DNA from: Pelomyxa schiedti
Lineage: Eukaryota > Protista > Evosea
Assembly: GCA_020536535.1 (NCBI GenBank)
Contig: JAHLWZ010000858.1
Span: 1-64,000, forward strand
Direction: 5' to 3'
DNA length: 64,000 nucleotides
A program made the translations under genes and the position numbers. The notes under the pieces are model-generated. The model had not been told where the DNA came from. It made no database searches and saw only the letters and a program-made list of their open reading frames with translations. Numbering within the stretch: position 1 is the stretch's first letter; every line of letters starts with the position of its first letter. Below, piece after piece: positions 1 through 64,000 of this stretch.

Positions 1-206
1 GAGGGACAGGTTTTTGGGTCGGCTGGCGTTGGGTTGCGAAAGCGACATCCCACTTGAGACACTAACGGAACAAAAAAATCAATAAATTCAGGGGAAAATG
101 GTGGAGTGGGTGGGATGTGGATTTATTGGATTTATTGTCACTCAAGCTTGTGTGGTGGTTCACTTGCACTAGAGACCCAGCAGGAGAAGCCCTCGTTACG
201 ACCCTG

Positions 207-3200
207 ATGAGGTCCAGCAGCCGCCGCATGACCAGGTCGTCATCTGTTGCATCAAGTGGTGACCTGCAGCCATTTATAACTACTGTGTGTGAACCAGAGG
301 GCTCCAACTTGGTCACTGACACGGAGTTCCCCCTTGAGGTTGGGAAAACAAAGAAAAAAAAAACCTGCTTGCGATTAACGTGGATACCAGCTGCCTACTG
401 AAGTCTTTCAGTTCAAACTTAAAGATCGCCAGCATGCCCCTGTTGGGCACCCTCTCCAGGAGACATGGGTCCTCACAAATCGATCAGATGCCAAATACCG
501 AATGATGTTCATATCTGATTCAAATGACAAGTTTGATTTGCAGTTTAAACCCGAGTCAAGAAAAATGAAACCAGTAGGACCCTTATCTCCATTTTTTCCC
601 ATTACCATATGTCAAGGGACAAAAAGCTGCAGTAACTGTAACCCTAATACTCAAGTGTACCACTCAATTACGGCGTAACATTCCTGTAATTGTAGAAGGT
701 ATGCCTCTTCCCACCTTTTTTTTTTTTTACTTCAACTAGGCTCACAGGTTCCCAGACAGCACGTTTACCTTCCTCTGAGAATTGGTTCACAAATCACAAC
801 CAAACTGGACTTTGATGAAATCACAATGGGTGAGAAGCCAATCTTCGAAGATGAACTAGCCGGCACGTACCCTGGGACTTGGAGGTCAACGAAGGTAGCC
901 AAAACGGATGTACAAAACTGAGAAATGCAGGTCCAAGTCAAACTACTGAAATTGCAAAACCCTGATGAAATAGCACTTCGCGATTTTATGAGAACTGTGG
1001 AGTTGATGGAGCAGCTAAGTTGCTCCACCTTAATCAGTATCCACGCTCTCAGGTATCTATGTCAATAACTTCTCTGCTAGAATTTCTTGGTGCCTCTTCT
1101 TCACCCGGAAAAATTTGCCTTGTCTTTGAACATGCATCTTGTGGAAACCTTGAATTGGCCATAACCAGAAAACCAGTTCCTGAAGTTTTTAAAAAAAGAG
1201 TTGTCGCCGACATAGCCCATGGTCAATTTTCCTTTCTTTTCTGTCTCAAATACTGTTCTCATATTTCTTAGGGATGGAATTTCTCCACAAACATGGTTTG
1301 TAGAGATATTGGCGAATAAAGAAAATAATCTCCTACAATAGGGGTAGTGCACCACAAACTTTCTCCTGTAACAGTATTAATTGCCTCGTTGGATCATAAC
1401 GCTCCCACTGTTGCCAAGTTGAGGTAGACAACAACTAACAAATGTGACTACTGAGATAAAAAAAAAAAAAAAGTGAGTTTGGATTTCCTCGTAGGGGTCC
1501 TGACGAACCTGACGGCTATTCAGTGGAAGCAAACACTATATCCTTACAAATTCTATTTCCTTTAGAAAATCGCTTGTTACCCTTAACACTTGGCACATTT
1601 ATACTGCACCAGAGCTGTTCAGAGATAGAGCCCCCTTTGAGTATCCAGCTGATGTTTATAGGTAGGTTCCTTCAAAATGAGAGTTACTAACAAGCTTTTT
1701 TCTGGGACCAGTTTTGCTATGGTGCTCTATTTCATTTTCAAAGGTGAACACCCTTTTTGTGACCCTCATTTTGCATCAGCCAAAGGTCTTGAAACAAATT
1801 GTAAACATTGATGTCACTGCTTTCAGATATCGAGACTTTTTTAGAAGAAGGGAAACGGTTGCCTCTTGATTTCCCATGCCCTGCTGTATTCAAAAATCTC
1901 ATAACAGAATGTTGGGCTGAAGACCCACTGTCCCGTCCAGGTGCAATAAATTTATTGGTCCCCATAAACCTTTCTAAAGGCACCTAGATTTCCCAGCAAT
2001 TGTGAAAGAGTTAGAGCCCGAAAGAGGCAGTGTAAGATATTCTACAAGTGATGTATTTGTACCCACAGATAATCGCTTGCTTGTAATCCAAAATTGTAAA
2101 GTAGGAATTAAAGGTTGTACTGTTTGAAATGACAGCAAAATTTAATAAGCTTAGGCATTGAGTTCCGGGGACCAGTGCATGTAAATAATTCAGGTTCCCT
2201 CAACTTAGAACAATGTTGCTTGCCATCAGTAGCAGCAACTGGCAGAGGGACTTTTATGTCCCTGCTTCAATGCACTGTAGATCCCACCAAGTATGGTGTG
2301 CACCCTCCTTTTCCTGAAACGACTTGACTAATGGTACAGGGGTTAATGCCCAGTCATCTTCCGTAAAGTATCTTCCCCCTTTTTTGTATTGTGCTCACTG
2401 TGTTCCTCAGATTCAGTGATTATGCTTCAGGGACACTTGAATTAAGCAGTGGGTCACATTGAAACAGAAAATCCTTGTGTTAATTTGATACTTTTCAGAC
2501 ATATCTGCTTGCTCTATCTCTGGTACAGGCATTGAAGTGAGTGGCTTTGCAGAACCAACAATCCGAGCATGCTCTATAAGATATGGCCAAGTAGGCGTTT
2601 CTTTCTGGAAGAATGGGAATGGAGTGTAAGCTATTACTCCTTCCTTGCAACCTGAAAAATCTTCAGAGTGGAGAATTGTTGTATTAGTGATACAGGTCTA
2701 GCTGGAATTGAAGTGGCTCGGGCTAGTGCCCCTACCCTAAGGGGTTGCAATATCTATGGCTCAAGGGGCTTTGGTATCACTCTTCATGATGGTGGGAAGG
2801 GCAACATCACTTCCTGTAATATTTACTCCAACTTGAGAGAAGGAGTTGATGTAACTGCCCCTTAAGCTTTTTATACTTTACTTATCATAAATATAGGTGC
2901 ATAGGACCAGTCAAGCAATACTTGTAAGTAGTTATGTACACCACAATGCTAAAACTGGAGTTCACTTGATTGGGTCAAAGTGTGAACTCGCAGGGTGTCA
3001 CATTTTTTCTGTGTGGCCTCTACCTAAATTTTTCCACTACAAAATTGTGACTCCCGTTTAGAACGAATTAGCTGGTGTTCGAACAGCACACTCCAAAGTG
3101 AATATGAGCCAATGCTGGATTCAAGGAAATAAACTTCCAGGACTTGTCATTTTGCGAGATTCCAAAGCTAATGTAACAAATTGTTGTTTTCGTGCTGGTG

Positions 3201-5703
3201 AGCAATCAGGGTATGGTCATTGCTGCCTTTTTCCTCCTCAAATTTCTTTCTAGAATCTTTTTCTGCAACAGTGGGCATGGTTCTGTGGAAAGATGCACCA
3301 TTTCTAGTAACAGCTTGGCCGGAGTGGAAATTTCTTCAGACTCTGATCCAGATATTCGTCACTGTATGATAGATTCGAATAAATATGGAGTTCACTACAG
3401 AGATCGAGGTATATCGGCCTTTAGAATATTCGCAATGATAATAATTTTGTTAGGTCTTGGGCATTTGGAAAATTGTACTATAATACGAAATAGTAGCAGC
3501 AATATTAGGGTTTTTGATGAAAGTGAGCCTTTCATTCGTAACTGTCATATCTTTGAGAGTGGCGGTGTGGGGATACGATTCAGTAACTGTGGGAGTGGTG
3601 CAATTTTGGAGAGCTGTGACATAGCAACCAGCACCTCGTCAAATGTAGAAATAATTGGCAATTGCAGTCCAACAATTAGATCTTGTCAAATTCATGATGG
3701 TAATGAAACCGGCCTGAGATTTGATAAAGAAGCAAGTGGCATGGTGGAGCTATGCACAATTTTTCGTAATTGCCTGGAGGGAATTAGCGTAAGAAACTTG
3801 GCATATCCATTAATACGAAAGTGTAACATTGTGGATGGACTACAGGTTACTTGCAAGAATTTCCCAGAGTCTCATTCTTTACAGAGTGGAATTGTATTGC
3901 ACTCTTGTGGCTCCTCTACCGTAATTGACAATTGTGAAATCCACTCCAACACAACAACGGGGATAGAATTAAGCAAAAATAGGTTTGTGTATCTCCTCAG
4001 CATGTCCCTAACAACAATAGTGCACCAATTATTCGAGGGTGTAACATTCATGAATGCTTATTTGCTGGTGTACAATATTTGGATGATTCAGGAGGTTCTC
4101 TATTGGAATGTAAAATAAACAACAATGGGACTCCAATGAGACCTCAACCTGGAATCGAGGTCCCAAGTACTGGGGGACCAATAATCAAAAACTGTGTGAT
4201 CGATGGCAGTACAATTAGCACTAAGAGTACCCAAGAGCCACCACGCTCAAATTTGAGAATAGCTCAAGTAGTTTTTACGCCTGCTGAAATTGCTGCAGCA
4301 ACAGATAACTACAATGATGGCCGCAGACTAGGAGAGGGGGCCTATGGTAATACCAGAATTTGGTGGTATTACATTCACTTGGACAATTAGGCATTGTCTT
4401 CAGGGGTGTACTTCATGGAACCCCAGTGGCTGTAAAAGTAATGAACACAAAATTGAAGTCGAGTGTAAAGAAGGGATTTGAATACGAAGTGGAGCTTCTC
4501 AGTACATTTAGGTTGTGTGAAATACAAGATAAAATGAAGGAAAATATCAACAAACAAAAATAGGCACAGGAATCTGGTACCCCTCTTGGGGTGTTGCAGT
4601 GGTGAACCACTGGCCCTTGTTTATGACTTGATGGAAGGTGGTGCTCTTAAGCCTCTTCTAAAGCAAGCTCGACGGGCTTTCACCAAAGGTTTTTTTTAAT
4701 ATCCTTTTCTTCTTATAATTCTTGAAATCAGATCAATCTGATTTACTACCCTGGAAGCAGCGATTGAATATAGCAATCGGTTGTGCTCGAGGTCTTCTTT
4801 TCCTTCATGCAACAACAAAACCTCCTGGTATAATGCTGTTCCTTGATTTCTTTTGGTTGATATTCTCTAGTTATTCATCGAGATTTTAAAAGTGCCAATG
4901 TAACCACCTCTACGCCCTGCTCTCATTTAATATGTGACGCTCATAATTAGGTTTTATTAGATCGGCACAGAGAACCGAGAATAGGAGATTTTGGTATGCA
5001 AACAAGGCTTCGATGCACCTAACACCATTCTCAGGACTTGCGCGTTTGCTACCAGAGAATACTCAAACGGGAAATTCAGCTGGGACACCTGGATATGTAA
5101 ATCGTAACGCCTTTCTTTAAGTTCTCCTCATTCTTGTTTAGATTTGTCCTGAGTATGATGCATGTGGTACTCTTACCACAAAGGTAAGAGAACACCACGT
5201 AGAAATATCCTTTTTATATTGAGTAATGGAAAAAAGGTGGATGTATATAGTTTTGGTATAGTTCTCATGGAACTACTTACCGGAATGCCGGCGCTATTGT
5301 ATGATAAGGATGAAAATGGCGATGTTATTGAGGATTCAGAAATGCCTCTCCCAGAGTGGGTTGCCTACAACATCGCGAGAGGCATGAAACGCACTCCCGA
5401 GAATCCTCTTAGTGCTATACTACAACCTAACTGGCCCGTTGATGTGAGATACCCAACAATCCACGCAGCGAATAATAGTTCATTTAGCTAAATATAGACT
5501 ATACCTACAATGTGTGATGTGGAAACAAACTAACATTCCGCACACAGATTGCTGTGAGCTTGTACAATGTTGCCAGGCAGTGCCTTGTATCCGAGCAAGA
5601 GAAAAGAGTGTCAATGGCTGAAGTTCTCGCCGATCTTGAAGTCGCTGAACTTACAGCAACAGAGTACGTTGGTGCCACCAATGAAAGTCAAACTGGTGAG
5701 TGA
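207..5703 (+). CDS. Multi-exon tandem kinase: N-terminal TKL-type pseudokinase, parallel beta-helix repeats, C-terminal IRAK/Pelle/RLK-like kinase
   Basis: Manual splicing gives kinase 1 (~800-2030) with VQVK, VHHKLSP, LSEFG, YTAPEL, ADVYSFAM. Repeats of the type IRxCxIxxxxxxGI follow (~2500-4200). Kinase 2 (~4270-5640) has FTPAEIAAATDNY, LGEGAYG, VAVK, HRDFKSANVLLD, GDFGLA, GTPGY, DVYSFGIVLMELLTG. The start codon and single-gene continuity are inferred. Confidence 0.75.
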
Positions 5704-5897
5704 TCAGCAAGCATCATACTGTCAATCAAACACACAAAAACATGAGGAATGAGAAAAACGATCGGACGGTTTTTTTTGATTTCTTTTTTCTCCTTTGGTC
5801 TGGGGACACGAAAGAATGTTGGAGCAGGGGAATGCTGTTGTCAGGCGAAAAAAAGCAGCTAACGAAATGCCAGCTCGTTGTGCTCATGTAGGAAATA

Positions 5898-8420
5898 ATG
5901 TTTGAAACCTCAGTGTATTTTTGGTAAACAATGAATGCCAAGGTTGTGGGGCTGTTGAAAGGGAAAACCATTGTTGTCTTTGGAGGATGTGGTCAGAATG
6001 GAATCCTGTCTGATACCTTCCAGTGTAGTTTGTCTCACATTGGCTGTTGGAAATTGGTATTTAAACCTTATGACCTATTAAAATTGCTCAATATATCTGG
6101 AATAACCACAACTGGTGCATGCTCACCCATGAACTTCACCTATAGGTTTGCAGTGGACCCACTGAAAATCACCCTTCACCAAAGGGTAGGCAGCACTCAA
6201 GTTTTGTTTCTTACATGGAGGAGCTGTATCTCTTTGGAGGGGATTGTGGTGATGAACTCTGCAATGATTTATGGTGTTACACCACCACCACGGGATGGCA
6301 CTGTGTCAGTGCTTTATCATCTGGTTCGCCTCCTCCAGCTATGTGGGGTCACTCTGCTGTGGCGCATAAGGTTGGAATTACTAGCTTTGGTTTTTACCCT
6401 CTTCCATTCTTTTCAGTCAACTTCTGATAGGAATATATGTACGTCTTTGGCGGAAACCTTTCTTCTGGGCCCTCCTCTGACCTCTTCCGTTTCTCTTTCT
6501 CCCTCAAAATATGGGAGAAGGTCCTTTACACGGACCCATTACCACCTCAAATGTTCTATGCCTCCACATTACTTGAAAATAAGTGGTTCTTATTATTTGG
6601 TATATATTTCCTTCCAAGACTTGAATGAAAGACTACCATATAAACAGGTTCGCGAACAAGTTCAGTTGCCCCAAAAATGCTTTGTTGTGACCTTGACACC
6701 TTCACATGGACCTTACTCGCTTCACCTCCTGTTGTAGGATTGATGCGTGGTTATACTCTTATTAATTTTGAGGGTATATTATTCCTGCATGGAGGAAAAC
6801 TCAAAGTACAGTTTATATATATATATGTGTTCTCCCTCTCCATGTGAGGTGATGACCCTCATAACCATGTACTCCTAGAGTGGAATAGCCGACGATGCCT
6901 ACCTTTATCAACCCTGCTCTGATATGTGGCAAAAAGTCACACCATCACCAGAAATGACTCCTCCTGCACTCTACTTTCACTCAGTGATTACTTCTCAAGA
7001 TCACCTCTATATATTGGGTGGAATTAGTAGTACAGGGCATTCATCTGACATTACTCGGGTTTTCATTCCTCAGTTAGTTGGAACCGCCCTAGGAAAACCT
7101 GACTTACTTTCCACTCTGCACGACGAAATTCTAATGCGGATTTTTTCTTATCTGAGGTACCCCTTCCTCTCTGGGTACTGTTGACAATAGCAGAGCATCA
7201 GATTTGGCAATGGTGTGTGCAGTGTCTAACCGACTAAGACAGTTGGGTACACTACCATCCCTATGGTTCAATCACGTTGAAGTAGTAGTTCAAAGCTCAA
7301 CTCTGTATCTCTATGGTGCTACGTGAATTTTTCCTAAGAAATAGGCCTTACTTCTCCCAGAATCATATCCAAAGCTTGACACATCATCAGTCGCGGACAA
7401 GGGGCGGAATTGGTGCAAGTTTTACTACAATGCCAGAAGGGTTGACTCGTTTTACCATGTGGGACACTTTGTGCATAAGAAACAAGGCATGCACAAACTT
7501 ATAGAGAAAATTGGAGCTAGACAATGTTTGAAACTTGCAGTTGTAGGCAGCCCGGCAGTAGGCAAGGTTTAATTTTGCATCTTGCACCAAGTTCCTATCT
7601 CTTAAGTAAAAAGTCAGGTGTAACTCGACAATTGATATGCGGCCATTTGTAAACCTGTTCCTTTTTCTTTCCTTTGTCAGCGACGAATAGGATCGAGGAA
7701 GACCCCGAAATAATCGATTCCTTTCGAAAACAATGGAGACAGGGAGGTAAAAGTTTCCTGTAAGAAGCTCCATTTGGGAGATCAATCTCATTTTCCTTTA
7801 GACTGGAGGTAATGGATGCAGCAGAACCAGTTCACGAAGATTTGTATGCAGATGTAGATACCAGTATTCTTATTTCAAACTTTGTAGCCGGGAACTTTTT
7901 GATCAGTTTATGACAACAGCCTATGGCTATATCATTGTCTACTCAGTAACTGATGTAGAATCATTTGTGGCTGTCGACAAATGGTTAAAACTAATAGCCA
8001 CAAATTGGCAAATAACTGGGCCATACGGTTTTGGCTGGCCTGCAATCGTTTTGTGCGCCAACAAGGTACTTGACATTAAATACTATTTAAATCCTACCAA
8101 ATAACAACCTACCCAACAGTGTGACCTAATTGAGTCACGAAAGATACCAACAGCAACAGGTATGATGAAGGCTTTGGAGATTGGTTGCCCTTATATTGAA
8201 ACAAGTGCCGTGACAAGGTTTCTTTCAATTCCTTTTTCTTTGGAGCCTCACACCCACACCCACCAGGAAAAATCTAGAAGAAACATTTTTCACTGTCATT
8301 TTTGAGGCTGCTCGTCTCCTGGTGAGATGTTAGCTTTTTTTTTTGTCAATCCTAAGAAATTCTTAGAGAATTCTTGATGAACAAGGTGCTACAAAACCGA
8401 CCAAATGCTTGCTTATGTAA
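5898..8420 (+). CDS. Kelch-repeat + F-box + Ras-like GTPase fusion protein with C-terminal CAAX
   Basis: Kelch blades (IVVFGG, LYLFGG, MYVFGG, LYILGG); F-box LSTLHDEILMRIFSYL...DLAMVCAVS (~7100-7260); Ras motifs KLAVVGSPAVGKS, YIIVYSVTD, NKCDL, ETSA; ends KCLLM-stop at 8420. Confidence 0.85.
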
Positions 8421-8471
8421 CAATGTGAATCGAATTTTTGTATTATTAATTCTAACAACATGTTGGCATTC

Positions 8472-10724
8472 TTAGCCATCAATTTGTTGATCTCCAAACT
8501 GCCGAATTATGGCGTCATTATTTGGGTTCTCTTTGCCTAGTATGTCTGGGTAATTGTTGACCAGTTCATTCCATATTTTTGATGGAATTAGCTGATGTGC
8601 TACGCTGCTTGGGTGGAATGCTGTTTTTTTTTTGTTAGTGTATTTATGTCTTGAGAAGGGTTCACACAATCCCAAGGTTCGAACATGATAATTGGGTCAT
8701 ATCCCTGATCAATCACTTCCTGGATAGCTTGTAGCTTGTACACATTGTAGTCCAAGAACATAACATCGAAGTTATCGTAATTTGCAGTAGCAGCAACATC
8801 CTGATACACAGCGTTCAAAGTTTCAACTTGCTGTACAGAGGCATAAGGGATATTGATTCTGTTTTTGGATGAGAAGTACTTCGTCAGCCCAGTCTCTTCT
8901 GTTGGGATCCACAAGTGTACAATATAAAACTCCAGTGCATATTTCCATGTTCCACCAATCCTCGTAACTTATCTATTTGTAGGCTCAGAAATTGAAGGTC
9001 TTTTTAAGGAAGATTCACCCTCATAATAGGTTGAGTTCCATCTTTTCCGATGTCATACATCGTGCTGCAAGGGAGTAAGGTGAAGTAACAATTTAAAGTG
9101 AATGACAATGAAACACAGACCTGTTTTCGAGACCCATTAGAACAACATGACTACCTGAAGGAAGTTTGGAAGAGAGACCATCCAAAATTGTCAGAGTATT
9201 TTCTTTGAACACAGTTGGATCCACCGGGTCCTCAGCACAAATGTCTCCAAACCTGCAACACGTATTAGAGAATTGTGCATCACTGAGCCAGTTTTACTCT
9301 GCAGATAGAAATACAAGAAGCGGTCTCTCTGTCGTATTTCGGGCCAGTGACACCGCATAACTTGAAGCCAAGTCCCCAACATTAGCTCCATTGATTCCAA
9401 TGTTTTGGTAATCCCGGAAGTTGCACCGGTTCCTGTTCCTCATGTACCAGTATATAGAAGAAGGTGTTGTGAAATTGATGTCGTACTGAGCATCTGGTAT
9501 CTCAAATCCTGTCCACATGGAGTACTGAGGCCTATAATCAAGTATGATTTTCCACGGGGTGGCTGAATTGGAAAATTTTTTACCAGTCTCCAACGTTATA
9601 TAGCATTTCTGTGATGAGAGGCTGAACAGATGGATTTACGAGTTCTGGATGTACGAGGCTGGAAGAGGGTCAGGTCAGACTGAAATTACAAAAAGAAATC
9701 ACATACTCCCAAGGAACAGTGAAGTGACTGGCCTCACTTGCCCCAAGAACCGCCACGCCAAGTCCTGGATAAGGAGCACACCACTCTTCCTCATAGGACT
9801 TTAGGGCAGAATACATTCCAGATATGCCTGAGATACAGAGAAAGGTGAGAAACACCAAATTTCTCTGGGGAACTGAAACCGTTGCAATTCGTATCAATAG
9901 CACCTGTTTCAGTAACTCCTGGGTGTCTACCAGCCTCCAAGTCACTGCAGTCCTACGGAATCTTAGAGAACTATGGAGAAATGATGAACTCAACCTTCCC
10001 TCTGAAGGACCAGCCTCTCAATTCATAAGCCTCCGAAAACCAATCACCATCAATATCCTCCAGAGGGTATAAAAAGCCTGAATCCCTTGGAGAGGGTGCC
10101 AAAATTGACTGAACCGCAGCAGTAACTGATCTAATGGCTTCCTCAATCTCTGGGGCTTGCTGTGTTGCTGAAGCTTGTACTGTGTCAGAGTATACTGGAC
10201 AATTACCTTTTCAAATTAAGCTTTGACAGCCACCCAAAAAGAACATACCATTACATACTCCTAAGGCCACACACATATCATCAGAGTACGTGTAATTGCC
10301 CATCACTGGATACAGCACAGGCCCTAAAAGCAAATAAGAAAGGACTTAGGTAAAGAAAAAAAAAAGTACCAAGAATGTCAGCAAAACCGATACATGCCAC
10401 GTGGTACACAGTCCCCTCTGCAAACAAATCATCACACAAGGCAGGAAACCCCTCCTCGGGTGTATATCCATTTGCCTCACAATACACCTGCAAGTAACTT
10501 ATCTAATTAACCAAAAAAAAAAAAAAAAAAAAAAAAACAGAGATTAGTGCTTTGAAAAAAAAAGAAAAAAAAGAGACCCAGGTGAAACAAATAGGAAACA
10601 ATACCAGAATCATACAAAACCCACACGTCGGCGTGTCTTGGGCTCTAACAATGTGGCTGGCCCCCGTGGAAACCACAGTGCCAAAAAGAACGAGAAAAAC
10701 ACTACCCAGCAGCACCTTGCTCAT
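8472..10724 (-). CDS. AOAH: Acyloxyacyl hydrolase-like protein (signal peptide, saposin-like domain, SGNH/GDSL lipase)
   Basis: Signal peptide MSKVLLGSVFLVLFG; Cys-spaced saposin-like exons; YEEEWC..VAVLGASEASHF, RNRCNFRDYQNIGINGA, spliced EPWDSFHP and terminal LGKENPNNDAIIRQFGDQ all resemble AOAH as I recall it. Confidence 0.88.
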
Positions 10725-10898
10725 TTTGTTTTGGTTTGGTTTTTAATTTTGTTGTTCACTTGCTTGTTTTTGCAAAAGAGCAAAACAGTGGAAAAATTTC
10801 CTAACACGAAACTGGAAGATTTACAACACCAGCGAAAGGAGATCCCGGAAAAGTAACTTTTTCGTTGTTCCCAGTCCATCTCCTTGTATGGCGCACGA

Positions 10899-13255
10899 TT
10901 AGTCGTGTAGCTTTCTGCATACGGTGCACGTGAGAAGCATTACAGAGCATAAACCCACGAGAGCCACAGTCAACAGCGCAACTATTTGCGTGATCAGTTG
11001 TGAGGGTGGAGAGATAAGTGGGCTACTTTTTCTTTGTAATGACCACGGGGCTGGCTTCAACTTGTGTACTTGCTTGGCAATCTCTATTGTTGCACCGACT
11101 GTCTCCATGAGCAACGCATCTTTATCAACAAGCATGAGCTTTGAGATGTGTTGGCCATTTCTATTCATATGTTGGTCAGTTTAGTTAGTCTCAGATCAAA
11201 CCTCAATTTTAAATCAATGGGGGATTCGACAACGGCGTTTGGGTAAATTTCTTTCACTTCTTGAGCTATGACACCATGTCTTGGCTGTCTAGTGTGGTCT
11301 ACTTCTTCCTATCATTACAAAAAAATATGTGAGCAGATAGGTGTCCCTCTTAGGTTTCAGAGAACCTTCATAGTGTACTCGTAGAGTTTCACTTGAGTGA
11401 GCTTTTCCAATTGCTCAGATGTATCCAAAGGCTTGATGTTTTCTTTGATTCTAATATCTATTATAACTGTCAAATGAAATTTTACGGGGAGAAGAGACCT
11501 GAAGGTTGGTGGATTGTCCCTGTCAGAGCTATGTTTCCCATAACTGTGAGCGCTTCAGCTGGATGTTTGGTGTTGATACCAACTTTCCCATCAAACACGG
11601 TAATTTTTGTTGAGTGCGAGTTGCTGGTGTCTGTTAAAGAATTATTTTATAGGTAGTTTGAGAAATGCATCCCGACCTCCAATGCTCGGAAGTTGAAGTG
11701 GAACAGACTTGACTGTGTCACTTGGCTCCTAGTGGTTCACAGTTCAGGATTGGCAGAAACAAAAGGGCTATACCTTGACTTTGGGAGAGTATTTGCCAGG
11801 GTGGTTTCCTCGGACAATGAGGGAATCAGAAATCTTTGATAAAATAGAGAAATCGGAGGCTCGAGTGTGGACGGATAGTGTTACTATGACTCGAAAAAAT
11901 TCTTGCTGAGAGCATGTAAGAGGCAAATATGACAGAGAGATAAACTTTTTTGTTATCAGAATTGTGTGAGGTAGCCTTGGCAAAGTACAGTTTGGGGAGA
12001 ATGCACTTCATATAGTAAGGTTTTAAAGCAAAAAGAGATTTTTCCTACAACCTTTTGACCTTGTACGCAAGAAAAAAGACATGGGCTCTTTTGTCTTTTC
12101 TCCCTTGTTACAGTTGAGTAATATAAATCGACCTATTATTATTTTTGACTTCACAATACCAACAACTTGCTGCAGGTGGAAATTGATACCTGCTTTGGTG
12201 GTGTTGTGTCAGCAATGATTGCTGATACTGCATAGGACAGGGACTCTATTTGCTCCAGTTTGTCTTCATTCAATACGTATCTTTAAACAATTAAAAAAAA
12301 AATATAAAATAAAATCATACTGGACTGGAGAGCAGCTGTTTGTGACAAAAGTACAACTCATTTTGAGTTGGTTTCTCCTATAGTGTATGAAGGAATTTGT
12401 TTCTGAACTGAAAGAGTATCCTCCAGATTCTATGGCAATGTCATATCCCCTAGAGAATATTGGAGACTATTTACATTAAGAAATAATGTTACGTTGGTTG
12501 CATATTGGCATCATATAATACAGTGCAGGGGGAAATTAGATAGGTCCATGATAATACGTTTGAAGGAGAAATGGCACAAGAAAATGGCGGGTCTTCTGCA
12601 GGCCGTTTCTTCCCTGCTAGTGTGTCAGGCGAATCCAAGGTTGTAGAGGGTGGATTGGTTGCTTGAAGTTGTGCAGTTGCTGGTGATGTTGTACTGGGTG
12701 TGGAATTCAGCAGAGACGATGTTGGTGAAGTGGAAGCAGTGTTGGTGTATTGATAATCCTTTTTTTTAAGTGTGAGTTATTGTGCTTGTGGCAGAGGTAT
12801 GAAGGCAGTTACCTTGGGTACAGCATCTGGCGCATTACCGATACAGAAATGAATATAACATTAAAACGAAGGCTACGAATATCAACCTGTACTAGTGGAA
12901 GAACTGACAGGCGCCAGTGGGAGAGGCAAAAACGGAGTAGTATCAGAAACTGAGGGTGGTGATATTTGCCCGAAATTTTGTACATAGTCAGGTGTAAACG
13001 GAAACGGGGGTTGCAGAGGTGTATCAGGTTGATAAAGGCTGAAAGGAAAGCCTAAAGTCGTGTCCGCACCCTCAACATTGAAGTACGGAGAACTAGGAGG
13101 AGCATTGTTCCTTTATGCGTGTGAGGGAAGACAGGGGCTGGTGAAGAATCAATAAATAATATCATTTTATAGCACGCGAGGGAAAAAACGATATTATGAC
13201 ACAGTATCCGGGAATTGGTGACAAACGCCACAACAGAATCGGCAGCACCGGCCAT
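10899..13255 (-). CDS. MYRF: MYRF/MrfA-like membrane-tethered transcription factor (Ndt80-type DNA-binding domain, peptidase S74 intramolecular chaperone, TM helix)
   Basis: Pro-rich N-terminus; SDSLIVRGNHPGKY (end of Ndt80 domain); spliced PSDIRIKENIKPLDTSEQL; HGVIAQEVKEIYPNAV; VDKDALLMETVGA; hydrophobic C-terminal helix. Start approximate. Confidence 0.85.
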
Positions 13256-13543
13256 TTGTTTGTTCAATGAACGCGCCAAGGAGAGATCTGTAACTTTTAA
13301 TTGGAAGTCCGAGTCACTGCGACTGTGGGGTTCAGAGCAAACTTCCTCATGAGGCTCCAGAAGCGAGCGAGGCTGGAGAAAGGAATCCCCAGGCGGAGAC
13401 CAACTTGGTCTGACCTGGGCCCATCAAAACAGAGCCCAAGGTCAGTGCACTTTTGAGAAACAAGTTTGATTTCAAAGGGCAAGCAACCCGAAGAAACGAA
13501 AAAAAAAGAGAAAAAAGAAAAAAAAAAAACCAACGCAAACACG

Positions 13544-14470
13544 ATGCAAAGGCGGTCGTTTATACCAGCTGATGAGGTCAAGGAGCTCGCAGCGAGCTTT
13601 CCAAACCTTTTTGCTTTTGCTGAGTCTTTGTTGCCCATGGCCCAATCGTACTTTTTTTTTCCCTGACGTGTGGGAGTGGGTCTGTTTGGGGTGTGAGGCC
13701 CTCTTACTTGTAATTAATCTTATGCTGTAGGTACGCTGTAGCGCCTGTAAGTAAGTTCTACGTTGGGGCTGTTGGGATTGGTGTGAGTGGGGCTATTTAC
13801 CTTGGCGGGAACCACGAGTTTCCCCAGGCGGCGATTTGTTTCACAGTCCACGCGGAACAGTGTCTGTATGCCAATGCACGAATGCACGGTGAAAATGCTC
13901 TCTCTGCGTTATTTGTAACAGCAGCCCCGTGCGGACACTGCCGCCAATTCTTGGCGGAGTTCCACCCTCTGGATTCTTTCCCTGTTACAATAACCGGTAA
14001 GCCCACGATGGTCTTAGGCCAGCTCCTGCCGCTAGGCTTTACAGGGTATTACTCCATGTATAGAGACTCCACACTCGTACCTAAACTTGTTAAATAGGAA
14101 GGATTTCCTCCCAGAGTCAGGAACACCCAAAACATGTTGTACCACCCCGGCCACTGACCGTGTGCACGCAGCAGCAATTGAAGCAGCTAAGCTTTCACAC
14201 TGCCCGTACACTGAAAACAATTCCGGCGTAGCATTAGTATATGCAGATAATACCATTTTCACGGGGCAGTACCTCGAAAACGCCGCATTCAACCCCAGCA
14301 TGAATCCACTTGTAGTAGCACTCATGATGGCCCATCTTGCAGGCAAAGCTGAACCACCAGTGAGATGTGTCTTGGTGGAGAGTGGAGATCGTTTTCCCAA
14401 TCAAGGAGCCGCGCGCCTCCTGCTGCAAACCATAGCCCCCGCTGCACACCTAGAGATCTTTAGACTATAA
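13544..14470 (+). CDS. cdd: Cytidine deaminase, homodimeric two-domain type (E. coli Cdd / plant CDA-like)
   Basis: SKFYVGAVG, TVHAEQ, PCGHCRQFLAE zinc motif, and second domain SHCPYT...YLENAAFNPSMNPL; two short introns. Confidence 0.93.
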
Positions 14471-14652
14471 TACAACTTACCGTATCCCTGTTGTATCGCT
14501 TTTATGCCGTGACGACTCCTGAAAAGTAAACAAAAAGTGAGATCTTTGTTTTCGCTTTTTTTAAAAGCGAAATTGTGATTGGGCGTGAGTAGTTTGCCGG
14601 CGTGTCATCGTTGTGCGAGGACGACGAGTGAGATCGCATTTTTACAAAAAAA

Positions 14653-17600
14653 ATGGGGAACCGTTTGGCCCTGACGCAGCAGGCGTTCAACATTGAGTTC
14701 TATGTGCACGATGTGCCTCGGTTTTCACTTGCGAGGTTGATAGGCAAAGGCCGCTTTCTCAAGACATTGCAAGGTTCACTGGCCCGAGAACAAGACCACC
14801 ACGACATCGTTGTCAAGGTGTTTCCGAAATGGGACCCAAATGACACTCCTGCATTACAAGAGCAAATTGTACGGCTGAAGGGTAGGTAATGCCCCATTGG
14901 CGGGGAAGCACCTCTAGCCGTCAATTCTGATTGCGGAAATCAAGGTATAAGAGATGCCTACCTACGTGTGGAAAATCCCAATGTATTTCCATTTGTGAGT
15001 TTTTTGGAAACAGAAAAAGCTGGTTTGTTGCACTCCCCACTGGGTTCTACCTTACAATGTTAGGCTATATGATCCGTCAATACTTTGCGAATAATTTATC
15101 TGACCGTATAAGGTTAAACTTTGAGGGTGCTACTCTGAACAAACTTATTTTACAGCACACTTCCTTTCCTTACAATTGAAGACAAACTGTGGATTACCTA
15201 TCAGCTGTTGCGTGGTGTAGAACAATCACATAAACTGAAAATCTGTCATGGAGATATTAAAGTTGATACTCTTTTATAATTTCTTTTTTAATGCTTGGTC
15301 AGTGTGAAAATGTGATGCTTACAAGTTCTAATTGGGTGTTCCTTTCAGATCCCGCTCCATATAAGCCAGTATATCTGCCTGAGGTACTACAACAGAAATA
15401 GTTCTGTTACTTATGTCTTTAATAGGATAACCCTGCTGACTTTTCTTTCTTTTTCGATAATATGGGTCGACGCACTTGCTATATTGCCCCTGAGAGGTTT
15501 CTGTTTTCCTCCTTTTGTGATCTCCAATTTAGAAACAAAAGATTCTACAAGAGTGGAACTCCACCACCTTCAGGGAAAGAACTTGAACTTTCAATGGACG
15601 TATTTTCTTTGGGGTGTGTTCTGCAGTTTTTCTACTGCTCTGAAAAGACTCAGATGTGTGATTGCTGAATTGTTTCTTGAGGGAACTCCTCTATTTGATC
15701 TATCACAACTTCTTGATTACCGGTATTTGGTTTGTTTTTTTTTTTTAGCACTGTCCAATGAAAGCTCAAGAAAAGGAGACTATGACCCATCATCTACCAT
15801 ACACAGAATTCCTGTTTTAGCTATCCAAGATTTGGTCTCTCATATGGTTCAAAAAGTACCTGAACGAAGAAAGACTGTTTCTGAGTATCTGAGTACCTGG
15901 TAGGAAAATATGCCTTCCAATTTCTACTTACAAGTTGTAGGTCTGGGACTGGATTCCCCTACTTTTACAATGACTTTCACTCACTAGCATCACACTTGAA
16001 TCGAATGGCTCCAGATGATAGAATCATGGCAATAAGTAGGCAAATGAAAGACATTCTGGTGACTGTGAACGCAGTACAATTATGTGAAGAAGACGACGGG
16101 GACGAGCAGCATTCCAAAGCTTGTTCACACCACTCCCAAGTATAACTTTACGCATTAGCACTCTGGAATTTATCTCATTTAGGTTATGGAGACTATAAGT
16201 TCTGAAACCTTCCTGCACTACCCCAGTTCACAACCAGCATCCCCTTTAGTAGGAGAACTGCCACCTTCCAGCTATGCTCAGTTTTATGACTCTGGTCCCT
16301 CCCCTTCCCCGACGGTGACAGTGACAGCATCAACACTACCGGGAAGGCCAGCACCTTCTGAAAGTTTGGTCATTTTCCTTGCTCTTCTTACCTCCTGTAC
16401 CCGGAGTGCTAAGGTTGAAGTTGTCTAAGGTAATTCTGCCAATACTCACTTTATCTAGCTTGCATCTTCTCGGTTGGTTCTCTTGAAACTGTTCCGAAAT
16501 TTTGCAAAATATGTTGGAGATGAAGCCCGGATGCAACGTCTACTACCCTACACAGTCTCTTTACTATCTGATGAAGCACCACTAGTGCGTGCTGAAGCAC
16601 TGAAAACTCTCGCATATGTGGTATGCCCTTTTGGGCTCAACAAGCAATTCTTATTATTACAACAGCTGAAACACGTTAATCATCTGCCTTCAAGTGACAC
16701 TCTCGTTTTCCCAGAATACATTTTGCCAGCATTGCAACATCTCAAATTTGAGGAAAAACACGAAATTGTTCGCTTGACTTTTGCTCGTTATTTGCCAATA
16801 TTGGCAGATTCCTCTCGTAGATTTCTTGAAGCTGCACATGTACCACTTCCCCCTTCAATTGAAATATTTATCTTCTCGATAGCTCTACAGACAAAAGTCT
16901 CTTTCGGGCACCAAGGCATTAAATCAGCAACAAGTATGCTTAAAATGATAGAAAGTGATAAGCGTCAAAACAATTGTAGGAAAACTTTGACACTGAACTG
17001 GTTGCCCTGCACAAGGGATTTCATGATATAGTTCAGGATTTATTGGTATGACTGCATCACATAAATTGGTAATTTTCCCTAACAGTTTATCAGACCAGAT
17101 TTGTCACAAGTCCAATAAAAATTGCTTTTACCACAGTAACACTCCGTTCTCCAATTGCACTTTCTTCCTAGAAATGATACATTTCAGGATGTGACCCGCC
17201 TGTGCACCTTTTTTGGCCACCAACGAACTAATGACTTCTTGTTACCGCTTATTATCTCCTTTTTAAATGACAAAGACTGGAGACTGAGGTTTTTAAAAAA
17301 CAAAAAAGGGAAAGTACAAATCCTCTAACTACATGTAGGTGCACATTTTTTGTTCATATCGTTGGAATTAGCTTGTTTGTTGGCCAGCACAGTCTGGAGT
17401 CTTTCATTCTTCCCTGCATTCAACAAGCTTTTTATGGTTTGCCTGCCACTTTGGTTGTCTCCCTCATTTTCTACAGACCAGGAAGAGTTTGTTATAGACA
17501 AGGCAATAAGCAGTGTTGCTTGTCTCTGCGACTTGGGCTTATTTCGTTCTCACTGTATGTATGAGTTGTGTGAAAAAGTGGCACCATTACTTCTTCACCC

Positions 17601-20419
17601 AAACGTATGGATTCGTTACGGTAACCTCTCATTCTGTCTCAGGCTTTTTTTTTTTTTACATTATGACAGGGGCCATTGCTGTCATTGACTCTATTTGCAA
17701 AAAGAGATCTCTTACCGATGTTCACTGCTTTATACTACCTCGGATAAGACCCTTTATTGTCCACCCTCTTCTTCACATCACTCAAGTCAGCCTTCTTCAA
17801 AGCTTGCATCCACCAGTAACTTTTCTTAACTGTCCTGTACCGGAATTAACTTGGTAAGGTGTCCCGTACTGCGTTTCAAAAGGCAATAGACCTTAACTTG
17901 ACGTCTATTTCCCCATCACCACCATGCCAATTAACTGTTACACCATTTACTCTGAAGGTGTGGTAGTTACTATTGTCTCCCGGGTGAACCTCATTTATGA
18001 TTTTTTACAGAAGAGTCCTCAGCTTACCCCAGAAGAAGAAGGATGGACAATAAACCTAAAACTCAAGGCAGCATTGGAGCAAGTTCAAATCAGCCCATCC
18101 GATGTCACGAAGATACTTAAAATGGAACACTATATTATTGCACTCTCAAATAAAGGTTCCAAATAATACACTCTCATACCCACTAAGTTCCTCACACCAA
18201 AAATAGCCAGTAGAAGAGAAGAAGAAGCCACAGGCCTGTCCACAGAAGAAACCTTCTTAAGGAGATCATTTGCCCGCCACTCTTCATCCTCACAACAACT
18301 TGCACATAAACAAGAAGCAGAATCAACACGCAATTCATCAGACCAAATCACGAATGTGGCGTCCACTAGTCCACCCACAGGATCTCTTGGAGCCTCTGCC
18401 CCTGTAACAAATATAACAACTCCTGGAGGGCCAGCAGATGTTCTACCCACACCACCAAGTAGCATTTCCGGAATAGGAACATCGTTAGCAGCACATATGA
18501 GTAGATCAGCCAGAAGACCCAACCTCTTGAACTTACCCTTTTTCAGACTTAGGACCACTGGTCGGCCCTATTGTTGACAAGGATATGATTCGTGACTTTA
18601 AGTGCGTTTGCATGCCACTTTTGCTGTCCATTTAATTTTGCATAGACCCACAGGTATCCCAGTCGGTCATCTATGTGAGCACACAGCTGCAATAACACAG
18701 CTCAAAATCAGTCAAGATAATATATTTTTTGCCTCTGCTTCAAAGGACGGATCTGTCAAGGTTTTTTTTTCCCTTGCCCCGTTCAACCCTGAGGTTATAT
18801 AGATCTGGGATTCCAAACGCTTGGAGAAGCATGTAACAAATAGATCCAGAAAAACTTTCACATTTGATCAGGGCAAGGTCACATCACTCACTATTTGTGA
18901 TAACAGTCACAGGTTGGCTCCCTTTTGGTTTCTAAGTTAAGTTATAACATTACCAATAGTATTGCGGCTGCCACTGATACTGGGTCCATTGCCCTCTTCA
19001 AAGTTGAAGTCTCAGACGCCACTGCAAATACGCCACACAGGTTTCTCTACGGCCAAGATGCCTGTGCTGTTCTAATGTAAACGTTCAGGTACAATAGGGT
19101 AACTACTCTGAAAACGTGTGAGAATACAGGTGGGTCAGTTGTTCAAGTGGATAATTTCCAGGCTGGAGAACAATTTGTGGTTGTGTATGCCACCTCCCGT
19201 GGACAAATAGCTGGCTGGGATATAAGGTAACACCACTTTTTGTACCCACTGTGTTATAATAATATGACTGGAAAAAGAGCACCAGCAGATAAACGGGGTG
19301 AAGCCTTTGTGATGCACAGTGACCCTAAATATGGTGTACTTCAAACATTTGTTCTTGGTCCTGAAAACAACTGGCTGGTCTCTGGAACTTGCAGGTATTC
19401 CCTGCCTAGTATGAATTTCCTAACTCGAGTTATCCAGAGGCTACTACACAATTTGGGATCTGCGGTTTTGCCTTCCAGTTCGTTTTTGGAGACACCATTC
19501 CAAAAGTCGCATCTACAAGTAAGAGTGATGTGAATTGAGAGGAATAACGAAATTCACACTCTTCTAAGGCTCATACACCGGCAATCAACTGAGATTATAT
19601 CAGCATCAGGCTGTGATGAGGTAGTTGTCTGGGATGTGGCAAAAGATGCAGTCAAGCTCGTTTTCCAGACGAATAGTGGTTTCACAGGTGGTGGAACGAA
19701 TATTCCCACTACAACTCAGCCGCCTCTCCAAAGTCCTCTTCCACCAATGGACTACGGCTCCAACGAGCTTCAAGACATCGACTCTGTTCTAAACACCATC
19801 CCTTCAGCCTCATCCATATTGAAAACAACCCGCGCAAACTACAGTCCAACAGCATCACTAACAGCGAGTGCCACCGCAAGTCCCACGAGCTCTGGTATAG
19901 CAGATTTTGGAGCCAGCAATAGCAGTAGCAGTGGAACGCAGTACGTGCAGTCTCTAGTCCGGCCACGCACCCTTGCGTTGATGTGTCACAAAACCAACTT
20001 TGTAATGACAGCTGGTTCAGGCAAGCATTCCCCTTTACCCACCGTCTTTCTCACGCTCTTCCCCCTTTGCACTCACAGACAGATGCATACGCTACTGGGA
20101 CACCACCGGCAGGGAGAACTCGTACACCGTGTGCGGGCCAGACGACGCCTCCGAGCTGTACACCTCGCAGAAGGAAGAGAACGTGCTGGTGTTGCGGTGC
20201 AAGCCGGTGCTGTCGCTCCCCCCTGCCACTTCCATCACCCCGACGGCCAGCAGCATTGTCACGCTGCCGCCAGAGTACTACTCGTCAGTGCCGTACAAGA
20301 ACAGCTGGCTGCGGACCGTGGTGCACCAGAGCCCAATCGTCGACCTTGGAGTTCTCCAGGTTCCTCACAACTTGCTGCTCAGTGCATCACGTGATGGTGT
20401 GATCAAAGTGTGGCGATGA
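14653..20419 (+). CDS. VPS15: Vps15 / PI3K regulatory subunit 4 (kinase, HEAT repeats, WD40)
   Basis: Myristoylatable MGNRL; [10 protein letters not shown]; CHGDIK; [11 protein letters not shown]; HEAT repeats ([34 protein letters not shown]); WD40 ending [12 protein letters not shown]. Confidence 0.95.
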
Positions 20420-20677
20420 ATCAAATCATTTTTGATGATTCTGTTAAAAACAACTGTTCCTTTTTGACAGGTAGACCAAACCCGGTGCTTCTTCCCCCCC
20501 CGTTAAATTTTTTCTTTGGGTAGCAGTTTTGACTTGAACTAGGTTGACTGTGCTTAGAACTGAAAAAGTTGTAAAAAGAGAGAACACTGATATGGTTTTT
20601 GTGTGATATCTTTTGTGCCCAAACGCTGTTATCGTGGTTGTTGGGTTTTAGGACAATGGTTGTATCTGATTGCCCCG

Positions 20678-21559
20678 TCAGCCCGGGTCATTCTCCACGA
20701 TTGCTATGGAACTCGCCGATATAACTTTTCTGATGATGCCACAGTGCTGACCATCACTGATGACATCTTCAATAGGACATAAGTTAGAGTGCTATGTATC
20801 TCGTGTGAGGAAATTTATTCGGCCGGGGGCGAGGAGCATTTTGCGGGGAACGTGATCGTTGTAACCCTGCCATGTTTCCTCTGTAGAAAAATGAGTTGTT
20901 TGGAGTTGCCAGGCTGGCGCACCTTTGAAGACAATCGACTGCGTTCCATCTGCTTCTCTGCCTATGGAACATGACCCAGTGCTTATATCTAATGCAACTC
21001 CTGGGTCATCCCCTATTTTTGCACACCACTGATCAGATGTCCATTTGTAGTCAAAGCCTGGAGTGATCTCCAGTTCCTGGACATTCGTGTCTGGCGAGCT
21101 GTAGCATCCCCCCTTCAATTTCCTCTCCCCGCGCCACCTGCCAACCAGGTCCGACAGTGTCATATTAGCCAGTTCCATTTCGTTGTTTATATTCCCTCGC
21201 TCATCTCGTACCGTCGGTGCCCTAACTTCCTACGTTAAAACGGGTTCTAAAAAGTAATGGCCAAGGAAATAAATGTGCAGGAAGGCATACCATCATAGCA
21301 CCACACGTCGTCCACAATGAATTTGTACTGATGCTTGCCCCGCAATGGCAGTTGCACGGTCGCTGCCCAGAAAGTAGGGCCGTACCCCTCTTGTCTTTGT
21401 GTCATTGGCAGTGGCTTCCAGTCAGAAAACGCGCCACACAAGCTCGCTCTGCTTCCCCCGTGCACCCACCTGATTTCGACACTGACTTTTGGTGCTGTCA
21501 GTTGCGAAATTGGGACGGTTAAAGTGACACGCACCTGTGGGCTCGTCGGTTTGGCTCAT
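20678..21559 (-). CDS. AMPK-beta-type glycogen-binding (CBM48-like) domain protein with unrecognised C-terminal domain
   Basis: VEIRWVHGGSRASLCGAFSDWKPLPM...GKHQYKFIVDDVWCYD...NNEMEL; downstream exons not recognised. Ends approximate. Confidence 0.75.
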
Positions 21560-21723
21560 ACGTCACTGAATGAGAAGAAGATGTTTCGGAATCTGTTCGA
21601 AATCAAAAGGGGCAACTCACCCTTTTGATTCTTTGATTGGGGCAATAAAAGAATCAACCCTGTCATTTTCTCCTTGCAACTGTACACTTTTTCTTTTTTA
21701 CAAAACCAATGGAACCTCTGCAG

Positions 21724-23082
21724 TCATAGGTAAATGTAGATCCAGGAACCTGTGAACCAGAATGCAACAATAGAGGCCACAGAAACTAGAGTTAACAGTG
21801 CTGACAACATGAGGCCAGCAATCACCATTCTCTTTGGATAGCCCTTGATCAACATTGCCATCAAAATTACTGTCGCCGGTAGTACTGAGGCACCAAGGAA
21901 TCCCCCAATACAACAGATGGGAATACTATGTAGATTCTTCCAGATAACCCCCACAGTAATAAGCACAGCAATAAAGAAGGCATCAAGGAAAAGGAGAACC
22001 CAGGTGGCAATGATGTGGGATGTGAAAATGGTGTACTGTTTTATGAGAAGTTAATTGGAGGAACAGACAAAATGGAAATCAACCTTCGGAACACTCACAA
22101 TAGAGTCATGTGAGAGACCACAAAACAACCTGCACACATTTGCAATGTAAATCGTGCTCAACATCATGTAAACTACTTGAAAAATGCACCAGCATGGCCA
22201 GAAGAGAAACCAGTATTCTGTTCCCATGAAAAAGATTCCCCAGGTAAACCCAACTGTCAAGTCCATTAATCCCCCAAAGGCGAATACAAGAATAGTCCCT
22301 GTTTGAGGTGCTTAGCACTAATGTAGATGTATGGTTGAACCTGAAAGGCAGACGTTCCTCCACATGAACAACGCAGAGCCACCAAACCAATGCAGGTAAA
22401 GGGCAATCAGACATGTGGTTATTCCTAGAAGTCCGAGTGGCCAAAAACCTATTGACGCGACCTAATTCAGGCGTGATTATCCAAAAGCAGTTCATTTCTG
22501 CATACCGAGAGGATGAAGTTGGCGACGAGTAATACCACCCATTTCGCAGAAATTGCGTTCCTCTTATGTGGAGATTCACACAAAATCGACAGATTCGAGG
22601 ATCCCCCAAACCCTCTGGAGTTGATGAATGAGAGTGTGGCGTGTTATAATGGTTGGAAGACGTACGTGTGAATGTATTCCTTCACAGAACAATGCTTTGG
22701 CAACATTGAGCGGTTTTCGGGAAACAAGGCACAGCCCAATGCAAACCCCTTGAGGCTCATTTTCCCGTTCTTCTCGTGTTCCACCATGTTCGCGATTCTC
22801 TCAATTTCAAACTGTGAGGCTCCTTTGTGGTCCTGTCTCCATTGTTGTTTCACATCCTCGACTGACACAAGATTCTCCTCTGCTTCTCTGTGAGAACAGC
22901 AACGAAACGTAAATTGTAAAACAGAACACACCTGTTCCAGCTGTTGTGAGAGTGTTGAAGAGTGACAAACAGCTTTCCCAGTGATCAGGAGGAATCAAAG
23001 AGAATTCGGGTCGGACTTGCTGTTTCGCATCTGCCCCTTTCTTGGCATCAACAAAGACCTCCTTGAGCTCAACATGAGACAT
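21724..23082 (-). CDS. Multi-pass membrane protein with N-terminal EF-hand/EH-like region (paralogue A)
   Basis: Exons align with the adjacent + strand paralogue (FSLIPxDxWE, NLVSVEDVK, SLKGFALGCALFPENRS, YPKRMV, FWFTG); several hydrophobic helices. Confidence 0.75.
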
Positions 23083-23320
23083 GTCTGACTTCCTTGTTTT
23101 TTGTTTTCTTTTTTTATTCAGTGGAGCAAGCAAATTGAATGGCTGCTGTGGTTCATAATTGGTGGGCGTTCTACCCATTATAGAAAAATGCAGATGTCGT
23201 CACCCCAAGTTCAACGCACGGTTTTCAGTTCGAGATCAAACTCTCAGCGAAAGAGCAACATGGTTCCCACCCGGTTCGATTTAAGTGGAATGAAGCAACC
23301 TGCCTCAAACTACCAAAAAA

Positions 23321-24537
23321 ATGCATTCAATCTCACCCGAACTGAAGCACGTGGAACTCCAGGAGGTGATTGTGCAGGAGAGTGTCGAACCGTTCTCTGA
23401 ACAAACTCAACCGAAGTTCTCTTTGATTCCATCGGACCTTTGGGAACAGAGTCTGACACTTTTCAACACTCTGCCGAGACCGTCAAAAGGTGCCCACTTG
23501 GTTTCGTTGGCCACCTTAGTGATTGACCCTCTTTCTACTGTATGCAGACAACAACCTCGTGTCGGTCGAGGACGTGAAGAAGCAATGGACGCTGGACCAC
23601 AAGGAAGCTTCGCGGTTCGAAATTGACAGCATCACAAACATGGTGGAACAAGAAAAGAAAGGAACGATGATGAGCCTCAAGGGGTTTGCGTTGGGTTGTG
23701 CCTTGTTCCCTGAAAACCGCTCAGTGTTGCCACAATATTGCTCTGTTAAAGAATACATTCACACGTATGTGAAGTGCTTTCATAGCTATTTCTTTTCTAA
23801 AGGAAAAAAAATGCAGAGGGTTCCGGGGGTCCTCGACCTTGTCAATTTTGTGTGAATCACGGCAGATTAGATTGACAATGCTGGCGTTATGGGTTCTTAT
23901 GTTTCTCGTCAACTGGATCTTCACAATTCCGTTTGCCATTTACTTGCATTGGTTTTGGCATTCAGTGTTGTTCACGTGGAAGAACGAGCACCTCACAGCA
24001 AGTGCCATTCCTTTTTCCATTGTGGCGTTTGTGACACTGGGAGTTGGCGGTGGATTGCAATTCGTGCCAATGCTGATAGTTTTCTGCATCTTTGAACTGA
24101 TATACGTTGTTCTGAGCACGATTTACATTGGAAATGTGTGCAGGCTTTTCTGCGTCATGTCACATGACACTGTTGTCCCTGTTCCCCAGGTTTCTTTCTC
24201 CCTTTTTTTTTCCCCATGCATAACATAAATCAGTACACTGTGTTCACATCACATACAATTACTGCATGGGTGTTTCTTATCCTTTATTCAATCTTGCTTG
24301 TTGTGTTCATCATCTTGGGAATCGTCGAAAACGACGTGCATATTGCCCCAATCTCTGGCATTTTGGTCTTCTTTGGTGCCGGCAGTCTGTTTTCTGACCG
24401 CCATGCTGGTCAAGGGATACCCAAAGAGAATGGTTGCTGCTGGTTTCATTTTAGCAACAGTGTTGACTGTTGCTTCCGCCGCCGCGGTGGTTGGATTCTG
24501 GTTCACTGGCCGTTGGATCCCCGATTACGGCGACTGA
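23321..24537 (+). CDS. Multi-pass membrane protein with N-terminal EF-hand/EH-like region (paralogue B)
   Basis: Same motifs and similar intron positions as 21724-23082, in opposite orientation. Confidence 0.75.
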
Positions 24538-24620
24538 TGCGAGACTGCTTTGAGATTGTACAGTAAAAAATTTTTGTTTTTTTCTATCTGGATTTGTCTT
24601 TTCTTTTCTTTTTCATTTCG

Positions 24621-25799
24621 TCACGTAAGAGCAACACGAACGCTTTCCATTCCATGGGCTCGAAGGTGCTGCTGAGGTCGGGATGGAACAGTCCACACAG
24701 AAAGAGGAGTGGCTGCAGGGAGAGCAGCAAGGCTATCGGTGGAAACAATGAGGAGTCCGGTGGCACCATCATACAGCTTTGTGATGCCCTGTGTCCACAC
24801 AGCAATGAACCCGTTGGTCGCTGTTGTGTACTTGGCTCCTTGCTCGAGTCGGAGGCGCTTGAACGGCTGGCTGAGGTTGGATGTGGTGTGGAAGTTGAGA
24901 AGCACCCCTCTGTTTCCGGGCCAAGGCTCTGCCACAACGAAGCGGTGATCGTCAAGCTTTCGTAGGGGCCACTGTGACACAATCGGTACTGTGGAGTTGT
25001 ACTCGGTGCTCCAAAGGGAATAAGACTTCTCGCGAGTAGATTCATCAACGATTTGGACTGGAACCAAGATGTGGTTGGAGGAGGATGGCACTGACATGAC
25101 ACCGGCCTGAGGCTTTAGGCCGATGCACATCGGATTTGATGAAACGCAGAGCTGCTTGGTGCTGAAGGTTTTCTCCAAGTTGATTTGAACCAACATCCAC
25201 TGCTCACCTTCTCTCTGACACAACGTTGCTTGGTTGGTTCCGGTGATCTCCAACCACTTGAACCTTTCTCCCTCAATCCTCACGCTTCCATTATAATCCA
25301 TCTCTGGCCAAATGAGCAACTCACCGGTTTTGGAGCAATACAGCACAGACCACTTCTGATTCACAGCCAATCCATCAAATTGAGGGCCCTGAATGAACCC
25401 GAATTTGTGGAATGCGCCAGGCTCCCTTCCAAACGGCCAGACCTTGGCCCCTCCAAAAGGCAGTCTTGTCAAAGGCGTGTTGTGGTCAAGCCATCCCAGG
25501 TGCGAAGTAATAGGCATGTACGCCGTGCCCATGTCCACACGCCCCAAAGTGGCAGTCACAGACAACTCAATAAGAGTACTCCAAGGCATGCCCTCGTGAT
25601 CAAACCCAAATTGCACCCATCGCTCCACAGGAATCACCCACTTCTTGCCGATCTCGTTCGCGACGATGTTGGTAGATCTGAGATGGCGAACAGGACTCCG
25701 GGCGCCACATCTCGCATGAAGCCCAGTAGCGATCGCAACAAACTGACGGTATCCACTGAGTTCCCAGTCGTCTTGGTTTTGTGTGTTCACACCACTCAT
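24621..25799 (-). CDS. Intronless hypothetical protein with N-terminal HxRCGxxSP motif and beta-rich body
   Basis: 392-aa uninterrupted ORF; RQFVAIATGLHARCGARSPVRHL near the N-terminus; W/aromatic-rich short strands suggest a propeller-like fold (inference). Confidence 0.75.
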   Translation of the reverse strand: MSGVNTQNQDDWELSGYRQFVAIATGLHARCGARSPVRHLRSTNIVANEIGKKWVIPVERWVQFGFDHEGMPWSTLIELSVTATLGRVDMGTAYMPITSHLGWLDHNTPLTRLPFGGAKVWPFGREPGAFHKFGFIQGPQFDGLAVNQKWSVLYCSKTGELLIWPEMDYNGSVRIEGERFKWLEITGTNQATLCQREGEQWMLVQINLEKTFSTKQLCVSSNPMCIGLKPQAGVMSVPSSSNHILVPVQIVDESTREKSYSLWSTEYNSTVPIVSQWPLRKLDDHRFVVAEPWPGNRGVLLNFHTTSNLSQPFKRLRLEQGAKYTTATNGFIAVWTQGITKLYDGATGLLIVSTDSLAALPAATPLSVWTVPSRPQQHLRAHGMESVRVALT

Positions 25800-25977
25800 C
25801 TATGACACGTGACGTCGCTCCTGTTGAATAAGATCTGAATTGTGCTAAGTAAACAACGGGCCTACGGCATGGCAGGTCTCCCGGGTAATGATGACATAAA
25901 ACTTGGAGACAAAAAAAATTTTTTTTTTGATTTCTCCGAATTTTTCAAAGGATAAAGCACAGTACAGTCTTTACATA

Positions 25978-28841
25978 TTATTGTGTGGATCCTTCTGCTG
26001 AAACTGGTTGTTCACCAGTTTCGGTTTCAGTAACAATTGGAACTATTTGGAGTTCTACACCCCTCTCATAGGTGTGAAGTGTTCTCCTGAACCAAAGTGC
26101 AGTGACCACTGTGGCAGCTCCAATCAGCAGTAGGGGTATTATAATACAAATTGGAATCACCCACTTTTTCCAGTCCTTGGGATCAGGTGCTTTGAATGTT
26201 GTTAGACAGTGAGGAGTCGCATTCAATCATACTTTGTGTTATTGAGAGGAAGAAAACCCAATCCTGAAACGGGTCACTATCCTCTACTTCTTCCAGCTGA
26301 ACGACACCAACTGTGTAGTTCTGCCCTGATACGGTTGAAAAGGTTTGAACATAGCCACACTGAGACAAGGTCTCACTTAGTAATAAGTGGGGGTAAAGGG
26401 GAACCTACAGTCCAGTATCCAATGCACGTGCAGTTAGTGGACAATTCCGTTTGACAGTCAAAGGTATCGCCGTTAACAAGGATGTCAATATCCTTTCCAT
26501 TACCAGTGAAAGAGAAGTATGTGGCTAAAGGAATGTTAAACACTCGAATAGGGACACACGAGCTGTACCGCAATGTATATCATCTGAGCAGGTTGTGGGT
26601 GCCTGATATTTAGATGCCACAGGCAAGTAATTTGTCACTTCATATGGGACCTCAACCGGAGCTGCATTCTCACAGTAGCTATGCATAGGCACACGAACAA
26701 CTTCGGTAACCATAAGTGTGTAGGTGCCATAGAACTGCCTGTAAGCTTGAACCACGCCTATAATCCGCAGAGATTTGGGTACAAAAGATACTAGGTACGT
26801 CTCGTTGTTATCACACTGTTCGTGTTATCCTCTTTCATGATTACAATATAACAACCTTGAAGTACTTGAGACACTCATTAGATTCATCTAATATTTCAAT
26901 GTAGCACTCAACATCAGAAATCACTCGAAATGTAAGTTCACTTGGGACCACAATCTTGTAGTAGTTTCCTGTGCTCTGTCACAGAAAGTAATAACTCATT
27001 CCTACCTGCCACTGAAACAGATCTACAAGAAGATTCGTATCTTGTGATGTTTGGTGACAGTTCACCAGAAAGCACAATGGGAAGATCAAGCAATTTAGCT
27101 GTATCACAGTGGTCGTTGGGGTAAAAGCCTGTGTCCGAAAGTGAGCACCCACATTTTGGAGTTTTAGTTAACTGTTCTCGGACTGCACTGTTATTCTATA
27201 TGCACCAAGAATATCTCCACTTAGCTCGTATTGACCAATCCCTATCACATACTTAACGTTGTTTGTAGACACAAAACTATAATCGTGGGCACCCTAAAAT
27301 TAAGTGCTGAGATATTGATCTCATACAGGTTTTCTTACCCAAAAAGGGTCCCATACAGCCATGCAATCACACTCACCAGAATATAACTCAACAATGCCAT
27401 GAAACACTTCTCCAGTGTGAATTTCAATTGTTGTGCCATCCCCCATAAACGAGAAGTAATGGGCTTAGAACGTTTACTCAATGAATAGGCAAGAGCTGTT
27501 AGTGCAATACCTGCAACTTGACTCCGGCGACAAGGGACAATATGTGGAGTGCAAGTGAACCCTAGAACTCCCGTTTGTGTAAAAGGGAGGGTCATACTTT
27601 TTGGGGACCAACATTCTTCATACTCTTGGGGAGCTTCCTCTGCTACAAGAGATTAACTCATCTTTTGTATTACTGGCCTGAGTATACCAATCTCAAGGGT
27701 GTATTTGCCATAATCATGTGTGTTTTTTTGAGCAACAATCACAATCGCGTCAGCCCCCGCTTGTGCATAGAAACTCCAAAAATCGGTGCACTAACACATT
27801 CACTTAGTCTAGGCATAAGCGAGAAGAGCTACTGGCCAATGTCCCCAGCAAGTGCAATCAGTGTACGCCACCTGAACTTGACAATTAAAATCAGCTTCCA
27901 CAAAAATTGCCAGCATCAAACCAGAACCCCAAAAGTGATAATAGTTAGCTGTACGATTGTTACAGGCGAAAGTAATCAAATTACAAGAAACCATCACGAT
28001 AGCCAGAGCATGCTGTTGTTACAGACCATGGGTAGTTAGGCAGATATGTCGTTGTTACATTTGGGATATCCATATGGGTGACAAACTGTGAAACGCAGCC
28101 AGTTTGATCTGTTACAAAGTAAACAGGTAATTAGTGTTTCATTTGGCACTTACTCAAAAAGCTTTGTGAGATATTAAGAGAAAAAGAACCCCAATCAGCA
28201 TATTGGTGAACAGAAATTAGTAAAATTTTTCCAGCATCAATAGATGTAAAAGTACTGGCCGGATTGCTACACTGCACCGTATTAGTACCAGGTGCCATGT
28301 GAATATGTGAATGGGTATCACCTCTACCCACGTGACACAGGTCTCACAGTCTGGGTCGATTATTTCTGCGAGGCAACTGAATTCGGCACTGACACTAATT
28401 TCCAGTAATCCTCGGTACTGTCCAGTAACCTGATACCAGTACCCTAAAGAGATTGTAGGAACGCAACCAAAAAAAAAAGTTACCTCCTGAATCAATTTCC
28501 ACACACGGCAAGTACGACTCAGGGGAAGTGTAGTCGATAACTCCTTACGTAAAACATGATTCCAACCACACAACAATTCTCTGGTTGTTGTTTTTTTTTA
28601 AAAAAATACCCTGGTGGGAAGACGGTATGGCGGCGACAATGGGAGTAGCACAGTCATCTCCTATGCAACGTTAACGAAAGAAAGGAAAGAAGAAAAAAGC
28701 AAGCGTCTTACCGGGTTTTTGTGATGCAACAACGGCGACCTCCAACAGCACACAAACGACGGAATATGCACACAAACGGATCTCGTTGTCCGATCTCCTT
28801 CCATTCGCGGCCCTTACGTTGGTAGCACGTTTATCCCGCAT
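25978..28841 (-). CDS. Type I membrane / cell-surface protein with repeated Cys-containing extracellular modules
   Basis: Hydrophobic N-terminal segment; recurring CxxAxx(I/V) starts followed by aromatic beta-strand motifs (e.g. YCENAAPVEVPY, YWYQVTG, YFSFTG); TM helix WVIPICIIIPLLLIGAATVVTALWF followed by RR and a short tail. Confidence 0.7.
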
Positions 28842-29092
28842 TCGCGTCGTTCGAACAAAAATGTTTGTATGGAAAAAACCCAGTAAGTCATGAGTGCCAT
28901 TGAAAACTAGTACACACAATTTGACTTCGCAGAAAGTGAAGAAGTTGCAGATCCCAGTTGTTTCAGTAGGTCCTTCTTCATCGCACTCCCGGGTGCTCCT
29001 AGCTCCCCTATATCCTTTCGGTGTTTAACTGTTCCCGTCTCAGTGCTTTTCTCAACTTCATTTCTCCTTGTCTTTCTGGGAGAGACGAAATT

Positions 29093-30750
29093 ATGCAGAG
29101 CCCACCACTGCGCGCAGCCCTTCAGCAGCAGCCTCAGCAGCAACAACTGGGCTCGGCAGCGGTGCCGCCGCCGCCGGCCGCGGGCCCCCCGTCCCTGCCC
29201 GAGGGCGTGGCGGCGCCGCTGCGGACGCTGCGGCTGCGGGCGGTCGGCATGCGCGACTGCGTGGGCAAGGCCACGGCGATGCTGGCGCAGCCCAGCGCGC
29301 GCCCGGCCTGGGGCGACCTCCTGGCCCAGTACGAGTCGCTGTGCTGCGACTTTGTCAACAACCTCGCGTGCCTCAGCAGCCACGTCGTCAAGAACCCCGA
29401 CCGCCCCGGCGCCGAGCCCACCGTCGAGGGCCTCGCCCACTACTTCGTGGTCCCGCAGTGCCCCGCGTCCTCCTCCTCCTCCTCGTCCTCTGCTTCCTCC
29501 TCATCTCTGGACCAGCAGCAACAGCAGCAGCAGCAGGGATCGCCGTTGACGCCGACGTCGTTGATGATGATGCAGCAGCAGGCCAACAACCAGTTTGACT
29601 TCGAGAGATGCTCGCACTCTTTCTTCCCCCTAAAACACAAATATCTGCACCTGTCCCATAACTTACTTATTACTGAGGCTGAGGCGTATTGCTTATATGT
29701 ACATAATAGTAGTAATGTTCGTTTGCGATGGCAGAAAGCAATGCACATTTCACTCAAAAAAATCCCATGAACAGCCAATACTTTATTTTAATAATTCTGT
29801 GCACACTGTGCTGACCTGTTTTTAAGTACCTCCGTTATTATCTTCTAAACCGGACCTGGATATGGAGTTGAACGAGAAAAATATCATAAATAAAGAATTT
29901 GCCAGCTATTCCACCCACCTTGTGGTATTTATCATTCTTGAATAAGTGTAACTTTCTTACGTGTATATGTAGTACCACATTGGTACCCACAACATGCTTG
30001 CTGTGGACCTTGCACACAGCAAAGACCTGTTTCAAAAATTTTTGGATCAAGTTGATGCAAAAGCAAAAGAAAGGTTAAATACAGCTCCTCGATCTGATCC
30101 TCCCTCCCCGATGTTGGTAGGAATGTTTGCTGCAACCCAGTTTGGAATTGGTACAACAGGCTACTCTCATTTCTCCCTGTAATGATAAAAAGATCCTCGT
30201 CCTGCTATTGTTCATGAACGACAGCCAGTAATACATGCAAAACCACCTCATATCTCAATCCCACCGCAGCAACAAATCACAGGACACGGACTTCCGGCCC
30301 AAGCCATGCAAATGATGTACACACAAAATGAGGTCCATCCTGGGACTTATCCTCCCCACCTCACACAACAGTATGCACAATATAACTCCGGCCGTGTGGC
30401 TCCTATGCCTATGGCCATGTCGCTTCCACCAGGATCCATGCCACAAAGTCTTCCACCAAGTGGACTAGCTCAAGGAATTCCACAGGGAATGATGCCGGGA
30501 ATGCAACCCGGGACTGCTGTGCAGCCCGGAAACGTGGCAATGCCTGTTGCAATGCAAACAAACATGGCTCCAGTTATGCCCTCTGGATTTTCAGGGATGC
30601 CTACAGGTATGCCTCAACCGGCAACCATGCCTGGAATGATGCAATACACAACAAATGTTATGACAAATCCCCACACTCCGTATGTAACTTTCCCCAATCA
30701 CTTTTCTCTAATGACCACCTAGACCAAACTACCGAAAAATGGGCCGATCA
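29093..30750 (+). CDS. MED8: Mediator of RNA polymerase II subunit 8-like
   Basis: LRTLRLRA...RPAWGDLLAQYESL...YFVVPQ and spliced VPPLLSSKPDLDME resemble MED8; long Q/P/M-rich C-terminal tail. Confidence 0.7.
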
Positions 30751-30808
30751 TAAAACAAGATAGGCAGTTGAGAATAAAATGAATATAAAGACGTTTTGTG
30801 TTTTATGG

Positions 30809-31440
30809 TCATAGGAACAATCCCAACAAAGATAGGGCAAGGAGTGAAGCAACTGGAACCAACCCTGGTGCAGCAGAGAAATGTTTGCAAAAAACAGCAC
30901 CACCAGTTGTTCCATAGCACCCAGAATTGATGTCCTTTCGGCAAACAGCACAACCATAATTGGAGTTGCATCCACAACATTCCCAGATTGAAGGGTCAAA
31001 GCATGTGTAGTATCCAGCAGCACTTAGGGTGGGTGGGGAAAAAAAAAATAAAAGTGCATGGTCAGGTGCTGTGTGGGCTATGGAATTGGAGAAGTTTGTC
31101 AAAGAACATACTTTCCGCTTGCTCCTGGGTAGCAGTACTGCCTTGTTGAATCACAGCAGCACATCCAAGTTCCATTGCCACAGGCATAACTGGCTGGGCA
31201 CCCATTGTCCTCACCAGTTGCCTTTTTTTTGTTTGTTTGTTTGTTTGTTTATTTGTTAGTCGTTGCAGGCTAATAAAAGCATGAAATAATTAAAAACAGA
31301 GAAGGGGGGAGCACCATTGCCACGGTGGCGTCGTAAATGGCACCTTCCAATCCTGGTTCCAGTTGCTCGAAGTAATCGTCTGCAACAACGCAGAGCGCCA
31401 TCGCCGCAACAAATAAAACGCAGCGCCAAGAACAACTCAT
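30809..31440 (-). CDS. Small Cys-rich secreted, probably GPI-anchored protein
   Basis: Signal peptide MSCSWRCVLFVAAMALCVVA; CPASYACGNGTWMCCCD and ECCGCNSNYGCAVC; hydrophobic C-terminus SAAPGLVPVASLLALSLLGLFL-stop; three exons. Confidence 0.75.
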
Positions 31441-31876
31441 TGTGGGAAGCGGCCTAAGGGAAAAAAAAACAAGTTGGGACGGCGCAGGGGGCGGGGTGGC
31501 GTGGCGTGGGAAATTCGATTAGAGACGAAAGTGGTGCCGCACCTGTTTGATTATTACAGTTGTTTTTTTTTTCCTTTTGGTTCTGGTTTGATCGGGGCAA
31601 ATCTTTCGAAGACTACGAACCTGTTTATGTGAAATGGGAATTCTCATCGCTTGGTAGATCCACAATGAAACCAGTCTGAGGAGCTTCCGCTGGGAATGTA
31701 TCGGGGGTTCTCGTGTCTCGTCGCCCTTCAATGAGCAGTCTGTGAGCCTGGCATGCCCAGATCTGAGTAGTTTTTCGAGAAACCATACTTAGGCGTCTTC
31801 CAGTTTTCTCGCTTGAACCAACAAACTTGAAGAAACACGCCCGTAACAAGAAAAAAACCCCAAGGGCCGCAGTACA

Positions 31877-34275
31877 ATGGACACGCTAAAGAAACACGTA
31901 TGCTTTTTGTTCTCACCCTCTTCCGTTCTTATGTCGTTGTGTTCGATTTGGGCTATGCATGCCATTGTCTGACTTCATTTTTTTGGGTTTTTTTTTTTTT
32001 AATCAAAAAAAAAAAGCTTCCTGGCCATCGTCGCGATGCACATGAACACCAAGCTTTAATTGCTGGCCCACCGGAGATTAGGCGTGAGGACATTATATTC
32101 AACCCAACAACTGACAAGCTTGGTGGTGGAGCCTATGGTGACGTTTACAAAGGTGAATTCGTTTCCATTTCATTAATTTGATTTAAACATAAAAACAACC
32201 CGTAACCACTGTTAATGATAAATGGAACCACCTGCGTAAGTTTAACCGATTCCCCTTTAGCCATTGTCTCTGGAATCCCTGTTGCTATTAAGGTACCAAA
32301 GAAGCAACTGTGGAGCAGTCCTGAGGAGTTGGCTGCTTTTAAAGAGGAAGTTAGAATTCTCAAGTATATTTCTCCAAATGTACCTGCTCAATGCTTACAA
32401 TATGCAGGAGTATATTCCATACCAATGTGGTTCTCTTTCTTGGTACTATTTGTAAGTCCATTGTATTCTTTTTAACTTTACCACAGGAGCCTGCACTGCA
32501 GAGAGTAACGTCATGATTGTTTTAGAGAAAATGCTTTGCGATGCTGAGAAGATTCTTCACAATCCAGCTAGTGTACCAGTTGAATTGCAAAGATATGTAC
32601 AAGGTGGCCTTTCCTTACAGAATAAACTTAAAATGGCGCATGACACAGTATGTTCCAAAAACATTGTTTTATTGAAATGTATTCATCATTTCGTAGGCAT
32701 TGGGTATTGCATGGCTCCATAACATTGCCCATCTTGTCCATAGGTCATAATGTAGTGTTGTGTTTTTCCTCTCATTCCTCTCAGAGATCTCAAACCTGCC
32801 AATTTGTTACTTGATGCCCATTTCAATGTTAAGGTAGTGATACCATTCTTTGTTCGTTTTCACCCACACCAATAGGTGTCTGATTTTGGCTTCAGCCAAT
32901 TCTTCCAAGCTGGAAAGAACAGCATTTCATCAAAGGAGCCAGTCAAGGGAACCAGTAAGCCACCTTGCCCTTTCCTCCTAGTAAGAAAGCTTTATTTCAG
33001 AACTGTACTTGGCTCCGGAGGTGTGGCATTCCACACCGGCCTCTACAGCGTCGGATATGTATGTACTATTCCTTTCTGATTTTCTTTAACACTTGTAGTT
33101 ATGCATTTGGGCTGATATTATGGGAAATTTACACTGAAGAAGAACTCTTCAACAACTATACTGAAGTTGAGCCTTTTTACAGAGATGTCATCCTCAACGG
33201 ACTTCGACCGACAATTCCACCCAATGTTCCTCACCCCCACGCTTCTAATCCACCACCAGCCAGTCCCACTCTACCATCTCTGGTAAGTCACCCAGGTACA
33301 ACCTTTCATTAAGAGAAAAATAGGTGACCCTAATGACAACCTGCTGGGACGCAAATCCAGCAAAGGTTCTTCTTATTTTACCTTGCTTCACAATCTAACT
33401 GTCTCTCACCAGAGACCCAACATTTCACAAGTACTGGAGCAGCTGGAGACTGTCATGATTGAAAGCGAAATTTCCTCCCCACTAGCTCGCACTTTTTGGA
33501 AGAAACACTTTGGCTCACTTAGTGGTGCGACAACAGGTCTTCAAAGCATGGTTCCTTGGGACCACTTCTCCGCTGTCTTAGCCCAGGAGTCACATGTGCC
33601 AGCAGTCAATTTCCGCGAAATCGAGAAGATTGCGTGTGGTGAGCCACCCTCGGCACGTTCCTTTCAAAAGCCTTTTCTTATCCCCTTGCAGAAGATACAA
33701 CCGCGGTTACCATGTTGAGGTTTGATCTCATGCAAAAATGGTTTGGTGACTTCTGGCTCCCAGAAAATGTTCATCTTCTCCAGGAAGTATGCCTCGTCAA
33801 TTAAAAATCTCCTTTCTTACCTGTGCCTAGATGAACCTACTTGCTAGCCAACTGTAATCCAGTTGTTTATTTCTTCAACTTACCATGAATCACACAGGTG
33901 GTTTGCTCCTTTTGCAACCAAAGAGGATTCCGACTCTTGGCTTACCTCTCGCCCACATGGCACTTTCCTTGTTAGGCTGAGCACCAACTCCCCTACCAGT
34001 CACCCAATTACTGTTTCCAGACGACAGGGCAACCAGACATTCCACAGAAGGTTTGTTCCTGTTCATTCCCGTAAATAAAGTCCTCACCAACAGCTAAATT
34101 CAGAGTGAAACGTGTGAGTTACGCCAACGTCCCTCAACGCTATTCCTACGATACTGAGCACTCTCCCAAGCCACTCTTTCATGCCTCCATTTTCCAGCTT
34201 GTTGAAGAGCTCACACGCTTGGGTGAAATCACTACCCCTTGCCCTCAGTGTGCTGTTGGTGGAGGATACCACTAA
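31877..34275 (+). CDS. shk: Shk-family TKL kinase with C-terminal SH2 domain
   Basis: LGGGAYGDVYKG, VAIK, HRDLKPANLL, VSDFG, YLAPEV; SH2 WFAP...GTFLVRLS at ~33900-34270. Kinase-then-SH2 order is that of Dictyostelium ShkA-E. Confidence 0.9.
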
Positions 34276-34407
34276 ACCATAAACATCCAATAAATTAGCA
34301 AATAAGTACCAAAAAAAAATAAGTATCTCAGAATGCAAAATGGTATTTTTTGTTTTTGAGGTTTTAAGGTCAACAAACAGGGAACTCTTTCTGTGTTGGG
34401 AGTATTA

Positions 34408-35450
34408 TCAACTCTGAGTGAGAGTGGCGTCAGGCCCGTCGAATGGTGGTCTTACTGGAGACCTCCATAGGAAAGGGGTTGCAAAAGGGATGAAACGGGT
34501 TTTGGCAATGAACTCGGCATTGCTTGTGTTGATGCACGTATCGTCAAAGTATGTTAGGTCCTGTTCGGCGTGTGTCTGTGTGTTTTGGTCAGTTGATTAC
34601 GAGGGTATTGAAAGATATAGATTACCTCTGAAGGAGCTGGGTTTGTTGACTGTGAGGTATTGACAGAAGAGTAAGCGAGCTGCTGTGGTTGCTGTTGTTG
34701 CGGTTGCTGTGAGGGTTGTGGTTGTGCTTGTGGTTGCTGCTGCTGCTGCTGCTGCTGTTGTGCATAATATTCAGAGGGGTACATAGCTCTAGTTGCCAGT
34801 GAAACCTTTTGTGGTTTTTAAAGTGAGAAGCAACGCCCACTTCAAAAGAAGAGCGGAATGGAAGTGACTGTATACATTAGCAAGAACGAGCGGGTGCATC
34901 ATGGCTTGGTGAGCCAGAGACAGCGAGTGCAGGAGCTGGACGTGCTGCAGCGGCGACGCCACGTTCTCCGTGGCGGTTGCCTTCTTCGTGATCGTGCTCA
35001 CTCTGATTGCCCGGCTGCCGCAGTGCACGCCTGTCATCTCAGATAGGGCGCGCGTGCGCTCTCGTTCGTCGGAGAACCTCACGAACCCATAACCTGCGAT
35101 TTGGTGGGTGGTTGTGGTGGTGCGTCTTGTTAGCACCGCGAAATCCAGGGGCGCAGAGGAGTCACGTGGGGGGAAAGCAAAGAGAGGGGAAGAAACCTCG
35201 GGATTGACCGGTGTGTTGATCGTAAATCACTTTTGCGGACTTGGTCGATGCGTAACGAGATGAAAACAACGTCTACACGAGCCTGAGTCCACAGGGAGAA
35301 AAGTAGTAAGGAGAGAGGTGTTCCCCGGCTGTGAGGGGCGGAGAAAGACAGATTATGGGAGAAGCTTTAACACACTAAAAGAGTGATGTCGTTCACGTCA
35401 CCAGCGAGATCCCCGACAAACAACCCATAGTCGTTATCCCGGTCCGCCAT
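34408..35450 (-). CDS. RRM RNA-binding protein, TRNAU1AP(SECp43)/RBP45/Nam8-like
   Basis: DYGLFVGDLAGDVND (RNP2), SAKVIYD, GYGFVRFSDERERTRALSEMTGVHCGSRAIRVS (RNP1); Q-rich low-complexity tail. Confidence 0.8.
34680..34760 (-). repeat. CAG/CAA poly-glutamine microsatellite within coding sequence
   Basis: (tgc)n/(tgt)n run on + strand; similar coding poly-Q tracts near 29513-29535 and 49015-49048. Confidence 0.85.
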
Positions 35451-35692
35451 CCTTTTTTTTTTTTCTTGTGATTTCGGCTTTGGGTTGAGAGCGGTCACTT
35501 GGACCTGACGCCCCCTCACTGCCCTCCGTCGATACTTCTCGACGGCATGGTGTAAATCGAAGAGTATCACAGTGCAATTGGGGTTTGGGGAACTGTGTGG
35601 GTCACAAGTTGTCACGGCAACCAACTTGGTGAAGGAGCCGTTCGGTACAACAAACGAAGTCCCCCCACAACAAGCGAAAGAAATTAGTTGAG

Positions 35693-37078
35693 ATGCCACA
35701 CTGGAAGGGGTCGCAGCTGTCACGACACCAACTCAGGCAACAAACAAACAAGAAGCCCACAAAGTCGTTCAACTCATCAAAAGGGAGCGCAGGCACATCA
35801 CGTCTCCCTGTGAAACACAAAAAGGAGCTCGAATTTGTAGAGAAGATGAAGCACGAAGAGGCCCTCAAAAATGTGGACCCACTCGAGAGCCTGCCTGTGG
35901 CACCAGTTCTGAGTTGCGTTTTGGTTGAAAGGGTGATTGCAAATGACGTGGATGCAACTGTGCAGGTCGGGAAGTACTTGGTTAAGCTGACGAAGCGCCC
36001 ATGGGACCTTCTCTTCCCCCTCTCCAGGTTTGGTGATGACCCGGATTTTCTCCACTGGGTTTGTATACACGAATACACCGAAAACATGTGTGTGGAGCTC
36101 CTGACTGAGGCCCTCAGGGCTGGGAATGGAATGGCTGCTGTGTGCCTCGCTGAATACAACTTCAAGAGAGGAGACAATGAAGCGGCCGTGAGGTTCCTCC
36201 ATGAACCTGCTGCTCTGGCGGTCGGCAAGTGCCACTTGTTGTTGGCGAGATGTTATTCAACTGGTGACAAAGGCCTGCCGAAGGACTTGTGCAAAGCTGT
36301 CGAGGAATTCCGCAAAGCAAATTGCTTTGATGCGTCGATGGAACTTGCCGGGCTGTGCAACCAGGTGTGCGACTGGCGTGGGGCAATTGAAGCTTATCAC
36401 AGTGCAATTGGGTTCAAGGACTGTGATGCCACGGCGGTCCTGAAGGGAGTCAGAGGCATGTTACCTAAGGATCGCGATCCAGACAGCTGGCCGAGCTGGA
36501 TAAAAGAAAAGGTTTCCAAGGTACTCGAGTTATGTGTGGCACTTTCCCACCGAGTGACGAGTGCCAGCAGCATGCTGCAAGTCGTTTCAGTTCTGATGCT
36601 TTTTGGTGGGAAGAAGCGGAACTTCTCCAAGTCACTTGACCTCTGCCTGGCTGCTCAAAAGCTGCCCTGTCAGGCTCCGGTTACGGAACCATGGTTGAAG
36701 GGACTGCTGACATCCTGGGGTGATGACACAGCAACCAAGTGCACACTTGAAGTGTGCACACAAGTTCTGTCACGAGTTGTGAACGACCAGGAGAGAATCA
36801 CAACATTCCTGCTTGGGCACAACCCTCGATGTGGTGGTGGTTCATTTGTTTGGCGACTTCCTCAGTTTGTTGTTGGTGACATTGTGATTATGCTCTGGGT
36901 TCAGAACTTTGGCACCCTCAACATAGTACTTTCCCAACTGTCTGGTTCTTTCTGGGGTAGTCTTGACTACCAGTGCTCATACCACCAGTTTGGTGCAGGA
37001 AAGAGCGGTCTGATTAATTGGCTGCTGGGCAAGGTCTCCTTGCTAAAACCGCTCAAAATAAACACAAAAAAAACCTGA
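35693..37078 (+). CDS. Intronless Sel1/TPR-like repeat protein, tandem copy 1
   Basis: 461-aa ORF; LARCYSTGDKGLPKDLCKAVEEFRKA is Sel1-like; C-terminal HNPRCGxGSxVxRLP motif. Confidence 0.8.
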   Translation: MPHWKGSQLSRHQLRQQTNKKPTKSFNSSKGSAGTSRLPVKHKKELEFVEKMKHEEALKNVDPLESLPVAPVLSCVLVERVIANDVDATVQVGKYLVKLTKRPWDLLFPLSRFGDDPDFLHWVCIHEYTENMCVELLTEALRAGNGMAAVCLAEYNFKRGDNEAAVRFLHEPAALAVGKCHLLLARCYSTGDKGLPKDLCKAVEEFRKANCFDASMELAGLCNQVCDWRGAIEAYHSAIGFKDCDATAVLKGVRGMLPKDRDPDSWPSWIKEKVSKVLELCVALSHRVTSASSMLQVVSVLMLFGGKKRNFSKSLDLCLAAQKLPCQAPVTEPWLKGLLTSWGDDTATKCTLEVCTQVLSRVVNDQERITTFLLGHNPRCGGGSFVWRLPQFVVGDIVIMLWVQNFGTLNIVLSQLSGSFWGSLDYQCSYHQFGAGKSGLINWLLGKVSLLKPLKINTKKT

Positions 37079-37239
37079 AAATTGCAATTGAAAGTGCTTG
37101 TAATAAATATGCTCCTCTTCCTCTGTGCAAGTAACTTGTCGGCCTGACAAGTTGTGTGCAGTAAACCAAATTGGAATCCAGCAGAGTTTTCTTGAACCGA
37201 CTCGATTTTGAGAAAAAGAAAGCAGGAAAAAAAACCTGG

Positions 37240-38634
37240 ATGCCACACTGGAAAGGGTCGCAGTTGTCACGACACCAACTCAGGCAACAAACAAACAAGA
37301 AGCCCACAAAGTCATTCAACTCATCAAAAGCCGGCGCAGGCACATCACGACTCTCAGCAACGAAACGCAAGCCGGAGCTCGACATCCGAGAGAAGAGGCA
37401 CCAAAACCATCTCCAGCACAAAGAGGCAGTAAAAAATGTGGATCAACTCGAGAGCCTACCGGTGGCACCAGTTCTGGGTGGTGTTTTGGTTGAAATGGTG
37501 ATGGCAAATGACGTGGATGCAACCGCGCAGGTCGGGAAGTACTTGGTTAAGATTGCGGTGGCCGAACCTGATTGGCGTTACCTGATGCGCCTCTTTGTTT
37601 ACCTAGATCTTTTCTCTCACTTTCTGGATCCGCAGCTCTTTCGGGGCTCGTCCTCAGATTACAAAACGCACAGCCGAAACATGTGTGTGGAGCTCCTGAC
37701 CGAGGCCCTCAGGGCTGGGAATGGAATGGCTGCTGTGTGCCTCGCTGAATACAACTTCAAGAGAGGAGACAACGAAGCAGCCATGAGGTTCCTCCACGAA
37801 CCTGCTGCTCTGGCGGTCGGCAAGTGCCACTTGTTGTTGGCGAGATGTTATTCAACTGGTGACAAAGGCCTGCCGAAGGACTTGTGCAAAGCTGTCGAGG
37901 AATTCCGCAAAGCAAATTGCTTTGATGCGTCGATGGAACTTGCCGGGCTGTGCAACCAGGTGTGCGACTGGCGTGGGGCAATTGAAGCTTATCACAGTGC
38001 AATTGGGTTCAAGGACTGTGATGCCACGGCGGTCCTGAAGGGAGTCAGAGGCATGTTGCCAGAGGATAACAGGGCAGAGAAATGGAAAAGGTGGGAGGAA
38101 GAAAAAGTGCACATGCTCCTTGAACTGTTTGAGAAAATTTCCCAACGGACGACCAGTACCAGCAGCATGTTGCAAGTCATTTCAGTTCTGATGCTTTTTG
38201 GTGGGAAGAAGCGGAACTTCTCCAAGTCACTTGACCTCTGCCTGGCTGCCCAAAAGCTGCCCTGTCAGGCAACAGTCAAAGAACAACGGTTACAGGAACT
38301 ACTGGGATCCTGGGGTGCTGACACAGCAACCAAGTGCACACTTGAAGTGTGCACACAAGTTCTGTCACGAGTTGTGAACGATCAGGAGAGAATCACAAGT
38401 TTCCTGCTTGGGCACAACCCTCGGTGTGGTCGTGGTTCATTTGTTTGGCGACTTCCTCAGTTTGTTGTTGGTGACATTGTGATGATGCTCTGGGTCCAGA
38501 ACTTCCACACTGTGGACTTGTTGCTTTCTGAGCTAATTTTTAGGCAAAAACGGAGAGATGCAATGAGAATGTGGGATAGTTCATCATCCTGCGAGCTCAG
38601 TTGGAGTGTGCCCCACAGTACCTTCGTTATGTAA
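37240..38634 (+). CDS. Intronless Sel1/TPR-like repeat protein, tandem copy 2
   Basis: Direct-repeat paralogue of 35693-37078 with the same MPHWKGSQLSRHQLRQQ start. Confidence 0.8.
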   Translation: MPHWKGSQLSRHQLRQQTNKKPTKSFNSSKAGAGTSRLSATKRKPELDIREKRHQNHLQHKEAVKNVDQLESLPVAPVLGGVLVEMVMANDVDATAQVGKYLVKIAVAEPDWRYLMRLFVYLDLFSHFLDPQLFRGSSSDYKTHSRNMCVELLTEALRAGNGMAAVCLAEYNFKRGDNEAAMRFLHEPAALAVGKCHLLLARCYSTGDKGLPKDLCKAVEEFRKANCFDASMELAGLCNQVCDWRGAIEAYHSAIGFKDCDATAVLKGVRGMLPEDNRAEKWKRWEEEKVHMLLELFEKISQRTTSTSSMLQVISVLMLFGGKKRNFSKSLDLCLAAQKLPCQATVKEQRLQELLGSWGADTATKCTLEVCTQVLSRVVNDQERITSFLLGHNPRCGRGSFVWRLPQFVVGDIVMMLWVQNFHTVDLLLSELIFRQKRRDAMRMWDSSSSCELSWSVPHSTFVM

Positions 38635-38790
38635 AAATGGATGAATTTTTTTTTCTTTCATCTTTCTCAACACCTTCGAGACATTTGTGCCTTCCCTGTT
38701 GACACCCTACCCAGTCTTTCATCTCGGCTCAGCCCCCAACCCGCCCTTACACTTTTCTGCAAAAAGATTTGCATTCTGATCACAGAGCCA

Positions 38791-40565
38791 ATGAACGCAG
38801 GCAGGACGAGACGCGGCACCGAACTGTTCACAACCCAGCAGCAGTGCAGGGACCCACCGCCCAACCACTTCTCCGCCGAGGTGCAGAAGAAGCTCGACAA
38901 GCAGCAGACCGCCTCGCCGCGCACTCGCACCGGCGCCCGCAGCAGCCGGGCCCCTCCCGCCGCGCCCCCCGCCCCGGCCCCGACCCCGACCCCGACCCCG
39001 GCCCCTGCCCCCCCCGCCCAGCTCTCGTCCTTTCCCCTTCTTCGCTCCCCCAGCCCCGCAAATGGCGCAAGCAGGAGCAGGGGCCGCTACCTCGCGGCTA
39101 CAGCCGCTACGACGACTAGCACGGCCACCCCGGGGGGCGCGAGGACCGGCACCGCCGCGTCTGCGCCGACGCGGCCCCAGGCGGGGCCCCCGAGCCCAAA
39201 ACGCCCGCGGAAAAGCCCCTGGCCGCCAGGCAAAATTAAAGTCGAGCCGCGTGTATACGAGAGTGGGAGTGAGAGCTACGGCGAGAGCGAGAGTGATAGT
39301 GGAAGTGGAAGTGGAAGTGCCAGTGAAAGTGGGAGTGATATTGATACTGAGGGTAATGTCCGTACACTGGTGAAAAGAGAGAACCTGGCTGAGGAAAATG
39401 AAGAAGAACAACGACAACGACAACAGCAGCAGCAAGCTCAGGCAGTGTCAAATAGTAATGATTGGAGTAGCGGGTTTAGGAGAGATAGTGGGTTCTCTGA
39501 GTTTGTGGCAGGTTTGGAATATAGTGTGGAGGACCCCAGTTGCATTGAGCTAGAGGAGGAGGATAAAGAAGCGGGGAGGAGTGGATGTGGAAGTGCAGTA
39601 GTGAGAAGCGGGTGTGGGGACAATAGTGAAGAGATAAACTTGGATGATCAGGAAAAGGAAGTAGAAAACAAAGAAGAGGGCGAGAAAGAAACCAATTGCG
39701 AGATAGAGACAGATACCATTAAAAAAAAAGGAGAAGTGACATCCAAAGATTTTTTAGAATATGCCAAAAAAAAGCAGTTCTTGATATGGCTGACACAGGA
39801 ATTTCTCGCTCGTTCGTATCACAGTATGCTTCCATAGATTGCTTTTTCTTTCCCCTTACAGTTCTTAGAAACAACTAGTACAGGAAAACATATTAAACAT
39901 TGGGTGGCGTTATCCAATATATTGGAGCGTTTAGGTTTTTTCCACTGCACCCGAGATGTCATAATGACACAGTTCAACCATATAGGTAAATATCTTTTTT
40001 TTTCCTTTTTGCTTTTTTTTTATACTTTGCATACTTCGTAACAGATTGGAAGCTTTTTATCAACCTTCCTTGTACTTATGACAGAAATGAGTTATGGTAT
40101 AAATACGTACCTGATCACAGCTTGGAAGACGTGTGTTGATTGCAGGGCGGATTAACTTTAATAAAACCCCAGGTTGAAGACCTATTGGCACCATTGGAGC
40201 CAACAGTAATTATCAGGTTTTTTTGCGTGTTACTTACACCACATAGAGAGAGCCCATGCCTTCATATAAAGAGGTTCTGGACTGCATGCAAAAACAACAA
40301 CAGAGGATTATTGATTGCTTAAACGGATTCCAACAACAGTGGTCCGATTGGGCTAAGCAAGTTGATGCAAAGTAAGACTGTATTGTTATCTTCCAGTTAC
40401 TAATGTCAATGCAAACAAAAGACTTGGAACCCACTTTCCAAAAGTTGAACCATGTCTCGCCATTAAACTGTAAGTCTTGAGAGTTCTCACCAAGCCTAAT
40501 TTAATTTTCTAGTGAGCCAAAGAACAAGAAGACTTAGCTGCTTCCGAAAGTATTTCCGACATTTA
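38791..40565 (+). CDS. Hypothetical protein with Pro-rich, Ser/acidic low-complexity N-terminus and small spliced C-terminal domain
   Basis: Long first exon with basic PSPKRPRK, then short GT-AG-flanked exons in open frame; no family recognised. Confidence 0.55.
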
Positions 40566-40722
40566 ATTCCACAAGGCCAGATTTTCGGGCAGGATCGTGC
40601 TCACTATCTCCCACATTTTTGAAAGAACAAAAGACCTCACCATCATCTTGGGCTTTGCTGGCCCACAAAACTCCTTGAAAACAAACAACAAAAAAAGGTG
40701 TTTTTTTCCCCATGTTAGTCTT

Positions 40723-42213
40723 TCAGGAGGCAGCACCTTCAATAGCAGCAATTGCGGCCAGACCAGAAGCAAAGAAGAAAAACAGTACCATCTTGAGGGG
40801 TTTTGAGCCAGGAGACTCGAGTGCCTCGTGCAACAGTTCAAACACACCAACATATACAAACACCCCAGCACCAACCCCAAGCATTACACCAGTAATTACA
40901 CCTATAGTAGTCACGTGATGTACACCACTGGACAGTGAGGCACTATCTTCAGACTTGAAGAGGAGAACAACAATTCCCACCACAAGGGTGATTGGCTCCA
41001 CCAAGATGAAAGATACAAGCAGGACAGAGCCGGCCAGAAATGATATCTTCAGGTTGAAAAACAATGTCACCAGTGCCCCAGAGTGAGACCATTCGTGGGC
41101 TGCACAAGCTATTGCCAGTGCTATAGTGTCATCCAAATCAGGCATCAGTCCCAATGCAAATCCTGTCACAGCCGCATGAACCGCCATGGCAAGAGTGAGG
41201 GCACCAGCCTTGAATAACTTCCGGTGGCCCCTTTCCTTGCTATAGTCTTCCGCTTGCTGCACTTCCACTCGCGGTTCCCTAGCTTCATGCTTGGCGCTAT
41301 GAACTGACGCCCCCTTCCTCCTGCGCCCGGTTGTTGCTGTTGCTGTAGGTATAGACATATTTCCGTCATCAGACATTCTGTTATGGTCCCCTTGGTTAAC
41401 CTCCCCTTGGGAACTATCCTGATCAAGGACATTCATTTCAATGTCATTGATTCCTACAGAATCTTCATCATAGTCAATTCCGGAAGATACATCGGGAATC
41501 TTGTTGTGGTGCTGCAGCGCTGTAGTACCCCCACTGCAGTCTGCCGTTGCAGCACCCTCTATTGCCAACATAAGGCTGAATCCGGCAATAACCAGATATA
41601 GAGCCAGCGGGAATTTGAGGCCAAGAGAGTTCAACTCAAGTATGGCATCATCAGCCATGTGGCACAGCCCCACGCCGAAGAAAACGCCGGCCGAAGCTGC
41701 AGTGATTAGTGACATAGCAACCTCAACCGTTCTGTTTGTATCCAGCCTAGTGGTGTCCCCATGACCAGTTGCACCGCTGCCCTCACTCGTGCCCGAACCT
41801 GGTGAGGATGTAGTGGTTGTAGTAGTTGTAGTAGTAGTGGATGTGTTTGTGCTTGTTCCTATGGCAGGTATAGCCGGATACGAGGAATTAAGGGCCAGAG
41901 GAGGGGGAGTCGAGGACGGGCACACAAGGTTAGTTTCGGAAGTGGAGGTCGACGCAGACAGAGGAGTCAGCGACGGAGAAGGCGGGGGAGGCGGAGACGT
42001 AGGGGTCTTGGGAATGGAGAGCGAAATGGCCAGGGCAGAGGAGGGTGACATGGAAGAGGACGAGGAAGGGGAGGCGGCGGAGGAGGTGGATTTCTTGGAA
42101 ATGGACACGGCAGTGCGGCGGATTAGGATTGGGATGAGGGCACCAAGGGCAGTCTCCAGGGGCAGGAGTATGGCGCACAGGACCTTGACTAGGATGATGG
42201 TGCTGAGTCCCAT
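40723..42213 (-). CDS. ZIP (SLC39) zinc/iron permease, intronless
   Basis: About 8 hydrophobic helices; SAGVFFGVGLCHM, AVHAAVTGFALG, AAHEWSH, GAGVFVYVGVFELL. Confidence 0.9.
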   Translation of the reverse strand: MGLSTIILVKVLCAILLPLETALGALIPILIRRTAVSISKKSTSSAASPSSSSSMSPSSALAISLSIPKTPTSPPPPPSPSLTPLSASTSTSETNLVCPSSTPPPLALNSSYPAIPAIGTSTNTSTTTTTTTTTTSSPGSGTSEGSGATGHGDTTRLDTNRTVEVAMSLITAASAGVFFGVGLCHMADDAILELNSLGLKFPLALYLVIAGFSLMLAIEGAATADCSGGTTALQHHNKIPDVSSGIDYDEDSVGINDIEMNVLDQDSSQGEVNQGDHNRMSDDGNMSIPTATATTGRRRKGASVHSAKHEAREPRVEVQQAEDYSKERGHRKLFKAGALTLAMAVHAAVTGFALGLMPDLDDTIALAIACAAHEWSHSGALVTLFFNLKISFLAGSVLLVSFILVEPITLVVGIVVLLFKSEDSASLSSGVHHVTTIGVITGVMLGVGAGVFVYVGVFELLHEALESPGSKPLKMVLFFFFASGLAAIAAIEGAAS

Positions 42214-42700
42214 CTTTGAAACAATTGGCTCTTGCTCTCACTCTAAGTGGTTTAAAAACACCCAACTACAAGGAACGAGGGTCCCCTCGGAAATAGAAAC
42301 GCCTCTACCTCGCTAATTGTGATTGTGTTTGTTGTTTTGGGGTGGTTTTTTTTATGTGTGGCTTGTTTCGCGTGCGCCGATTGTAACTGTCGACTCTTCT
42401 GCCATCTGATTAGCTCGACGCGTCATTTCCTATCTGGGAAGGACGAGGCCACTAGAATCTTAGGGGATGTGACACGCTCTGGTGTCACTCTTCAACACTG
42501 ACAACATAAGATAGCTGGAGTGAGTACAGCAGATTACACACCCAGTCACTGGTAACATGGAACCCGATCTGATCTGCAGAAACGCTGAAGGTGCACCCTT
42601 AACTTCTGCCGTTAAGTACAAGTGAATGAGTGAACTCCTCAAACCACTCAGAGGAGCAAAAAAAAAAAAAAAACTACAAACAGCACCGGTTGGGGATTGA

Positions 42701-45700
42701 ATGGCAACGGCGCCGGCAACCGCACCTGTGCCAACACCGACAGGCAACACTTGTTACAGGGTGACATGTTGTGCCTCCAGAATAGACCGTAAGGACGGCA
42801 TTGGCTCCGCCTCGGACGCGTAAACCTCCCAGCACAAACAACCCACAATTCAATCCTCCACAGTTACGTTGTGATCAAGTCTGCCGACGACGGGCGCACC
42901 GTTGGCCGCTCGGGGGTCGCGTGGAACACCCTGGACCCAACTTGGGAGCCGTTCGAACTGTGCCTCGACCCGCCGCCGACGTTGGGGTGTCCCAAAGGAA
43001 CCAAGACCGCACAGCCTGGAAAGCAGGCCAAGGGAGAGGGAGAGGTCCCTGGCACGACTCCAGGAACTTCCCAAACAATTTCAGGAGCCACAACAACAAC
43101 TCCAACAGATGCCGCTGCTGCTGCTGCAACAGCTCCATCACAACTAGCATCAGTTAATACTACTGGATCCACAGCTTCACCTTTGGCATCAACTTGCGGA
43201 GCAGGCACTACTACAAAGGGGGGAGCTGTTGCTCCTATGTTGGATATTGAGGTATGGGATTGGGATGACACTAGGCAGGACGACTACATTGGAGGATTCC
43301 AATGCAGTTTACTTGAATTTGTGACACCCAATGTCCCTCGTCCCTTGATCAATCCAGCTAAAGTCGGGAAGTATGCTATTTTCTTTTGAAAAACCATAAC
43401 CTCCAAAAACCTACTAATTGAATACAGATTATACACAAACTCTGGTACATTTGTAGTTACTGATGCCCAACCAGTTTTACAATCCTTGCTTTCTGCAACG
43501 TCCTGGAAAATAACCCTGAATGCTACAGAACTTGACCCGATGGATGAAGCAACGCTTCTTGCTGGTATACCCTCCCTCTAGAGAAGTGATTGAGATAAAA
43601 ACTAGACCCTTTTTTTATCATGGTGAGATCGGAGGTCCCTCCACCTGGAGAAACAGAATTGGTACCCCCTGTGGTACTTCCAACTGATTCCTTTTTTGTC
43701 ACCATAACACTTCACTCCAGGATACGAAGGCTCCTTCGGTTACCAAAGCAAAGAAAGGAAAGAAGACAAAGCCTTTACCAAAGACAGAAGCGGTCTCCCC
43801 TGGGGCCGCAGAACCTGTTCCTGAAGAGCTAGAAGGGCTTACTTCCGACGAAATAGTTATTTATAGGAGTCAAGTGCAGAGGAACACTGCCAAGTAGTAT
43901 CACATTTCATTCATATGAGCGTTATAACACCACCCAAAAGCCCTGCCTGGCCCCAGTTTACACTTAATGCGTCTATATTAGGCGCCATAGATGGTTGGGT
44001 TACATTGCATCTCTATGTACTTTCTTACTGTTGAGTTGTTTTCCTAAAGAAGTTAGGACTGGGATGAACCGCAACTTCGCCACCAGTACATGGGAACATG
44101 TAATTTTCCAGTGGGTGCACTCCTTACCAAAGGAAGCGCCTCAACCATTAGCAATATTCCCGTGTGTTACCGGGACATTGATTGGGTATCTTCTGGTACT
44201 ATGCATGTCCAATCGGTTGTTCCGTCATGGGACCCTGTCACTCCTGACGCCGCTATTGTGGAATATATAATACAACCCACTGCCCAAAAAGTTTGTGCAT
44301 GCCCTCTTGTTCATTGATTTAACTTACTTTTCTCCCATTCAGCTGGGTGGGGGAGGGGTCCTTAAAAATCTTTTAAAAAAACCTTCAATGGATCCTTTTG
44401 TCATTCTAAAATTGCCGGATGGATCAATTTTGGTTTGCATATCCACATATATTTGCCATTTTGCCGTTAATCTGGAAATACCATAGCATCAAACAGAAGT
44501 CTTACAGAATAACCCAAACCCTACTTTCATGGAGTTCAGGTGAATCAAATTGTTTTATTTTCTTCATCTCACTTTTCATACAAGACTTCCTGTAGCAAAA
44601 GTTGGTGGATTGGACATACCAATCACCTGGTGTGCAATTGCTGTAGCCAGTTCAAAACTGAGAGTACGTTAAGGGAGTTCCACGATGCCGATCCGGCAAA
44701 TAAAAAATCAGCATTGATCGGGACTGTAACAACTTCCCTGAGACACTTGAGTTTTTTTGGGAACCAGCCAGTGTGGAGTATTATCAACGCCGCCAAAGCT
44801 TCTGCAGCTGCAGACTCAAGTACTGCGGTATATGATAACTCTGGTGTACTGCGCATTCAAAAGTTTGAGCCAGTGCTAAATCCTGCACTAGTGGTACCCA
44901 CTTCTTTTAAACTATTCTAAACAAATAACGAAATATCATTTTTTTGCAGCCTGCAATTCCACTTTCAACCCCTACTACACCACCAAACCTTGGGCTTACT
45001 GGTGACAGCTCGTTTCATTCCTATCGCATACTTAACACCCCTAGGTCCAGAGGCAGCTTTTGCTGCAGAAAGTGCTGCAATCATGGCTGTTGTACCTGGG
45101 CAACCTCCTGCCTACCAATTATTTTGTCAAGCTACAAAGTTGGACTCTAAAGATGGATTGATCAACCGCACATCTGATGGGTTTGCCCCCACCCGCACTC
45201 CTTTATGTAATTTTCCATTGTACAGTTACATTGTCATTAAGAACCCACTGGGAAAGGTGGTTGCCAAATCAGGGGTGATTTGGGTCAATCTTAGTCCAGT
45301 CTGGGAACCTTTCGAAATTTCTACAGTAGAGTGTAACGCCGGAGCTACACCAACTCCAACAACACCCAGTACTCCAACTCCCGCCACAAAAGGAAAATCA
45401 AAAGTACCAGTAACACCGCCCAGTGCTGGTGGTTTGGTAGTAGAGATATGGGATTGGGATGCAACTGGAAGAGATCACTTTATTGGGATTTTTTCTTGCA
45501 CTCTTTCAGAGCTTACTACCCCCAATGTACCTCGCACTCTGCTCAACCCTGACAAGCAAGGGAGGTAATCTCCATTACTTCCCCAATTTCTACTCATCTT
45601 TCCTTCAAGGATGTTCTATTCCAACTCGGGGATTTTCAATACGGTGGATGCGCGACCTGTGGACAGACCATCACTGACTGCAACCTCATGGAGAATCACC

Positions 45701-47523
45701 ATCTCCGCGGAAAATTTGCCTAATATGGACAATGGTTTCCTTGTCAATGCAGGTGTGCAAAAGGAAAGACAAAAACAAAGTGATCTTTGCATTAGACGCA
45801 TTTTTTTACCTTGTACGGAGAGATGGACCATCTCCCGGAGCTGTTGAACTTATACCTCCAACGGTATTTCCCCAAAGGTTCTGTGATATTTTGCAAACTG
45901 CAAAAGGGGAGGAAGGGAGCACCAAAGACCACAACAACTAAGCCAACACCCACAGTCCCTCCTCTACTAACTGGTTTGACTCCAGATCAGGTGGTTATCT
46001 ATAAAAGCAAAGTCATGCCTTCAACCCTTTGGTACATATGTTGTATTTATTGGGACAAACAAGAAAAAAACTAATATTCAAACTCAAAAAAAGCCCAACT
46101 TGGCCAGAATTCGCCATTGATTCTATTCTCATGGGAGGAAATGTTAATGGAAATGTGACCCTTCATGTTTATGTATTTTTTCTCCCGCTTCTTTTCTCTT
46201 TTTAATACATCGCTTAGGATTGGGATAATGTGGGGCAGTCAGAGTACATTGGCTCCTGCGATTTGACAGTGAGGGAGTTAACAACAACAGGAACTGCGAT
46301 ATCTATTTCACCCGTTCCACCATGCCACAGGAGTTCCGGGTGGTTGTCAAGTGGCACTCTCAAAATAACTCGTGCAACCCCATCTTGGGAGAGAGCCGGG
46401 ACAGGAGACAATGTTACTGAATATATTGTGCAATGTGAAGGACAGAAGGTTCTGTTTTAGGTGTCTATTCCTGGATTGACGAATCCCCCAGATTGGAGGG
46501 AAATCTGGATCCCTGTTCAAGAAAGTTATTGTCAATCCATACCTTGTAATCTCACGTCCAGACGGATTCAAATTGGTTTGCCAATGTATCAATGAATTTA
46601 GTCTCATTGCGTTCCAAGCATACAACAGAAGAGCTGGTGAACAACTTAAATCCAATATTTACTGAGTTTAGGTTCGTTTCAATTATCACCTTTTCCTATT
46701 TTCATCAATTCCAACAGATTAAGTGTGTCTATGATTGGAGGTTTGGACGTTCCAGTGACTTGGTATCACCGGGCTCTTTCCCTTTCCAAGTTATGACATC
46801 ATCAGGCAATTCTTTGATAACTCCTCTGGTACCGCATCCCTAGTTGGAACTGTTACAGCGACACTTCGAGAATTTAGTTTTTACGCAAATCATGGACAGT
46901 GGCCAGTGATAGACCCATCTCGCACTTCAGATGAATCTGATAGCTATATTAACTCTGGCATCCTTATCATAAAAAAATTCGATCCGGTCCTTGGTGTTCC
47001 CACTCAGGTCTCACCATTCCTCCATGTAATTGTACTTACTGTGCGCTTGCTTTCCCAACAGGCTGCGGTATCTATAACGACTCCCCCCGGTTCCGCTCAG
47101 CCCAACCCACAAGCTTCCACCAGCAACTCCTCGTCCATTTATGATTCCTCTTCATCATCATCCTCGCATCACTCCCCCACAACACCAACACCAACAATCC
47201 CCTCCTGTCCTTCCACATCCACCCCAAATACAGCAGCACCAACACCGGCAAACCCCTCCATTTCCCCAATGTCATACCCGGGCATGGTGCCACAAGGAAC
47301 CAATACACCCACTGGCCTTCCCTACGGAGCAATGCCCCCCTACGCACCCATTACAATGCCGCCCTATCAGGGGTACCCGTACCCCTCCGGTCTCTATGCT
47401 GGCCCCCCCTACATTCCTCCTGGCCAGCCACAGCAACCAGGTGGTGTGTACTATCCACCGCCTCCTACGGGAGGGTACCCACCTTATCCACCTCAGCAGT
47501 ACTACCCACCACAGGGTTATTGA
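42701..47523 (+). CDS. Multi-C2-domain protein (about six copine-like C2 domains) with Pro/Tyr/Gly-rich tail
   Basis: Repeated NTLDPTWEPF / NLSPVWEPF / NNPNPTF / NNLNPIF, IEVWDWD...DDYIG, YxNSG motifs; C-terminal GYPP-rich low complexity; no vWA domain seen. Confidence 0.82.
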
Positions 47524-47985
47524 CCGTTCCTCTCGTTTCTAAAAGAATGTTTTAGTACCAGCAAGCTACTTTACAAATACAAAAATTCAAAAAAATTGCT
47601 GCCACCATACGCGAGGGACGGAGTCGGCTCCCTTTCCCCCTCAGACTTTCCATGGACAGACCAGACTTGACCCCGTGTTTCTCCTTGAGAACCATTTTGC
47701 TTGGTCGGCAACAAAGCAATAAAACCAGACACATGTTGAACCATTAAGGCCGTGGGCACACCGTCGAGGAAAGACTCTAACAGGAAAAACGTCATCTCAC
47801 CACAATGTAGCCATCACCACACTTGAAAAGATATAAGTCGCGGTCTCGTTTCCTAGAAGGTCCCTTTTTTTTGTTTTGTGTTATCATTTCCACAGAATCC
47901 AACAGAAAAAATAAAAAAACAAGTGAACCAACACCACCCAACAACGACATAGGAAACAATTAGTCAGCTGTATGAGCGTCTCACA

Positions 47986-48084
47986 CTCGTATTATGATGC
48001 AAGAATGGGATGTGAAGCATTGCGCATCACAGACTCTACAGGTACATGTTTTTCGAATAACAACTAGCACTGTTCTGAGGCGAG
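47986..48084 (+). ncRNA. Candidate box C/D snoRNA
   Basis: Intergenic; box C-like ATGATGC (47994-48000), box D CTGA (48075-48078), terminal CTCG/CGAG stem, and GCATCACAGAC (48024-48034) complementary to the conserved SSU rRNA sequence GUCUGUGAUGC. Confidence 0.4.
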
Positions 48085-48710
48085 CTAATAAGAAATTATT
48101 ATTTAATTTACATTGCCGCTGAAGCGCCCCCGCCACTCATAAATTAGATATAAAATAATAAATAAAAAGGTATTTTATAAATTTAAAAAATTGTTAATAA
48201 TCTCAAATTTTTTTTATTTCAACAAATAAAAAATAATAAATCGTTTTCCACAAAAAGGAGCATTTCTGTCCACCACAGAAGGGGCAATTTTAGTCCAAAT
48301 TCCGGGTACAGTGACTCTGACCTTTGGTACCTTTCCTACTCCACAGAAAGTCCTACTCACTGAGTCCAAAGTACTCGAAAATTACCCCAATGGAATCCAG
48401 CAGAGCACTTACCCTCACTGGCAGCAACAACCACTCCAACCAGAACAGCCAACAACAGACCCACCCGTGGAGCCACTTCCACTGCACGATGTTGCTCCTC
48501 CCGCTCACACTCCAAACACTCCAACACGACCCATTCCTATTGCCAGGATCCTGAACCTCCAGTGTTACGTTCCAAGCCCAATGCAGACAGTTGAGTTGGG
48601 TGCTTCACCACCATGCGAAGGACACCCGGACCTCGTCAATGGACCAGGAACAACAAATTTATGTTAAGAAAATGAGTCTGGTTCCTAACAGAAAAAAAAT
48701 ATGATGATTA

Positions 48711-51700
48711 TTAGCCGAGGAGACTATCGAGAAGCTCGGCGTCCCTGGGATGGAGCGGGGCGTGGTGGCGGTGGGACTGCAGCAGAGGGCGGATTATGGG
48801 ATTCACGCGATCGCCCCAGTGGGTGTGCATCCAGTTGAGAATCACGAGGCACAGGTTGATGGTTTGGCATGAGGATTTCGTAGTGAGAATGGGGAGTTGC
48901 TGCTGTTCCGGGAAAAGGTGCCCAAGCACAAAGTCAGCGAGCTGCGGAAGGTGTGACTCGAAGCTTTTTTCCCATTTGTTGTTCCTCCGGCTGATGATGG
49001 AACTAGAGCTAGAATGTTGCTGCTGTTGCTGTTGCTGTTGTTGTTGTTCGGGTCCCGAGAGGGCACCGTTGGGGTGCATGTACGACAGCCAAGTGTACAG
49101 AACCTGAAGCTGAAGTAGTTGCAGATGTGGATAATTGTGTGGCGTCGGGTTCATTAGCTGCCACACAACTCCCTCCAGGTAGGCGGAAATGTTCCCTGTT
49201 TGAGAAGTTGATAAGAATGTTACTCGGTTGGGGTTAGGCTTGAAGTAGTACATGTTTCATGCTTAGGAACAAGCCGGTAAAGAAGGAACAATGCAACGGG
49301 ATTCAGTAGTGGAGCTGAGAGTTCTCTCCCATGATGCTGGTCAAGGAATGATACGTAAAGCATAGTTCTGTACACAATTGTCAGAAAATACAAGTTATGT
49401 ATGGTGTCTACTTCATTTCTTCAATTCCACGGCGTCGAGTGTCGTCATCTACTCTATCAAAAAGGGTCTGTATAACATCCACTAAGATTGTCTTGGAGGA
49501 ATCCAGCCATTCTGATTCTGTTTCCCGCCAACCCCATTACATTCAGGTGTTATGTTGTAACTCAAACCATTCAAGTTGGTGCTCTCGAGATTTTTCTTGT
49601 AAGGAAGAGGTAATTCTGTCTTGATGACGGTCGCGGGGCCATTGCATTCATGTGCCAGAGCATAGTGAATAACTGGAACACACAATTTTTGTGCTACTTC
49701 GCTATTGGTTTCTGGGTGCAACATATAAGAAGAGTGATATTAACGGGAGAAACATACTCAGAGATGTTACAGTACACATCAGCTTGGCAGCAATAGATCT
49801 TAGATGAAGAGGATGATTCTCGTTGATGAGGCTTATGACATGGGATAGCCTGTCTGCCCAAAAAGGAGGCCACGGTGTCGGAGTGACACCCTGGAGAGTG
49901 GCGATGCTTAACAGCAACTTAAGGGCACTGTAGCACAGTTCAGTTTTACCAGGGTTGAGGAACGACCAGTAGAATTCAGCACATACCCTTAGGGATTTAA
50001 AAAAAAGAGACAATATTTAAGGGTGATACGGGTCAAAGATAATAGACTCCATATTTTTCGGTAATGATTTAACTGAGCTGTATCCCTGTGAACTAATTCT
50101 TTTTCTTTCTAATTCTGTGTAGCGCTTGATGCAGTTTGAAATTGAGTGGAGGGCTACATTGTAATGCTGAAAGGCATCAATATGAGGGTAAAAAAAGAGA
50201 GACATACATTCGCTGTGAAGAGACATGCATTCGCTCTGAAGAGAGACATGGTTTCAATACATTGAACAAGGCATTGAGTAATTTGGGGGTGCTGAGCTGT
50301 TACGTCAGTGGGGCAAAGTAAAGAGAAGAGGATAGGAGACAGTCCTAAAATTGAAGTGGGTTTTTTGGTTTTTTGTTTGAATAAATACCATCTACTCCTT
50401 CACATAATAGCACAGAGCATATATCTTTCCAAGGGGTGGTATCTGGTTGTAACCTGGCATGCCAACCCTTGGGAAGTCATTTTTGCACCAATGTGGAGTG
50501 GCTTACCGAAAAGATCCTTTCTATCATATCTTGAAATAAAATGGGTAACTTATAATAACATTTCAACATTGGAAGAAGAATTTCTGTTGGCATTGAGGTG
50601 CACATTCCCTCCCAAAGTTTGATTATTCTTTTAGACACGTTTGGTGCTGTTGTGCATAAGACTAAATAAAAAAATAAGGAAAAACTTACCACAATTGTCC
50701 ACTATCGCTGCAAGTTCAATAGCTTTATTGGAGCCCTGTTCTAATACAAGTTTCAGTGTACTATCCTTTGTGGGAGAAAAATTCTATGGGGACCAAATAG
50801 AAGAGTCGAGTGGGTACCTCAGCATTCCCAGATTGGAGAATTGGTTGCAGAAAATGTCTAGAAAACCAGGGTGGGATTTGTACTGGGAAGCGTTTAACCA
50901 CCTCTTCAATCTTATTTATTTTTTTTTGTACACTTGAGTTTGTATGCTCAATGACTTGTGTGTTATTAAAATTTGATGGGATACCCAAGCCTTATTTTCC
51001 AGCATCTCGAATACTATTGCTATAGGTACGTGTTTGGGGATTGGGTCTGTTGAAGGAAACAGCTTCTCAAGGAGTTCACAACACAGAGTGACTTTGAGGG
51101 AGTCAAATGGTGATTGCACAAGAAGCTGCGTGATAATTGTAGTAAGGTGTAGATCGTTTATCCTGCAAGTTGTTTTTGCGCAGTATCATACTGGGTTTTT
51201 TAATATACCATGCTTTATTTTTCAGGAGGAAGCATACACAGTGAGGAAACTCGCTCGAAGGTCTCCTGAACACCCACTTCAGATAGGGTTTCAGTATGGC
51301 ATTGTTGTTGCGCTGCAGGCACGCTTCTAGCCAATCAAGCACTGGCGCTGTGCATTAGTGAGCCTTTTTATTACCTTTTTTGTAATAAGACCTCTATTGA
51401 ACATGGGATTGTGAGAAGGTACAGCAAGACTCCCACTTGTGATGGCATTGTGGAGGCACAGAATAATGGTCATAAAAACACTTTGTTCGAGGGTGCCTTC
51501 ATTACGTTTTTAAGAAAAAACGTAAGAAATAAAATAAAAACCTTGATCTTCTATATCCCCTAAATCGGGGGAATCAAATAATGCTATTATACAGTGGAAA
51601 ATAGAGACATCACAAAAATCTGCTTTCCCATGGGGATTGGATATCAATTCAATGAGTGGAGTGATAACCCGGGTTGTGTATTCAGGATGAAACGTTATGA

Positions 51701-53019
51701 AGCCTGTAAGAACAGCATCAAGCAACCGGGGTTCCTTATATCTCTGAGGTACGTTAGTGCCAATGCTACCAAACAATTTCTATACTTGTGTATCATTGTA
51801 TTGCTCTTTCACGAGACATTCAAGTTGGTCACCAAATTGAGTATTTGATAATGCTTGTCCTTCCCAACGTTGTATGTGCTCAAGTGTGAGTACTTTTGTG
51901 GCATGTCCTAAACAACAATTAGTAAAAGGGGGTGGGAATTCTCCTTCCAGTACCGTTTGGAGGGCGCTGCATCAACAAATCAGATAAAAGTGGGTTTGGT
52001 AAAGAGGAACTTTGTTCGTGTTCCACATGGTGGACTTCTTGGCTGGTGTGGCGCACTTGTTGTGGGTAATGTTTCTGCTGTTGGGTTTGCTTTGCATGAT
52101 GCTTGAAACGCTGAGTTTGCACTTGAGTCTGTGACGAAGTTGGGGCTGGAATTAGCATCGAGGAGTTGGCGCTCACATCCGGGTAGCCAGATTGGCTATC
52201 CTGCATGCCAAATGAAATAGCGCCAGACTGCTGCAGCTGCGCCATTGCAGCCAACTCACACAACTGCTGCTGGTCCTGGTCCTGCAGAGCTACTATCTGA
52301 GGCATCTGCAGCCCGATCGACTGAAACATTGGCACGGAGGCAGGAGGCTGCTCCTGCCGCGGCTGCCGCGGCCTGCCCCGCTTCTTCTGCTTTTGTGCAA
52401 CTGCCATTGGCTGCATCACCTGAGGTATCATCTGCCCATGAGCGAGGTGCTGGTGGAGGCTCATTCCGCCGCCGACATCGCTCCCACTGTTTCCGAGATA
52501 GCCGAAGCCCTGAATTGCCCCATAATCGTTGTAATCCACGCCCGGCGGAGTGTCCGCATAAACGACGTCGCCCAGCCCGCCGTCGAAACCTGTCACGGAG
52601 CCCAGAACCATTTGTGGGAGGCGTTCCTGGTCCTGATCTTGGTCCAGGTCGATCTCTTGTTGCTGGTCGCGCAAATGGGGGCCGGGGCTGCGAAACTGGC
52701 GATTTGGCAATTGAACGGCCACAGTCCCGGCCCCGCTCATCGTTGGCGCCATTTGGTAGTACTGCAGTTGCAAGTTCTGCGGAATTGCCATGCGTTGTTG
52801 TTGTTGTTGCTGGTGCATGTGTATGGGAATTATGGGAGCTTGTGGGAGCTGGACCTGCCTCGAGGAGGAAGAAGAAGAAGTAGTTGACGATGAAACCTTG
52901 GAGCGCTTCCTTTTGGGGCCAGGGACCGACGCAGGGCCAATGACGGCCGAATTATTCGCAGGTGTCGCCGCCGTAGCTCGTGTGTGGCTTCGGGGTCGCA
53001 TCTGGCCAATTTTTTTCAA
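48711..53019 (-). CDS. Large hypothetical nuclear protein: Q-rich N-terminus with NLS and AT-hook, helical (HEAT-like) body
   Basis: First exon has PKRKRSK and KKRGRPR; following minus-strand exons are Leu-rich amphipathic helices. Family not recognised; single-gene continuity inferred. Confidence 0.6.
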
Positions 53020-53079
53020 AATTCAAGTTTAATTAATTTGTAAATTTGGAGCCATCAGATTTTTTTTTGTCTGCAAGGA

Positions 53080-56000
53080 TCAAGACTTGGTTTCTCTTAG
53101 ATTCGTTACGAACTGCAAACTGTCTTCTACCTTGCGCATCGTGGTTTCCGCTTTTTGTGTGGTCTCTGACAGCCATTTCAGGTCCAATTCGTTGTGCTTT
53201 GCATTGGTGATAGACAGAAAAGAGTACAAGGCTTTAGCACCATCAACTAGCTCCAGTTGGTCATCTATAATTTGGGCCTGCTCGATAGACCCTTCGTTCT
53301 TTTCCTGTTGTGTGTTTCTTCAGGGAAAAAGGATGGAGAGTAGAACCTCTAGCTTCCGGACTTCGGAATTCAGCAGATTGGATATGTTGAAAAGAGAACT
53401 CTGTAGCTTCTGTGCGTCAGCCAGGGCCTTGGAATAGTGCCCAGCATCAGCGACTTTGTCTGCCGGAATGCAACCATGTACTGCGGATACGCGTGAACAC
53501 AGAATTTCCTTGTACTGGTGCTCAAGTTTCTCTTCTTCAGACATATTGGCGTCATCAAGTGCTTGCTTTGTGCGGCGGTACCAATTCAAGATTTTCTCTT
53601 TAATCCATGGCTTGATTGTGACTTCAGGTGCAGGTACTGTAATCCTCGAGGCTTGTCCTTCCTGGGAAGAGTGCTCTTCCTCCTTTTTCGCTTCATGAGG
53701 CTCCTCTGTCCCGCTTCTTACCGAGATAAGCTCGACTGGTTTAGCCAGTGGCTCTGCTGTTGTCCGGGGCTGCGGACCACTTGGAATTGACTTCCTGCTG
53801 AACTGGGAAGGGTAGTAGTCAGGCTGGAGGATGGATGAAACTGATTTGTGTGGCAGCCATTCAACTAATTTAATGTAGGGAAGAAAGTATTGTGGCCTTA
53901 GCATTGGTAAACCTGTCCGCACAATTTGTATCAATGGATCATAGAGTGAACATGCAAATTCAAAAAAGATTTGGAAGAGCTCGGAGCACTGTGACATATT
54001 CAATACTCCCTGGAGGAAGTAGTAGGTACAGGGGTATTGGCACCATCGGTGAGTAAAGGAAGGAGTGCGAAGTAACTGGATGGCTTGCATGAATAAATTA
54101 CTATCATTGGGTAAATTAAAAACAGCAACAAGGAAAGCAATGAGAACATCAAGCCAGAACTGGTATGACTGTTCTTGTCTTATCCACTTGTCTGCATCTG
54201 CACTACGCTCAATGAGTGTTCTAAAGAGGTTCATCAAGTTGGAGATAAGGTTCCCCTGCTCCGGCATTGAGATGCAGAAGAGGGGAGTAGGTCCTTGAAA
54301 TTTCATCACTCTTGTGTACCACTTGTGGGGCACAAGAAACCAGGATGTGGCGCCGACAGTACACCCAATGACCATCTCTGCAAGCGACAACCACTCACGG
54401 CAATCACAAACAGGGCTGAGGAGTGTGGATCCAAGATATTGTATCATGCCGTAAACACCATAGAACCAATAATTGAAGACATCGTAGGTATTGGCAAGAG
54501 CAAACCAGAGTAACGCATCCCCTTCTGGCACTACTGCAAGATTCCACTTACTCAGAATATCTCCAGCCTGGAGTTCAAGGGCAAGTCGGAACCCTTTGAT
54601 TTGGTGTGTCGGGAGCGGGGAGCACCATAGTTCCATGGCATGAAAAATAAGCTCTTGGCGATGAGGAGGTAATATGGATGGTCTCCTTGGTGAGGCTAAT
54701 AAGAAATCAACAATATCAGAGAGAATTTTATTGCGCCAAGCTATAAGACTTTGCCTCGCATTAGTCGCATACTGAGTGCAGAAGGCGTCATTATCGGTCA
54801 CAGAGAAAATGGTCTGATAAATATCCCAGATCACACAAAGAGCAGTGAGTGCCTCATGAAGATTTGCCAGTGCTATAGTATTTCCAGAATCGAAGAGGCA
54901 CTTCGAAAAATCACTTAATAAATTCAGCCCTCTGTGCAAAGCAACACAAGCAGCTTGGGCAAACACAAGGTGATTTGGGAGAAAAGGTGACTGAGTCTGC
55001 AGGAAAAGTGGCAGCCAAGAGAAATCTGTGAGCTTCAAAGACCCGTCAGGGCATTGGTGCACAAGGTAGTAGTCTTGTATATTCTTCCTGAGCTTGGACT
55101 CCTTTTCACCATAGACTGGAACAAGACGGTGCCACTGATGAGCTGATTGTATAAACTCAGCCATATGTGAACCCCATTTTTTAAGGATCTGTATTCTTTC
55201 GTCAAATGAAATTCCTTGGCAGCACTGTTTAAGTGCAGTAGAGATAGAAAGGTCAGATAGAAGTTTTTGCAGCAGAAAATTCTCCGGAAACTCTTCATTT
55301 ACTTGCTTTTCAAAATCCAAGGTGATTGGTAACATGTCTAGGTGGGCAAGTCGTACTTTTAGTTCACAAGCAAATGCTCTATTCGAGGTTTTTAAAGTCA
55401 AGTTATATGCTTCATGAAGCAAGGTTTTCTTGCATTCCTGGTCACTGTACGAAGCGTAGAAAAGACATCTGGACCCTCTTTCAACCAACATCTGCTTCTC
55501 AGAGGAGCTAACTTTTTCAGCGGCTCGAATGAAGAGTTTACCAGCCTCTTCATACTTAAATTCCCGTGCGAGGATCTCTGCAGCTTGAACATATTTTCCT
55601 TGACGCAGGTACTCTTCAATGATCAGGTCAAAAAAGTTGTAGCGTTTTAGAAATTGGAGTCTTTCTGTAGCTGAGAGTAACATAAGTGCCATTGTCATGT
55701 CTTCCATGGACCGTGTTGTTTTAAATACCAATGCCGAATTTCTTACAAATCTCTGGTATTCTTCCCGTTGCACTAAAGCAGGGGTGCTATTCAACACATC
55801 AAAGGCTTTCTTCCTCAAGATATCAATGTGCTCTTTCCTCACATGTTGTACAGAAGCCTTTGAACAAAAGAAAATAGCGATGTCCATAGCTTCTTCCATG
55901 CTTTTACTTTTCTGCATGTCAAAAGCTAAATCAGGCCTACTTGCAGAGATAAGACAATTCACTGCACTTTGTGTGTCATTGATTGCTTGGTAAACTTCTG

Positions 56001-59000
56001 CAGCTTCAAGGTATTCCTCAGCAAATTCCAGGCACTTTGCTTGTCCTTGTTGATCACCATCTAACTGGCAACTCTGTGAAGCCAAGAGAAACTTTTCTTT
56101 GCGCACTGTTGCATTTCCACTTGACTTGCCCTCCTTTACCAGCTTCATAGAAATAGCTTTCTCTTCGCCACAAACGTCCCCAGCAAAATGAAAGCAGGAA
56201 GCAGCTTCAGCGTACATCCCCTTCATCATCATTTGGAACCCAGTGCACTTCCATACCTCTGGTGAAGTGTGGGACTCACGAGTTAGTTCATACATTTGGT
56301 CTGGAGTCAGGGTATCCTGCAAGGAAATGACCCCTTTTTGTGCCAAGTAATCTGTAAATTTACGTTGCTCTCCAAGAAAATCGTCCACTATGACTAGTAG
56401 CTTCCGTGTTCTTGTAACTGCAGTGTACAAATGCTTAAGTTCTGAACAGAGGATGAGGAGTTGATCCTCCAGAATTGTGGGTTTTTCTTCCTTTTTCAGA
56501 AGGTTTACAAAGGCTCCCCACTGGTGTAGTGCAATTGAGTCGTGCCAAAAATTCACAAGTAGCACGTGATTGAACTCTAACCCTTTTGCCTCCTGTATTG
56601 TCATCACTAGGCCTGATTCCATTTGCTCCAATATTTTCTTTTTGGCTTCTTGGTTACGCACCAGCATAACTTGTCCAGCACCAAAGGATATGTGAGGAAC
56701 TTTACGGTCAAACCGAAATAGCTGGGACAAAGTTCCAGAGGCTATTCCACCTTGCAAAAATATTGGTTTAGGGTTTCCAGAGCCCGGTGCACTTTCAGGG
56801 GGCAGCTTATCCATGGAATGTGGAAAAAATTGTATGATTGTCTCAGTGATTACATTGGCCAAATTGCATATTCCAGCATGAGTCCGGTAATTTCGGGTCA
56901 GAAACAACAACTGTGGTACCTCCCGGGGGTTCTTGCCAACTAGAATCTCATAGAATATATCTTTGGCCTAGGAGGTACCACTAAGCACACGAGGAAGGTT
57001 TTAAAGACATACAGTTTCAAAACGGAAATTAACGCCTTGATTTATAATCTGGGCTGTGTCTCCAACCAAAGCATATCCACTGGGCTGTGGACAAATGAAT
57101 TTAAGCAGTGCGAGTTGGGCCATGTTACAGTCTTGGACTTCGTCAACATAGACAAAGTCCAAAGGTAGGAGGTCAGTTGGATTCAGTTGCAGTTGATGAT
57201 AAACGTGTAAGGTGAAGTCAGCCATATCCCAACCATTTTGCAGTCGCTTTTCCTTTTCATATTTTAGGAATAATTCATAAACTTTTCTCGGGTCTTTGAT
57301 TATGGCAGTTCTTCTTGTGCAAATTTCACAGTATTGCTCTAGTGTCAGACACTTTTTTGTGGGTAAAATAGCTAGAACATTTCCCTTGATAGTACTTTGA
57401 ATTTCGATCCACACAATAGCCTGAAAAATGGAGGTTAGAACGACCGCCATGAAACTTAATAAGTACCGAATCAAGGCCTGCAGTAAGATTCTGGTCAAGG
57501 TGTACCCAGTATTCCTGTGAAAATCGAGTGAAGTCTACTTCTTGTAGTTCAAATTTTCTTGTGCTAGCAGTTTTGGCTGCCATGTACACTTGAGGGGGAC
57601 ATGGTGTCAGATCAGTAGATTCTGTTTTAAGCAGCGCAACAACGGACTGGTCTGCAACGTAGTTCGGCATAGTTTCGGCTTGTTTCTTGTTTGGCTGTAG
57701 AAGCTCCAAAAGTGGGGCTCCAATTTCATCGTGCCATAAACGTGTATCTTTGTCAAGAGAGGAACGGAAGGGCCTCTGCAAAGCAGCATCTATCATGGTA
57801 AGAAGTTTTCTGTGAGTGATGAAGAGCGGGAAATGGGAATCTCTTAATTCTTGGATAGATTCAGGAAGTGTGGAAAGAGATATTCCTTTCTCAAGCTCTT
57901 CAAATGAGATGTCCTGGATGACGGCATATTGGTGCATAGTTTTCGTTGTGCCATGTTTAGATAAGAGAGATTGAAGCTCGTTTTGAGCAAGAGCACAGAG
58001 CGAGGGTGAAACTGAAACAAAAATTTGTCTGGGGTGCATTGCTGGTGATTGTAGTTCACGCAGGAGCATTCTGTACAGAAGAACTGTTGTTTTACCAGTA
58101 CCTGAGCGACCACACACCACAATTGGACCATCGCGTGAAACGAGTTCGCGCTCCTTTACACTGAGGGACATCGGCAAGGTATGAAAAGTACCCTCCAGAA
58201 CGGAGGCAATAAACTGTGGATCCACTTTGAAGTACTTACTGCAGAAAACGTCTCTTAGGGTGGAGTCCATATCTTTTAGTGGTGCATCAAGCCGTAAAGG
58301 ATGCTTTCGATACTCATTTTGCTCCAAGGTAATTTGGTTTGCATCCCAGCACTGAGGGAACATATTCAATTTCTGAGATCCTTCAGAAGGCACTTGGTAA
58401 GGAGGAGTTTTCCGTAGTTTCAGACGTAGGCCTGATCTTCTTCCGTCATCTAATATCGTCGCTTGGAGACTGACAATAGCCTTTTCCACAGAATCTTGGC
58501 TTACAAGTCCAAAAACAGATATTATTTGCCACGCACCGTCCGACTCACTGACCTCAATATCAATACACCATATGAGTACCTTCCCACATGTATGTGATAG
58601 GTGAATAATGGAGTTCAGCTGCAGAGGTCGGATACTGCTGGGAAGGGTCACTGGGTGTTTTGGCCACCTCCCCTGACATAGTTGCACAAGATGTAAGCCA
58701 ACTATTGTTCTTTGTACTGCATCAAGTTTTCTTAAGTCTTGATAGAACTGATCACGAGCATGCATTCTAATAGGATGTAAGCAAGAGGGGGAATGAGGTT
58801 ACAGACTTACAGCCAAGGGCCTCCAAAGTTCTTTAGGTCAGCTGGAGACAGATACCCTAAAGCAACACGAAGTTGCATAGGAATAGGAAAACTTCTGACA
58901 TCGATATAGGCATCATGGTTTCTTGCAAACACAATATATTCATTCCAAATAGGGTGCTGCCGGAGAGAGCAGGCATTTCCTACAACCCATAAAGCAAGCC

Positions 59001-62000
59001 TTGCCCGAGTTAGTACAACATTCAGTCTTCTCCAGTCTTTCAGGAAGCCCATATAATCACAGACATTGCTCCGAACAGTACTGACGATAACAATATCTTT
59101 CTCCCGTCCTTTATAGCCATCAAATGTGGTGACTTCGATGTGGTGGCCCACTCCATGGAGCAACTGTTTCAAGGCTCCACACTGTTCAGAGTAAGGGGTG
59201 ATTACTGCCAGGCTCACTTGTTCCTTTGTATGCTGCTTGAAAAATAGTTTTGCGAGGTACTTGATGAAGTGAGACTCGTAACTATTTGAGAATGATTGAC
59301 TGGTCGAATTGTAACTTTCGGCTCCATCCACATGGAAGAATTTTAGTGGCCCAAACATCGTGTCACTGTGCCAGGGTCTACTTCTCTCTGACTGACAGTT
59401 AGGAGCATCCTCAATTTTGTTTTGATAGAATTGTCTGCGCTTTGATTAATAAATAAAAAAATAAAGTGTTACGCACTCAGAGACAAAGGCACTGATTAAA
59501 GGATGCATTCTGTACTGGATACTGAGTGAATGGTAATGATGACCTGCGTCCACCATTCTTTCTATCATAGACCGACCATAATTCACTCCTCTGCATAACG
59601 GAAGGGGATTTTGTTTAGGAAAAAATGTAACATGTTTGCTTACTTCGCCAATTCACTCCCGATAGGCGTTGGTAACTGGTTCCAATCACCCAGAAGAATT
59701 AATCGCCTGGCACCAAAACGTAGTATGGGGAGCATGATTTCCGGTTCCAAACTTTGATCACACTCATCAATAATTATAGTGCCAAAAGTACGAGAGGCGA
59801 GCTTGTCCAAGGAATCCGTACTATTCAGGGGGCTCAGAATGAGTTGTGAACTCAATAGCTCCTCTCTGATTTCAAGCATTATATTTTTTGATTGAATGTC
59901 TTGCAACTGGAGTGAACATTCACGTAGAACCTCGGAAGCAGTGTTTTTGTCACCTGTCAAGCTTCCCCTAACAAACTGCAATTTTTGCATCTGTGTTAAC
60001 CAATTGTAAAGTGTCCCCTTGAAGTGCCTCTTGAATTTGATGTAAGTTTTTTCACATCCCTTTAAAATTGAAGAGGCACTAATAAGGTGTGGATGCACAG
60101 AATCTATGGGAGCTTTGATCTTCAACAAAAAAAGGAGATCTGCACATGCCAAGCACAGGTTTTTGAAGAAACCACATAAAACTCTGATGACGTTCCCAAG
60201 TAAAACAGTTCCTACAACACTGTCCAGGTCTTTCCCTTCTTCATAGTCAACCAGTACCATAGAAATATCATCACCAATAATAGGACTACAGTTGTTCAGT
60301 ATGTTAACTGCGATGTCCTCTAAAGCAATGCAAGATGGAGAGCACAGAACAACTCTTTCATTCCGTGAAAGGAGCACTGAAAGTAATCCAAAAATGAGTG
60401 TTGTCTTGCCAGCTCCTGGGGAACCTGAGAGCTGTTAGACCACTCAAATTTGCCAAGAATACCATGAATAATGGCAACAGGGTCACTACTTGTGGCATAG
60501 TTGATTGCCTTTATTTGAGACAGACTGAATTTGGAGATCAAATAGCCGGAAAGTGCACTGTCTAACATGCGTTCGTTTGGGTTACTACCAACAACATTCT
60601 TGTACAATGAGGGTCGGAGAATGTGGGCAAGAATTGGGTCTTCAAGTGCAGTAAAGTCATGGGAATACATAGCCAACAGTACTTCAAATATCCCCCTAAA
60701 ACGTGAAAGACTTGCTACTCGTGCTACCTGCCACATCTGAGGAAATGTCCCACAATCTTGGGCTGGTGAGCTTCAGGGTAAAAAGAAAAGATTCACACCA
60801 AGGAAAGCACGCATGTCGGGTGCCGCAAACATAATTTCGTAGTGTTCTATTTGATCTCTCTTCTCCATATTGACTGGGATGCGCTCAACGATGCCACACA
60901 ATCTTAGACTTGGGCGATTCGAATTGCCAATGAGAACAAAGTCAGATAGATGTAAATCACAATTCCCCTCCAAAGTCAAAATATGAAAAGGGCTAGATCC
61001 TTGCACACCCATCACTTTTACACTACACCATTTTTGGGGATGCTTTACAGCATTGCTCTGGAGAGAACCAAGTTAAAATAAGGAGAACAAGGATTGTGAC
61101 ACACAAGGACAGTTCGATATTCTTCAGCAAAAGGCCAAAACCACTGAGAGGAATATATTTCAACACTGGGGAACTCAAGGGCTAGAGGCACAATTTTGTT
61201 GAGGAACTGTTTGCTGTTTTGTTACATTAGGGTATCACCAGAATTGAGTTATGTACGTGTCCTCTAGATTCAGAGACAGCATCCAATGCAATGAGGAGCA
61301 TTGAGGGGGAACATAACAGGCAAAGTTCGAGTGACAAACACGTATAGAAGCAGAATCCTTCAGCTATTGAGATTACGTCACTGTTCTGCAGAACACAGGT
61401 ACCAAATGGGTAGGTTGAAGAAGTGAGTCGATAAATCTCTCAGTAACTGGCACTACAATGGCTGGAGCGTGGGGGATATCTGCTAGCTTGTAGCAATACC
61501 TGTAAGTGTGCTCTTTTGAGAGAAGCTAATACAGTTCGGGAGACACACAGTCGGCGGTTGTCTAAGCTGTACCACTGACCCTTGAATTCAGTTACCCGAA
61601 TAGGGGGGACTTTGTAGATATAAGATGGGTTACATCTAGATTTAAAAAGAGATAAATAGGTGGAGGCTGTAAAACGAGTAGACGACCTGAGAGTACAAAT
61701 CAAGGACTCCAAAGACGACTTATCATTGAAAGTGCTGAAGATGGATGAACGTGTAAAAGCTATCCTAGACACAACTGCGCGGAGTGTGGGAACCGCAGTG
61801 GGCCACGTAGTCACAGGGAGCCTATTTTTTCACACAGTTATTTCTGCTTGTATTTCGAGGGGGAAAAAAGGGGGAAAAAAAAAAAAAAAGCAAACTCAGG
61901 ACAAGGAGGGTCTTCAGCAGGTCTAGCAGTGACATATTCCGGGCGAGATGGAGCGTCGAGAGGAATGGCTGCAGCTGGCTGCCGTGGCGGGAGCTCCATG

Positions 62001-62504
62001 GCGGGATTTCCATCCGCTGGCAGTAATCGAGGTGCACGCCCAGCTCCCGCTCGTCGTTGCCCACCGCCGCCGCCGCCGTCGCCGCCGCCGCAGCCCCTCG
62101 TACTGTGCGGGGCCGAGGGGGGCTTGACCGTGAGCACATAGTATTCGCCAGGCGGAGGCGGCCGCGGCGCCCCAGCACCGGCTCCCCCCTCCTTGCGCAA
62201 AGTGCTCCCTCGGTGGTGTGTGGCCGCCCTGGTGGCAGTGGCAGTTAGTTACAGTTGTAGTAGAGGTACTGCGGCCCGGCATGCCGGGAGACGCAGTAGG
62301 GCGCACGGCGCTTTGTGGCTGCGCAGCGGGGAGGACATGAGTTTGAGGTGCGGTAGTAGTAGCAGGGGCTGATGGCAAGGGCGGCGCGGTTCCGCGCGGT
62401 GGCGCTGTTGGTGCAGGCGCAGAATGGGGGGTGGGATTGAGGCCAGAAGAAACTAAGTTGGGAGGGTCGGGTTCGCACGTGAGCTTGCGATTGAGAGAAC
62501 CCAT
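53080..62504 (-). CDS. Giant dual-helicase protein: ParB-like domain + UPF1/SEN1-type SF1B helicase + UvrD/TRANK1-type helicase + TPR-like repeats
   Basis: PPIRV...WYSLDNRRL (~61410-61790); GSPGAGKT, IIIDECDQ, LLGDWNQLP, QYRMHP, RRLNVVLTRAR (58810-60500); GRSGTGKTT, YVDEVQD, GDTAQ, LTRNYRTH, AKGLEF, LYTAVTR (56370-58160); helical repeats after. 5' exon structure uncertain. Confidence 0.85.
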
Positions 62505-63250
62505 GGTGTGGAGTGCAGTAATTTGTTTCAGTGTGGATGAGTCATGTCTCGGTTTTGCCAGATGAACCCGAAAAACAAATGATCACCTCATTTTTCTCTG
62601 AAACACCGTTTCTTTGGATCATTGGGATGCGGGAACAGCCAGGATCTCGGCCCCTGTTGTTGTGGGCAATGCCAATTATTGTCATTGCATGTGGGATGGT
62701 GTGCTTGGTGCTTGCTGTCGGTACATTCTTTCTTTTTTTCGTTTCTTGTGCATATGCACGTCCCACAAGTGGGGTTTGTGATTTTTTTTTTTTTTTTTTT
62801 GATTTATTCAAAGTTGGTTAGTGAAGCACAAGGGCTACCTTCGTGACTTTTTGTCGACTGAAGGAGTCATTGTTTCTATTCTGATGGCTGAATTTATGGT
62901 GGCCGTTCTGGCCCTCGTTGTGTTCCTACATTACCGTTCGAGGTATTTCACGAATCCTATCTTTTTTATTTCCTACTTCCCATTATCCTAAACTACACCG
63001 AATATCCACTAACATAACATATTCCGCCACACAAAGCACCAGAAGCAAGCAGCCACAGCCTCCTATTTCTGCCAAGCCTGTCAAGAAGACCAAGCCCTCC
63101 CACGCTGAATGAAACCGCAACAAATTACTTATACAAGTACTACACGGCAATTTGTGGATCCCAAATTTTTTGACCCACCTCTAAACAAACAGGGTTTGTT
63201 CCCATACCACAAAAGCAAATATTTACAGAATCACAAAACTTTTTTTTTTT

Positions 63251-64000
63251 TTACACGCTGGAGTAAGACGAAACGAGAGGTGTGTATTCACATATTGCTT
63301 GTATTGTAAATCTGTTAGTGAGGCATAAATAGGAATCACAAGTGCCTGTTGTAATGGCGTTGAACCAGGAATCTCTGTCAGGCAATGTAGAAAAAATCAG
63401 TGTTGCTTGCCACAGTGGCGTTATGGATTGATCTCTGTGGAGTGCATAAATTACAAGATTCAAATGGGTGAAGTACTTGGAATAGTAGCCTTCAAGCCAT
63501 ATGCAGTGCTTGTCCAGAGGTATGCCGTTACTTTCTTTTGTGGTATCAGCCACTGTAAGTACGGCAAGACAGTTCAGAGGGGTCAATGACTTCATAACAA
63601 GTTTGGAACTCCAAACAGATCCTTGTGCACGCAATAGAACGTCATTGAAGAGAAGGTACTGCACCTCCTAAAAAAAAAACCCATTACGAAGATTGGACGA
63701 AAAGAAACGCATACCTGGGTATTTCCAGCAATCATTCCATAAAGAATTCCACAAGGTACATGCTCAGTAAGGGTGCCGTACCTAGCATTCGCTTATTCCC
63801 CGTCTCGTGTAAAGTTAACCTCACTTGGTCAATCGTCGGGACGGAATAACTAAGTCTATTGGGGCTCCATTCTGTGCGGCGGGAAGGAAACTTAGAGAAT
63901 GAGACGAGGAATATATGAACACAACTTACCTCATCTGTTACATCAGCATGCAGCTTCCATAATGTCAACTGATTATCCTAATTACCAGCAAAATAAGACA
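63251..64000 (-). CDS. 3' end of a DH-PH RhoGEF-like gene (PH domain); 5' part outside the window
   Basis: Spliced DLVIPSRRLTKYGTL (DH-PH linker), YLLFNDVLL, and terminal PH helix DRDSWFNAI. Confidence 0.7.

Follow-up and report, generated by a model that had tools for sequence, protein, structure and literature searches.

The locus and its gene model

The window analyzed here is a stretch of 64,000 nucleotides from the archamoeba Pelomyxa schiedti (contig JAHLWZ010000858.1, positions 1 to 64,000), and its minus strand carries a transcribed nuclear gene with short GT-AG introns. When all 14 introns are spliced, one open frame of 2752 amino acids results that closes at a single stop (TGA 53082-53080), which bears out the in-frame GT-AG splicing across modules described in an earlier note on this DNA. 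The order of parts in the predicted protein holds as Tox-ParBL1 domain, SEN1-type SF1B helicase, RelE/ParE fold, TRANK1-type UvrD helicase and helical repeats that are TPR-like by homology. The features are as follows.

53080..61999, minus strand: whole gene model, 15 exons and 14 introns of 38-74 nt, matched by RNA joints and by NCBI model P0001
61822..61895, minus strand: first intron, 74 nt, spliced by exact length arithmetic in 3 RNA contigs
61337..61784, minus strand: predicted Tox-ParBL1 domain (ParB/Srx fold), aa 48-148, with the SLDNRRL motif at 61568-61499
61358..61402, minus strand: 45-nt GT-AG intron with an in-frame TAA (61375-61373) and a TAG, preceding the last predicted ParBL1 strand
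60539..61303, minus strand: SEN1/DUF6469-like helicase N-terminal region, aa 160-370, from alignment with plant dual helicases
58906..60538, minus strand: SF1B (SEN1/UPF1-type) helicase core, aa 371-870, Walker A GSPGAGKT and Walker B DECDQ
59557..60353, minus strand: 797-nt deletion in the second allele, 744 coding nt, in frame, with 6-nt microhomology
58442..58824, minus strand: predicted RelE/ParE-fold domain between the helicases, aa 898-1010, from a structure model and an iterated profile
56281..58174, minus strand: TRANK1-type UvrD (SF1A) helicase, aa 1100-1700, all checked motifs intact
55501..56268, minus strand: TPR-like helical repeats, from homology alone by alignment with plant and TRANK1-type relatives
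53083..55500, minus strand: C-terminal region with no family match and the fastest-diverging part, from Pfam and alignment

The likely translation start is ATG 61999. It is preferred to the start at 62504 chosen in the earlier note because none of the RNA pieces listed lies upstream of 62013 and the second allele carries a 4-nt deletion at 62243, which leaves the upstream start without support. At the other end, the UvrD part is 100% identical to the NCBI Pelomyxa schiedti protein P0001, a 4014-aa model that continues into the downstream gene; this continuation was rejected because the paralogues stop here and the RNA contigs end at 53094. Stop-codon reassignment was rejected as well, given a 1215-codon frame without TAA or TAG. 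The acceptor at 60757 was set from RNA and the one at 61358 from a paralogue and the NCBI model, and 61364 would also preserve the frame. For the genome as a whole, the available text of PMC8887013 gives 7.43 introns per gene, 98.41% of them GT-AG.

The RNA consisted of 3 single-cell runs from one sample, used as assembled contigs, together with X4, a run whose type is unrecorded and which behaves as DNA; gene parts without RNA cover were not counted as evidence. Ten introns are visible as joints in the RNA contigs (20 crossings), and splicing of the first intron (61895-61822) brings the MELPPRQ exon into frame with ParBL1. The intron at 53346-53305 is consistent with 49 leftover bases of one contig, nothing more, and none of the RNA contigs from the 3 runs covers the intron at 57012-56968.

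Domains of the predicted protein

Judged from its motifs, the N-terminal domain is a genuine member of the polymorphic-toxin family Tox-ParBL1. The [ST] ... [NT][RT][RT] motif with its conserved Arg, as defined in the available text of PMC3482391, is present as FTRSS ... SLDNRRL. Run against 1.84 billion representatives, a two-sequence ParBL1 profile retrieved 896 proteins at E<=0.001, the best 150 of which have in common FxQxSI...F.DG...P.I.V...[ST]LDNRRL, and the carriers with a C-terminal ParBL1 among 60 matches scanned included RHS, HINT (PT-HINT), haemagglutinin and DUF637. A Pfam scan of the ParBL1 exon gave no relevant match, and a profile search of PDB sequences returned nothing relevant. 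The AF2 model of the domain, in the spliced form found in the NCBI protein, has a pLDDT of 94.2, and its Foldseek matches include ParB CTPases (ParB, E 8e-5) and sulfiredoxin (2e-4), so that a ParB/Srx fold is supported by modeling and the toxin-type module first proposed for this N-terminus, whose closest relatives include C-terminal toxin tips, stands.

Tox-ParBL1 is reported from polymorphic toxins and several eukaryote groups, and its nuclease activity is proposed in the available text of PMC3482391; that of PMC5512222 describes other ParB domains as DNases or nucleotidases. The Pelomyxa domain resembles the bacterial toxins of the former source in its N-terminal Ser, its DNRR motif and its ParB/Srx fold, whereas it sits N-terminally on helicases and theirs forms the C-terminal tip of an RHS/HINT carrier. 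No carrier domain of the polymorphic toxin secretion systems was found in a Pfam scan of the protein. A further difference is the loss of the family's conserved Gln (73 of 78 relatives), which is Arg in this copy and Gln in the paralogue P0002; a second paralogue, P0003, reads DNH in place of DNRR. Relatives carrying the Pelomyxa ParBL1 pattern occurred in 0 of 317 metagenome stretches.

The SF1B helicase that follows passes the Pfam cut-offs for AAA_11 (72 bits) and AAA_12 (189 bits), in agreement with the SEN1/UPF1-type helicase first read here. Walker A, Walker B and motifs III, IV and VI are recognizable, with Asn replaced by Cys in motif Ia and Gln by Lys in motif V. Its assignment as SEN1-type is sequence-based, the label denoting N-terminal similarity to plant DUF6469 proteins: the WxLxLxxxD...EEYR segment, which had been likened to plant helicases, does align with their N-termini, and Pfam DUF6469 has no match in the Pelomyxa protein and a strong one in the plant protein P0014. 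The SF1B helicases ZNFX1, MOV10 and HELZ2 have antiviral roles, and any likeness to them would be one of analogy. PADLOC profiles for MkoA and GajB also match the helicase cores; a helicase motor joined to a nuclease-type effector would be the analogy with the Mokosh and Gabija anti-phage systems, but the matches reflect only generic helicase cores, without partner genes.

Between the two helicases lies a 113-aa segment, 80% identical to P0002, for which the evidence points to a fold of the RelE/ParE superfamily. The structure model (pLDDT 81) superposes on RelE with a VIA Z of 9.3 and an rmsd of 2.6 over 79 aa, and 22 of the 22 top VIA rows belong either to toxin-antitoxin entries of the RelE/YoeB/YafQ/ParE/HigB type or to Cami1, which bears RelE; for a few of these entries the family assignment is our own. 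In Foldseek, the best RelE match has E 4.7e-3 and probability 1.0, with none at E<=0.001; Pfam and PDB sequence searches of the segment gave no match to RelE. By iterated profile, the segment recurs in 51 of 58 TRANK1-type proteins of animals, plants, algae and fungi, two of these matches being doubtful. At positions 73 and 93 the Pelomyxa copy is without the basic residues of the family, the latter position being a Ser in the last strand where 26 of 30 aligned rows are basic. We take these two positions to correspond to RelE catalytic residues, which on this reading are probably lost in Pelomyxa; since the basic residue is missing from the last strand, docking would be likelier than cleavage. 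RelE is reportedly fused to SF-I helicases in bacteria, and a whole-word literature search, with most subscription papers outside its reach, returned no paper pairing TRANK1 with RelE or TRANK1 with UvrD. This domain had been overlooked in the earlier note.

The second helicase passes the Pfam cut-offs for UvrD-helicase and UvrD_C_2, its motifs are intact and 77-78% identical to those of P0002, and its nearest relatives belong to the TRANK1 family, as had been suggested for this part. The claim of TPR-like repeats behind it survives in alignments with plant and TRANK1-type relatives but not in Pfam, where neither TPR nor ankyrin matches the Pelomyxa protein and sub-threshold TPR hits occur in P0003 only. 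The C-terminal region beyond the repeats is presumably helical.

Transcripts, a retained intron and allelic variation

How far does the RNA bear out a single transcript, as had been supposed? One contig runs from 61930 through the ParBL1 exons to the SF1B Walker A, and another links the SF1B exon to the exon that starts the RelE-fold/UvrD part (joint 58766/58811, with 215 nt on the short side); no contig among those assembled spans the whole gene. Against ParBL1 and the helicases being joined in one protein stands the stop-bearing intron at 61402-61358, which is unspliced in 2 of 2 spanning RNA contigs. Both contigs, one from the window allele and the other from the second allele, read 61257-61497 unbroken with the flanking introns spliced. 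The tally of 0/2 here compares with 23/23 crossings at 11 other introns, in one sample and in contigs that drop rare forms. The intron-retaining RNA would stop at TAA 61375 and yield a 150-aa ParBL1-only product, and the next in-frame ATG lies at 61282.

Despite its retention, we read segment 61402-61358 as a true intron on the strength of its GT-AG ends, its typical length, the predicted ParBL1 fold continuing past it and the paralogue P0002, which is continuous there (QPTHL-DS over the point of the intron) and has Ile in place of the Met of ATG 61282. On these two features of P0002, and because the intron would split the ParBL1 fold before its last strand, one open reading frame is favored. 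The ParBL1 motif spacing is 39, relatives being mostly at 36-42 where the pattern matched, and the splice signals of the intron are similar to those of spliced neighbors. Since contigs show majority paths only and this intron is retained, the full ParBL1-helicase fusion is one that we infer and have not seen.

The second allele carries the 797-nt deletion, which removes 248 codons including SF1B motif Ia, Walker B and motif III; its joint is found in X4 (depth 29.7 versus 41) and in RNA run X1. A 9-nt in-frame insertion also occurs as an allelic variant at 61808, beside the first intron. Over 51500-59562, X4 forms a single contig with one difference, and this near-uniformity places the variation mostly at the front of the gene. 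The template-switch tag marks two cDNA ends, 61930 and 61937, both of them downstream of ATG 61999.

Function and relatives

The explanation we prefer, and hold tentatively, is that this transcribed gene of a three-copy family encodes a nucleic-acid surveillance protein of conflict or defense, with ParBL1 as the predicted effector and the retained intron keeping the full form off. The conserved TRANK1-type core of RelE fold, UvrD motor and TPR-like repeats would bind RNA or ribosomes, the RelE fold acting in docking and not as a nuclease, while the SEN1-type SF1B motor would move along RNA and bring ParBL1 to its target, where it may hydrolyze a nucleotide or nick nucleic acid. The full protein would require splicing of intron 61402-61358, retention being the off state. 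A conflict role is favored by the two toxin folds, the lineage-restricted paralogues, the allelic variation at the effector end, the patchy occurrence of the front module in host-dependent bacteria and a vertebrate relative that is interferon-stimulated. The presence of a second toxin fold, RelE, strengthens this reading. We count against it the losses of conserved residues in both toxin folds, the SF1B motif V change, the allele without Walker B and the lack of effector swapping, as well as the RNA in hand stopping after ParBL1 and the Foldseek search without a RelE match at E<=0.001. The parts are all of known kinds and plants already have the dual-helicase core; the layout of five parts as a whole was not found in the searches run. 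Innate immunity in protists is little known, and this gene would offer a specific candidate whose on/off step can be tested.

An alternative hypothesis, which we consider rather unlikely, is that the gene encodes a housekeeping helicase of RNA processing or quality control akin to the plant SEN1+TRANK1 fusion, with ParBL1 as a nucleotide-binding regulator, the RelE fold as a ribosome or RNA adaptor and no role in defense. A word-limited search of proteins of 2126-5000 aa gave 58 long TRANK1-type relatives, and 19 of these have both helicases: 3 from Pelomyxa and 16 from plants, so that the core is a known plant layout, as had been stated before. The plant SEN1-type (DUF6469) + UvrD/TRANK1-type proteins have the same order of SF1B, RelE-fold linker, UvrD and helical repeats, with helicase cores 29-39% identical to those of Pelomyxa. 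This shared core speaks for a housekeeping role, as do the retention of the RelE fold from animals to fungi, transcription in cells that were unchallenged according to the run records, and the non-toxic CTPases and sulfiredoxins among ParB/Srx domains. ParBL1, by contrast, is missing from 55 of the 58 relatives, including all 16 plant matches, and the three that carry it are all from Pelomyxa. The gene is therefore not the conserved single-copy housekeeping gene against which the first reading had been set: the three diverged Pelomyxa copies (this gene, P0002 and P0003) have one domain order in common, with ParBL1 domains 29-61% identical. Also against a housekeeping role, an allele without Walker B is tolerated, and the front module is patchily common to host-dependent bacteria. 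The swapped N-terminal effectors anticipated on the same core were not seen; all three paralogues carry ParBL1.

Could this copy instead be splitting or degenerating at its front? A weakened splice site would then leave the locus with the 150-aa peptide of ParBL1 alone or an RNA destined for decay, a helicase perhaps being made from ATG 61282, and a paralogue would carry the full function. Retention in contigs of both alleles, the deletion allele, motif substitutions where P0002 retains the consensus and the tagged cDNA ends downstream of ATG 61999 would all fit such a history. We nevertheless think it unlikely, as the frame is otherwise intact across 2752 codons and is kept by both the deletion and the 9-nt insertion, and the splice signals of the intron look like those of its spliced neighbors. 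Faster decay of this copy is not supported, since relative-rate tests against P0002 show no clear acceleration (SF1B 48 versus 33, p=0.12; 1 of 21 tests at p=0.049). In the P0002 model itself Walker A is broken, perhaps through an error of annotation.

The third alternative brings in a bacterial protein family. Among 60 ParBL1 matches scanned, 4 also had SF1B, and a profile of the ParBL1-SF1B junction gave 46 near-full matches among 60 hits. In 48 such proteins examined, ParBL1 is present in 48, Walker A in 46, motif VI in 41 and a CCCH finger in 38. As in Pelomyxa, ParBL1 is followed directly by a SEN1-like N-terminal region and SF1B core in these proteins from Chlamydiales, Parachlamydiaceae and Coxiellaceae MAGs and from metagenome ORFs; they differ in being about 1000 aa long and intronless, with the CCCH finger at the end and neither RelE fold nor UvrD. 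Of 19 genome loci, 6 hold the fusion as an intronless gene with ordinary bacterial neighbors, in Coxiellaceae, one uncultured bacterium, two proteobacterial MAGs and, with two copies, Chlamydiales; because most of the 48 are unnamed, bacterial origin is shown for this handful of loci and two named matches only. It is rare, at 2 of 400 genomes of the phylum of the Chlamydiales MAG and 1 of 63 of the order of the Coxiellaceae MAG, and relatives were found in 0 of 10 viral contigs. Like the five-part layout, this bacterial family was not found in the searches run, and the PMC3482391 supplement on eukaryotic ParBL1 architectures may already show such fusions; the word senataxin was in none of the 20 papers listed.

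An intracellular bacterium as the source of the ParBL1-SF1B half, a host-manipulating effector then fused onto a native TRANK1-type gene, is very improbable. Speaking for it are the MAGs of Chlamydiales and Coxiellaceae, which pair the two modules in the same order, and a common origin of the ParBL1s, which was not rejected (p-AU 0.55 for one clade with the bacterial fusions, IQ-TREE, 36 chosen rows), but plants have SF1B+UvrD without ParBL1, Pelomyxa is not nested in the bacterial clade, and in the SF1B tree the bacterial proteins form their own clade grouped with Pelomyxa and plants, away from five ordinary prokaryotic SF1B proteins (SH-aLRT 98). This grouping points to a eukaryote-type helicase entering bacteria, and the family may be a eukaryote-derived effector. 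The SF1B comparison left out 6 plant and 6 partial rows, and tests of how the Pelomyxa, plant and bacterial SF1B helicases branch gave p-AU values of 0.45 and 0.53, which single out no order. In disagreement with IQ-TREE, FastTree placed the Pelomyxa domain with stand-alone ParBL1s (210 rows), and it also scored higher on the stand-alone profile, a set picked with the Pelomyxa query.

A bolder extension of the preferred surveillance reading, which we regard as doubtful, is that this is a protist immune protein combining two bacterial-toxin folds with two helicase motors and armed by splicing of one detained intron, that intracellular bacteria captured its ParBL1-SF1B half as a host mimic, and that TRANK1 proteins generally, including the vertebrate one, are helicases with a RelE fold that survey ribosomes or RNA. 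The available texts of PMC6880163 and PMC10269786 list vertebrate TRANK1 among interferon-stimulated genes, and a RelE fold in its family suggests a mechanism for this poorly understood gene. Animal and algal TRANK1 (TPR and ankyrin repeat protein 1) have the RelE fold, UvrD and the TPR-like C-terminal part in common with the Pelomyxa protein; their N-terminus is TPR/ankyrin where that of Pelomyxa is ParBL1-SF1B, and the animal RelE fold keeps the basic residues that are missing in Pelomyxa.

Flanks of the main gene

At window position 62416, upstream of the main gene (minus strand, probably 61999-53080), both the DNA and the RNA contigs diverge from the window sequence with an identical loose end, and this shared end suggests an insertion or a different haplotype. 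The features flanking the gene are as follows:

63434-63930, minus strand: spliced gene upstream of the main gene
62940-63035, plus strand: GT-AG joint in RNA, between these two genes
48714-53022: downstream gene with a Gln-rich N-terminus, then a long stretch without a Pfam match

The plus-strand joint probably represents a divergent or antisense transcript. The NCBI model joins the downstream gene to the main gene. Elsewhere in the window, two long plus-strand ORFs (35633-38631) have near-duplicated N-terminal segments (MPHWKGSQLSRHQLRQQ).

RelE-fold segment and paralogue Walker A

The predicted RelE-fold segment adjoins the UvrD Walker A on its upstream side and is general to the long TRANK1-type relatives (P0004-P0058); the animal copies have basic residues there that are absent in Pelomyxa. 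The SF1B Walker A of the Pelomyxa paralogue P0002 reads GRIEKYTT, in the region of residues 725-740, and this motif, which coincides with an intron site of the main gene, probably reflects either an annotation mis-splice or a dead motor.

Bacterial ParBL1 genes

Genes fusing ParBL1, SF1B and CCCH occur in MAGs of Chlamydiales, Coxiellaceae and others (loci L001-L006), for example:

L002:5968-9102
L003:5806-8973
L006:3771-6962

Their helicase is eukaryote-type, and the product is possibly a host-targeted effector. At a further locus, L007:286-7403 encodes an RHS-type protein of 2009 aa with ParBL1 at its tip; the ORF that follows is, judging from a motif, presumably similar to RNA 2'-phosphotransferase.
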